Part shown: in pieces, positions 1 through 45,597 of the stretch
How the letters are laid out: the number at the start of each line of letters is the position of its first letter
Numbering within the stretch: the first letter of the stretch is position 1
Source: Candidatus Methylomirabilales bacterium
Lineage (GTDB): Bacteria; Methylomirabilota; Methylomirabilia; Methylomirabilales; CSP1-5
Length of the DNA stretch: 45,597 nt
NCBI GenBank assembly: GCA_046758505.1
Contig: JBHIAH010000015.1
Location: forward strand, 1-45,597
Reading direction: 5' to 3'
The notes under the pieces: model-generated
Told to the model about the DNA's origin: nothing
Databases searched by the model: none
Seen by the model: only the letters and a program-made list of their open reading frames with translations
Made by a program: the position numbers and the translations under genes

Positions 1-1
1 A

Positions 2-55
2 CTGGATGCCTTCCTCCCCTCCATCCTAGAGAATGCTTTCAAAGGAGAGCTATGA
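2..55 (+). CDS. hsdS: 3' end of type I restriction-modification specificity subunit (partial)
   Basis: Frame 2 reads LDAFLPSILENAFKGEL*, matching the typical HsdS C-terminus (L..SIL..AF.GEL); only 17 codons visible. Confidence 0.7.
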   Translation: MDAFLPSILENAFKGEL

Positions 56-112
56 GCCGCGCTGGTGCTGTGCAAGACTGAGCAGAGCAGGCAAAAAAAG
101 GGGAAATTGACA

Positions 113-271
113 ATGACAGAGCAAAACGTAGATTTTTCACTAGCCGAGAGACGCCGCACCTTGATTGCTTCCATTGAGGCAGAGCGCGGAAGCAAAGCTG
201 TTACTTATTTCCTAGGTGATCGGCGAGGTGCTCAGGCACAAATAGCGGGTAGGGGTCAAGTCTTTTGTTGA
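113..271 (+). pseudogene. Truncated N-terminus resembling SDH-family Clp-fold serine protease
   Basis: RRTLIASIEAERGSKAVTYFLGDR resembles the N-terminus of that family; ORF stops after about 52 codons at GGGGTCAAGTCTTTTGTTGA. Confidence 0.4.
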
Positions 272-589
272 CTAATTTTCTCCTCGCGCTATGCCGGCCG
301 AAGCACAAAGCACTGGGGAGCCTGTGAAGCCCGCCCAGTGCCTGATTACTGCGGGGTACGATCATTCTCATATCGACCTACCCACAAGCCCTACCCCGTT
401 GCGCTAATGTGCCCATAATTTAGCCCTTGGAGGCCAAGGTGTCAACGAGATCATGGTAAGGCCAAACCACCCGAAAATGCGTGCTCGGGGAGGGGCGGAG
501 GGAGGAGAGCCGGGTTTGGTCGTTGCCCTTGACACCAGAGGCGTCAAGGGTCAAGGGTCCAGAAAGGGAAGGAGCTTTTCCCTGCCCGG

Positions 590-877
590 CTATGAGCGCC
601 GCTTGCTGAGTTGCTTTAGTCTTGCGGCGTCGCCAACGATCAGAGCCTTCTTCTTGGCGTGATTCCACCGCTTGAGCTGTCGCTCTCGTCCGATGGCTTT
701 CTCAAGCGAGTCGTAACTCTCCGAATAGACCAGTTGCACGGGTCTTCGCAGAAAGGTGTATTTTGAGCCTCGGCCGTCGTTGTGCGCATTCTCCCGGCCT
801 TTCAGATCCTCTGTCAATCCGACATAGTAGCTGCCGTCCGCGCAACGGAGGATGTAGACGTGAATCGTGTCGGACAT
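590..877 (-). CDS. GIY-YIG nuclease family protein (UPF0213/YhbQ-like)
   Basis: VYILRCADGSYYVG...R...HN.GRGSKYT..RRPV.LVY.E...A..RE.QLK.W...KK.AL; start taken at ATG 877. Confidence 0.92.
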   Translation of the reverse strand: MSDTIHVYILRCADGSYYVGLTEDLKGRENAHNDGRGSKYTFLRRPVQLVYSESYDSLEKAIGRERQLKRWNHAKKKALIVGDAARLKQLSKRRS

Positions 878-879
878 GT

Positions 880-1123
880 CTTCGACCCTGAGGTTCGACA
901 GGCTCACCACCCCGAGGAGGATCGAGGGGAAGGGAAGCCCCTCGACGTCGCTCGGGACAAGCCCTTCGACTCGCCCCTTTTCCTCGGCAGGCTTGGGGCA
1001 CTTCGGTGACTCGCTCAGGGCACCATTCGACGCGTGAGAAGAGGCTCTCTGGCCGCTAATGGCCTGCTCGCCCTGAGGTTCAACTCGAAGGGCCATGAGC
1101 CCCTCGACTCCGCTCGGGACAGG
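880..1123. repeat. Cluster of REP-like repeats of the CCCTTCGACTNCGCTCRGG type in both orientations
   Basis: AGCCCCTCGAC(GT/TC)CGCTCGGGACA at 936-959 and 1098-1121 (22/24 identical); partial copies near 893, 962 and 1008; inverted copy CCCTGAG...TCGAAGGG at about 1070-1093. Confidence 0.7.
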
Positions 1124-1126
1124 CAA

Positions 1127-1160
1127 GCGGGGAAAGCTCTGGCCAGTAAGCTTTCCCCGC
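1127..1160. terminator. GC-rich hairpin just downstream of tRNA-Ala
   Basis: GCGGGGAAAGCT (1127-1138) pairs with AGCTTTCCCCGC (1149-1160); no clear U-tract. Confidence 0.45.
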
Positions 1161-1168
1161 GCGTCGAA

Positions 1169-1244
1169 TGGTGGAGGGTAGGGGATTCGAACCCCCGACC
1201 TCTGCCTTGCGAAGGCAGCGCTCTCCCAACTGAGCTAACCCCCC
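1169..1244 (-). tRNA. tRNA-Ala(CGC)
   Basis: 76-nt cloverleaf GGGGGGTTAGCTCAGTTGGGAGAGCGCTGCCTT-CGC-AAGGCAG...GGTTCGAATCC...CCACCA with G3:U70 Ala identity pair and encoded CCA. Confidence 0.98.
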
Positions 1245-1293
1245 TCGGCGGAATATCACTATACTCAACATCACCGGTGGTGTCGAGGCCCTT

Positions 1294-1686
1294 TCACTCG
1301 AGCGGGGCCTTGGGCGTCGTCCGGATCTTGTAGAACAGGACGACCGTATACCTGATGCTGTTGACGCAGGGGACGCGGTCGCGATCCCCGATCCAGCCCG
1401 GGCAGACGAGGACCCCTTCCCGGGACTCCTGGCGCTCTTGCACCATGTCATCCACGATCCGCTCGATCTCAAAGCCTCCTCCGTGGCACTCCGGATGCAG
1501 ACAGGGGATTCGCCCTTGAAAGGTGCCGTCCCCGACGCTCAGGGTGAGCCGTCCCTGCGCGGTGGTGGCCCCGGCGGGCTCGCGGCCGGAGAGCTCACAC
1601 TCCACGAAGGCATCCTTCAGTTCGGGAAAGGCCTTCGCGAAGGGCTGATCGAACGCCCGCACCGTTGGCCGTTTTCGTTGAGCCAT
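1294..1686 (-). CDS. Hypothetical protein with a four-Cys cluster (possible Zn-binding)
   Basis: MAQRKRP...IPCLHPECHGGGF...VCPGW...VPCVN; packed in operon with upstream genes. Confidence 0.7.
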   Translation of the reverse strand: MAQRKRPTVRAFDQPFAKAFPELKDAFVECELSGREPAGATTAQGRLTLSVGDGTFQGRIPCLHPECHGGGFEIERIVDDMVQERQESREGVLVCPGWIGDRDRVPCVNSIRYTVVLFYKIRTTPKAPLE

Positions 1687-1709
1687 CGCCTCGTTCCTTC
1701 GCCCACCGA

Positions 1710-2042
1710 TTACGGCTCGGCAGGGACTCTCCGCAGTTGTTTCTGCCGGAGGATGTCCTGAAACGTAAAGGTCGGGCCTTTGGGGATAAAACCGAGGTAG
1801 ACGTATTTCGTGTCCGGGTCCCGCGAGATGACCCACAGGTCTCCGGTCTCGCTGTCCAACAGGTACTCTAACCCCCCCTGCGCCTGCGCCGGGTAAAAGA
1901 CATATCGCCCCGCCTTCGGAACCTGCGCTCCCTGCTCTGTGGGCGGGACCGACGTGGGGGGGGTGGGTGGCGGTTCCTGGGCCGTGGCGACCCCTCCCCC
2001 CAGCATGATGATGGTCAGGACCGCGTATCCGAGTCGCCTCAT
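1710..2042 (-). CDS. Secreted hypothetical protein
   Basis: Signal peptide (MRRLGYAVLTIIML...ATA-QE), Pro-rich linker, YLLDSETGDLW motif; RBS GGAGGA; overlaps nfi stop. Confidence 0.75.
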   Translation of the reverse strand: MRRLGYAVLTIIMLGGGVATAQEPPPTPPTSVPPTEQGAQVPKAGRYVFYPAQAQGGLEYLLDSETGDLWVISRDPDTKYVYLGFIPKGPTFTFQDILRQKQLRRVPAEP

Positions 2043-2785
2043 TGTGTTCCTCCTTCCTCCTCCATCTGCCGACGCACATGCTTTGCCTCCTTCTGGGGAG
2101 GCCCCTTCTCCCTGTCACTGCGGCGGAGTGCATTCACCAACAGATGTGCCTGGCGGGTCGGCTCGGGCAGGCGGTAGCCGCCGTGTGCCCTGAGGACGAT
2201 CTCCCGCGCCCGCGTGAAGTTCATCCGATAGCCGGGCGAGACAAAGACGGGTGCGACGCCGTCTCTGGTCCGCAGGATGAGCCCGACCTGCTCCCCTTTG
2301 GCATAGAGGGTCCGAAAGCTCCCCCGTTTCCGCGCCGGCTCCTGGTACTCGCCGACGAGGAGGCTCTTGGCGCAGCCAATGGAGGGGAGGTTGAGGAGGA
2401 GGCCCAGGTGACAGGCCAGCCCGAAACGCCGGGGGTGGGCGATCCCCTGGCCGTCGCACATGAGACAGTCAGGCCGGCGGTGAAGCCGCGTGAAGGCGTG
2501 CAGGACCGCCGGCGCCTCGCGGAACGAGAGGAGGCCGGGGACATAGGGAAACGTGGCCTGCTTCACCGCGGTCGTCGTCTCCAGGATCTCGCGATCGCGG
2601 AGCCGCATCACGATCACTGCCGCGTAAATTTGGGGCGAGCGCTTATCATACGAGACGTCCACCCCCGCCACGGTCGCGATGGGTCCCCGGTACGCCCCGA
2701 CATCGAGGCGCCCTCGGAGCGCCTGCTGGATCCGGATCGCCTCGGCGGGCGGGACGTTCCAGCGGTGAAGGCGCCGAACCTTCAT
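2039..2785 (-). CDS. nfi: Endonuclease V
   Basis: AGVDVSY, FPYVPGLLSFRE, DGQGIAHPRRFGLACHLG, IGCAKS, PVFVSPG, RLPEPTRQAH motifs. Confidence 0.97.
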   Translation of the reverse strand: MKVRRLHRWNVPPAEAIRIQQALRGRLDVGAYRGPIATVAGVDVSYDKRSPQIYAAVIVMRLRDREILETTTAVKQATFPYVPGLLSFREAPAVLHAFTRLHRRPDCLMCDGQGIAHPRRFGLACHLGLLLNLPSIGCAKSLLVGEYQEPARKRGSFRTLYAKGEQVGLILRTRDGVAPVFVSPGYRMNFTRAREIVLRAHGGYRLPEPTRQAHLLVNALRRSDREKGPPQKEAKHVRRQMEEEGGTQ

Positions 2786-3885
2786 CGGTGCAGTCGGAAG
2801 GGATCAAGCGAGAGAGCCGGCTGCTCGTCGCGAAGCAGCTCGGCCATGAGCTGCCCGGTGACCGGCGCCAGCAGGATCCCGTTGCGGTGGTGGCCTGAGG
2901 CGATGTAGCAACCCGGTGCGCCCGGCACGGCGCCGAGAAACGGCAGCTCATCGGGGGTCCAGGGGCGAAAGCCTGCCCACACCTTCAGGAGCGGCCGGGT
3001 CCCGAGGGCCGGGACGACGCCCCGCGCCGCTCCCAGTAGCCCCTCGATAGCGGCTGCCGTCACGCGCTTTTCGAATCCGGCAAATTCCGTGGTGGTCCCG
3101 ACCACCAGCTCGCCGCTCACCCGGGGGACGCAATACACCTCTCGGCTGTATAGAATGTGACGACAGAGATCCCCGTGGGTTTCCACCGAGAGCAGTTGCC
3201 CCCGGGCGGGCCGAATCGGGATCTCCCGGTCGAGGAGCTCCCCGAACATCCCCGACCAGGCCCCCGCGGCGATGACCACCTTGCCGGCGTGGTAGGTTCC
3301 GGTGGGGGACCGGACCCCGATCACCCGATCCCGATCCCGCACGAGCCCGCTGACGGGAGATCCCTCGAGGTACTGCACCCCCCGTCGGGCTCCGGCGAGC
3401 GAGAGGGCCCGAACCATGCGGGCATTCTGGACCTGGTGGTCGTCGGGGAGATATACGGCACCGCGGATTGCGGGGGTCACGTCGGGTTCGGCCTCGAGCA
3501 CCTGCTTCGAGTCCCACCGTTCGACCGTGAGTCCCCGCCCGCCCTGCTGTGCGATCATCCGCGTGCCGTGGGCCTCGTCCTCCTCGGTGAGGAGCAGATA
3601 GAGGATGCCGGAGCGGACGTACTCGATGTCGATCCCGGTCTCCGCCTTCAGCAGCTCCTGGAGAGGGGCAAACATCTGCCGGCTTTTCAGGGCAAGGTCC
3701 AGGAACGGGCCGGGGGGAAGGCCCTCGGCCTGTGGGGCCAACATTCCCGCGGCCTCGCCCGAGGCCTCGCACCCGAGTCGATCCCGTTCGAGGAGGAGAA
3801 CCTGGATTCCGGCGCGCGACAGATCGAGGGCGATCGAACACCCGATGATGCCCCCGCCGATGATCAGGACATCTGCCGTCTTCAT
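2782..3885 (-). CDS. thiO: Glycine oxidase (FAD-dependent, DAO family)
   Basis: IIGGGIIG FAD motif, EASGEAAGML, GFRPWTPD, GHHRNGILLAPVTG. Confidence 0.9.
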   Translation of the reverse strand: MKTADVLIIGGGIIGCSIALDLSRAGIQVLLLERDRLGCEASGEAAGMLAPQAEGLPPGPFLDLALKSRQMFAPLQELLKAETGIDIEYVRSGILYLLLTEEDEAHGTRMIAQQGGRGLTVERWDSKQVLEAEPDVTPAIRGAVYLPDDHQVQNARMVRALSLAGARRGVQYLEGSPVSGLVRDRDRVIGVRSPTGTYHAGKVVIAAGAWSGMFGELLDREIPIRPARGQLLSVETHGDLCRHILYSREVYCVPRVSGELVVGTTTEFAGFEKRVTAAAIEGLLGAARGVVPALGTRPLLKVWAGFRPWTPDELPFLGAVPGAPGCYIASGHHRNGILLAPVTGQLMAELLRDEQPALSLDPFRLHR

Positions 3886-3920
3886 CCGTCCATCAATCGC
3901 TGGGCTGTTTCGTTCCCCGC

Positions 3921-4724
3921 TCAGGAGGACTGGGCTCCCCGGTTGATTAAGGAGGCGATCAGATCAATGGGGAGGGGAAAGATGATGGTCGAGCTCTGTT
4001 CGGTGCCGATCTCTGTCAGGGTTTGGAGGTAGCGGAGCTGAATGGTAATCGGCTCCGCCGCGATGATCACGGCCGCCTGCGCGAGCTTCTCCGAGGCCTG
4101 GAGTTCCCCCTCGGCGTGGATGATCTTGGCCCGCTTTTCGCGCTCTGCTTCTGCCTGCCGCGCCATGGCCCGCTGCATCTCGGCCGGCAGATCGACGTGC
4201 TTGACCTCGACCGCCGTCACTTTGATCCCCCAGGGATCAGTGTGCTCATCGATGATCCGCTGGAGCTTCCGGTTGATCTGTTCCCGTTCGGATAACAGCT
4301 CATCCAGCTCCGACTCGCCCAGGACGCTCCGCAACGTGGTCTGGGCAATCTGGGATGTGGCGTACAGATAGTCCTCCACCGCGACGATGGCGTCCTCGGG
4401 GTTGACCACCCGGAAATAGATCACGGCGTTCACCTTGACCGAGACGTTGTCCTTGGTGATGACGTCCTGGGAGGGGACGTCCATGGCGACGATCCTGAGA
4501 CTCACGCGGACCATCTTGTCGATGAAGGGCAGGAGGATCAGGATCCCCGGCCCGTAGCCTTCGCCGCCCGGATTGATGATCGCCCTCGCCAACCTCCCGA
4601 AGCGGAAGATGACCGCCCGCTCGTATTCATTCAGGATCCGGAAGGAGGACGTGAGGATATATACGAGGATCACGAGGAAGAAGATCCCGATCACACCGAT
4701 GTTGAATGGGAACGCGCCAGGCAT
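3921..4724 (-). CDS. SPFH/band 7 (stomatin/slipin) protein
   Basis: N-terminal TM helix, [43 protein letters not shown]; downstream of nfeD. Confidence 0.95.
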
Positions 4725-4769
4725 GGTTTTTCCCTCCCTGCCCTGCTTCGGGCAGCAATCCGTAGTGGG

Positions 4770-6077
4770 CTATCGTGTCGTTTGTGCCTCCTCGGGAAGT
4801 TTTCTCACCTGTAACGTCAACCCGGCAATGCCGGTCACCTCGACGTGCCCCCCGGATTCGACCGCCTCGTCACACTTCGCGTTCCAGATCTCGCCGACGA
4901 CGAAGATCTGCCCTTCCGGTTTCAGCGCCGTTCTCGCCACCCCTCGCTGGCCGATGAGGCCTTCGCGCCCCGTTACCGGCTGCCGGCGATGGACTCGGAT
5001 CGCCGCTCCGATCACGAGGAAGAAAAAGGCGGCGGTGGCCGCGGTGACCCCGATGATGGCGGAGAGGGAGATTCGCAAAAAAGGGGCCGGGGAATCGATC
5101 AGCATCAACGACCCCAACAGCATGGCTGCAATCCCGCCAGCCGTCAGGACGCCGTGAGAGACCACCTGGAGCTCGGCGATAAAGAGGAGCACGCCCAGGA
5201 TGATCAGGATGAGACCGGCAAAGTTGATGGGGAGGGTCTGAAGCGCGTAGAAGGCGAGAATGAGGGAAATTCCCCCCAGGACCCCCGGCAGGATGGCCCC
5301 GGGATTGGACAGCTCGAAATAGAGGCCGGCCATCCCCAGGATCAGGAGCATGTAGGCGATGGTCGGGTTCGAGATGACCTTCAGGACCTTGTCGCGAAAG
5401 CTCATCTCGACCTCGACCAGCGTGGCCGCCTTGGTCTTCAAGGTGATCTTGCCGGCTCCCGTCACCACGGTGCGTCCATCGATCTTGGCAAGGAGATCGG
5501 CCCGATCGTCCGCGATGAGATCGATCACCTTCAGTGTGAGCGCCTCTTTCGCGGTGATCGACACACTCTCGCGGACCGCCTTCTCGGCCCACTTGGCGTT
5601 CCGCCCCCGGCGATCCGCCAGGCCCCGGATGTAGGCGGCCGCATCGTTTTCAACCTTCTTGGCCATCTCTTCGTCCATCTTCCCACCCCCCATCTGCACG
5701 GGATGGGCGGCTCCGATATTCGTCCCGGGGGTCATGGCCGCCACGTGGGCCGCGATGGTGATGAAAGCGCCCGCCGAGGCGGCCCTCGCCCCGCCCGGGG
5801 AGACGTAGACGACGACGGGGACCGGGGATCGCAGGATTTCCTTGATGATGGCGCGCATGGAGAGATCGAGGCCGCCGGGGGTATCGAGCTCGATGATAAG
5901 CGCTTGAGCTTGGACCTGTTCGGCCTTGTGAATGGCACCGACAATGAAGTCGGCCGTACTGGGCGAGATGATCCCCTCCACCTCGGCCACGTAGACACTC
6001 GGGGAGGCGGCGTGGCCTGCCGGGGTCCAGAGGGTGGACAGGACGGCCAGGGGCAGCGTGAAGCGTAAGGCCTTCAT
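4770..6077 (-). CDS. nfeD: Long-form NfeD membrane-bound serine protease
   Basis: LDTPGG, ARAASAG, TNIGAAHPV (ClpP-like), TM bundle, C-terminal OB domain (PEGQIFVVGEIW). Confidence 0.95.
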   Translation of the reverse strand: MKALRFTLPLAVLSTLWTPAGHAASPSVYVAEVEGIISPSTADFIVGAIHKAEQVQAQALIIELDTPGGLDLSMRAIIKEILRSPVPVVVYVSPGGARAASAGAFITIAAHVAAMTPGTNIGAAHPVQMGGGKMDEEMAKKVENDAAAYIRGLADRRGRNAKWAEKAVRESVSITAKEALTLKVIDLIADDRADLLAKIDGRTVVTGAGKITLKTKAATLVEVEMSFRDKVLKVISNPTIAYMLLILGMAGLYFELSNPGAILPGVLGGISLILAFYALQTLPINFAGLILIILGVLLFIAELQVVSHGVLTAGGIAAMLLGSLMLIDSPAPFLRISLSAIIGVTAATAAFFFLVIGAAIRVHRRQPVTGREGLIGQRGVARTALKPEGQIFVVGEIWNAKCDEAVESGGHVEVTGIAGLTLQVRKLPEEAQTTR

Positions 6078-6198
6078 CTTCTTAGATTACTCTGCCCCGC
6101 CCAAATTTGCAAGGCGTTCCCCCCGGCAGACGGCTGGAACGCTAGGACGCAAAAACCACTCCGGCTCCCTGTGCGTTATAGCATTGTGACATTCCGGC

Positions 6199-6238
6199 CT
6201 TCTAGCCTCCCAGCGTGCTAGCCTTCTAGCTTTCTAGC
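6199..6238. repeat. 8-nt periodic tract (CTTCTAGC-like)
   Basis: cttctagc ctcccagc gtgctagc cttctagc tttctagc. Confidence 0.55.
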
Positions 6239-7109
6239 GGCTGGTGTCCCACACGGTGAGCAGGGCGGGGGCGATGTCGGTCAAGGCGTGAATCCGGCGT
6301 GCGAGACGGTCGCTCCCTCGTCCCCAGATCATCGTCGGGACGCGGTTCCAGGTATGAGATCCGGTGCTGAGGTCTTCGACGTTGCCGTGGTCGCTCGCGA
6401 GGACCAGGAGATGCCGGGACCGATCCAGATACGCGACCAGGGCCGAGAGAAAACGATCCAGACCTTCGAGCAGGGAGACCGCGCGGTTCATATCCTGAGC
6501 GTGGCCGGCCAGGTCGGTTTCAATGTATTCGTAATAGGTCAGATCATGGGTTGCGGCCATGTCTGCCAGCCGCCCGGCTGCCTCCTCTGGGGACAGGAGG
6601 GGAACCGAAAAGCCTCGGGACCGGAGCAGGTGGTTGGTGAAGTCGTGGTACAGGGCCTGGCCTCTGGACAGGTCGCCCAGGTCCCGCAGTCGCACACCCG
6701 CGGTCCGCGCGGCCACGGTGGTTACCGAGGGAAACCGGCGGCGTCTCAGGGTCGGATCGGTGAAGGCGTTGGCGCAGGCAATCCGTCCCCCGCGGCGGGA
6801 GACGGTCCGGAAGAGGGAGTGCGCGCCGAGCATCGACGCCAGTGTCGGGCTGCAGAAGCCCTGGATGTGTCGGCCGGCCAAGAGGGGGGCATTGAGGCCG
6901 GTGAGGAGCGCGGTCTGGCCGGTGGCACTCTGGGGAAGGCCCGGAATCCCCAGCGAGGCGTCCGTCGGAATGAGCGAACGGCCGTCCGTGGCCGGGGTCT
7001 GGCTCCGAAAGCAGCGGAACCATCGGGTCCGGGCCGCCGCCAGGGGGTTTCGATCGGCGTCCGGTTCACCCAGGCCGAGGCCGTCTACGAAAAAGAGGAG
7101 GACACGCAC
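6234..7109 (-). CDS. Metalloenzyme (alkaline phosphatase / iPGM superfamily) protein
   Basis: FFVDGLG, DASLGIPGLPQSATGQT, TDLAGH, SDHGNVED, HTWNRVP. Confidence 0.9.
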   Translation of the reverse strand: MRVLLFFVDGLGLGEPDADRNPLAAARTRWFRCFRSQTPATDGRSLIPTDASLGIPGLPQSATGQTALLTGLNAPLLAGRHIQGFCSPTLASMLGAHSLFRTVSRRGGRIACANAFTDPTLRRRRFPSVTTVAARTAGVRLRDLGDLSRGQALYHDFTNHLLRSRGFSVPLLSPEEAAGRLADMAATHDLTYYEYIETDLAGHAQDMNRAVSLLEGLDRFLSALVAYLDRSRHLLVLASDHGNVEDLSTGSHTWNRVPTMIWGRGSDRLARRIHALTDIAPALLTVWDTSR

Positions 7110-7166
7110 GGTTCGCTCCCTTGCAGCGCGCCGGCACCCGGCTGTGCCGGGCGGCCTCCTTCGGGA

Positions 7167-7970
7167 TCACCGGCCCCTCCCTGGATCCTCTCCGACCTTT
7201 GCTTCTCGCCACAAGGCATCCATCTCCTCCAGGCTACTCTCTGTCAACGACTTCCCTTGCTCCGCGATCACCGTTTCGATGTGGCGGAACCGGCGGGTGA
7301 ACTTTGCAATACATTTGCGGAGGGCCTCTTCTGCGTTCACCTGGAGAAACCGGGCGAGGTTGACCAGGCTGAAAAAGAGGTCTCCCAACTCGGCCTCCGT
7401 CGCTTCCGGCTCCTTCCCCATCACCGCCTTGAGTTCAGCGATCTCCTCCTCTACCTTTTGGAGGACGTGCGCGGTCTCGCCCCAGTCGAATCCCACCCTG
7501 GCCGCCTTGTCTTGAAGGCGCTGGGCCCGGAGGAGGGCGGGGAGGGTCTTGGGAACCCCCGAGAGGGCCGAGGCCTGCGTCACCCCACCCCGCTCGGCCT
7601 GCTTGAGCCGCTCCCAGTTGGTGAGAACCTCCGTGGCCGTTTCCGCGCGGCGGTCGCCGAAGACGTGGGGGTGACGGCGGACGAGCTTGTCCGTGACATC
7701 CTCGAGCACCGCCGAAATCGTGAATTCCCCGAGTTCGGCGGCCACCTGGGCGTGAAACACCACCTGGAGAAGGAGATCCCCGAGCTCCTCCCGCAGTCGT
7801 TCTCCCCCCTCCTGGTCCAGGGCCTCGAGGACCTCGTACGCCTCTTCGATGAGGAAGGGCTTGAGGGACTCCCGGGTCTGCTCCCGGTCCCAGGGACAGC
7901 CCTGAGGCCCTCGAAGGACGGCCATGATCTCGACCAACCGTTCGAAAAGGGGTCCACTCGTCTCGGTCAT
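7167..7970 (-). CDS. mazG: Nucleoside triphosphate pyrophosphohydrolase
   Basis: GCPWDREQT, EEAYE, EELGDLLLQVVFH, RHPHVF, GFDW, ELGDLFF. Confidence 0.97.
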   Translation of the reverse strand: MTETSGPLFERLVEIMAVLRGPQGCPWDREQTRESLKPFLIEEAYEVLEALDQEGGERLREELGDLLLQVVFHAQVAAELGEFTISAVLEDVTDKLVRRHPHVFGDRRAETATEVLTNWERLKQAERGGVTQASALSGVPKTLPALLRAQRLQDKAARVGFDWGETAHVLQKVEEEIAELKAVMGKEPEATEAELGDLFFSLVNLARFLQVNAEEALRKCIAKFTRRFRHIETVIAEQGKSLTESSLEEMDALWREAKVGEDPGRGR

Positions 7971-8050
7971 CCCCGCTCCCTTTTGCACGGACGCACGCCG
8001 CCCTATTATACACGGCACTCCCCCCCCGACAAGATGAGAGAGTTTTTCCC

Positions 8051-8100
8051 TTGACGGGGGAGACGGATCGTCTAGAATTTGTTTTGCGAATTATTCGCAA
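8051..8100 (+). promoter_or_regulatory. Sigma70-like promoter plus Fur-family-type operator
   Basis: TTGACG (8051) - 16 bp - TAGAAT (8073); perfect 8-1-8 palindrome TTGCGAAT-T-ATTCGCAA at 8084-8100. Confidence 0.75.
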
Positions 8101-8109
8101 TCTATCGCC

Positions 8110-8550
8110 ATGCGCCAGTCGACAGAGCATTTCAAACAGCTCCTGGGCGGGGAGGGGTATTCCTGGACGCGGGCCCGGTCGACGGTCCTCGCCGTGCTGA
8201 CCACGGTCCCGAGCCCCCTCCGGGCGGAGGAGATCCACCGGGTGCTTCGAAACTCGGGGATCAATCTCTCCTCGGTCTACCGGGCCCTCCGTCTCTTCGA
8301 GATCCTCAACATTGTCCACCGGGTGGAGCTGGGAGAGGGGGCTGCCCGGTACGAGCTGGCCGACGCCTATCGGGATCACCACCACCACCTGGTCTGCGAC
8401 GCTTGCGGGCGGATTGAGGATGTGGCAGCCTGCCCGGTCGAGGCGGCTGACCTCACACGGCAGATCCGGCAACAGACCGGCTTTGCCGTCCGGTCTCACG
8501 TGCTCGAGCTCTTCGGTCTATGTCGGAGCTGTCACCGGGAGGGGCGATGA
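8110..8550 (+). CDS. Fur-family metalloregulator (Zur-like)
   Basis: SSVYRAL HTH, HHHHLVCDACG, GLCRSC. Confidence 0.93.
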   Translation: MRQSTEHFKQLLGGEGYSWTRARSTVLAVLTTVPSPLRAEEIHRVLRNSGINLSSVYRALRLFEILNIVHRVELGEGAARYELADAYRDHHHHLVCDACGRIEDVAACPVEAADLTRQIRQQTGFAVRSHVLELFGLCRSCHREGR

Positions 8551-8563
8551 AGGGGCTGGCGGG

Positions 8564-9259
8564 ATGATCTACGTTTACGCGGTCGTGGCTGGATTATCCG
8601 ACGTCGGAGCCGGCTGGCTTGCCCTGCGCGGGAAGACCGCCAGGATCGAGTCGCGATACATCATCGGGTTTGCGGCGGGGGTCCTGCTGGCCGTCAGCTT
8701 TCTCGACATCCTCCCGGAAGTGAACATGAAAGAGGACGCCCTCGTTCTTGCCCTCGGCTTTCTCGTCTTTTATGTGCTGGAAAAGGTGATGATGATCCAC
8801 GCCTGTGGCGAGAGTGAATGCGAGACGCACCAGATTGGTCCGGTCGCGGTGCTGGGCATGGCCCTGGACAACTTTGCCGACGGGGCCGGCATCGCCGTGG
8901 GCTATCTGATCGACCCGCTCCTGGGGCTCTCCATTACCGCCGCCGTCGTCCTCCATGAGATTCCGCAGGGGATTACCTCTGCCCTCATCATGCAGGAGGC
9001 GCGGTGGAGCAGATCGGGGATCATGGGGGCCCTCCTGCTGGCAGGCCTCCTCTACCCGCTGGGGGCCCTGCTGGCCGCGTTTATCCCTGGCCCGTACCTC
9101 GAGAAAGCCCTGGCCTTTATCGCGGGCGATTTTATCTATATCGGGGCGAGTGACCTGCTGCCGGAGGCCCATCGGAAATTCAATTGGAAGGTCATCCTCT
9201 CGGTGGTGAGCGGGATGGCCTTCATGGGGGTGCTCCGATTCCTCGTCCCCCTGGTCTAA
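8564..9259 (+). CDS. ZIP family metal transporter
   Basis: FAAGVLL, His/Cys loop HACGESECETH, DNFADG, LHEIPQG, DLLPE. Confidence 0.93.
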   Translation: MIYVYAVVAGLSDVGAGWLALRGKTARIESRYIIGFAAGVLLAVSFLDILPEVNMKEDALVLALGFLVFYVLEKVMMIHACGESECETHQIGPVAVLGMALDNFADGAGIAVGYLIDPLLGLSITAAVVLHEIPQGITSALIMQEARWSRSGIMGALLLAGLLYPLGALLAAFIPGPYLEKALAFIAGDFIYIGASDLLPEAHRKFNWKVILSVVSGMAFMGVLRFLVPLV

Positions 9260-9354
9260 CGCAGGGCGTCTTGCCGTCGGCCGCCGCCTGAGGGGGTATG
9301 ACGGTACGGGATTTGCAAACACACCCACCGGCCAATCCTGGACGGGGGAATCCG

Positions 9355-10023
9355 ATGCGGAAGATCACACTCTTTTTTTTGTGGGGACTGTTGCTCTCGA
9401 TCATGCTCCCGGGATGGGCGACGGCGAGCGGGGCGAGAATCTATCGCCGGGTGGACGGCTCCGGCGTGACCCACTACAGCAACCTCCCGTCTCCTCGCGA
9501 GCTCACGCTCAGGGCCAGGCGCAGAGCAAACCCTGCTGGCTCTGGATTGTGGGCGTTGATCAGCCTTGCCGCCCATCGGCACGGGGTCGACCCGCGTCTG
9601 GTGGAGGCCATCATCGCGGTCGAATCGGACTTCGATCCCGGGGCGGTCTCGCCCAAGGGGGCCATGGGACTCATGCAACTCATGCCCGAGACGGCGCGCC
9701 GCTACGCGGTGCAGAACCCCTTCGATCCCCTGGAGAACATTGGCGGGGGGATCCGGTACCTCCGGGATCTGCTGTACCGGTTTCAAGGTGACCTCCGTGC
9801 GGCCCTTGCCGCCTACAATGCGGGGGAGACGGCGGTCACCGTACATCGGGGGATTCCTCCCTACCGAGAGACCCGCGAGTATGTCACCAAGGTCTTGCGG
9901 CGGTACCGCGGGCCCACCGGGCTGTTTTCCCGCCATGCACCTGTGTTCCGGGTATACCGTCTTCCCGGTCCCGGGGGACGATCCATGTATTCCAATGTCC
10001 CGCCCCGCCTTCCTCTCCGATAG
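9355..10023 (+). CDS. Lytic transglycosylase (SLT domain) with signal peptide
   Basis: AIIAVES, AVSPKGAMGLMQLMP, ALAAYNAG, ETREYV. Confidence 0.95.
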   Translation: MRKITLFFLWGLLLSIMLPGWATASGARIYRRVDGSGVTHYSNLPSPRELTLRARRRANPAGSGLWALISLAAHRHGVDPRLVEAIIAVESDFDPGAVSPKGAMGLMQLMPETARRYAVQNPFDPLENIGGGIRYLRDLLYRFQGDLRAALAAYNAGETAVTVHRGIPPYRETREYVTKVLRRYRGPTGLFSRHAPVFRVYRLPGPGGRSMYSNVPPRLPLR

Positions 10024-10055
10024 CCGAATCCATCGTGAGCACAGGAAGTTCGCGG

Positions 10056-10084
10056 TTGACAACGTGGACCGGGTAGAGTAGCAT
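10056..10084 (+). promoter_or_regulatory. Sigma70-like promoter of speE
   Basis: TTGACA - 17 bp - TAGCAT. Confidence 0.6.
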
Positions 10085-10122
10085 CGGTCCTGTTAAGTGC
10101 TCAATTTTTCAGGGTCCGGACG

Positions 10123-11001
10123 ATGACGGCACTTTCCCGGCATTACTATATCGACGAGATCGATCGCCATGAATTTCACGGATACGCCCTAGCCGGCTCT
10201 CTGTTCGTCGGGCAGACCAAGTTTCAGAGCATCGAGGTTCTCGAAAGCCCGAAGTTCGGGAAGATGCTGATCCTCAATGGCAAGATCCAGTCGGCGGCCC
10301 TGGATGAGCATATCTACCACGAGGCGCTCGTCCATCCGGCGATGCTCCTGCACCCAGGGCCCCGCCGGATTCTGATCCTCGGTGGGGGGGAGGGGGCTAC
10401 CCTTCGGGAGGTCCTCCGCTACCCCATGGTGGAGGAGGCCATCATGGTGGATCTGGACGAAGAGGTCGTCAGCCTCTGCCGCAGGTATCTGCCGGAATGG
10501 TCGGCGAGGGCGTTCGAGGACCCCCGGGTGACCCTCGTGTGTGAGGACGCCCGTGAATTCCTCGAGCGACCGATCGGTTGCTTCGATGTGGTCATTCAGG
10601 ACATCACCGATCCGGTGAGCATGGACTTCGGAGAGGCGTACTACCGCGCCATGCAAGAGCGGTTGGCCGAGGGGGGGATCCTGGCCATGCAGGCCCTGGA
10701 ACTGAACCTGGCGGATTTTTCGGGGCACCTCAAGATACGGCAGGAGGTGGAGAAGGTCTTTGCTCGCCTCCTCTCGTACCGGGCCTACGTCCCTTCCTTT
10801 CGGGCCGATTGGGGGTTTCTACTGGCGAGTGCCGCAGAGCCGCTCGACCCCAAGGCCGGCGGGGTCTTGGAGACCCGGTTCAGCGAACGATTGGGACGCG
10901 GGGCCGGACTGCGCTTTTACGGACCGGCGGTGCATAGAGCGCTGTGCACGCTCTCGCATGAGCTTGCCCGCCTGATCGGCCAGAAAGCCGGGGGACCCTG
11001 A
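10123..11001 (+). CDS. speE: Polyamine aminopropyltransferase (spermidine synthase family)
   Basis: YHEALVHPAM, LILGGGEGATLREVL, VDLDEEVV, FDVVIQDITDP. Confidence 0.9.
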   Translation: MTALSRHYYIDEIDRHEFHGYALAGSLFVGQTKFQSIEVLESPKFGKMLILNGKIQSAALDEHIYHEALVHPAMLLHPGPRRILILGGGEGATLREVLRYPMVEEAIMVDLDEEVVSLCRRYLPEWSARAFEDPRVTLVCEDAREFLERPIGCFDVVIQDITDPVSMDFGEAYYRAMQERLAEGGILAMQALELNLADFSGHLKIRQEVEKVFARLLSYRAYVPSFRADWGFLLASAAEPLDPKAGGVLETRFSERLGRGAGLRFYGPAVHRALCTLSHELARLIGQKAGGP

Positions 11002-11027
11002 TGCGTGAGCAAATAAAGCTTTCGCCC

Positions 11028-11128
11028 ATCAGCTATCAACTCATTTCGAATTTGGAAATCCAGGGGCTTTCCTCTCAAATTCCAAATCCGAAATACTTCA
11101 TGCTGACAGCTGATTGCCGACAGCTGAC
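11028..11128. repeat. Nested inverted 7-mer repeat element
   Basis: TCAGCTATCA...ATTTCGAATTTGGAA...TTCCAAATCCGAAAT...TGACAGCTGA, followed by further GCTGAY/GCCGAC 7-mers. Confidence 0.65.
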
Positions 11129-11154
11129 CGCGGAGTCTTGAGGGGGAGGAGACG

Positions 11155-12426
11155 GTGAAGCGACTGCGTGACGTAGATCCGGAGATCGCCGAGGCGATTC
11201 GGCTGGAGACGGAGCGGCAGGCCCACGGACTGGAACTCATCGCCTCGGAGAACTTCGTGAGTGAGGCGGTGATGGAGGCGGCCGGCTCCGTCATGACGAA
11301 TAAGTACGCGGAAGGGTATCCGGGCCGACGGTATTACGGCGGCTGCGAGTTTGTCGACCAGGCCGAGGCGTTGGCGATCGACCGGGCCAAGGCACTGTTC
11401 GGTGCCGCGCATGTCAATGTCCAGCCGCATTCCGGCACCCAGGCCAACATGGCGGTCTACTTCTCGGTCCTGCAGCCGGGAGACACCATCATGGGGCTCA
11501 ATTTGGCACACGGGGGCCATTTGAGCCACGGGAGCCCGGTGAACTTCTCGGGCCGTTTCTTCCGCGTCATCTCCTATGGGGTGCATCCCGAGACGGAGCA
11601 GATCGACTTCGCGCAAGTCGAGCGGTTGGCCCGGGAGCACAAACCGAGGATGATCGTGGTCGGGGGGAGTGCCTATCCCCGGACGCTTGATTTTGCCACC
11701 TTCAAAGAGATCGCAAAGGCGGTCGGGGCGATCCTCATGGCTGATATCGCGCATCCCGCCGGACTCATCGCCGCCAATGTGCATCCGTCTCCGATTCCCT
11801 ACGCCGAGTTCGTTACCAGCACCACCCACAAGACCCTCCGGGGCCCCAGGGGGGGGCTGATCATGTGTCAGGAGGAGTATGCAGCGGTTCTCAATAAGAA
11901 CCTCTTCCCTGGCTTCCAGGGCGGTCCCCTGATGCACATTATCGCCGCCAAGGCGGTGGCCTTCAAAGAGGCGTTGAGTGAGGAGTTCCGCACGTACCAA
12001 CGCCAGATCCAGCGAAACGCGGCCACGCTCGCCGAGGAGCTCAGCCGCCTGGGCTTTCGCCTGGTCGCGGGGGGGACGGATACCCACCTGATGCTGGTGG
12101 ACCTCAGGCCACAGGGGTTGACCGGCAAGGTGGCGGAGGCGGCGCTAGAGCAGGCAGGAATCACCGTGAACAAAAATGCCATCCCCTTTGATCCGGAGAA
12201 GCCCGCGGTGACGAGCGGCATCCGGATCGGGACACCGGCCGTGGCGACGCGGGGGATGCGCGAGGAAGAGATGCGTCTTATCGGTCAGCTCATCGCGGAG
12301 GTCCTCCAGGATGTGACTGATGCGGGGCGGCAGGGGCGGGTTCGGGGAAAGGTCCGGGAGCTGTGCCAGCAGTTCCCGTTGTACCCCGGACGGTTCGGAC
12401 AGAAAGCGGGGGAGCGGTCCTCGTGA
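11155..12426 (+). CDS. glyA: Serine hydroxymethyltransferase
   Basis: [45 protein letters not shown]. Confidence 0.99.
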
Positions 12427-12899
12427 GGTGTCCCTTTTGTGGCCAGATCGAGGAGAAGGTCGTCGACTCCCGGGAGGCCCGTGACGGGGAAGTGATCCGG
12501 CGGCGCCGGGAGTGCCTGCAGTGCGGGCGGCGGTTCACCACCTACGAGCGGATCGAGGAAATTCAGTTCATGGTGGTGAAAAAGGATGGCCGCCGGGAAC
12601 CCTTTGTTCGCAACAAGATTCTGAGCGGTCTGCTCAAGGCCACCCAGAAAAGACCGGTCAGCGTGGCAGAGCTCGAAAAGATCACGGACGAGGTAGAGGC
12701 CTGCCTCATGGAGAAACCGGAACGGGAGATGGCCTCGAACGAGATTGGCACGATGATCATGAACCGCCTCTACGAATTGGACGAGGTCGCCTACGTCCGG
12801 TTCGCCTCGGTCTACCGCCAGTTCAAGGACGTCAACGAGTTTGTGGAAGAGGTGAAGGGGCTGCTGGGGACCACCGAGCGGCGGCCCCGGCGCACGTAG
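12423..12899 (+). CDS. nrdR: Transcriptional repressor NrdR
   Basis: CPFC, KVVDSR, IRRRREC..CG.RFTTYE, ATP cone, [13 protein letters not shown] overlaps glyA stop. Confidence 0.97.
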
Positions 12900-13063
12900 G
12901 CTTTCGGGTAGTGGGTTTTAGGTGTTAGGTGTTGGCCTACGGACATCCGACCTTGAGCCATGGGTGATGCTTCATTGACTGCCACCCCCGGCCGGAGAGC
13001 TCGCAATTCAGGCATCAGACCTAACCCCCAAAACGTGGACGGTGGACGTCGGAGGTTGGACTC
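12900..13063. repeat. 7-mer periodic intergenic tract
   Basis: TTAGGTG TTAGGTG TTGG with complementary CCTAA arm; GTGGACG GTGGACG TCGGAGG TTGGACT. Confidence 0.55.
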
Positions 13064-13069
13064 ACTGCT

Positions 13070-13885
13070 ATGGACGTGACCCTCTTCTTCGGCGCCCTGG
13101 CGCTCTATGTCGTCGGGACCCTCGCCTACCTCTTGCTCCTCGCGGTGAAGGGGGGTCCTCTCGCCCGGCTCGCCACTGCCGCGACGGTGGGCGGCTTTCT
13201 CCTCCACACTGCCGCCCTGCTCCTCCGGCTATACGCCGCCGGCCGCCCCCCCCCGACCAACCCCTATGAGGCCCTCTCCGTTTTTGCATGGGCCACGGTC
13301 ATGGTCTATCTCGCCCTCGAGTTCCGCTTCCAACGGAAGATCATGGGGGCCTTCGTCCTTCCGATCGTGCTTCTGACCACGGTCGCCGCGGCAACCATGC
13401 CCAAGGGTGCCGCGGGCGGGGACGCAGCGCTGCAGCATCCGGGGATCTGGCTGCATGTCACCTTCGTCCTGCTCGGGCATGCCGCGCTCGCCTTCACCGG
13501 CGGCGTTGGGCTGATGTATCTCCTTCAAGAGCGACAGCTCAAGTCGAAAAGTTTCGGCGTGCTGTATCATCGGCTCCCCTCGCTCGACTTTCTGGATGGG
13601 CTCGGGCACCGGGCGCTCCTCGTCGGCTTTCCCCTGCTCACCGCGGGCCTCCTCCTCGGGGCGCTCCAGGCTCAGGCAGCTTGGGGGCGGCTCCTAACCT
13701 GGGACCCGACCCAAATCCTCTCCCTGCTCGCCTGGGGGCTCTATGCGGGGCTCTTGCAGGCCCGACTCACCGCCGGGTGGCGGGGCCGGAAGGCGGCGCT
13801 CCTCGCCGTCGTCGGCTTCGGCGCACTCCTGGTCACGATTGTGGGGGTCAGCGTTTTCCTCGGCCGTCCTCACGGGGGCGCCTGA
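13070..13885 (+). CDS. CcsA/HemX-like cytochrome c assembly / heme export membrane protein
   Basis: Multi-TM protein, MYLLQERQLK, LPSL..LD, GFPLLT, WG....WDP tryptophan-rich motif, GWRGRKAA; directly upstream of hemA. Confidence 0.88.
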   Translation: MDVTLFFGALALYVVGTLAYLLLLAVKGGPLARLATAATVGGFLLHTAALLLRLYAAGRPPPTNPYEALSVFAWATVMVYLALEFRFQRKIMGAFVLPIVLLTTVAAATMPKGAAGGDAALQHPGIWLHVTFVLLGHAALAFTGGVGLMYLLQERQLKSKSFGVLYHRLPSLDFLDGLGHRALLVGFPLLTAGLLLGALQAQAAWGRLLTWDPTQILSLLAWGLYAGLLQARLTAGWRGRKAALLAVVGFGALLVTIVGVSVFLGRPHGGA

Positions 13886-13888
13886 GCG

Positions 13889-15163
13889 ATGGTGATCCTC
13901 ACGGTCGGCCTCAACCACACCACCGCCCCGGTGGCGATCCGGGAGCGGCTGCACCTCTCCGAGGCGGCCCTCCCGGGGGTGCTGGCGCAGCTCGGCCAGG
14001 AGGCGCCGGTCGCGGAGCGGCTGGTGCTGTCGACCTGTAACCGGGTCGAGGTCTACGCCGTCACCGACGCCCCCGCCGAGGCCCAGGCCGCCATCCCCAA
14101 AGTCTTAGCGGCCGGGACCGCGACCCCCCTCCCCCTCTTCCAGGCGCAGCTCTACCACCACGAGCAAGAGGCGGCCGTCCGCCACGCCTTCCGGGTGGCC
14201 GCGAGCCTCGACTCCCTCGTCCTCGGGGAATCGCAGATCGTCCACCAGGTCAAGACCGCCTACGAGGTGGCCCGGACGGCCGCGGCGACCGGCCCCATCC
14301 TGAACACCTTGATGACCCGGGCCCTCGGGGTGGCCAAGAAGGTCCGGACCGAGACCGGGATTGGCGAATCCCCCGTCTCGGTCCCCGCGGCCGCCATCGG
14401 GCTCGCCAAGACGATCTTCGGGGAGCTCACCGGCCGCCGGGTCCTCATCCTGGGGGCGGGGGAGATGGCGGAGCTCGCCGCCCGGCACCTCCAGCACGAA
14501 GGGGTCCAGGCGGTCCTGGTCGCCCACCGCCACTTCGCCCGGGCCGCCGAGGTGGCCGCCCACCTCCAGGGCCGGGCGGTCCGCTTCGAGCAGCTCCGGG
14601 CCGAGCTGCGCCAGGCCGATATCGTGATCAGCTCCACCGCCGCCCCCCATTACCTCCTCCACCGGGCCGATGTGGCCGAGCTCATCCGCCTCCGGAAGAA
14701 CCGCCCCCTCTGCCTCCTCGACATCGCCGTCCCCCGGGACATCGACCCGGCGGTCCACGCCATCGATAACGTCTACCTCTACGACATCGATGACCTCGAG
14801 GGGGTGGTGACGGCGCATCGGGCGGCCCGGCAGCGGGAGGCGCAGCAGGCCGAGCTCTTGATCGAGCGGGAGGTGGCGAGCTTTCAGCGGTGGCTCCAGA
14901 GCCTCGCGGTCGTCCCGACCCTCGTGACGCTCCGGCGGCAGTTGGAGGCCATCCGGGAGGCCGAGCTTGCCAAGGCGCTCGGCCGGCTCCCGGACCTCAC
15001 CCCGGCCGAGCAGGAGGTGGTGCGGAGCCTGGCCCACGGCATCATCAACAAGATCCTGCACCACCCCACCACGGAGCTCAAGCGGCAGTCGGCCGACCGG
15101 GAGAGCCACCTGTATGTGAGTGCCCTCCGTCGCCTCTTCGGCCTGCACGACGACGACCGGTGA
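13889..15163 (+). CDS. hemA: Glutamyl-tRNA reductase
   Basis: GLNHTTAPV.IRE, LSTCNRVE, SLDSLVLGESQI, GAGEM, DIAVPRDI. Confidence 0.98.
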   Translation: MVILTVGLNHTTAPVAIRERLHLSEAALPGVLAQLGQEAPVAERLVLSTCNRVEVYAVTDAPAEAQAAIPKVLAAGTATPLPLFQAQLYHHEQEAAVRHAFRVAASLDSLVLGESQIVHQVKTAYEVARTAAATGPILNTLMTRALGVAKKVRTETGIGESPVSVPAAAIGLAKTIFGELTGRRVLILGAGEMAELAARHLQHEGVQAVLVAHRHFARAAEVAAHLQGRAVRFEQLRAELRQADIVISSTAAPHYLLHRADVAELIRLRKNRPLCLLDIAVPRDIDPAVHAIDNVYLYDIDDLEGVVTAHRAARQREAQQAELLIEREVASFQRWLQSLAVVPTLVTLRRQLEAIREAELAKALGRLPDLTPAEQEVVRSLAHGIINKILHHPTTELKRQSADRESHLYVSALRRLFGLHDDDR

Positions 15164-15318
15164 ATGATGACTGATGACCGACGACCGATGACCGACCAAT
15201 GTCGAATTGCGGATTGCGGATTTCTCTAAGCTGTGAGTCATGAACCATGAACCCTGAACGATGAACCGCAACGGACCCTGAACCGTGGCCTTGGACTTTG
15301 GACGTTGGACTGTGAACG
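15164..15318. repeat. Composite 7-mer tandem tract
   Basis: Blocks of GATGACY/GACGACC, ATTGCGG, TGAACCN and TTGGACN units. Confidence 0.75.
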
Positions 15319-16269
15319 ATGAGGCGTGAACTGCGGATAGGGACCAGGGGGAGCCTTCTGGCCGTCACTCAGGCGGAGCACGTTGCCGCCGAGATGACGC
15401 GCAGATACTCGGAGCTCGCACCGGTACTGGTGAAGATCAAGACCAGCGGTGATAAGTTTGCCCACATCCCCCTCTCCCGCGTGGGGGGGAAGGGGCTCTT
15501 CATCAAGGAGATCGAGGAGGCCCTGCAGCAGGACCAGGTCGATATGGCGGTCCACAGCATGAAAGACGTCCCGACCGAGATCGCCTCGGGTCTCACCGTT
15601 GCTGCCGTTCTCGAGCGGAGAGACCCGTCGGATGCCCTCATCTCCCGCCGGGGGGAGAAACTGGATGCCCTGCCGGCCGGTGCGAGGATCGGGACCAGCA
15701 GCCTGAGGCGGCAGGCGCAGTTGTTGCATTATCGGCCTGACCTGACGGTGGTCCCCCTCCGAGGGAATCTGGATACCCGGCTTCGGAAGCTCGCCACCGA
15801 GGAGCTGGACGCGGTACTTGTTGCGGCGGCCGGGCTGGTCCGCCTCGGCCGACACGAGGAGATTACGGAGATTCTCCCCGTAGAAGTCAGCCTTCCTGCC
15901 GTGGGCCAAGGGGCCTTGGGCCTCGAGATCCGGGCGTCGGACCGGAACACGCACGATCTGCTCGCACCGATGAGCCACCGACCGAGTGCCTTGACGGTTG
16001 CCACCGAGCGGGCCTTTCTGACGCGGTTGGGGGGGGGATGTCAGGTCCCCATTGCCGCGTATGCAGAGCTCGACGGGAACCAGCTGCATCTGAGGGCGCT
16101 CGTGAGCAGTCCCGACGGCACGGGAATGGTCCGCGGGGAGCACAAGGGATCGTGCGCTCATGCAGATGAGATCGGGATCGCCCTTGCGGAAGAGCTGTTG
16201 CGACGGGGGGGAGACCGCATCCTTCGGGAGCTGTCCGGTGTACCCTTCGAACCCCCGGCTGCTCCCTGA
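15319..16269 (+). CDS. hemC: Hydroxymethylbilane synthase
   Basis: IGTRGSLLA, GGKGLFIKE, AVHSMKD, GTSSLRR, RGNLDTRLRKL, GGCQVP. Confidence 0.98.
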   Translation: MRRELRIGTRGSLLAVTQAEHVAAEMTRRYSELAPVLVKIKTSGDKFAHIPLSRVGGKGLFIKEIEEALQQDQVDMAVHSMKDVPTEIASGLTVAAVLERRDPSDALISRRGEKLDALPAGARIGTSSLRRQAQLLHYRPDLTVVPLRGNLDTRLRKLATEELDAVLVAAAGLVRLGRHEEITEILPVEVSLPAVGQGALGLEIRASDRNTHDLLAPMSHRPSALTVATERAFLTRLGGGCQVPIAAYAELDGNQLHLRALVSSPDGTGMVRGEHKGSCAHADEIGIALAEELLRRGGDRILRELSGVPFEPPAAP

Positions 16270-16271
16270 GG

Positions 16272-16402
16272 CGATGACCGCTGACCGACGGTGAGCGTCC
16301 AATGTCCAACGTCAAGGTGCCGCTAGCCGCGTGCCAAGGTCCGCCGGCGGACTTTGGGCGTTGGACTTTGGACCCCGAACGGTGAACTATGAACCGTGAA
16401 CC
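16272..16402. repeat. Composite 7-mer tract with inverted arms
   Basis: GTCCAAT GTCCAAC versus TTGGGCG TTGGACT TTGGACC; TGAAC-type units run into the cobA start. Confidence 0.7.
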
Positions 16403-17939
16403 GACCGGCAAGGTGTACCTGGTGGGGGCTGGCCCGGGTGATCCCGGGCTCTTGACCCTGAAGGGGAAGCGCTGCCTGGAACGGGCCGAGGTGATCGTGT
16501 ACGACTACCTGGCGAATGACCGCCTTCTCGACCACGCTCCTCCGGACGCCGAGCGGATCTATGTGGGGAGGCGGGAGGATGAGCATCGCCTGGCCCAGGA
16601 GGAGATCAATCGTCTCGTGATCGAGCGGGCCCGCCGGGGCCAGGTGGTGGTCCGCCTCAAAGGGGGGGATCCTTTTATCTTCGGCAGAGGGGGGGAAGAG
16701 GCAGAGGCATTAGTTGAGGCGGGGATTCCCTACGAGGTTGTGCCAGGTGTCACCTCGGCTATCTCGGTTCCCGCGTACGCCGGGATCCCCCTCACCCACC
16801 GCGATCTGACCTCCAGCGTGGCGTTTGTCGCCGGCCGCCCAGCCAGGGAGGGACCGGGGATCGATTGGCGGGCCCTCGCCGGCATGGGCACGGTTGTTTT
16901 CCTCATGGGCGTCAGCCGGCTCCCCGAGATCGTGGCACGGCTCGTAGAGCAGGGACGGGCCCCCGAGACGCCGGTGGCGGTCATCCGGTTGGGTACGTGG
17001 CCGCTGCAACAGACGGTCATGGGAACACTGCGCGATATTGTGCAGAGGGCCCAAGCCGTTCGCCCGCCGGCCGTAATCGTCGTGGGAGAGGTCGTGTGGC
17101 TCCGCGATCGCCTCAGGTGGTACGAGGAGAAGCCCCTCTTTGGCCGACGAATCGTCGTCACCCGCGCTCGAGAGCAACAGGGGGATTTTGCCGACCTCCT
17201 GGAAGGCTACGGGGCAGAGGTCATCGAGTGCCCGACCATCGCCATCCTGCCGCCGGAGGACTGGAGGCCTCTGGATCAAGGTCTCGAACGCATCGGCAGC
17301 TATCACTGGGTGGTCTTTACCAGCGCCAACGGGGTTCGCCGCTTTATCGGGCGGCTTCGGGAGCGAGGGGGTGACCTGCGGGACCTTCACGGCGTCCGGG
17401 TGGCCGCCATCGGTCCGGCCACGGCCGCCGCTTTGCAGGAGGCGGGACTCCGCCCCGACCTGGTCCCCGATGAATACCGCGCCGAGGCGATCCTGAAGAC
17501 ACTGGATGGCGACCTCACCGGGGTGCGCTTCCTGATCCCCAGGGCGGCCAAGGCGCGGGAGGTTTTGCCCGCCGGGCTTCGGGAGCGGGGAGCCCAGGTC
17601 GAGGTCGTGCCCGCCTATCGAACGGTGCGCGTGGCCGATCGGACCGGAGCGGTTCTCGATCGCCTGCGGGCCGGACAGGTTGATGCGGTAACCTTCACCA
17701 GCTCCTCGACCGTGGTGAGCTTTGTCGACATGTTTCGCGGGGAGGATCTGCCCGCCCTTCTCAAGGACGTGGTCGTTGCCTGTATCGGGCCGATCACCGC
17801 CGAGACGGCTGCCCACTACGGGCTTGTCGTGGACCTCGTCCCGTCCGCGTTTACCGTCCCGAGCCTCGCCGAGGCGCTGGTCGGCCACTTCGGGCATCGC
17901 ACGCCGCCGCGGAGGCCAGAGACGGATGTGGCGAGTTGA
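16389..17939 (+). CDS. cobA: Fused uroporphyrinogen-III C-methyltransferase / synthase (CobA-HemD)
   Basis: LVGAGPGDPGLLT, RLKGGDPFIFGRGGEE; C-terminal VVTRA, FTSANGV, FTSSSTV, CIGPIT. Confidence 0.96.
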   Translation: MNREPTGKVYLVGAGPGDPGLLTLKGKRCLERAEVIVYDYLANDRLLDHAPPDAERIYVGRREDEHRLAQEEINRLVIERARRGQVVVRLKGGDPFIFGRGGEEAEALVEAGIPYEVVPGVTSAISVPAYAGIPLTHRDLTSSVAFVAGRPAREGPGIDWRALAGMGTVVFLMGVSRLPEIVARLVEQGRAPETPVAVIRLGTWPLQQTVMGTLRDIVQRAQAVRPPAVIVVGEVVWLRDRLRWYEEKPLFGRRIVVTRAREQQGDFADLLEGYGAEVIECPTIAILPPEDWRPLDQGLERIGSYHWVVFTSANGVRRFIGRLRERGGDLRDLHGVRVAAIGPATAAALQEAGLRPDLVPDEYRAEAILKTLDGDLTGVRFLIPRAAKAREVLPAGLRERGAQVEVVPAYRTVRVADRTGAVLDRLRAGQVDAVTFTSSSTVVSFVDMFRGEDLPALLKDVVVACIGPITAETAAHYGLVVDLVPSAFTVPSLAEALVGHFGHRTPPRRPETDVAS

Positions 17940-18087
17940 GTTGCGTTACATTTTGTCCCTTGCATCTCCCTCACTTTCATGCCAGCATAAGAAAACGGAT
18001 TGTCCTTGATTTTGGGGACGGAACCGCCAGCGGACAGAGGAGGGATGGCTCCTGGCGAAGAAACCGGGAGGAACGACTGCGCTTGTC

Positions 18088-18321
18088 GTGATTCTCATCC
18101 TGGGGGCGCTCATCGGTGCGGCCCTGGGAGAACTGACCGCGTACCTCCTTCCGGGCGGCATTCTCGAGCGGATCTTTTCGCGAGGGATCACTCCAGGCCT
18201 TCAGCCTCCCGCCACCCTCGACCTCAAGATTCTTTCTCTCACCTTCGGTTTCACCGTCCGCATCAATCTGGCGTCGCTGTTCGGGCTTCTGCTGGGTGCT
18301 TATCTCTACAAACAGCTGTGA
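18088..18321 (+). CDS. Small membrane protein, DUF4321-like
   Basis: LGALIGAALGE...PATLDLKILSLTFGF.VRINLAS; true start may lie slightly upstream. Confidence 0.7.
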   Translation: MILILGALIGAALGELTAYLLPGGILERIFSRGITPGLQPPATLDLKILSLTFGFTVRINLASLFGLLLGAYLYKQL

Positions 18322-18400
18322 TTCCTGTTGACACCTCCGGGGCCCTATGGCATGTTTCTGCCGATTCCTCTCGAACGAGTGCCGAGAGCACGTGTGAGGC

Positions 18401-18985
18401 ATGGGAACGGCAGGCCAGGAGTTGATTCTGGCCATTACGGGGGCCAGCGGGGCCGCCATCGGGGTTCGCCTCTTGGAGGCGCTGGCGGACCGGGGGGAGG
18501 AGGTGCATCTGCTCGTCTCGCCGGGTGCGGAAACGGTGATCCAGGAGGAGACGGGGCGGCCGATCGGGGATCTCAAGGCGCGGGCGACCTTTTATCACGC
18601 TTCCAACGATCTGGCGGCGCCCCTCGCGAGTGGTTCCTATATCTCGCCACATGTCCGGGCCATGATCGTCGCACCCTGCTCTATGAAGACGCTGTCGGCC
18701 ATCGCGTCAGGCTTTACTGAAAACCTGATCAGCCGGGCGGCGGATGTGATCCTCAAGGAGGGGAAGCGTCTCGTCCTCATCCCGCGGGAGAGTCCGCTCA
18801 ATGCGATCCATCTGGAAAACATGTTGCGTCTGGCCCGCCTGGGTGTCGCGATCGTCCCTCCCCTCCCTCCTTTTTATCAGCACCCCGCCACGGTGCCCGA
18901 GCTGCTGGACCAGATTGTTGGCCGGATCCTGGATCAGGTCGGGCTGCACACGGACCTCACGCGGCGATGGTCCGGGCGTCCGTGA
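18401..18985 (+). CDS. ubiX: Flavin prenyltransferase
   Basis: AITGASG, ASGS, APCSMKTL, RAADVILKE, PRESPL...HLENM. Confidence 0.96.
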   Translation: MGTAGQELILAITGASGAAIGVRLLEALADRGEEVHLLVSPGAETVIQEETGRPIGDLKARATFYHASNDLAAPLASGSYISPHVRAMIVAPCSMKTLSAIASGFTENLISRAADVILKEGKRLVLIPRESPLNAIHLENMLRLARLGVAIVPPLPPFYQHPATVPELLDQIVGRILDQVGLHTDLTRRWSGRP

Positions 18986-18990
18986 GGCAC

Positions 18991-19254
18991 TCAACGCCCC
19001 TCCTCCTCCGCGAATTTTCCCGCTTGGATGTCCGCAATCATTTGGCGGTGCTGCCGGGCCATGAGGGTTCGCACCGCCTGTGGGGAAGGGGTGGGGCCGA
19101 GGAGTTCTCGGTAGTCGGTCTTGATCCGGGCGACAATGGCGCCCCCGCGGTAAGCCAAGGTGAGGATGTGGGGATCGTTCTCCCCCAGATCTTCAGACTG
19201 GACATGATACGTCTGCTGGCGGCAAGAGAAGTTGGTATTGAAGCCAGGGATCAT
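18991..19254 (-). CDS. Conserved hypothetical protein
   Basis: MIPGFNTN...YHVQSED.G...TL.Y.GG.I...M..QH..MI pattern resembles a recurrent small domain of unknown function. Confidence 0.75.
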   Translation of the reverse strand: MIPGFNTNFSCRQQTYHVQSEDLGENDPHILTLAYRGGAIVARIKTDYRELLGPTPSPQAVRTLMARQHRQMIADIQAGKFAEEEGR

Positions 19255-19490
19255 CGCGCGCCCCCCCCGATGAGAGTCGGCCATCGCTCGCGGCACGCAG
19301 CTTACCACAGAACGCGACGGCGTCGCTAGTCCTTCGGTTCATAGGTTCGATGACTAACGAATTCAGACTGCGACGTCGTGCTGAGTGAGCCAGGGTGTTC
19401 GCCACCCGGGGCGGAATACGCCACAGCATTTCCGAATCGATGCACTCGTTGGAATCGCGCGCGAGACTTGCGTTCCCTGGGGAGGATCTG

Positions 19491-20603
19491 ATGGATGGCG
19501 GACGATTGAGGGTGGGGGTCCTCTTCGGCGGTCGGTCGGGAGAGCACGAGGTCTCGGTTGCCTCGGCCCGATCCGTCCTGGGTGCCTTGGACCGATCCCG
19601 GTATGAAGTTCTCCCCGTCGGGATTACGCCCGAAGGGGAGTGGCTGTTGGTGGAAGGCCCGGACCAACTGGGGGAGGGGAAAGGAACCCGGATCGCCGTT
19701 GTCCCCGGTCTTTCAGGACGCGCCCTCGTGGGGATGGATGCGGGTGGCGAGACGGGCCGCGCACTTCCGAACATCCTGGATGTGGCGTTTCCCGTCCTGC
19801 ATGGCACCTATGGCGAGGACGGCACGGTCCAGGGCTTGCTGGAACTCTTGGGTGTCCCGTACGTGGGGGCTGGGGTCATGGCCTCCGCGGTGGGCATGGA
19901 CAAGGCCGTGATGAAGGGGGCCTTCCAGCAGGCGGGGCTGCCAGTCGTGCCGTATTACGTCCTCACGATCACGGCCTGGCGGGACGACGCGGCTACCCTC
20001 CTGAACTCTTTGGAACAGACTCTGGCCTATCCGGTCTTCGTCAAGCCCAGCAACCTGGGTTCGAGCGTCGGGGTGAGTCAGGTAACGGATGGTGCGGGTC
20101 TCCGTCGCGCCATTGAAGAGGCCTTTCGATACGATCGGAAAATCTTGGTGGAGCAAGGGCTCGATTGTCGAGAGGTGGAGTGCGGCATTCTGGGCAATGA
20201 TCAGCCGGAGGCTTCGGTTCTTGCCGAGATCCTCCCCAAGCGGGCATGGTACGATTATCAGGCCAAGTACGAGGCGGGGATGAGTGAGGTCCGGATTCCC
20301 GCCCCCCTCTCTCCCTTGCTTACCGGCGAAGTCCAGGCCCAGGCCGTCACGGCCTATCGGGCCATCGATTGCAGTGGGATGGCCCGCGTCGATTTCTTCC
20401 TCGACCGCGCGTCGGCAAGACCGTATGTGAATGAGGTCAATACGATCCCTGGCTTTACCGCGACGTCGGTCTACCCCAGACTCTGGGAAGCTAGCGGACT
20501 CAGTTACCCCGCCCTCCTGGATCGGCTGATTCACCTGGCGCTCGAGCGTCATGGTGAGCGACAGCGGTTGCTCACCACGTACCGGAAATCCGAGAGCCGG
20601 TGA
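19491..20603 (+). CDS. ddl: D-alanine--D-alanine ligase
   Basis: FGGRSGEHEVS, FPVLHGTYGEDG, VKPSNLGSSVG, ARVDFF, NEVNTIPGFT. Confidence 0.98.
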   Translation: MDGGRLRVGVLFGGRSGEHEVSVASARSVLGALDRSRYEVLPVGITPEGEWLLVEGPDQLGEGKGTRIAVVPGLSGRALVGMDAGGETGRALPNILDVAFPVLHGTYGEDGTVQGLLELLGVPYVGAGVMASAVGMDKAVMKGAFQQAGLPVVPYYVLTITAWRDDAATLLNSLEQTLAYPVFVKPSNLGSSVGVSQVTDGAGLRRAIEEAFRYDRKILVEQGLDCREVECGILGNDQPEASVLAEILPKRAWYDYQAKYEAGMSEVRIPAPLSPLLTGEVQAQAVTAYRAIDCSGMARVDFFLDRASARPYVNEVNTIPGFTATSVYPRLWEASGLSYPALLDRLIHLALERHGERQRLLTTYRKSESR

Positions 20604-20625
20604 TTTCCTGTGCCCCGTCTCCCCA

Positions 20626-20654
20626 TTGACAACCCCCGCGGGGGTTGATACGCT
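20626..20654 (+). promoter_or_regulatory. Sigma70 promoter with palindromic spacer
   Basis: TTGACA - 17 bp - TACGCT; perfect 18-bp palindrome CAACCCCCGCGGGGGTTG at 20630-20647. Confidence 0.65.
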
Positions 20655-20696
20655 ACATGACCGTCCGCAGAAATATCACCGGCACGGAGAGGTTCC

Positions 20697-21311
20697 ATGT
20701 TCCGCTTTATCCCTCGTGATGGAAAGTTCTTCGATCTCTTTGAGGCTGCTGCCCTCAACATTCGGGAAGCGGCCGCCACCTTGAAGGCGATGGCCGAATC
20801 GGACGGCGACTACGAGGCGTGGTGGAAAAAAGTCGAGGAGTACGAGCATACGGGGGACCGGATCACCCATGACCTGATGAAAAAGCTGAACCAGACCTTC
20901 ATCACCCCGCTGGACCGGGAGGATATCCACCAGCTCGGGAGCCGTCTGGACGATGTGGTCGACCTCATCGAGGCGGCTGCGACCCGGATGGCCCTGTACA
21001 AGATCAAGGAGTGCAGCACCGATGCCAGGCGCCTCGCCGACCTGATTCACCAGATGGCCGAGGAGATCGTGCTTGCCGTCCAGAAGCTCAGGAACTTGAA
21101 AAGCATACTTTCCCACTGTGTGGAAATCAATCGACTCGAGAATGTCGCCGATCATATCTCGCGAGATGCCATCGCTGCCCTCTTCACCGGAGGGCACGAT
21201 CCCGTGGAGATTGTCAAATGGAAGGAGATCTATGAGACGCTAGAAACGGCGACAGATCGCTGCGAGGACGTGGCCGACATTCTGGAGCGGATTGTCCTCA
21301 AAAATGCCTAA
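20697..21311 (+). CDS. DUF47 / PhoU-like Pit accessory protein
   Basis: FFDLF, EH.GD, TFITPLDREDI..L...LDDVVD, LEN.AD, KWKEIYE.LE.ATD.CED. Confidence 0.93.
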   Translation: MFRFIPRDGKFFDLFEAAALNIREAAATLKAMAESDGDYEAWWKKVEEYEHTGDRITHDLMKKLNQTFITPLDREDIHQLGSRLDDVVDLIEAAATRMALYKIKECSTDARRLADLIHQMAEEIVLAVQKLRNLKSILSHCVEINRLENVADHISRDAIAALFTGGHDPVEIVKWKEIYETLETATDRCEDVADILERIVLKNA

Positions 21312-21314
21312 TCT

Positions 21315-21393
21315 GGTTCACGGTTCACCGTTCATAGTTCATGGATTGGATGTCCGGATTTTCCTGTGAACCCTGAACCCTGAACTGTGAACG
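21315..21393. repeat. Inverted 7-mer tract (GTTCANN / NTGAACN)
   Basis: GGTTCAC GGTTCAC CGTTCAT AGTTCAT ... GTGAACC CTGAACC CTGAACT GTGAACG. Confidence 0.75.
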
Positions 21394-21400
21394 AGCTTTC

Positions 21401-22408
21401 ATGAGCGAGCCCGGGTGGGTGATCATCCTCGTGGTAGTGTTGGCGGTCATCTTCGATTTCACCAACGGGTGGAACGATGCCGCCAATGCCATTGCGACGG
21501 TGGTTTCCACCCGCGTCCTCACCCCCACCCAGGCGGTGCTCCTGGCCGGGGCCTTGAACGTGGCGGGCGCCTTTTACTCGACGGCGGTCGCAAAGACCAT
21601 CGGCTCCGGGATCGTACACGCCAGCGGCGTCACGCAGCTCACCATCGCGGCCGCACTCGTGGGTGGGATTATCTGGAATGGTTGGATGACCCTGATCGGG
21701 ATGCCCATCAGCGCCTCCCATGCGCTGATCGGGGGGGTCATGGGGGCGGGCATCGCCCACGGAGGCCTCGGCATCTTAAACTATGAGGGGCTGAAGCCGA
21801 TTTTTGCGGCCATGCTCATCTCCCCCGCCTTGGGCATTGTGATCGGCCTCTTCTTCATGGTTGCCATCAGTTGGTTCTTCTTCCGGGCGAGCCCGGCGTG
21901 GGCCAATCCCCTTTTTCGCAAGCTCCAACTTGTCTCGGTCAGCTTCATGGCGTTCAGTCACGGGACCGGGGATGCGCAGAAGGTCATGGGGGTTATCACC
22001 TTGGCCTTGGTTGCCGGGGGATACCTGGGGACTATGGAGGTCCCCTGGTGGGTGATCCTCGTCGCGGCCTTGGCCATGGGGCTCGGCACGGCGGTGGGCG
22101 GGTGGAGGGTGGTGAAGACCTTGGGGCTCCAGATGTTGAAGCTCCAGCCGGTCCACGGGTTTGCGGCCGAGACCACGGCAGGGCTGATCATTATCGGGGC
22201 CTCGAATCTCGGGGTGCCGGTGAGCACCACCCACACCATCACCACGTCCATTATGGGCGTCGGCGCCGCGGAGCGGCTTTCGGCGGTCCGATGGGGGGTG
22301 AGCCTCAAGATCCTCTATGCCTGGCTGTTCACACTTCCCGGGGCGGGCCTCGCAGCCTATATTAGCTACCAGGTGATCTATCTGGGGGTGGCCTGGGCCG
22401 GCGGTTGA
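21401..22408 (+). CDS. pit: Inorganic phosphate transporter (PiT family)
   Basis: NGWNDAANAIAT, HGTGDAQK, PVSTTH, GVG. Confidence 0.95.
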   Translation: MSEPGWVIILVVVLAVIFDFTNGWNDAANAIATVVSTRVLTPTQAVLLAGALNVAGAFYSTAVAKTIGSGIVHASGVTQLTIAAALVGGIIWNGWMTLIGMPISASHALIGGVMGAGIAHGGLGILNYEGLKPIFAAMLISPALGIVIGLFFMVAISWFFFRASPAWANPLFRKLQLVSVSFMAFSHGTGDAQKVMGVITLALVAGGYLGTMEVPWWVILVAALAMGLGTAVGGWRVVKTLGLQMLKLQPVHGFAAETTAGLIIIGASNLGVPVSTTHTITTSIMGVGAAERLSAVRWGVSLKILYAWLFTLPGAGLAAYISYQVIYLGVAWAGG

Positions 22409-22426
22409 TTCGCAGAGGAGGCGCAC

Positions 22427-23779
22427 GTGCGGGCTATCGTGATTGGCGCCGGTGAGGTCGGATATCATATCGCCAAGCGCCTGGTCCAAGAGGGGCATGA
22501 TGTCACCATTATCGAGGAGAATGCCGCCGTCAAAGAGCGGGTGGAGAAGGAACTGGATCTTCTGGCCGTCCAGGGGAACGGGGCCTCCCCGACTGCCCTG
22601 GAGGCGGCGGGGGTGACCGAGACCGACATGCTCATCGCGGTGACCGACGAGGACGAGTTGAATCTGGTCGCTTCTCTCCTGGCGAAAGAGTACGAGGTAA
22701 AAACCACCATTGCCCGCGTCAGGAATCCGGAGTTCTTGCGAAGCCGCTTCCTCCAGTCGGGCGCCCGGCTCGGGATCGACCTCCTGATCAATCCCAATCA
22801 GGTTGTGGCTGAAGAGATCGCCAAGCTGGTCCACGTCCCCGCGGCGGCCCAGGTGGCCTTTTTTGCGGAAGGCAAGGTGCAGCTTTTGGGCATCTATGTG
22901 GGGCCCGATGCTCCGGCCCTCCAGAAACGGCTCAAGGACCTGGGGACGTTCCAAGCCAAGCACCCCTTCCTCGTCACCGCCCTCTCCCGGAAGGACGAAC
23001 TCCATATCCCCGACGGTGAGACGACCATCCTGCCCGGCGACCATCTCTACCTGGTGGCGCACCGGGACGATATCCCCGCCATCCTGGATCTCCTGGGGCG
23101 ACAGGAGGTCCCCCCGAGGAGGGTCATGATTATCGGCGGCGGTCGCGTCGGGCTTTTCCTGGCAGAGATCCTGGAGGCCGAGGGAATTCCCGTCACCCTC
23201 ATGGAGCGCAACCCCAAGCGGTGTGAGGAACTCGCCCACCGTCTGAAGAAAGCCCTCGTCCTCGAGGGGGACGGGACCGACAGCAGGGCCCTGGAGGAAG
23301 AGGGGGTCGCGGAGATGGACGCCGTCGTCACCGTCTCCGACGACGAGGCGACGAACATCCTGGCGGCCTTGCTCGCGAAGCGTCTCAAGGCAAAGAAGGC
23401 CATCGCCCTCATTCAACGATCCCACTTTCTCCAGTTGGCCTCCTCGCTGGGGATCGATGCGCCCATCAGCCCCCGCCTTACCACCGCGAGCGTGATCCTC
23501 AGGTATGTGCGCGGCGAACGGGTCGTCTCCGTCGTGGAGATGCCCGAATGGGATGCGGAGATTATGGAGCGCGTTGCCCTCCCGACTGCGGCCGTCGTGG
23601 ACCACCCCCTCCGTGAGGTCAACATGCCCAAGGGGGCTATTGTGGCGGCGATCAGCCGCGGAGAGCAGATCATCATCCCCAAGGGTGACAGCCGTATCCT
23701 CCCCGAGGACCGGGTCATCCTTTTTACCCTTCCTGGCGCGATCCCGAAAGTGGAACGACTTTTTAAAGGCAACGGCTAG
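22427..23779 (+). CDS. trkA: Trk potassium uptake NAD-binding subunit
   Basis: Two RCK domains (IGAGEVG; IIGGGRVG), 450 aa. Confidence 0.96.
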   Translation: MRAIVIGAGEVGYHIAKRLVQEGHDVTIIEENAAVKERVEKELDLLAVQGNGASPTALEAAGVTETDMLIAVTDEDELNLVASLLAKEYEVKTTIARVRNPEFLRSRFLQSGARLGIDLLINPNQVVAEEIAKLVHVPAAAQVAFFAEGKVQLLGIYVGPDAPALQKRLKDLGTFQAKHPFLVTALSRKDELHIPDGETTILPGDHLYLVAHRDDIPAILDLLGRQEVPPRRVMIIGGGRVGLFLAEILEAEGIPVTLMERNPKRCEELAHRLKKALVLEGDGTDSRALEEEGVAEMDAVVTVSDDEATNILAALLAKRLKAKKAIALIQRSHFLQLASSLGIDAPISPRLTTASVILRYVRGERVVSVVEMPEWDAEIMERVALPTAAVVDHPLREVNMPKGAIVAAISRGEQIIIPKGDSRILPEDRVILFTLPGAIPKVERLFKGNG

Positions 23780-23796
23780 GTCGACCGGAGGGTCGG

Positions 23797-25251
23797 ATGC
23801 AGATTGCCCCCATCCTCCATGCGCTGGGCCTCCTCCTGCTCTGCCTTGCCGGGGCCATGAGCTTTCCCGTCCTGATCGCCTTTTTTACCGGCGGACCCGA
23901 AACGCTCTCTCTGCTCCTTGCCCTGCTCTACACAGGAGGAGTCGGGCTGCTCGGTTACCTCGTGTCTCGCGGTCGAACCGAGATCGGTGCGCGGGAGGGA
24001 TTCGTCATCGTCGCGGCGGGATGGGTGCTTTTTTCCGCGTTTGGCGCCCTCCCCTTCTACCTCACCGGGATGCTCCCCTCGTACACCGATGCCTACTTCG
24101 AGGCCATGTCCGGCTTCACCACGACCGGGGCCACGGTCCTGACCCAGATTGAGGGCCAGCCGATGGCCCTCCATTTCTGGCGGTCCTTCATACAATGGCT
24201 CGGGGGGATGGGGATCATCGTCCTCTCCCTGGCGATTCTCCCCATGTTGGGTGTGGGCGGGATGCAGCTGTACAAGGCCGAGGTCCCCGGACCGGTTCCG
24301 GACCGACTGGTCCCGCGCATCCGGCAGACGGCCAGGCTGCTCTGGGGGCTGTACACGGTCCTCTCGGCTGTTGAAGTCATCGCGCTCGTCTTGGTCGGGA
24401 TGCCGGTGTACGACGCCCTGCTGCACACCTTCACCACGATGGCGACGGGGGGGTTCTCGCCCAAGGCCGCAAGCATCGGCGCGTATCAGAGCCCTGCCAT
24501 CGACACGGTCCTCATCGTCTTCATGTTCTTGGCGGGGGCGAACTTCGCCCTGCATTTTCAGGCTCTGCGGGGGAATGTCAAGGCCTACCGAGATCCCGAG
24601 TTTCGCTTCTATGGGGCGATCGTCCTGGTTGCCGTTTTCGGGTTGACACTCATCCTCTGGGGGCGGGTCTATCCCGACCTTCCGTCCGCTCTCCGTTACG
24701 GCGCCTTTCAGGTGGTCTCGATCGTGACGACCACTGGCTTTGGAACCGCGGACTACGGCACGTGGCCGGTGTTTGCGCAGTTTCTCCTCTTAAGCCTGAT
24801 GTTGCTGGGGGGGTGCGCCGGGTCCACCGGGGGGGCGATCAAACATATCCGGGGGCTCCTCCTCTTCAAGGTCGCCTATGACCATCTGTACAGGCTGATT
24901 CATCCCAAGGCGGTGCGCCACGTGAAGGTAGGAGGGAGGGTGATCCCGAAGGAGGTGCTGGAGGGGGTGCACGTCTTCGTGCTCCTCTATTTTTTTACCT
25001 TCTTTGTTGCGACCGGGAGTCTCACCCTCTTGGACGTGGATCTGGTCACCGCGATCGGGGCGGTCGCGGCCACGCTCGGAAATGTCGGGCCTGGTCTGGG
25101 ATTGGTCGGACCGGCGGGGAACTACGCCGGCGTCCCGGGTGTGGGGAAGTGGATTCTGAGCGCCTGTATGGTCTTGGGCCGTCTCGAGCTCTTTACCGTC
25201 TTCGTCCTCTTCACGCCCGACCTGTGGCGGAGCCTCGTCTGGCGCCGGTAA
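23797..25251 (+). CDS. trkH: Trk potassium uptake membrane subunit
   Basis: FEAMSGFTTTGAT, QWLGGMG, TGGFS, TTTGF, GGCAGSTGGAIK, NVGPG, GRLE. Confidence 0.97.
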   Translation: MQIAPILHALGLLLLCLAGAMSFPVLIAFFTGGPETLSLLLALLYTGGVGLLGYLVSRGRTEIGAREGFVIVAAGWVLFSAFGALPFYLTGMLPSYTDAYFEAMSGFTTTGATVLTQIEGQPMALHFWRSFIQWLGGMGIIVLSLAILPMLGVGGMQLYKAEVPGPVPDRLVPRIRQTARLLWGLYTVLSAVEVIALVLVGMPVYDALLHTFTTMATGGFSPKAASIGAYQSPAIDTVLIVFMFLAGANFALHFQALRGNVKAYRDPEFRFYGAIVLVAVFGLTLILWGRVYPDLPSALRYGAFQVVSIVTTTGFGTADYGTWPVFAQFLLLSLMLLGGCAGSTGGAIKHIRGLLLFKVAYDHLYRLIHPKAVRHVKVGGRVIPKEVLEGVHVFVLLYFFTFFVATGSLTLLDVDLVTAIGAVAATLGNVGPGLGLVGPAGNYAGVPGVGKWILSACMVLGRLELFTVFVLFTPDLWRSLVWRR

Positions 25252-25264
25252 CGGGCAAATCCCC

Positions 25265-25293
25265 TTGACATCCGCGGGCCCGGCACGTAGTCT
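25265..25293 (+). promoter_or_regulatory. Sigma70-like promoter of tat genes
   Basis: TTGACA - 17 bp - TAGTCT. Confidence 0.6.
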
Positions 25294-25325
25294 GAAATCA
25301 GATGCTCCATCCAGGGAGACCGATC

Positions 25326-25613
25326 ATGTTCGGCATCGGAATGCCCGAACTCATCGTCATTTTCATCGTTGCCCTCCTGGTGTTCGGTCCCAAAAAGCTT
25401 CCGGACCTGGGCAAGGCGTTAGGCCGCGGCCTGGCGGAATTCAAGCGCGCCTCCGATGATCTCAAGGAAGGGCTGACCGCCGATTTCAACCTGGAGGACG
25501 AGGACAAACCTGCGGCGAAAGCCCCCACCCCCCCCGAAACCCCCGCCCCTCCCGAGGCACCCGCGTCGGCTCCCGAGCCTCCACCGTCCACGGACGATCC
25601 GCTCCATGGCTGA
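25326..25613 (+). CDS. tatA: Twin-arginine translocase TatA/TatB family subunit
   Basis: [12 protein letters not shown]...[20 protein letters not shown]. Confidence 0.92.
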
Positions 25614-26403
25614 TGACCGGATGCCCTTCCTCTCCCACCTGGAGGAGCTCCGAAAGCGGTTGATCGTCTGTCTCATCGCCATCGGTGTCGGCTTTGGCGT
25701 CGCCTTTAACTTCTCCGAGCAGATCATGGCGTTGCTCAAGCGCATCCTCACGACCACCTTCGCCTTTCAGAAGACCTACCCCTTTGTCGTTGCCGTGTCC
25801 AAGCCTGCGCCGGAGTTGATCTTCGTCGCCCCCGCCGAAGCCTTCTGGGCCCATATCAAGATCGGGTTCCTCGTCGGCCTGCTGGTGGCCACCCCCCTGA
25901 TCCTCTTCGAGCTGTGGCGGTTCGTCTCGCCCGGCCTGCTGGAGCGGGAGCGACGCTATGCGATGCCCTTCGTCATCCTTGGGACCGTCTTCTTTTTTTT
26001 TGGCTTCGCCTTCTGCTATTTCGTCGTCCTCCCCTTCGCCATGAACTTTCTGCTCACCTACAAGACCGCGCACCTCACACCGATGCTCTCGATCGGCCTC
26101 TTTATCGATTTCACCGTCAAATTTCTCCTGGCCTTCGGCCTCATCTTTGAGCTCCCCTTGCTGATGAGCCTCGCCGCGCGGCTGGGCCTGGTCACCTCCA
26201 AGTTTCTTGCGCGGAACCGGAAATACGCCATCCTGGTGAACTTCGTCATCGCCGCCATCCTGACCCCGACCCCCGATATCTTCAACCAGACCCTCATGGC
26301 TGGCCCGCTCTGCCTCCTCTACGAGGTCGGGATCTGGGCCGTCCGGCTGATCGAGAAGACCCGGCGATCCCCGACGCAAGAGGAGGCCCGCGAGGGGGCC
26401 TGA
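25606..26403 (+). CDS. tatC: Twin-arginine translocase subunit TatC
   Basis: [20 protein letters not shown]...[17 protein letters not shown]. Confidence 0.97.
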
Positions 26404-26465
26404 CCGTGTGGTATCCCCCGATTTTCCCTTGACGCCGCCTCCCTTGTCTGTTAGGAGAAAGGCAC

Positions 26466-26527
26466 AGGTGGTGGAGTCCACCTCAGAACCACCCCGGTGA
26501 GTATCCATCGGGGGTGATGACTCCTGC
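26466..26527 (+). ncRNA. Fluoride riboswitch (crcB motif), copy 1
   Basis: P1 AGGTG(26466-70)/CACCT(26479-83); pseudoknot GGAGTC(26473-78)/GACTCC(26519-24); P2 CCCCGGTG/CATCGGGG; TGATGACTCCTGC 3' signature; GTG replaces canonical ATG after P1. Confidence 0.8.
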
Positions 26528-26561
26528 TGAAGATTTCTCTTCGGGAGGAGTTTTCTCTTTT
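26520..26561 (+). terminator. Intrinsic terminator (riboswitch expression platform 1)
   Basis: ACTCCT-G-CTGAAG...CTTCGG-G-AGGAGT then TTTCTCTTTT; left arm overlaps the aptamer pseudoknot strand. Confidence 0.8.
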
Positions 26562-26637
26562 GGGGGGGACTTTCGTTCCCTGAGCGCTCAGGGTGAGAAG
26601 ACCGGCACGCCTGGGGCCCGAGCAAGGAGGGGCCTGC

Positions 26638-27315
26638 GTGGGGCTCCGGTGTAGGCACATGGCGATGGACGAGTGTGGATCACGCACGAACCTGCTTGGC
26701 CAGCTCCGACCGGAAGTGCAGGAGCGGCTTGATGTTGAATTGCTCCGCGTCGGAGACGGGTTGGCCCTGATGCCCGCGCTGCTGCAAGTGAAGCGGAAAG
26801 GCGTGCGTGTCCGGATGATCCTGCCGCTCGAGCACGATCCCGGATTCCCGGAGCGGCTGTGGGATCTTGAACCCTTCCTGGCGGAAGGGATCGACGTCCG
26901 CTGGGGGCCGACAGTCCGTGACAGGCGGCTGGTCGCCGACGGGCGGCGCGCGTATCGACTGGATGGGGAATGGATCAAGCTGGACCCAAAGCTCGGGAGC
27001 CGTCCCCTGGCGAGCACCGATGGGACCGTGCACATCTCTTCCGGGGAGGTCCTTGATAAGCAAGAACGACGTGCGCGGTTTGACCGTCTTGACCGCATCC
27101 TGTGTGTGCGCATCTGGGCGCTGGGCGGGCGTTTTCCACTCTACTTCTCGAGCGAACGAACCCCGGTGGATGCCCTGTCGCCTGGTGACCGGATCAAAGT
27201 GCTCTTTGTGATCATCTGGGGCGGGAGCGGGCTTTTCTCGGCGTTTGCTCCCTCCGAACTGTACTACGAGGGCGTCGGTTTCAGATGGATTCGATCCGAG
27301 AACCGGCCGCCGTGA
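26638..27315 (+). CDS. Hypothetical protein, PLD-like fold lacking the HKD motif plus C-terminal beta domain
   Basis: AGGAGG 7 nt before in-frame GTG 26638; ALLQVKRKGVRVRMIL...EGIDVRW...RDRRLVADGRRAY resembles PLD-fold strands. Confidence 0.6.
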   Translation: MGLRCRHMAMDECGSRTNLLGQLRPEVQERLDVELLRVGDGLALMPALLQVKRKGVRVRMILPLEHDPGFPERLWDLEPFLAEGIDVRWGPTVRDRRLVADGRRAYRLDGEWIKLDPKLGSRPLASTDGTVHISSGEVLDKQERRARFDRLDRILCVRIWALGGRFPLYFSSERTPVDALSPGDRIKVLFVIIWGGSGLFSAFAPSELYYEGVGFRWIRSENRPP

Positions 27316-27432
27316 CGGACCGGCTGCGGTGAGAGGTGGAAATCGGTGTCAGTGAATTGGGACAAACGGTCACGCGACCCTTCCATGCGCACGGGGGTCA
27401 GCCCGTGCGCGTAGAGGTGACGATGGAAGGCG

Positions 27433-27462
27433 TTGACACCCGATGATGGACGACGATAGAAT
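27433..27462 (+). promoter_or_regulatory. Sigma70 promoter for riboswitch 2 transcript
   Basis: TTGACA - 18 bp - TAGAAT, ending about 14 nt before the aptamer. Confidence 0.75.
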
Positions 27463-27475
27463 AACGCCGCTCTCA

Positions 27476-27535
27476 GGGCGATGGAGTTCGCCGGGAACCA
27501 CCAGCTCCCATTCGGGGGCGGTTGATGACTCCTGC
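27476..27535 (+). ncRNA. Fluoride riboswitch (crcB motif), copy 2
   Basis: GGCGATGGAGTTCGCC 5' signature; P1 GGCG/CGCC; pseudoknot GGAGTT/GACTCC(27527-32); P2 GCTCCC-ATTC-GGGGGC; TGATGACTCCTGC. Confidence 0.92.
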
Positions 27536-27564
27536 TGAAGGGGAACCTTCGGGAGGAGTTTTTT
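27528..27564 (+). terminator. Intrinsic terminator (riboswitch expression platform 2)
   Basis: ACTCCT-G-CTGAAGG-GGAA-CCTTCGG-G-AGGAGT followed by TTTTT. Confidence 0.88.
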
Positions 27565-27579
27565 ATTTATAGGAGATTA

Positions 27580-28689
27580 GTGGGGGAGCCGGTGAAGCGT
27601 CTCACAAAGTTTGTCGCCTATTTTGACCTCCGGGATGCCTGTGGGGAAGCGGGGTGCCCGGTCTGTACGCTCCTCGTGAAGTTCTCCCTGCGCACCATGG
27701 ATCAGTTCATGCACGAACGGGTCACCGATCCCGGATGCCGGGAGGAGCTGTTGGCCTCGCGCGGATTTTGCAACTGGCACGCCTGGATGCTGCCGAAACT
27801 CCGGCACAGCGCCTCCGGGACGGCCGTCATTCACGAGCATCTGCTTCAAAAGGAGCTAAAGGCATTGGGAGAGCTCCGCCGCGCTCATAGAGTCCAACCC
27901 AGATGGCGGGACCTCCTTCGGCGCCTCGTGGGGAGTGGCCGGAAGCCGGGGGCGGGAAGGGGACGAAGGAAGAGGGCGGCGTGCCAGGTGTGCACCGGGG
28001 CGAGAATCTCGGACGAGATCTATCTGAAGACCTGTGTGGAGTTCATTACCGAAGTGGAATTCAGGCGAAGCTTCGAGCAGTCTGCCGGCCTCTGCCTTCC
28101 CCATCTGTATCTGGCAGCGTCCATGGAGCCGACACACCCAAACCTCCCACAGTTGCTCGAGCTCCAGACGGGGAAAATCGAAGCGGTCCGTGCGGATCTT
28201 TCCGTGTTTATTCGCAAGCAGGATTACCGGTTCATGGACGAGCCGGTTGGCAAGGAGGGGTCGGCCTGGGTGCGGTCGATCGAGCTTCTTACCGGAAAGC
28301 CGGGTGTCTTTGGGCCCGATCGGCCCCGGATCCCCCTGACACCCGAGCTGCGCGGCACGGCCTCGGCCCTCCTCCACTCCGAGGAGACAGCGTCTGAGGA
28401 CCGGGATGCACTGCAGCGCGAGAACGAGCGCCTCCGGTTCGAGAATGAAAAGCTCCGGCGGCGCATTGATGAGATCTCCAAGCTCTGGTCCGAGGAGAGC
28501 AGCCGGGCGGCGTCGCTCCACTTCCAGGTCTTCGAACTGGCCAAGGCGAAGCAGATTCTGGAGTTCAACCTGGCCGGGGCGCAGGGCGAAGGCAAAGGGT
28601 GGGAGGGGGTCGTCTCCCGGCTGCGCGAAGAGATCGCCGCCCTTCAAGAGGAGCTCGCGCAGTTCAAAGAGCGCTCCTCGGCGGAGTAG
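27580..28689 (+). CDS. DUF6062-like Cys/His protein with C-terminal coiled coil
   Basis: RBS AGGAG; duplicated CPVC...GFCNWH and CQVC...GLCLPH units, FIRKQDYRF...W.RSIELL.G; heptad-rich last ~100 aa. Confidence 0.8.
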   Translation: MGEPVKRLTKFVAYFDLRDACGEAGCPVCTLLVKFSLRTMDQFMHERVTDPGCREELLASRGFCNWHAWMLPKLRHSASGTAVIHEHLLQKELKALGELRRAHRVQPRWRDLLRRLVGSGRKPGAGRGRRKRAACQVCTGARISDEIYLKTCVEFITEVEFRRSFEQSAGLCLPHLYLAASMEPTHPNLPQLLELQTGKIEAVRADLSVFIRKQDYRFMDEPVGKEGSAWVRSIELLTGKPGVFGPDRPRIPLTPELRGTASALLHSEETASEDRDALQRENERLRFENEKLRRRIDEISKLWSEESSRAASLHFQVFELAKAKQILEFNLAGAQGEGKGWEGVVSRLREEIAALQEELAQFKERSSAE

Positions 28690-28745
28690 GTGCGAGAGAT
28701 GCATGCCGGCACGGCATGTTGCAAGGGGACGGGATGGACGAGCGG

Positions 28746-29699
28746 CTAGACGAGTTCGAGCATCCGGTGGATGGCGGTCCGGGCCCGGGCGGCGATACCT
28801 TCCGGCACCTTCACCTGAAAGACCATCTCCTGCAGCGAGCGCAGCACCTTCTCGAGGGTGATCCGCTTCATGTACTCGCAGACCGCGTCCTCTTTGAGGG
28901 GGACAAAGGCCTTGTTGGGGTTGCCCTGCTGCAAGGGATACAGGATGCCGGTCTCGGTGGCCACGATGAACTTCTGCGCGGAGGAAGCTGCGCTGCGGCG
29001 GATCATCCCGCTCGTGGAGAGGATGTGAATCCTGTCCTGGAGACCGGGCGCCTCCCGGGCAAAGGCGATGCAGTTCGTGGTGCAGCCGCACTCGGGGTGG
29101 ATAAAGATCTCCTCGGCATCCGGATGAAGGCGCAGGGATTCCTCAAAGTCTCCGGGACGGATCCCGGCGTGCACGTGGCACTCCCCGGGCCAGACGCGGA
29201 TGTTCGTTCGGCCGCTCACCTGGGCGACGTAATCGCCCAGGTAGAGGTCGGGGAGGAAAAGAATCTCGCGATCGGGGGGGATGGCCTGGATGACCTTCGC
29301 GGCATTCGCCGAGGTGCAGCAGTAGTCGCTCTCGGCCTTCACCTCTGCGGTGGTGTTCACGTACGACACCACGACCGCTGCCGGGTGCTCCGCCTTCCAC
29401 TGCCGAAGTTCCTCGGCCGTAATACTGGCGGCCAGGGAGCAGCCCGCCTCGAGATCGGGAAGGAGGACCGTCTTGTCGGGACAGAGAATTGAGGCGGTCT
29501 CGGCCATGAAGTGGACGCCACAAAAGACGATGACGTCGGCATTCGTCTGGGCTGCGGCCTGGGAGAGGCCAAGGGAATCGCCGGTGAAGTCCGCGACATC
29601 CTGGACCTCGGGGACCTGGTAGTTGTGGGCCAGGATGACCGCCTTGGACGCCTCCTTTAATCGGAGGATCTCCCGGCTGACGTCGGTCTGAACTGCCAT
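28746..29699 (-). CDS. nadA: Quinolinate synthase
   Basis: ILAHNYQ, FCGVHFMAETA, AGCSLA, YVNT, CCTSANA, CHVH, HPEC, CEYMK. Confidence 0.98.
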   Translation of the reverse strand: MAVQTDVSREILRLKEASKAVILAHNYQVPEVQDVADFTGDSLGLSQAAAQTNADVIVFCGVHFMAETASILCPDKTVLLPDLEAGCSLAASITAEELRQWKAEHPAAVVVSYVNTTAEVKAESDYCCTSANAAKVIQAIPPDREILFLPDLYLGDYVAQVSGRTNIRVWPGECHVHAGIRPGDFEESLRLHPDAEEIFIHPECGCTTNCIAFAREAPGLQDRIHILSTSGMIRRSAASSAQKFIVATETGILYPLQQGNPNKAFVPLKEDAVCEYMKRITLEKVLRSLQEMVFQVKVPEGIAARARTAIHRMLELV

Positions 29700-29730
29700 T
29701 CTCTTCCCCCCGGGACGACTTTCAGTTATT

Positions 29731-29759
29731 ATGCTAAGGGAATTACCGGGCGAGGTCAA
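29731..29759 (-). promoter_or_regulatory. Sigma70-like promoter of nadA
   Basis: Minus strand TTGACC - 17 bp - TAGCAT. Confidence 0.5.
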
Positions 29760-29765
29760 GTGCGA

Positions 29766-30635
29766 ATGCCTCAAGGCCAATCAGCTACCGTCCCTCTGCA
29801 GGTCCGCCGCTTGGTCGAGCGTGCCCTGGAAGAGGATCTGGCATCCGGGGACCCCACGACGGAGGCCCTGATCACCGATCAGGACCGGGGGAGAGCAGAG
29901 GCCGTGGTCCGGGCACCGGGCGTGCTGGCCGGGACGTGGGTCTTCGGACTCGTCTTCACCACCGTCGACCCCCGGCTCGAGGTTCAGCCGCTGCGCCCGG
30001 AGGGGCATCACCTGACCCCAGGAGAGGGGGTGGCTACCGTGACCGGGTCCTTGGCCAGTATCCTCAGGGGCGAGCGGGTAGCCCTGAACTTCCTGCAGCG
30101 GCTGTCCGGCATCGCTACCGGGACCGCTCGGTTCGTGGCGGCGGTGGCTGGCCTGCCCGTTCGGATCGTGGATACGCGGAAGACCGTCCCGGGCATGCGG
30201 TGGCTCGAAAAGTATGCCGTCCGGATGGGCGGGGGGTTCAACCACCGGATGAACCTGAGCGACGGCATCCTGGTGAAAGACAACCACCTGGTCGTGGTCA
30301 AGGCCCGGGGCGAATCCTTCAAGGCCATGGTGGCTCGACTCCGGGAATGCACGAGTCACCTGCTGAGGGTCCAGGTGGAGGTTGAGACTCTAGACGAGGC
30401 GACCGAGGCGGCAGAGGCGGGGGTGGATGCGCTGTTGCTGGATCAGATGGCGCTCGAGCAGATGGCCGAGGTGGTCCGCCGATACAAGGGGAGGGTGCTC
30501 ATCGAGGCGTCAGGGGGGATCACGCTGGACACCGTGCGACGCGTCGCCGAGACCGGGGTGGACTTCATCTCCGTGGGGGCCCTTACCCACTCCGCTCAGG
30601 CCCTCGACATCAGCCTCGAGGTCCAACCCGCCTAG
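29766..30635 (+). CDS. nadC: Nicotinate-nucleotide pyrophosphorylase (carboxylating)
   Basis: ALEED...GD.TT, ERVALNFLQRLSGIAT, DTRKT.PG, NHR..LSD.ILVKDNH, EASGGI, ISVGALTHS. Confidence 0.98.
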   Translation: MPQGQSATVPLQVRRLVERALEEDLASGDPTTEALITDQDRGRAEAVVRAPGVLAGTWVFGLVFTTVDPRLEVQPLRPEGHHLTPGEGVATVTGSLASILRGERVALNFLQRLSGIATGTARFVAAVAGLPVRIVDTRKTVPGMRWLEKYAVRMGGGFNHRMNLSDGILVKDNHLVVVKARGESFKAMVARLRECTSHLLRVQVEVETLDEATEAAEAGVDALLLDQMALEQMAEVVRRYKGRVLIEASGGITLDTVRRVAETGVDFISVGALTHSAQALDISLEVQPA

Positions 30636-30830
30636 TGCCGCTTCCTGGGACATGTCGGTATCCGTGGTCGGCCTCGCCGTCGGCCTCTGCGTGAGGTCGT
30701 TGCCCCATGGCTCCTTCTCGGCCCGGGCTTCTCGGGGGACCGCAATGCGTTGCAAGGGCGGGTCGGGAAAAGCCCTTGAGCCCCCCCGCGTCCCTGGTAT
30801 AATGAGCCGCAACAGCCTAAGAGGCAAGCG

Positions 30831-32066
30831 ATGGCCGAACTGTTTCAGGTCCTGACACCCACTGAGGCCCTCCACCGACTCCTCGAACACCTTCCCTCGG
30901 ATCCCGTGATCGAGGACGTTCCCGTCCAGGAAGCGCTGGGGCGGGTTCTGGCTACCGATTCGGTGTCGTCCGTCCGCCTGCCTGTTTTTCCGCGCTCCAA
31001 CATGGACGGTTATGCCGTCCGAGCTCAGGACACCTTTGGGGCGAGCGACGGGCTGCCGGCTTACCTGAAGGTGGCCGGGGAGGTCCCCATGGGAGCGGCC
31101 TCGAGCGTGACGGTCCATTCGGGGGAGGCCGTCAGGATCCCGACCGGGGGGATGATCCCGGAGGGGGCCGACGCGGTGGTCATGGTGGAGCATACCCAGG
31201 TCGTGGATCCCACGACGGTTGAAGTCTATCGACCGGTGGCGCCCGGCGAGAATGTGGTCCAAGTCGGCGAGGACGTTAGACAGGGAGAGCGACTCCTCTC
31301 GAGGGGCCATTGCCTCCGCCCCCAGGACGTGGGAGGGCTGTTGGGGGTGGGGATTCTGACGGTGTCCGTGGTTCGGCGGCCTCGCGTCGTGATCATCGCC
31401 ACGGGTGATGAGGTCGTCCCACCCGACGTCGAGCCCGGCCCCGGACAGATCCGGGATATCAACACCTATGTCCTTGCCGCCCTGGTCCGGGAAGCCGGGG
31501 CCACGCCCCACCCTCTGGGGATCGTTGGGGACGACTTTCGGGCCTTACGGGAGGCTGCGGAGCGGGGCATCGCCCTCGGGGATGTCCTGATCATCTCGGC
31601 CGGCAGCTCGGTCAGCACGCGGGATAATACAGCGGAGATCATCCGGGTCCTGGGGAACCCCGGGGTGCTGGCGCATGGTGTGGCCCTGAAGCCGGGCAAG
31701 CCCACGATTCTGGCGGCCTGCGGTGGCAAGCCCGTCTTCGGGCTTCCGGGCAACCCCGTCTCCACGTTCGTGACCTTTGACCTCTTCGTCCGCCCAACCC
31801 TCTATCACCTCGGAGGGACCACACCTCCGGAACGGATCAGGGTCGAGGCCCGCCTGACGAAGAACGTGGCCTCGGCCTTCGGCCGGGAAGACTATATCCC
31901 GGTCCGGTTATTCGAGGAGAGGGGGGAGTGGCTGGCGGAGCCGGTCTTTGGGAAATCGAATCTGATCTACACCCTGGTGAAGGCCCACGGCCTGATCATC
32001 GTCCCGTTGAATGTGGGTGGCCTCTCGGCAGGCCAGACGGTCGAGGTGAGGCGATTCTTGCGATGA
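30831..32066 (+). CDS. moeA: Molybdopterin molybdotransferase MoeA
   Basis: ALGRVLA, RSNMDGYAVR, IPTGG.IPEGADAVVMVE, TGDE, KPGKPT, GLPGNPVS. Confidence 0.96.
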   Translation: MAELFQVLTPTEALHRLLEHLPSDPVIEDVPVQEALGRVLATDSVSSVRLPVFPRSNMDGYAVRAQDTFGASDGLPAYLKVAGEVPMGAASSVTVHSGEAVRIPTGGMIPEGADAVVMVEHTQVVDPTTVEVYRPVAPGENVVQVGEDVRQGERLLSRGHCLRPQDVGGLLGVGILTVSVVRRPRVVIIATGDEVVPPDVEPGPGQIRDINTYVLAALVREAGATPHPLGIVGDDFRALREAAERGIALGDVLIISAGSSVSTRDNTAEIIRVLGNPGVLAHGVALKPGKPTILAACGGKPVFGLPGNPVSTFVTFDLFVRPTLYHLGGTTPPERIRVEARLTKNVASAFGREDYIPVRLFEERGEWLAEPVFGKSNLIYTLVKAHGLIIVPLNVGGLSAGQTVEVRRFLR

Positions 32067-34003
32067 CCCGACGCAAGGTCTATCTCGAACCGATCCCCCT
32101 GGACGAGGCACTCGAGAAATTCTTCGGTGCCCTGGAGGCCCGGGGGCTGCTCGCGCCTCTGCCCGGCGAGCTGGTCCCGTTGGAGGGGGCGCTCGGGCGC
32201 GTGACGGCCGAGCCAATCTGGGCGGCACGTTCGAACCCGCATTACAACGCCGCGGCAATGGATGGCATTGCGATCCGCGCGGAAGATACCCGGGGCGCTT
32301 CAGAGACGGCCGCGGTGCGGTTACAGGGGCGAGAGCGGTTTCGGTGGGTCGATACGGGGGATCCGATCTTCCCCCCGTATAACGCGGTCATTATGCTGGA
32401 GCATCTCTCCGCGGTGAGCGACGAGGAGGTCGAGATCCGGGCCCCTGTGGCCCCGTGGCAGCACGTGCGGGCTATGGGGGAGGACATGGTCGCGACGGAA
32501 TTGATCCTGCCCGAGGGGCATACGCTGACGCCGGCGGACCTCGGGGCTGTGGCCGCATGCGGTTTGGGGGCGGTCGAGGTCCGGCAGCGGTCCCGCGTGG
32601 CCGTCATTCCCACCGGCAGCGAGCTGGTCCCGCCGGGGACATCGGTCAAGCCCGGCGACATCATCGAATTCAATTCCCTGATGCTGGGGGGAATGGTTCA
32701 GCAGTGGGGAGGGGAGGCGAAGCGCTACGGCATCGTCCCGGATGATTTTTTCCAGATCAAGGCCGCGGTCGAGGAGGCGGTGGCGACCCATGATCTGGTC
32801 GTTGTCAATGCCGGTTCCTCCGCGGGCTCCGAGGACTTCACCGCCGCCATCGTGAAAGAGCTCGGGGAGCTTCTGGTGCACGGGATCGCCATCCGCCCGG
32901 GTCACCCGGTGGTGCTCGGGATCGTCCGGGAGAGGCCCGTCATCGGCATCCCCGGCTATCCCGTCTCGGCGGCCATCACCTGCGATCTCCTGGTGAAGCC
33001 GATCCTCTTCCGCTTCCAGGGAGCGGCCGTCCCGGAGCGACCGACCCTCCAGGCGACGATCACCCGAAAGATTCTCTCCCCCCTGGGGGAAGATGAATTC
33101 CTACGGGTCACGGTGGGGAGAGTGGGGAACAAGGTCGTAGCGACCCCCCTCTCGCGAGGGGCGGGGGTGATCATGTCTCTGGTCCGCGCCGACGGCATCG
33201 TCCGGATTCCGCGTTTTTCCGAGGGGGTTCATGCGGGAGCGACCGTCACCGTCGAGCTCCTGCGTCGACCGGAGGAGGTCGAGCGAACCATCGTGGCCAT
33301 CGGGAGCCACGATCTCACGCTCGATGTGCTCGCCAATCGTCTCCAACGAAGCCATCCCCCCCTCCATCTCTCCTCTACCAATGTGGGAAGCCTCGGGGGG
33401 CTGCTCGCCCTGAAACGGGGGGAGACCCACCTCGCTGGGTGCCACCTCTTGGACGAGGAGACGGGGGAGTACAATCTCCCCTACGTGAACCGCCTGCTCC
33501 CCGGGGAGAGGGTCGTGGTGCTGACCCTGGTTCACCGGGACCAGGGACTCATCCTCCCCAAGGGAAATCCGAAGCGGATCACCACCCTGCGGGATCTGAC
33601 CCGCGGGGACGTGGCGTTCGTCAACCGGCAAAAGGGGGCGGGAACCCGGATGTTGCTGGATTATCGGTTGAAACAGCTGGGAATCGATCCGATAGAGATT
33701 ACCGGCTACGCGCGGGAGGAATTCACCCATCTCGCCGTGGCCGCTGCGGTCAAGGCGGGGATGGCCGATGTGGGATTGGGCATCCTGGCCGCGGCCCGGG
33801 CCCTCGATCTGGACTTCGTCCCGCTCTTGAAGGAACGCTATGACCTCATCATCCCCGAAACCCATTTCCGGAGGCCGCTCCTGAAGCCGCTGCTCGACCT
33901 GATCACCAGTGAAGCATTCAAGAAGGAGGTCGAATTGCTGGGTGGCTACGACACCTCGGACACGGGCAAGATGGTGGATACCCTGGGTCACCCGCCGGCG
34001 TGA
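32063..34003 (+). CDS. MoeA fused to a C-terminal PBP-type (molybdate/tungstate-binding-like) domain
   Basis: AAMDGIA, VDTGDP, IRPGHP, IPGYPVSA, then GSHD, VGSLGGL, HLAGCHLLD, VNRQKGAGTR, ADVGLGI. Confidence 0.93.
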   Translation: MTRRKVYLEPIPLDEALEKFFGALEARGLLAPLPGELVPLEGALGRVTAEPIWAARSNPHYNAAAMDGIAIRAEDTRGASETAAVRLQGRERFRWVDTGDPIFPPYNAVIMLEHLSAVSDEEVEIRAPVAPWQHVRAMGEDMVATELILPEGHTLTPADLGAVAACGLGAVEVRQRSRVAVIPTGSELVPPGTSVKPGDIIEFNSLMLGGMVQQWGGEAKRYGIVPDDFFQIKAAVEEAVATHDLVVVNAGSSAGSEDFTAAIVKELGELLVHGIAIRPGHPVVLGIVRERPVIGIPGYPVSAAITCDLLVKPILFRFQGAAVPERPTLQATITRKILSPLGEDEFLRVTVGRVGNKVVATPLSRGAGVIMSLVRADGIVRIPRFSEGVHAGATVTVELLRRPEEVERTIVAIGSHDLTLDVLANRLQRSHPPLHLSSTNVGSLGGLLALKRGETHLAGCHLLDEETGEYNLPYVNRLLPGERVVVLTLVHRDQGLILPKGNPKRITTLRDLTRGDVAFVNRQKGAGTRMLLDYRLKQLGIDPIEITGYAREEFTHLAVAAAVKAGMADVGLGILAAARALDLDFVPLLKERYDLIIPETHFRRPLLKPLLDLITSEAFKKEVELLGGYDTSDTGKMVDTLGHPPA

Positions 34004-34128
34004 GACGCCCTGGTCCGGGTGGCCCCGCTCCTGTTTTCGTGCTCAGCGGGGTGCGCCCCGGGGAAAGGACTCGGTGGGCGTCGAACGCGGGATGAGATTC
34101 TACACGGGATAACGCATCGGAGGGAAGC

Positions 34129-34653
34129 ATGGCGACTTTCGCGGATCGAATGGTCCTAGCGGCGAAGCTCGATGTGGGTGTGTACGAAGAAGTCGAGGCG
34201 GACAAGGGAGCGATGGGCCAGGCGACCGCCGTGGTCGTCCTCTCAAGCCTCGCGGCCGGGATCGGGACGGTGGCCCACGGAGGGCTCGCCGGGATCGTGA
34301 TGGGGACGATCGGGGCCCTCATCGGCTGGTATATCTGGGCGTTTCTCACCTACGTGATCGGAACGAAACTGCTGCCCGAGCCGCAGACGAAGGCCGACAT
34401 GGGGGAGCTCTTGCGCACCATTGGCTTTTCCACCTCGCCCGGACTGATCCGCGTGCTGGCGATCATTCCACTGCTCACGAATCTCGTTTTTTTCGTTGCG
34501 GGTATCTGGATGCTGGTCGCCATGGTGATCGCCGTCAGACAGGCCCTCGATTATCAGGGGACCTTGCGGGCAGTGGGTGTCTGCGTCATCGGGTGGATCG
34601 TGTACATGCTGGTGGTTGGTTTGCTGGTGAGCGCGCTGGGAGGACCGGCGTAG
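34129..34653 (+). CDS. YIP1-family membrane protein
   Basis: YEEVEAD...QA..VV, several TM helices, LLRTIGF...PG, AVRQALD. Confidence 0.8.
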   Translation: MATFADRMVLAAKLDVGVYEEVEADKGAMGQATAVVVLSSLAAGIGTVAHGGLAGIVMGTIGALIGWYIWAFLTYVIGTKLLPEPQTKADMGELLRTIGFSTSPGLIRVLAIIPLLTNLVFFVAGIWMLVAMVIAVRQALDYQGTLRAVGVCVIGWIVYMLVVGLLVSALGGPA

Positions 34654-34750
34654 CCGGTGCTGGTCTCGGGAGACGAGCCCCGCTGCGGAGACGTGGCCGC
34701 GGCCTTGACAAGGTCGGAGACCCGTGGTAGAAGGACCGCGGAGAGCGATC

Positions 34751-34927
34751 ATGCCCATTCCTGCCGGTGAATTCCAACGCCTCAGGGACGAGGAACGGCG
34801 CCGGGCGCTCGCCCACGAGCAGATTCGCCGGGAACGTTGGCGACGACGGTTGCCGTGGCTGCTCCTGGGGGCTGCGATCCTCCTCACGCTGGCCCTGTTC
34901 GGGCCATCCCTCCTTTCTTTGCTCTAA
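34751..34927 (+). CDS. Small membrane protein (58 aa)
   Basis: Promoter TTGACA-17-TAGAAG, RBS GGAG, charged helix followed by one TM segment. Confidence 0.55.
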   Translation: MPIPAGEFQRLRDEERRRALAHEQIRRERWRRRLPWLLLGAAILLTLALFGPSLLSLL

Positions 34928-35217
34928 AAGGTTGGTGAGCAATTAAGAAGAATCCGACCGACTTCCCGACCTCCAGTATCCCGGCCACCTAAGCGCCCCT
35001 TCCCTGGTCTCCCAACGATGTGGAGGGATCTTCTGATCGATCTCGTCTTCCCACCCTCAGTCCCCAAACCAACATCCTGGAAAACGGGACGTCGGTAAAG
35101 CGAACCGTTTGACACCCACCGGCCGGTCTGTAACAATCGGAGGGCATGTCAAAGGGGCGACATCGCCCCTGATAGGAACGATCTACGTGGGTCTCGCCGG
35201 GAAGGGAGGGAAATGCG

Positions 35218-36150
35218 ATGGCGGGGATATCGATGGAAAATCTCGCCCCTTTGTTGCTCAGCACGGGGGCTGCGTTGGTCACGTCCCTGTTGCGCATCGG
35301 ATTGCTCGTTATTGCGGGCTATGTTGGCGCTCGCTTCCTCCGGATGGCGCTGGATCGCCTGGAGTCGATTCTCACCAAGGCGGGGGAACGCACCGAGACC
35401 GTGCCGGGAGCGGCGCAGAAACGGGTGACGACGTTGGTCGGCCTCCTCCGCACGATTTGCCTCGTTCTGCTGTGGGGACTCGTCGTGATCGTTGGCTTGG
35501 ATCAGATCGGGATTGATGTCACCCCGATCCTGGCCGGTGCCGGGATCATTGGGCTGGCGGTGGGTTTTGGGGCCCAGAATCTGGTCCGCGACCTGATCAG
35601 CGGATTCTTCATGGTGCTGGAAAACCAGGTGCGCGTCGGTGACGTGGCCATCGTCAATGGCACGGGGGGCCTCGTCGAGGCCATCACGTTCCGGACGATC
35701 GTGTTGCGTGACCTCGCGGGGGTCGTCCACGTGTTTCCCAACGGCACGATCAATACCCTCTCCAACATGACCAAGGAGTGGTCGGGCTACGTCATGGATG
35801 TGGGGGTGGCTTACAAAGAAGATACCGATCGTGTCGCCGAGGTCATGCGGCGGGTCGCCGAGGAGCTACGACAGGATCCTGAGCTTGGCCGGATGATCCT
35901 GGAACCCATCGAGATATTCGGGGTGGATGAGTTTGCGGATTCCGCCGTCGTGATCAAGGCGCGGCTCAAGACCCAGCCGATCCAGCAGTGGAACGTGGGG
36001 CGGGAGTATCGCCGACGACTCAAGAAGGCCTTTGACGCCGAGGGGATCGAGATTCCCTTCCCCCACCTCTCGATTTACACGGGGGAGGCAACGAAACCCT
36101 TTCAGGTGCAGTTGCAAGAGGCCGCGGCCAGATCGGGAATGGCTGAGTAA
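35218..36150 (+). CDS. mscS: Small-conductance mechanosensitive channel (MscS/YbiO-like)
   Basis: ILAGAGIIGLAVGFGAQNLVRDLISGFF, VGD, G.VE.I.FR, PNG.I...N, IEIPFP. Confidence 0.93.
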   Translation: MAGISMENLAPLLLSTGAALVTSLLRIGLLVIAGYVGARFLRMALDRLESILTKAGERTETVPGAAQKRVTTLVGLLRTICLVLLWGLVVIVGLDQIGIDVTPILAGAGIIGLAVGFGAQNLVRDLISGFFMVLENQVRVGDVAIVNGTGGLVEAITFRTIVLRDLAGVVHVFPNGTINTLSNMTKEWSGYVMDVGVAYKEDTDRVAEVMRRVAEELRQDPELGRMILEPIEIFGVDEFADSAVVIKARLKTQPIQQWNVGREYRRRLKKAFDAEGIEIPFPHLSIYTGEATKPFQVQLQEAAARSGMAE

Positions 36151-36249
36151 GGGGGAGCGGAGCGGATGGCGGATCGGTGCTTGTCGGTGGCGAAGCTCCT
36201 GCGGGCCTGGGATGTCTTCCGGCTGTTGCTGAGGTTCAGGCCGCCGCAA

Positions 36250-38310
36250 TCACTTCAGCACATTCCAGGCGCGCCGGACGAGCCTGACCTGCGACGGGTC
36301 CTTCAGCTTGAGCAGCGTGGAGACCCGCTGGTCGTAGTTTAGCTGCAAGCCGAACCCTTCGGCGTTCATTCCCGCGACCAAGACGCCCACGTCCGCCGCG
36401 ACCATCGCCCCGTTCAGCAACATTTGCCCCTGGGCGTTCGACGCCTTTCGAACCAGCGCGATGACCGCATTGCTCGAGTAGAGGAGTCCGTCAATCTGGA
36501 AGGGGGTCCCGGCCGCCCGGTGGTTGTTGTCATTGATCCAGAGCTGCTTAAGCGTTGATTCCGAGATCCAGGGTGTCCCGCCTGGTCCCGTGGCTGCGGG
36601 GCTCAGCGATACGACGGCATCTCCGCCACTGGTGATGATGGGGACGAAGCTGCTGTCATACTTGTCGCCGTGCTCCTTGCCCGGCTTGTCAAAGCGGTAG
36701 ATCGGGTCGCCATCCCGGAGCTGGTAGTACCTCGGCGTATAGGAGGGGTCGGTCTGTGCCTTCCCGTACTCGGCCTTGTTGAAGAGGGTGAGCTCAGATT
36801 GGGTGAAGGAAGAATTGCTGGGTTTCTTCGGGTTGCTGCTGGTATTCATCCCGGGATCGAGCGAGGTGGGGTCGTTGATGTCCCCCTTCTTGGTGGTGAG
36901 ATAGTCGCCGATCACGATGTTCTTGCCGGCTGCGAGGGTGAGGGCGTTCTGGGTCCCGTCCGCCGCCAGGCCGAAGGTCCGGTTCAACCCCGAGGTCCCG
37001 TCAGCGTAGGTCGTATCCCCCACCACATAAATGTTGCCCTTGGCGAGGATCGTCCCGGTCCCCTTTACCTCTCCCGCGATGATCACGTCGCCGTCCACAG
37101 CGACCGTCGCATTGATGGTGATCGGGTAGGCATCCGTCCCGACCAGGATCAGGTTGCCGGTGTACCTCTGGTTCAGGCCGCCCGACAGGTCGGCGGTGCT
37201 GGCGCTAGGGAGAGAGCCACTGGTGTAAGTGCTGCCGGCTGGGACGCCGTACAGGACGCCGGACGAAATGCCCCCCATGATTCTGCCTGTGGCTTCAGCC
37301 GCCGCGGTCGCGAACTCGCTGCTGTCCACGAGGCGGTTGCCGTTGGTGTCCTCGATCGGGGAAGGGAAACTGGTCGGCAGCTCCCCGTCCACCTGGTCGG
37401 CCGGCTCGATCGGATAGTCGACGTAGAGGTTCGCCAGCGGGGGGAGGGGGTTGCCCGTGGCCTTGGTGAGGTCCACCGGGTTCGGGTTGCCCCCCGCGTC
37501 CTCGACGATGTCGCTGTTCGCGTCGAACTGGTAGCCGTCCAGGGTTGTGGAGGCCAGGTCGCTCAGGAGCGTCCCACTTTTGTCCCGGATCGTCCCGGTG
37601 GTGTACAGCGTTCCGGCGATGATCGAGTCGGCCGAAGTCGTCCGGATCATCAGGTCCTGGAGCGCCGCCACCTTGACCCGGTTAAAAGTGCTGTACTTGC
37701 TCGGGTCGGAGTTGTAATACCGCTCCACGTTGTCGAAGCGGGCGTGGCACATGATGCAGTTGATGTTGTTGGCCAAGAGGGCGTAGTCGAAGCCTTTGAA
37801 AAGCGCCCCTTCGATCTGGATCGTCTCATTAACCGTGACCTGCCGTGTGCCTGCCGTCCCCACCGAGGTGACGGCGAGGCGGACGGTGTTGGTGTCGTCG
37901 GTCCGGATCACGTTCACCTGCTGGATTGAGGCCCCGCCGACGAGTGGCTGATTCTGGATGGCGGTCCATACCGTCCCATCATTGGGGACCCCGAGCCCCG
38001 TGAGGAAGGCGAGGTAGGTGTTCACGTTACCCACCTCGCCGGGACCCTTGGGGGTGGGGCAGCGGCTGCAATCCTGGGCGACGTACGTGGCCCAGAGCTG
38101 GTTCACCACGTTCTCCACGCCGGCGTCAGCCGCGTAGAGTGCCTGCAGGTCCTGCCCCATTCTCACGGTGTTCCGCGTGTCGGTCGTGGAGAGACTCAGC
38201 ATTCCAATCCCGAGCGCCGACAGAACGACCACCACCAGGAGCGTGGCGATGAGCACCACCCCCCGCTCGTTCCGTTGGCGGGTTCGCGGACCTTCCTGGT
38301 ACTTCTCCAA
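36250..38310 (-). CDS. PilX-like minor pilin with large C-terminal domain and CxxCH motif
   Basis: TTG start; NERG|VVLIATLL class III leader without E5, QALYAADAG PilX_N motif, NCIMCH, LNYD...W terminus. Confidence 0.82.
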   Translation of the reverse strand: MEKYQEGPRTRQRNERGVVLIATLLVVVVLSALGIGMLSLSTTDTRNTVRMGQDLQALYAADAGVENVVNQLWATYVAQDCSRCPTPKGPGEVGNVNTYLAFLTGLGVPNDGTVWTAIQNQPLVGGASIQQVNVIRTDDTNTVRLAVTSVGTAGTRQVTVNETIQIEGALFKGFDYALLANNINCIMCHARFDNVERYYNSDPSKYSTFNRVKVAALQDLMIRTTSADSIIAGTLYTTGTIRDKSGTLLSDLASTTLDGYQFDANSDIVEDAGGNPNPVDLTKATGNPLPPLANLYVDYPIEPADQVDGELPTSFPSPIEDTNGNRLVDSSEFATAAAEATGRIMGGISSGVLYGVPAGSTYTSGSLPSASTADLSGGLNQRYTGNLILVGTDAYPITINATVAVDGDVIIAGEVKGTGTILAKGNIYVVGDTTYADGTSGLNRTFGLAADGTQNALTLAAGKNIVIGDYLTTKKGDINDPTSLDPGMNTSSNPKKPSNSSFTQSELTLFNKAEYGKAQTDPSYTPRYYQLRDGDPIYRFDKPGKEHGDKYDSSFVPIITSGGDAVVSLSPAATGPGGTPWISESTLKQLWINDNNHRAAGTPFQIDGLLYSSNAVIALVRKASNAQGQMLLNGAMVAADVGVLVAGMNAEGFGLQLNYDQRVSTLLKLKDPSQVRLVRRAWNVLK

Positions 38311-38337
38311 TATCTGGCTCTCCCTTCTCGCCGGCTC

Positions 38338-38802
38338 TTATGATTCCGCGATCTGCGTAGTCAGCACTGCCGCGATCCCGCGGTCGTTCGGCCACTGGAC
38401 CTGGACGGTAATCGTGGCCAACCGGGCCGGCGTGGCCCCCGCTACCGTCACCGTCAGTCGGCCCACGCCCTGGGGGATCCCGCTGCCGGGGACCTGTTCG
38501 ATCGCCTGCTTCCAGGCGCCGAGGTTTGCATCCACCAGCGCCGCGCCGGTGTTGAACGTGGCTTGGGCCGTGGACTGCCCGTTGTAGAGGAGTATATCGG
38601 GGAAGGGGGCGGTCCCATGGATCTCCTCTAGCATCTCCTGGGCGAGGGAGAGGGCGCGGGTGGTGGCGCCGGCCTCTTCCATCCCTTTCAAGGAGGTCGG
38701 AAACATGGTCGCGAGGGCGACCAAAAATACTGCCAAAATGGTCGCGCTGATAAGCACCTCGAGCAGCGTGAGGCCCTCGCTCGACCGGATGATGTGACGC
38801 AT
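38338..38802 (-). CDS. PilV-like minor pilin
   Basis: EG|LTLLEVL prepilin site, A..LAQEMLEEI, ITVQVQW. Confidence 0.85.
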   Translation of the reverse strand: MRHIIRSSEGLTLLEVLISATILAVFLVALATMFPTSLKGMEEAGATTRALSLAQEMLEEIHGTAPFPDILLYNGQSTAQATFNTGAALVDANLGAWKQAIEQVPGSGIPQGVGRLTVTVAGATPARLATITVQVQWPNDRGIAAVLTTQIAES

Positions 38803-38824
38803 GTTCGTCCCTCCTCTCTCTTTC

Positions 38825-39535
38825 CTACAGGCCGCGGAGGTTCCGCGGTGTCACGGCCGAAGAGAGCACGTGGCTGTACTGCCGGCCCCCCAAGAGCCCG
38901 GTGCCCGTACGACCGACCGTGACCTGGACTACGATCCGGCGAATGAGCTGGCGCTGGGACACCGTCAGAGTGTAGGGCGGCGTCGCCGGGTTCGGCAGCG
39001 GGGTGCCCTGGGCATCGAAATAGAGGAATTGGAGTCTCTGAACCTGCCGGGCGACGGAGGTCCACCCGACGATCCCCCCCCCACCGATGACCATCCGCTC
39101 CAGCGTGAACGGCGGGCCAGCCCCCGTGAGGCGGAAGCCTTGGCGTTCGGTCGGGTTATTCTGAAGCACCCCGTCGCCGTTGGCGTCCAGGGTAAAGGTG
39201 AGCTGGGTGTCGCTCGCGGTCGGGATGTAGCCGGCGTCGGGATTGTCGACGAACCCGAAGGTCCCTGTCTCGGTTGGGTCGAGGCCCGCACTCAGCAGGG
39301 CGCGGGTGATCGGCGGGAGGGCGAACTGGGCGTTCGTATGCATGTCGAAAGAGATTTGGCCCCTCGCGTAAACTGCCTGATTCGAGAGGAGCAAGGAGTA
39401 AATGCCACCCAAGACGACCGCGAATGTCACCAAAGCGATCACGACCTCCAAGAGGCTCACGCCGGCCTCACCACGAAGGCGGGGACTGCTCGGCCCTCTC
39501 TCCGCCGTCTTCACAGCCTCCCGCCAGGCTCGCAC
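38825..39535 (-). CDS. PilW-like minor pilin
   Basis: AG|VSLLEVV, AGLDP, LDANGDG, LQFLYFD, IRRI.VQV, VTPRNL. Confidence 0.85.
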   Translation of the reverse strand: MRAWREAVKTAERGPSSPRLRGEAGVSLLEVVIALVTFAVVLGGIYSLLLSNQAVYARGQISFDMHTNAQFALPPITRALLSAGLDPTETGTFGFVDNPDAGYIPTASDTQLTFTLDANGDGVLQNNPTERQGFRLTGAGPPFTLERMVIGGGGIVGWTSVARQVQRLQFLYFDAQGTPLPNPATPPYTLTVSQRQLIRRIVVQVTVGRTGTGLLGGRQYSHVLSSAVTPRNLRGL

Positions 39536-39643
39536 GATAATAGTGCCTCCCTCCCTTCCCCTTTGTTGGGTCCCTCTCTACTGCGTAAAAGACCCTGTTC
39601 AGTAAAGCGCTTAATGTGGGCAAGGGGCCTGGTCGGCTTAAAA

Positions 39644-39688
39644 AGCAGGGAGTGTGCCAAGCGCTAGCGTGAACGTAAGTACTTGATT
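39644..39688 (-). promoter_or_regulatory. Sigma54 (-24/-12) promoter with IHF site
   Basis: TTGGCACACTCCCTGCT (39660-39644); IHF consensus AATCAAGTACTTA (39688-39676). Confidence 0.8.
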
Positions 39689-39885
39689 TTTAAGAGGAGA
39701 TCAGGCCATTGGATGGAACGGAGAAGGCGGGAAAAAAGAAGGAGTCCGCCAAGCTGGCAGAGAGGTAGTCTGATCGGGACATTGTGTCACGCAGGAGGTG
39801 AGCCAGGCCGTAAGCTTTGATCTTCCGATGTGGGGTCTGCTACGAGATCCCAGGTGTCGGCCGGCGGGAGGTCCCTGCGCCGCCT

Positions 39886-41091
39886 TTAGAGCTGTTGCCA
39901 GGCCAGGACCCGTGTGGGCATGAGGCTCGCGGCCCGGCACAGGGCCTGGCTGCTGTACGCCACGGTGGCGTTCCCCTTGACCTTGACCCGGGTCTCCCCG
40001 GAGTTGCCGCTGTACCCCCCCGTGTTGGCGGCCACGATGGCCCCGTAGACTTCGGCGTTTCCCTCGATTTCGAACTCCCCCTGCCCGATCAGCAGGATGA
40101 GCCCTTCCCACTTGTATGTGCCCCTGATCCTCAGGCGGCGATCGACGATGAGGATGCCGTACCCGTTGCCGTTCCCCTCGAGGTCGAGGTGGTCGTCGGC
40201 ATAGGCGATGACGGGAGCCGTCGGGCTCCCGACGTCGCTGGTGATATTGGTACTCCCAGACCAGGTGATGGTCGCCTGCTGGATCAGCGTGGCCCTCAGG
40301 GTCTGCATCTCGCCGAGCGTGGGCAACGTCTCTATTCCGATGCTCTTATCGCCGCCGGTCCCGATGATGTTGTTCTCCTGGTTCGGGGCAATTTCACCGT
40401 CCAGCTCGGTGAGGCCGGGGTTCGACTCCACGGCGATGCCCACCTTGGAGCCGTCCAGGGCCCCGCAGGCGCCGGTCAACTCGGGCGAGGGCGTGTCGTA
40501 TCCCGTCACCTGAAAGGCGTTCCCGCTGAAATCGAATTCCGCCGGGTCCCCGGTGTCGAACCCGTCGAAGGAGTCGATGGCGGCGGGGGGACTGAGCAGG
40601 GCATTGACCTCGACCAGGGCGCGCACCGTTCGCGTCGAGTCCCGGTACGCCCCCACCGCCGTGAGCCAGACACGATTGTCGGTGTCAATGGCGGGATCCG
40701 GGTCCGCGGGCATCCCCTGATAGGCGGCCGTGTTGTTGGCGACGGAGACGCTGTAGGCCCCCTCGCCCGCGCCGAAGGCGCCGAAGCCCTGGAGGGTGCT
40801 TACGGGCACAGGGTTGCCGCTCGAGCCCGTCAAGAGGGTGCTGAGACCGGTTGAGGCGGCCGTGACTGCCAGATGCCGCCGGCCGTGGGCCACTCCTGCC
40901 TCGGCGACGTCGAACGCCCGCGTCGCATGAACCTCGTTGTAGGCGATCTGAATCTCCGCGTGTGAGAGGGTCAGGAAGGTGAGTCCGAGCAGGGTGAGCA
41001 GGGGTATCAGAAGAAGCGTGAGGACGAGGACTGTCCCTCGCTCCCCTTGCCGCTTCTCAGCGACTGTTCTGTACGGCTTCTTCGGCCTCAT
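39886..41091 (-). CDS. PilX-like minor pilin with Gly-rich beta C-terminal domain
   Basis: ERG|TVLVLTLL, RAFDVAEAG, GNGYGILIV, W.GLI, VYGAIV, terminal WQQL. Confidence 0.85.
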   Translation of the reverse strand: MRPKKPYRTVAEKRQGERGTVLVLTLLLIPLLTLLGLTFLTLSHAEIQIAYNEVHATRAFDVAEAGVAHGRRHLAVTAASTGLSTLLTGSSGNPVPVSTLQGFGAFGAGEGAYSVSVANNTAAYQGMPADPDPAIDTDNRVWLTAVGAYRDSTRTVRALVEVNALLSPPAAIDSFDGFDTGDPAEFDFSGNAFQVTGYDTPSPELTGACGALDGSKVGIAVESNPGLTELDGEIAPNQENNIIGTGGDKSIGIETLPTLGEMQTLRATLIQQATITWSGSTNITSDVGSPTAPVIAYADDHLDLEGNGNGYGILIVDRRLRIRGTYKWEGLILLIGQGEFEIEGNAEVYGAIVAANTGGYSGNSGETRVKVKGNATVAYSSQALCRAASLMPTRVLAWQQL

Positions 41092-41106
41092 GAAAACCTC
41101 CTCGTG

Positions 41107-41703
41107 TCACGCATTCCGCAACCGCACGTCCATCCGGAGGGGGAAGGTCTGGATCATGCCTCCTGCTGTCTCCTGGGTCGTGATGAGCATGGTGATGCGC
41201 CGGATGTCTGTGAGAGTCGCGGTGACATTGTCGTTGCCATCATAGTATGTGAAGGAGAGTGCGGTCACGTTATCCGCCATCTCGCTACTGGCGGGAGGGT
41301 TTGGGGTCCAAGCGCCGCCCACCCAGGAGGCGGTTTCGCGGATCACCTGCGTTCCCTGGAGCCGGTACGTCACTCGATCACTGACGCCGTTGTCGTCTAT
41401 ATCTGCGATGAAGGTGAGGGTGTTCGCACTTGCGAGCTGGACGGGAACCTGCGAGGACTGGGCGGCAATGGCATCCGAAGGATCGTATCCCGCCATGCGA
41501 ATCTCGCGGGCCATCCTCTCCTTGGCCACCCGGGCGTTCTGCTGGCTTTCGATCTTGTTCACCCCGCGGGTTGAGGTGTCCTGATTGGTGATGTGCATCG
41601 TGTATATGGCAAGCAAGACGATGGCGAAGATGGCCGAAGAGATTAGCATCTCGAGCAGGGTGAATCCTCGCTGCCTTTGAATCTTCCTGGTCATCTTCGC
41701 CAT
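41107..41703 (-). CDS. PilW-like minor pilin
   Basis: QRG|FTLLEML, QQNAR...REIRMAGY, LSFTYYD, IRRI, VRLRN. Confidence 0.9.
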   Translation of the reverse strand: MAKMTRKIQRQRGFTLLEMLISSAIFAIVLLAIYTMHITNQDTSTRGVNKIESQQNARVAKERMAREIRMAGYDPSDAIAAQSSQVPVQLASANTLTFIADIDDNGVSDRVTYRLQGTQVIRETASWVGGAWTPNPPASSEMADNVTALSFTYYDGNDNVTATLTDIRRITMLITTQETAGGMIQTFPLRMDVRLRNA

Positions 41704-41727
41704 GGTGGATCCGTCATCCTCCTTCCC

Positions 41728-42087
41728 TTACCGTGCAATGAGGGAGGGTACCTGCACGCTTCGTCCCGAGGGGGTCGCCACCGTCACCGTCACCTGCTTG
41801 ACCCCGGCCGTGGGGATATCATCCTGGATCGTCGTCGTCCGGGTGTATCCCCCGTAGCCGGGGATCGCTGTTTCCGTGCTCGTGCCGGCGGCCAGGGAGA
41901 TGTAGGACTGGTTCCGGAGCCACTCGATCCGTTCCTGCGCCAGGGTCACTGCCGTCGTCTGTTCGCCCCCCTGATCCACGTTGAGATATCCCGTGGGAAA
42001 CATACTCGCCAAGGCCAGGAGGGCCACGGCGAGGATAGAGGCGGCGATCAGGACCTCGACGAGCGAGAACCCCTCTGCCCTGGTCAT
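41728..42087 (-). CDS. PilV-like minor pilin
   Basis: EG|FSLVEVL, A.TLAQERIE.LR, YTRTTTI, KQVTVTV. Confidence 0.9.
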   Translation of the reverse strand: MTRAEGFSLVEVLIAASILAVALLALASMFPTGYLNVDQGGEQTTAVTLAQERIEWLRNQSYISLAAGTSTETAIPGYGGYTRTTTIQDDIPTAGVKQVTVTVATPSGRSVQVPSLIAR

Positions 42088-42716
42088 TGAGCCCTCACGC
42101 TTCCGGCGCTCCGGACTTCGATGGTCCGCGTTGCGCCTGCGTCATCCATAAGGGTCATGGTCAGCGGGAAGGTGACGGCTGCGCAGGTATTCACCGACGC
42201 TCCGATGGAGTCAAAGATTACTCCGCCGACCATGATATTGGTACTGTCTCTGACGGACGTGATCGTGACCCCCGGAAACGGCCCGGAGAGGTCGAACCAG
42301 TCGGTGATCACGTCTGGGTTCGGGTCGGCCATGGAGGCGCTGGCTGCTGGCCAGGCGCAGCCACCGGTCGCATCCCGCTCGATCCGATACTGACTGTTGA
42401 GCAGGCCAGTAATGTTGGGATCACCGCCCCAGTGAAATCCGAAGACGCCGCTTCTCGTCACCGCCAGGGACTGGGCTTTCCGGATCTCGGAGACGAGTTG
42501 GCGAGCCGCCGCGTCGAGCCGGGATCGCTGGATGGCGCCGAGCAATACAGGCATGGCGGCACCGATCAGGATGGCGGCGATGGTCACCGCGGTCAACAGA
42601 TCGATGGCGGTGAAGCCCCTCGTTCCAATGCGCCCCCTTCCGCCACCCGCAGGCCCCCGGCCCGGTGGAGCGGTTCGGGGGGTAGACGCTTTCCTCTCGA
42701 GCAGCCCTCCCTGCAT
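42084..42716 (-). CDS. FimU/FimT/GspH-like minor pilin
   Basis: RG|FTAIDLL, AARQLVSEIRKAQSLA, IFDSIG, terminal I.V.SAGSV; start chosen at ATG 42716 behind GAGG. Confidence 0.82.
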   Translation of the reverse strand: MQGGLLERKASTPRTAPPGRGPAGGGRGRIGTRGFTAIDLLTAVTIAAILIGAAMPVLLGAIQRSRLDAAARQLVSEIRKAQSLAVTRSGVFGFHWGGDPNITGLLNSQYRIERDATGGCAWPAASASMADPNPDVITDWFDLSGPFPGVTITSVRDSTNIMVGGVIFDSIGASVNTCAAVTFPLTMTLMDDAGATRTIEVRSAGSVRAQ

Positions 42717-42764
42717 TTCCGCCTCACTCGTCGCCCATGGCATCCGTAAGTGGGTACGGGGGGT

Positions 42765-42809
42765 TGCAGGAGTTATGCCAATGGCCGTCTGGACCGTAAC
42801 TGATTGCTT
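42765..42809 (-). promoter_or_regulatory. Sigma54 (-24/-12) promoter with IHF-like site
   Basis: TTGGCATAACTCCTGCA (42781-42765); IHF-like AAGCAATCAGTTA (42809-42797, one mismatch) at the same offset as in the 39.6-kb promoter. Confidence 0.72.
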
Positions 42810-42891
42810 CTGAAGGCCTAATTTCTGATTTTGGCGGGGCCGATTGGGGCACATCGAGCGCCCCCGGATAGAGCCAAAGTCAACACCTGCT

Positions 42892-44136
42892 CTACCGGAC
42901 TTCACGCCAGGATACGGTGGGCCAGATCTTCTGGCTATACGCGGTGGCTTTTGCCAGCGCCTCCCGACTGAAGAGGATTTCGCCATTGCCGTTTCCGATC
43001 ACGTTTCCAGAAGAGGGCGCTGTGGTGAGGCTCACCACGGCGCCGATGATCGTCGTATGGATGTGGACAATATCGTCGGCGATGATCAGCCCTCGAAAGA
43101 GTCCAGAGTTGAGATTCTTGACCACGGCGTCGGTGTTTGTGTTGTGGACCACGAGGATGCCGCGGCTATCGCCAAAATCGACCGGCTGCCACACCACGCT
43201 CGACGGGAGCTCGACATACGTGACGCCGGACAGTGGAAAGGTGAGCGTGGCGGGATCCGTGGCATATTGGCTCCCATTCGTCCCGGAGAGAGCGACGCCC
43301 TTCAGGGTGCCATTCGGGAACCCCAACACCGCATCCGGCGTCGTCGGCATTGTCTCGACTTGGGCGGTGGCAAGATTGTCCCAGGCGGCATTATTCGGCG
43401 CCATGTTGGTCTCAATGACCAAGGGATTTCCTGGCTTGGTTACGTAATAGTCCACGGGAAACATGGGATCCGTCGCTGTATCGGTCCCCCCGACTCTGGA
43501 ATTCCCCTTCTGCTGATAGGTGCTCGCCGAGAAAACGCCTTTGGTCCCGTTGTTCATGATGAGGATGCCGTTCCAGTCATGGTCGCGCCCGTCGATTTGG
43601 ATGGTGCCGTTCGTGGCGGTCGGCCCGTTCGTCGTGAGAGCGGCCTTGGCGGCAGGTGCGGCGGAGAAGAGCCGTTTCACGGTCGGTTCCGTCGCCTTCG
43701 TGGCATGGCCGAAGGTGGCCATGGAGGTGATGACGGCGAGCTCCGGGTCGGCGGCGTGTCGGGCGATGGTGACCGTCCCGGACGCGCCGGGTTGCAAGCT
43801 CGCCAGCAGGGCTGTGCTGTTCCAGGTGATCGGCTGGTTGTTGGTGAAGATCTGCGTCTGGTCACTGACGCCGTCGCCGTCGAGATCCATGTTCAGGGAG
43901 AGGGCGCGCCTGGCATAGGCCTGCCCCGCCTCGGCGAGCTGGAAGGCCTGGACCCGATTCTCCGAAAGGCGGCTCTGGCTGGACTCGGCGACGGCCAGGG
44001 AGAGGAGCGCCGTCCCGAGGGCGGAGAGGAGGATCATCACGAGAAGGGTGACAGCCAGGACCACACCCTGTTCATCCTGCGGGTGCCGGAGAGACCTCGG
44101 CGATTCCTGGGGTTCCCTGCGCGTATCTCTTCCCAT
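42892..44136 (-). CDS. PilX-like minor pilin with extended C-terminal domain
   Basis: EQG|VVLAVTLL, QAFQLAEAG, DLDGDGVSD, IDGRDH, GILVV, F.GLII, terminal SWREV. Confidence 0.85.
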   Translation of the reverse strand: MGRDTRREPQESPRSLRHPQDEQGVVLAVTLLVMILLSALGTALLSLAVAESSQSRLSENRVQAFQLAEAGQAYARRALSLNMDLDGDGVSDQTQIFTNNQPITWNSTALLASLQPGASGTVTIARHAADPELAVITSMATFGHATKATEPTVKRLFSAAPAAKAALTTNGPTATNGTIQIDGRDHDWNGILIMNNGTKGVFSASTYQQKGNSRVGGTDTATDPMFPVDYYVTKPGNPLVIETNMAPNNAAWDNLATAQVETMPTTPDAVLGFPNGTLKGVALSGTNGSQYATDPATLTFPLSGVTYVELPSSVVWQPVDFGDSRGILVVHNTNTDAVVKNLNSGLFRGLIIADDIVHIHTTIIGAVVSLTTAPSSGNVIGNGNGEILFSREALAKATAYSQKIWPTVSWREVR

Positions 44137-44153
44137 GGTATCTCCCCTCATGA

Positions 44154-44930
44154 TCAATTCCGGATCCACGCATCCGACGTGACGGTAAAACCCTGACCGA
44201 ACGGGGCAAGTTCGCTGGCGGAGGCCGTCATGTCCACCTCGACCCTGCGAATGGTCGTCACATCGCCGCCGGGCATGAGAACCGGGTTGTTGCTTCCGTC
44301 GAAGTAACTGAAACTCAATGATGAGACATCCGTGAGGACCGGTTGAAGGCCCAGCCCGTCCCCCGAGTCGCGATACAGGATCCCCCCGCTGTAGGCATAG
44401 GTAATCTGGCGCGGCTGACGTTCGACCGTGGCGCCGACACCGAAATCTGCCGTGAGGGGGGGCGTGATCGTCAGCGAAGCCCCGACTCCTGTGACCGTTG
44501 CGGCGTGAACCGTTGCCCCATTAGCCACGTAGATCGCATCGTTGATCTGAAAGCCCGAAGTAGAAGCCACAGTGAGGCTCGTCGAGCCCGCGGTGGCAGT
44601 GGTCGTCAGGGTCGTCAGGAGGGGGTTGTCATTCGTCAACAGGGTGACCGAGTCGCCCGCCGCGGCGGTAATCGCCGAGAGGGGGACGGGGGCGACGACC
44701 GCGGTCATGCCGTATCCGGCCATCCGCAGCTCGCGCAGGGTCTGCTCGAGCACGCGCCTGGCATTATCCTGGGCCCTCGCTTTCGCCTGGGTCCGAACCA
44801 TCCCCGTATAAAAGTTTCTATAGGCGTCATAGACCCCCGCGAGGAGAAACATGGAGATCGCCGTGAAGACAAGCAGCTCCAGGGTCGTGGTCCCCCTCTC
44901 CTTCTGCCTGCCTATGCCTGCGCGGCCCAT
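44154..44930 (-). CDS. PilW-like minor pilin
   Basis: ERG|TTTLELL, QDNAR...RELRMAGY, LSFSYFD, IRRV, IRN; RBS GAGGAGG. Confidence 0.87.
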   Translation of the reverse strand: MGRAGIGRQKERGTTTLELLVFTAISMFLLAGVYDAYRNFYTGMVRTQAKARAQDNARRVLEQTLRELRMAGYGMTAVVAPVPLSAITAAAGDSVTLLTNDNPLLTTLTTTATAGSTSLTVASTSGFQINDAIYVANGATVHAATVTGVGASLTITPPLTADFGVGATVERQPRQITYAYSGGILYRDSGDGLGLQPVLTDVSSLSFSYFDGSNNPVLMPGGDVTTIRRVEVDMTASASELAPFGQGFTVTSDAWIRN

Positions 44931-44959
44931 CTTCTGCCTCCTCTGGTGTTCGCGTTCCG

Positions 44960-45439
44960 TCACGGCTCGGGGAGATACGTCACCGACTGCACACTTTTCG
45001 GGCCGGTCTGATCGGTCCATGACACGACGACCGACACCGTGGCCAGGCGACTCGGGGTCGATCCGGTGACCGTGGGGACTACCCAGTTCCTGGTGAACCC
45101 GGGGGCGGGACTGTCACTCGCGGGTGCCGCCGGGCTCACCGGGGCCGGGGGGAACGCGGGCACGTTCCGGAGCTCCTCCAGCTTTTGCTGGGCGAAGAAG
45201 GTGGCGCGGCTCCGGTTCGCCCCGATTTGGATATCCCTGGTGCCGGAGACGAACATCCCCGCCACCGCCATGAGGACAATGGCTAACACGGCGGCGGCCA
45301 CCAGCACCTCGCCCGCGGTGAACCCCAGGGCATTGTACAACCGACCGGGGGTCCCGCTCCGGCGGCGGAACCCATGGTGTGGGACGAGGGTACGCCCTCC
45401 ATCAACCGCTATCCCGAACGTCTTGATGCGTTCTTTCAT
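44960..45439 (-). CDS. PilV-like minor pilin
   Basis: LG|FTAGEVL, AQQKLEELRN, FTRNW, V.V.VSW; start uncertain (long leader). Confidence 0.8.
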   Translation of the reverse strand: MKERIKTFGIAVDGGRTLVPHHGFRRRSGTPGRLYNALGFTAGEVLVAAAVLAIVLMAVAGMFVSGTRDIQIGANRSRATFFAQQKLEELRNVPAFPPAPVSPAAPASDSPAPGFTRNWVVPTVTGSTPSRLATVSVVVSWTDQTGPKSVQSVTYLPEP

Positions 45440-45496
45440 GCCCAGACCTCGCTGAAGCCGAAATCCCGGATGCCGACGCGCCGCCGATTGCGCCCC

Positions 45497-45597
45497 TTAG
45501 GCCTCAGACCACTGGGCCTTCATCGTCAGGATGCCGCGCGGTGTCCCCGGGGCGAGGTTGGTGTTGAAGAGGGGATCGTAGGCCCAGTTCCGGTTCG
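45497..45597 (-). CDS. 3' end of a further PilX-like / pilus-associated protein (partial)
   Basis: Reads NRNWAYDPLFNTNLAPGTPRGILTMKAQWSEA*, the YD...PGTP...W.E terminus typical of such proteins. Confidence 0.6.
   Translation of the reverse strand, partial: NRNWAYDPLFNTNLAPGTPRGILTMKAQWSEA

Follow-up and report, generated by a model that had tools for sequence, protein, structure and literature searches.

Between tatC and nadA lies a 2.3-kb segment that very probably comprises two independent fluoride-gated units, the protein products of which would limit damage without export. The segment lies in a window of 45,597 nucleotides, i.e., the whole stretch of DNA that was analysed, and each unit is predicted to place a gene behind a promoter, an aptamer of Rfam family RF01734, and an intrinsic terminator (Table 1). 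When fluoride is absent, the terminator would form and transcription would end in the leader; when fluoride is bound, the pseudoknot would keep the ACUCC strand, so that no terminator forms and the gene is transcribed, which makes each RNA a putative ON switch. Unit 1 would give rise to ORF1, a rare soluble protein with an N-terminal half that may resemble a catalytically dead PLD-like domain, and unit 2 to a DUF6062 protein with a predicted all-helical domain, two Cys3His sites, and a conserved coiled-coil tail.

Table 1. Features of the tatC–nadA segment and its flanks, in window coordinates
Feature	Position	Strand	Evidence and remarks
tatC, upstream flank	25606–26403	+	Pfam TatC, 231.9 bits
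Promoter-like element, unit 1	26429–26457	+	Sequence reading: −35 TTGACG (26429–26434), 17-nt spacer, weak −10 TAGGAG
Fluoride riboswitch aptamer 1, P1-loop-closing G-C subtype	26458–26533	+	RF01734, 38.9 bits
Intrinsic terminator 1	26519–26563	+	Hairpin 26519–26552 and U-tract; −24.2 kcal/mol, z −3.07
ORF1, 225-aa soluble protein	26638–27315	+	Rare unnamed family; RBS AAGGAGG at 26623–26629 before start GTG 26638 (read from the sequence)
Imperfect inverted repeat I2	27375–27422	+	Core stem of 9 bp, G+C; located after the ORF1 stop and before promoter 2
Sigma-70-type promoter, unit 2	27433–27462	+	TTGACA-18-TAGAAT; 11/12 consensus matches
Fluoride riboswitch aptamer 2, canonical type	27468–27541	+	RF01734, 43.4 bits
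Intrinsic terminator 2	27527–27569	+	Hairpin 27527–27560 and U-tract; −23.9 kcal/mol, z −4.84
ORF2, DUF6062 protein, 369 aa from GTG 27580	27580–28689	+	PF19538, 82.9 bits
nadA, convergent downstream flank	28746–29780	−	Pfam NadA, 378.1 bits

Both RNAs are fluoride riboswitches and members of RF01734. In a cmscan of the whole window, the two matches each span model positions 1–64 of 64 and score above the Rfam gathering score of 34 bits, and the crcB-motif aptamers that an initial annotation had placed at 26466–26527 and 27476–27535 both fall within them. Searches with the Rfam model and with a model of our own found only these two fluoride riboswitches in the whole genome, which is 96.8% complete. 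The four sequencing runs listed for this DNA are all DNA runs labelled hydrothermal vent metagenome, and they may have given rise to the assembly. The structure is conserved in an alignment of 56 RF01734 copies from the phylum, both window copies included, where 96.8% of the cells in P1, P3, and the pseudoknot are paired and 10 of 16 pairs show changes in both partners. The pseudoknot, in which the P1 loop (GGAGU) pairs with the 3′ tail (ACUCC), is fully paired (100%) across the 56 copies, with G-C replacing A-U in 24 of them, and none of 500 shuffles reached the observed value in any of five measures. Selective fluoride binding and fluoride-dependent induction of both genes are predicted.

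The sequence also shows the architecture of the terminator platforms. The 5′ arm of each terminator hairpin is ACUCCU, the 3′ pseudoknot strand of its own aptamer, and the hairpins run into U-tracts, TTTTCTCTTTT after hairpin 1 and TTTTTATTT after hairpin 2; the pseudoknot strand does double as the left arm of a terminator, as had been claimed for both copies. The z-scores in Table 1 refer to hairpins folded alone and compared with shuffles, where 0 of 200 fold as well as hairpin 2, and a scan for terminator-like elements also matched the region of terminator 1. Over 49 nt the expression platforms of the two copies are 82% identical. A recent duplication of copy 1 into copy 2 was considered and rejected: the platform is common to all nine leaders of the clade, and the P1 and P3 stems differ.

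The strong sigma-70 promoter described for copy 2 is the only promoter-like site that a consensus scan found between 26300 and 28900, where shuffles average 0.3. The same scan missed the unit 1 element, the −10 sequence of which is too weak to pass, and for this reason we only infer that 26429–26457 is the promoter of unit 1. Its TTGAC −35 sequence is kept in eight of nine leaders, those that align there, seven of which read TTGACT or TTGACA; the TTGACA of window copy 2 sits in another alignment column than the −35 of the other leaders. Upstream of promoter 2, the inverted repeat I2 folds into a 9-bp stem, yet the z-score of the region is just −1.9.

As judged from gene order, the module is an indel between tatC and nadA, because tatC directly faces nadA in all five genus-mates that lack the module. 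The suggestion that the unit may be an insertion therefore stands with respect to its position and to the indel itself, but insertion and deletion are indistinguishable in the relatives. Direct repeats of the kind that mark a mobile-element insertion do not flank the module. Within the genus, DUF6062 is confined to 2 of 14 genomes, and tatC is also found directly upstream of the riboswitch–ORF1 unit in the other of these genomes (G016) and in the metagenomic loci L078, L082, and L083. In G016, ORF1 and DUF6062 are each split into two tblastn segments, and DUF6062 is without the stretch that bears the second CxxC; this damage could be decay or an assembly error in the MAG.

Comparison across relatives links both genes to RF01734, an outcome of the homologue survey that had been set beforehand as a test able to refute the proposed fluoride response. 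A match to RF01734 lies directly upstream of the ORF1 homologue in all nine loci examined. DUF6062 follows ORF1 in each of the seven metagenomic loci that extend past ORF1, as well as in G016, and it does so even in L085, where ORF1 is 31% identical; in L078 the two genes overlap at GTGA, which contains both the stop of ORF1 and the start of DUF6062. Among 50 riboswitch-downstream regions sampled in Methylomirabilota, 16 hold DUF6062, usually in the company of a Na+/H+ exchanger, Usp, and CrcB, and 34 are without it. In other lineages, as named by the record titles, 14 of 30 DUF6062 loci (Thermodesulfobacteriota, Syntrophaceae, Nitrospinota, Verrucomicrobiia, Acidiferrales, Binatia, Chthonomonadales, and unclassified) have an RF01734 match of at least 34 bits upstream on the same strand, and 16 have no match. 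A model of our own, R1, gave 35 matches in 57 DUF6062 loci, all on the strand of the gene. The link between DUF6062 and RF01734 is frequent, not obligate.

In most relatives both genes share a transcript with transporter genes (Na+/H+ exchanger, CrcB, MFS), and they are therefore accessory parts of a wider fluoride regulon and not a stand-alone pair everywhere. This regulon, variable within Methylomirabilota, elsewhere also includes Usp, a dynamin-like GTPase, and Pup. Of the earlier proposal that two soluble proteins form an undescribed fluoride-induced module, solubility and association with the RNA hold up, but ORF2 belongs to a catalogued Pfam family and both genes mostly keep company with transporters in relatives.

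Within the module itself, the view that neither ORF is a Fluc or a CLC-F is borne out. Neither ORF1 nor ORF2 matches a transporter family, including Pfam PF02537 and PF00654, and peak Kyte–Doolittle hydropathy over 19 residues reaches 1.78 in ORF1 and 0.99 in ORF2, compared with 2.43 and 2.47 for the membrane controls TatC and TrkH. CrcB was found neither in the window, in line with the reported absence of an exporter there, nor in searches of the 96.8%-complete genome. A CLC protein encoded on contig C19 is 39–41% identical to a CLC that adjoins a riboswitch-controlled exchanger in genome G090, and so the genome may hold a fluoride exporter of the CLC type; the alignment of the C19 copy is ambiguous over the CLC-F diagnostic motifs.

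The frequent presence of exchanger genes bears on the function of DUF6062. A Na_H_Exchanger gene occurs in 28 of the 50 riboswitch-downstream regions, and it directly follows DUF6062 in L036, L040, L043, L049, L051, L065, L067, L072, L077, and L084. This arrangement, together with the damaged appearance of both module genes in G016, would fit a role for DUF6062 in the cytoplasm as a subunit, either regulatory or accessory, of a co-transcribed Na+/H+ exchanger (CPA1-type) that counters cytoplasmic acidification by incoming HF, in which case the exchanger has been lost here and the remaining genes are a remnant. We consider this rather unlikely, however, as ORF1 and DUF6062 are intact here, under purifying selection, and each equipped with an intact riboswitch. 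Furthermore, two riboswitch-type exchangers used as tblastn queries gave no match in the genome at E ≤ 0.01, and DUF6062 is also present in riboswitch operons without an exchanger (L045, L053, L054, L055, and L062).

Our working model is instead that ORF1 and DUF6062 act in the cytoplasm against fluoride or acid damage, and that neither exports ions. DUF6062 could serve as an oligomeric scaffold or regulator that binds metal, with ORF1 as its accessory partner. A stronger form of this model, in which an induced cytoplasmic metalloprotein complex of the two protects or repairs targets, or sequesters fluoride or metal-fluoride, and suffices for survival without Fluc/CrcB or a recognisable CLC-F, i.e., independently of exporters, is in our opinion unlikely. 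A complex prediction for ORF1 and the DUF6062 domain, with two zinc ions, returned “no answer” (score 0.00) and gives no evidence either way.

ORF2 is a clear member of Pfam DUF6062, matching profile positions 17–239 of 243 with a score that compares with a cut-off of 27 bits. AGGAG at 27571–27575, as read from the sequence, stands before the GTG listed in Table 1; gene callers place the start at GTG 27592, which gives a protein of 365 aa. The family is without a described function, DUF6062 is named by no paper in the literature searched, and the link to fluoride riboswitches is drawn in the present analysis. Two CxxC...CxxH motifs are present, C22/C25/C60/H63 and C131/C134/C168/H171 in the numbering of protein P0015, a criterion for the family that derives from our own alignment and not from a published definition. 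In 42 sequences, C60, H63, C131, C134, C168, and H171 are invariant, and C22 and C25 nearly so. The AlphaFold2 model of ORF2 (pLDDT 87.2) features a soluble helical domain and one long C-terminal helix of roughly 100 residues, the coiled-coil tail being conserved in sequence, and it places CxxC and, about 35 residues further on, CxxH at helix starts.

The two Cys3His sites are most likely zinc sites. Ligation by three cysteines and one histidine also occurs in labile [2Fe-2S] proteins, e.g., of the mitoNEET type, and the two conserved motifs with their invariant Cys and His residues would suit pH- or redox-labile iron-sulfur clusters that sense or repair the harm that fluoride or acid stress does to metal cofactors. 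Such a role is improbable, because neither sequence nor fold searches revealed similarity to any Fe-S family, and the motif spacing fits structural zinc sites equally well. The searches for relatives of known structure were likewise negative: Foldseek comparison of the model with the PDB returned none at E ≤ 0.001 (best 0.37), a wide VIA-align structure search gave coiled coils alone (Z ≤ 7.2, on residues 260–365), and the family profile matched designed or natural coiled coils alone among PDB sequences. For residues 1–245, the Atlas, with PF19538 left out, held no usable match and no Atlas model.

As for the riboswitch in front of ORF1, window copy 1 belongs to a subtype in which a P1-loop base pair has changed from A-U to G-C, a change common to 8 of the 56 aligned copies. 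ORF1-proximal riboswitches score 31.3–43.7 bits; three of nine reach at least 34 bits, and the six below the gathering score (31.3–33.3 bits) all carry the P1-loop-base G-C. Because these six sub-threshold copies share the change, an altered ligand response of the subtype may be envisaged, with ORF1 belonging to a response other than that to fluoride. Sensing of a non-fluoride ligand is nevertheless highly improbable: the substitution is compensatory and leaves the pair intact, the pseudoknot persists along with the other invariant nucleotides, the same operons carry DUF6062, which elsewhere is linked to canonical copies, and window copy 1 is itself above threshold.

In the phylum, 2 of 251 genomes carry the ORF1 family, which is represented by 14 clusters in a collection of 5.8 billion proteins and by 12 representatives in one of 1.84 billion. 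Amino-acid identity is 52–74% over 13 clusters, with 49 invariant columns, and distant homologues of 18–30% identity retain a C-terminal motif. By its pattern of substitution ORF1 is protein-coding, with 47, 49, and 117 differences at codon positions 1, 2, and 3 relative to L078, and similar distributions relative to four other loci. It matches no family in Pfam or NCBIfam at the respective cut-offs; residues 58–105 give PLDc_2 at 15 bits (E 0.022), under the Pfam cut-off of 27 bits. The catalytic motif of the PLD superfamily is HxK(x)4D (HKD), and ORF1 departs from it, reading RDRRLVAD at this position. Within the family, the H position varies among R, F, S, and H, and the K position among R, E, G, and A, such that the D alone is invariant. 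An AlphaFold2 model computed from 14 sequences reaches a pLDDT of 46.3. The structures nearest to an ESM Atlas model are of PLDc_2 or TrmB type (TM 0.42–0.51), and by features PLDc_2 accounts for every one of the nearest Atlas clusters, at scores of about 0.8 that correspond to chance level; the ORF1 profile found nothing significant among PDB sequences (best E 1.8). Taken as leads, the weak PLDc_2 match and the nearest Atlas entries make the N-terminal half look like a degenerate, catalytically dead PLD-like domain, or one akin to TrmB-type effector-binding domains, but the conserved C-terminal half is without counterpart there. That ORF1 is no functional gene, riboswitch 1 and the ORF1 region being either an extended leader with structure or a decayed remnant so that only DUF6062 matters, would accord with the missing family match, the poor model, and the extreme rarity, but is scarcely credible in view of the conservation across clusters, the preference for third-position changes, the C-terminal motif kept in distant homologues, and the good RBS.

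Transcriptional fluoride riboswitches (crcB motif RNA) were described by Weinberg et al. in 2010 and reportedly also by Baker et al. in 2012, and the window copies share with them the aptamer family, P1, P3, and the pseudoknot. According to Weinberg et al. 2010 (PMC2864571), the terminator overlaps the aptamer at its 3′ part, and the ligand is expected to raise expression; the paper lists mutS, K+/Cl− transport, and formate hydrogen lyase as controlled, and PMC5533749 gives crcB and eriC-F as the commonest fluoride-riboswitch genes. ORF1 and DUF6062 differ in lying outside the exporters and fluoride-sensitive enzymes named in PMC5533749 and PMC2864571. The FRM operon of Enterobacter cloacae, given in PMC5533749 as ppaC-uspA-eno-gpmA-crcB-orf5249 behind one fluoride riboswitch, is similar in being a fluoride island of several genes under riboswitch control, with non-transporters such as Usp among them, and in residing on a variable genomic island. 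Unlike the window, with its two riboswitch units, two uncharacterised proteins, and no exporter found, FRM has CrcB and known fluoride-inhibited enzymes. A divergent crcB-linked RNA is the subject of a 2026 preprint (10.64898/2026.10.21.760802), which mentions fluoride riboswitches many times and has no bearing on ORF1 or DUF6062.

What is new here is the ORF1 family behind a fluoride riboswitch, and the transporter-free setting. Fluoride resistance is currently attributed to two exporter families and to overproduction of a few fluoride-inhibited enzymes, and a riboswitch points directly to genes that are needed when its ligand rises. In this case, the riboswitches point to two families of undescribed function, of which DUF6062 recurs behind RF01734 in lineages of several phyla and ORF1 is seen only there. 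That the only two fluoride riboswitches of the genome appear to control soluble proteins alone, with CrcB undetectable, sharpens the question of function. An answer for ORF1 and DUF6062 could reveal cytoplasmic targets of fluoride, and ways of coping without or alongside export. Such knowledge would be relevant to the toxicity of fluoride, to life where waters are rich in fluoride, and to the engineering of organisms for fluoride release from fluorinated compounds. The module would thereby point to a branch of the response to fluoride stress that has so far gone unstudied.

Scanned against Rfam, the whole window yields two matches that span the full RF01734 (fluoride riboswitch) model, both above the gathering score of 34 (Table), with one tRNA as the sole further match. 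The two aptamers proposed in the initial annotation lie inside these matches, copy 1 upstream of ORF1 and copy 2 upstream of ORF2. When the 3' parts are folded, the pseudoknot strand (ACUCCUG...) forms the 5' arm of the terminator hairpin in both copies, as had been suggested, and the strong promoter ascribed to copy 2 is the sole promoter-like site across 26300-28900, matching 11 of 12 consensus positions. The -35 element of copy 1 is kept in 8 of 9 leaders, the 8 that align at that place. Since the RF01734 matches, hairpins, promoters and Shine-Dalgarno sequences for both ORFs are all found, every part of the original observation is confirmed. In the genome that holds the window (2.99 Mb, 149 contigs, 96.8% complete), these two are the sole fluoride riboswitch matches, both with the Rfam model and with our own model, R1.

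Table. Coordinates of the module in the window and of the divergent riboswitch copies in other loci
Feature	Position	Strand	Remarks
Copy 1 -35 element, TTGACG	26429-26434	+	weak -10
Riboswitch copy 1	26458-26533	+	RF01734, 38.9 bits, full model
Terminator hairpin 1	26519-26552	+	34 nt, U-tract after; z -3.07 against shuffles
ORF1	26638-27315	+	225 aa
Inverted repeat	27375-27422		imperfect, 9-bp G+C stem, no U-tract; between ORF1 stop and promoter 2
Promoter 2, TTGACA-18-TAGAAT	27433-27462	+	
Riboswitch copy 2	27468-27541	+	RF01734, 43.4 bits, full model
Terminator hairpin 2	27527-27560	+	34 nt, U-tract after; z -4.84 against shuffles
ORF2	27580-28689	+	Pfam DUF6062, 82.9 bits
Divergent copy, L042	724-787		
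Divergent copy, L043	820-883		
Divergent copy, L090	1108-1171		
Divergent copy, L091	2835-2898		
Divergent copy, L092	2780-2843		
Divergent copy, L093	1172-1235		
Divergent copy, L094	1173-1236		
Divergent copy, L095	743-809		
Divergent copy, L096	2600-2663		
Divergent copy, L100	1095-1159		

This anatomy and the published description of the class point to a classical ON riboswitch that acts on transcription; according to Weinberg 2010 (PMC2864571), the motif is overlapped by terminators, and expression is expected to rise when the ligand binds. Transcripts from promoter 1 that read through ORF1 would encounter terminator 2, so that DUF6062 would be gated twice on these and once on promoter-2 transcripts.

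In a survey of 151 Methylomirabilota/NC10 genomes, RF01734 is matched at E <= 0.001 in 41 and above the cut-off in 37, with 53 matches in total; these tallies count one match in genome G028, which is marked as unpublished and was left out of later analysis. A weak match in another genome, G018 (22.3 bits), is probably false. In an alignment of 56 copies (2 from the window; 47 come from the phylum sample, 7 from metagenomic loci), 96.8% of cells are paired and both sides vary in 10 of 16 base pairs. The pseudoknot pairs in 100% of copies, with A-U replaced by G-C at one position in 24 sequences. None of 500 shuffles reaches the observed values, and sliding the 3' partners lowers the pairing to 41-58%. 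The window RNAs are genuine members of the fluoride riboswitch family. Eight copies, including copy 1 and those 5' of ORF1 homologues, have G-C in place of A-U, a compensatory change, at the foot of the P1 loop, and this subtype has lower Rfam scores.

A divergent form occurs in ten copies in a group of loci with NC10/Methylomirabil* titles, with a shorter P1 and GGGUCCCC in place of the AACC linker, and with the pseudoknot and terminator retained. With Rfam the L042 copy reaches 25.6 bits and the L043 copy 23.5; the other eight have no match above 34 in the gathering-threshold run, and R1 gives them 40.5-46.6 bits though they were absent from its training. The operons 3' of the divergent copies read dynamin-DUF6062-exchanger or DUF6062-exchanger.

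Downstream DNA was fetched for the 50 further riboswitch matches, with contig ends cutting two regions. Our ORF calling, a crude third-position G+C filter, gave 234 ORFs, of which the 128 that start within 3 kb and have at least 90 aa were run against Pfam; tblastn with both window proteins supplemented this. Counted on the same strand within 3 kb downstream, Na_H_Exchanger is found in 28 of the 50 regions, DUF6062 in 16 (plus one weak tblastn match in L041), Usp in 11, and CrcB and dynamin-family GTPases in 6 each. Other genes in these regions encode MFS transporters, DUF190, one CLC, TPR proteins and Pup, and several regions have no recognisable family. The recurrent operon order is DUF6062, Na+/H+ exchanger, Usp and sometimes CrcB. 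On entry into cells, which it makes as HF, fluoride acidifies the cytoplasm, a picture with which the exchanger, Usp and exporters are consistent. Dynamin_N (78-94 bits in L042, L048, L049 (- strand), L054, L069 and L077) often adjoins DUF6062, which suggests that membrane remodelling is one part of the response to fluoride.

Individual regions differ in composition. L053 (G012:C6:28000-42400) is a dense fluoride island, where four riboswitches within 4.3 kb gate DUF6062, a Na+/H+ exchanger and an MFS transporter, as well as an opposite-strand 197-aa ORF of unknown family followed by FAA-hydrolase and phosphoglycerate-mutase genes; a Pup-ligase fragment lies 3' of its DUF6062. In L065 a Pup-like protein (PF05639, 76.9 bits; 8789-9118, - strand) is encoded between riboswitch and DUF6062, and 66-aa ORFs stand at the equivalent position in L049 (722-922) and L067 (771-971). 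Two near-identical riboswitches lie 1.5 kb apart in L037 (872-2465; G066:C84), with no convincing ORF between them and a VTT/DedA-family gene and crcB after the pair.

A scan for DUF6062 with one genome per species gave 57 loci, 31 of which contain 35 R1 matches, all on the gene's strand and 34 of them upstream. Because R1 is partly derived from these same genomes, the loci were cross-checked with Rfam. The association with this RNA, on which the proposed fluoride-induced module depended, extends beyond the phylum: among the 30 loci whose record titles name other lineages or none, RF01734 of at least 34 bits lies upstream on the same strand in 14 and is missing in 16, some of which are short upstream. 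In L099, from a Syntrophaceae MAG, the riboswitch (170-231) is separated from DUF6062 (3001-3705) by a stretch that includes the domain of a group II intron (1905-2129; RF02005, 186 bits).

The ORF1 family is very small, with 14 clusters among 5.8 billion proteins and 12 representatives (E <= 0.001) among 1.84 billion; a protein search detects it in 2 of 66 genomes from the order, and a profile search in 2 of 251 from the phylum. Forty-nine invariant columns in an alignment of 14 family sequences, and changes relative to five homologues that fall mostly at the third codon position (47/49/117 against L078), argue that ORF1 is a real gene despite its rarity. No Pfam or NCBIfam family scores above threshold, the best hint being PLDc_2 (15 bits, cut-off 27). 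ORF1 has RDRRLVAD where the PLD motif HKD is expected; since the H and K positions vary in the family, any PLD-like domain would be catalytically dead. The AlphaFold2 model is poor (pLDDT 46.3), and in the ESM Atlas the nearest entries are PLDc_2 clusters and TrmB-type effector domains, at scores that serve as leads only.

RF01734 also lies directly 5' of ORF1 in all nine homologous loci, eight metagenomic from a family profile search and one in G016, the one other genome with the gene (31.3-43.7 bits; at least 34 in three). DUF6062 follows in G016 and in all seven metagenomic loci that reach past ORF1, including L085, where ORF1 identity is only 31%; the stop codon of ORF1 and the start codon of DUF6062 overlap in L078. 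In none of the ORF1-DUF6062 loci examined does a riboswitch separate the two genes; a spacer such as the window's, of 264 nt and equipped with a promoter, aptamer and terminator, is peculiar to the window. In L082 (352-1362) and L083 (2761-3790), a further riboswitch (44.1 bits in L082, 42.2 in L083) lies directly after tatC, about 1 kb 5' of the ORF1 riboswitch; the stretch that separates the two in L082 has one ORF that belongs to no known family and a TPR-like one of 144 aa. TPR genes are also present 3' of a riboswitch in L036 and, in L084, ahead of an MFS gene. Immediately 3' of the module, L078 (5841-8129) and L084 (7631-8636) have a gene for a membrane H+-pyrophosphatase; pyrophosphatases are classical fluoride targets.

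Of the genus's 14 genomes, the same two alone have DUF6062 and ORF1. The second is G016 (L039, G016:C8, 2600-4370, - strand), the only other with the module, where each gene appears in two tblastn segments and DUF6062 lacks about 36 residues including the second CxxC, through either decay or assembly error. As for the suggested insertion, an indel is borne out, with tatC and convergent nadA adjoining (gap about 70-230 nt) in all five module-free genus-mates examined; insertion is not distinguishable from repeated loss. No flanking repeats were found around the module, and its G+C (0.626) is like that of the window (0.639). The module also directly follows tatC in G016, L078, L082 and L083, with varying 3' neighbours (a HEAT/zinc-ribbon gene or H+-pyrophosphatase). 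Neither the Pfam profile nor tblastn with CrcB proteins of four relatives (E <= 0.01) finds CrcB in the window's genome, and the tblastn search likewise finds none of the riboswitch-type exchanger, dynamin, DUF190, MFS and Pup genes; since the MAG is 96.8% complete, these absences are no proof. The genome has two CLC genes, one canonical with CBS domains and one (contig C19), which might transport fluoride, with 39-41% identity to a G090 CLC that adjoins a riboswitch-controlled exchanger.

The AlphaFold2 model of ORF2 is confident (pLDDT 87.2): a domain of about 245 residues, helical throughout, precedes a single helix about 100 residues long. Among 42 DUF6062 homologues, the Cys and His of two CxxC...CxxH motifs, held at helix starts in the model, are invariant or nearly so, and the sequence of the C-terminal tail is itself conserved. 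Compared with solved structures, the whole model matches coiled coils only. The simplest reading makes DUF6062 a cytoplasmic metal-binding, oligomerising scaffold or regulator, with ORF1 as its accessory; our confidence in these functions is low. In the regulatory and comparative part of the explanation our confidence is high.

No paper of the searched literature names DUF6062 or combines "fluoride riboswitch" with "dynamin". The portions available of PMC5533749, PMC11777429, PMC5473149 and PMC2864571 name exporters, fluoride-inhibited enzymes, Usp and a few others. The fluoride link of both effector genes appears to be absent from print, and they may have been listed before as "hypothetical". 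The feature is real and correctly read, a known RNA class with uncharacterised effector genes. Specific to the window are a genome with no known fluoride exporter found alongside the switches, the ORF1 family, and the second riboswitch between the two genes.
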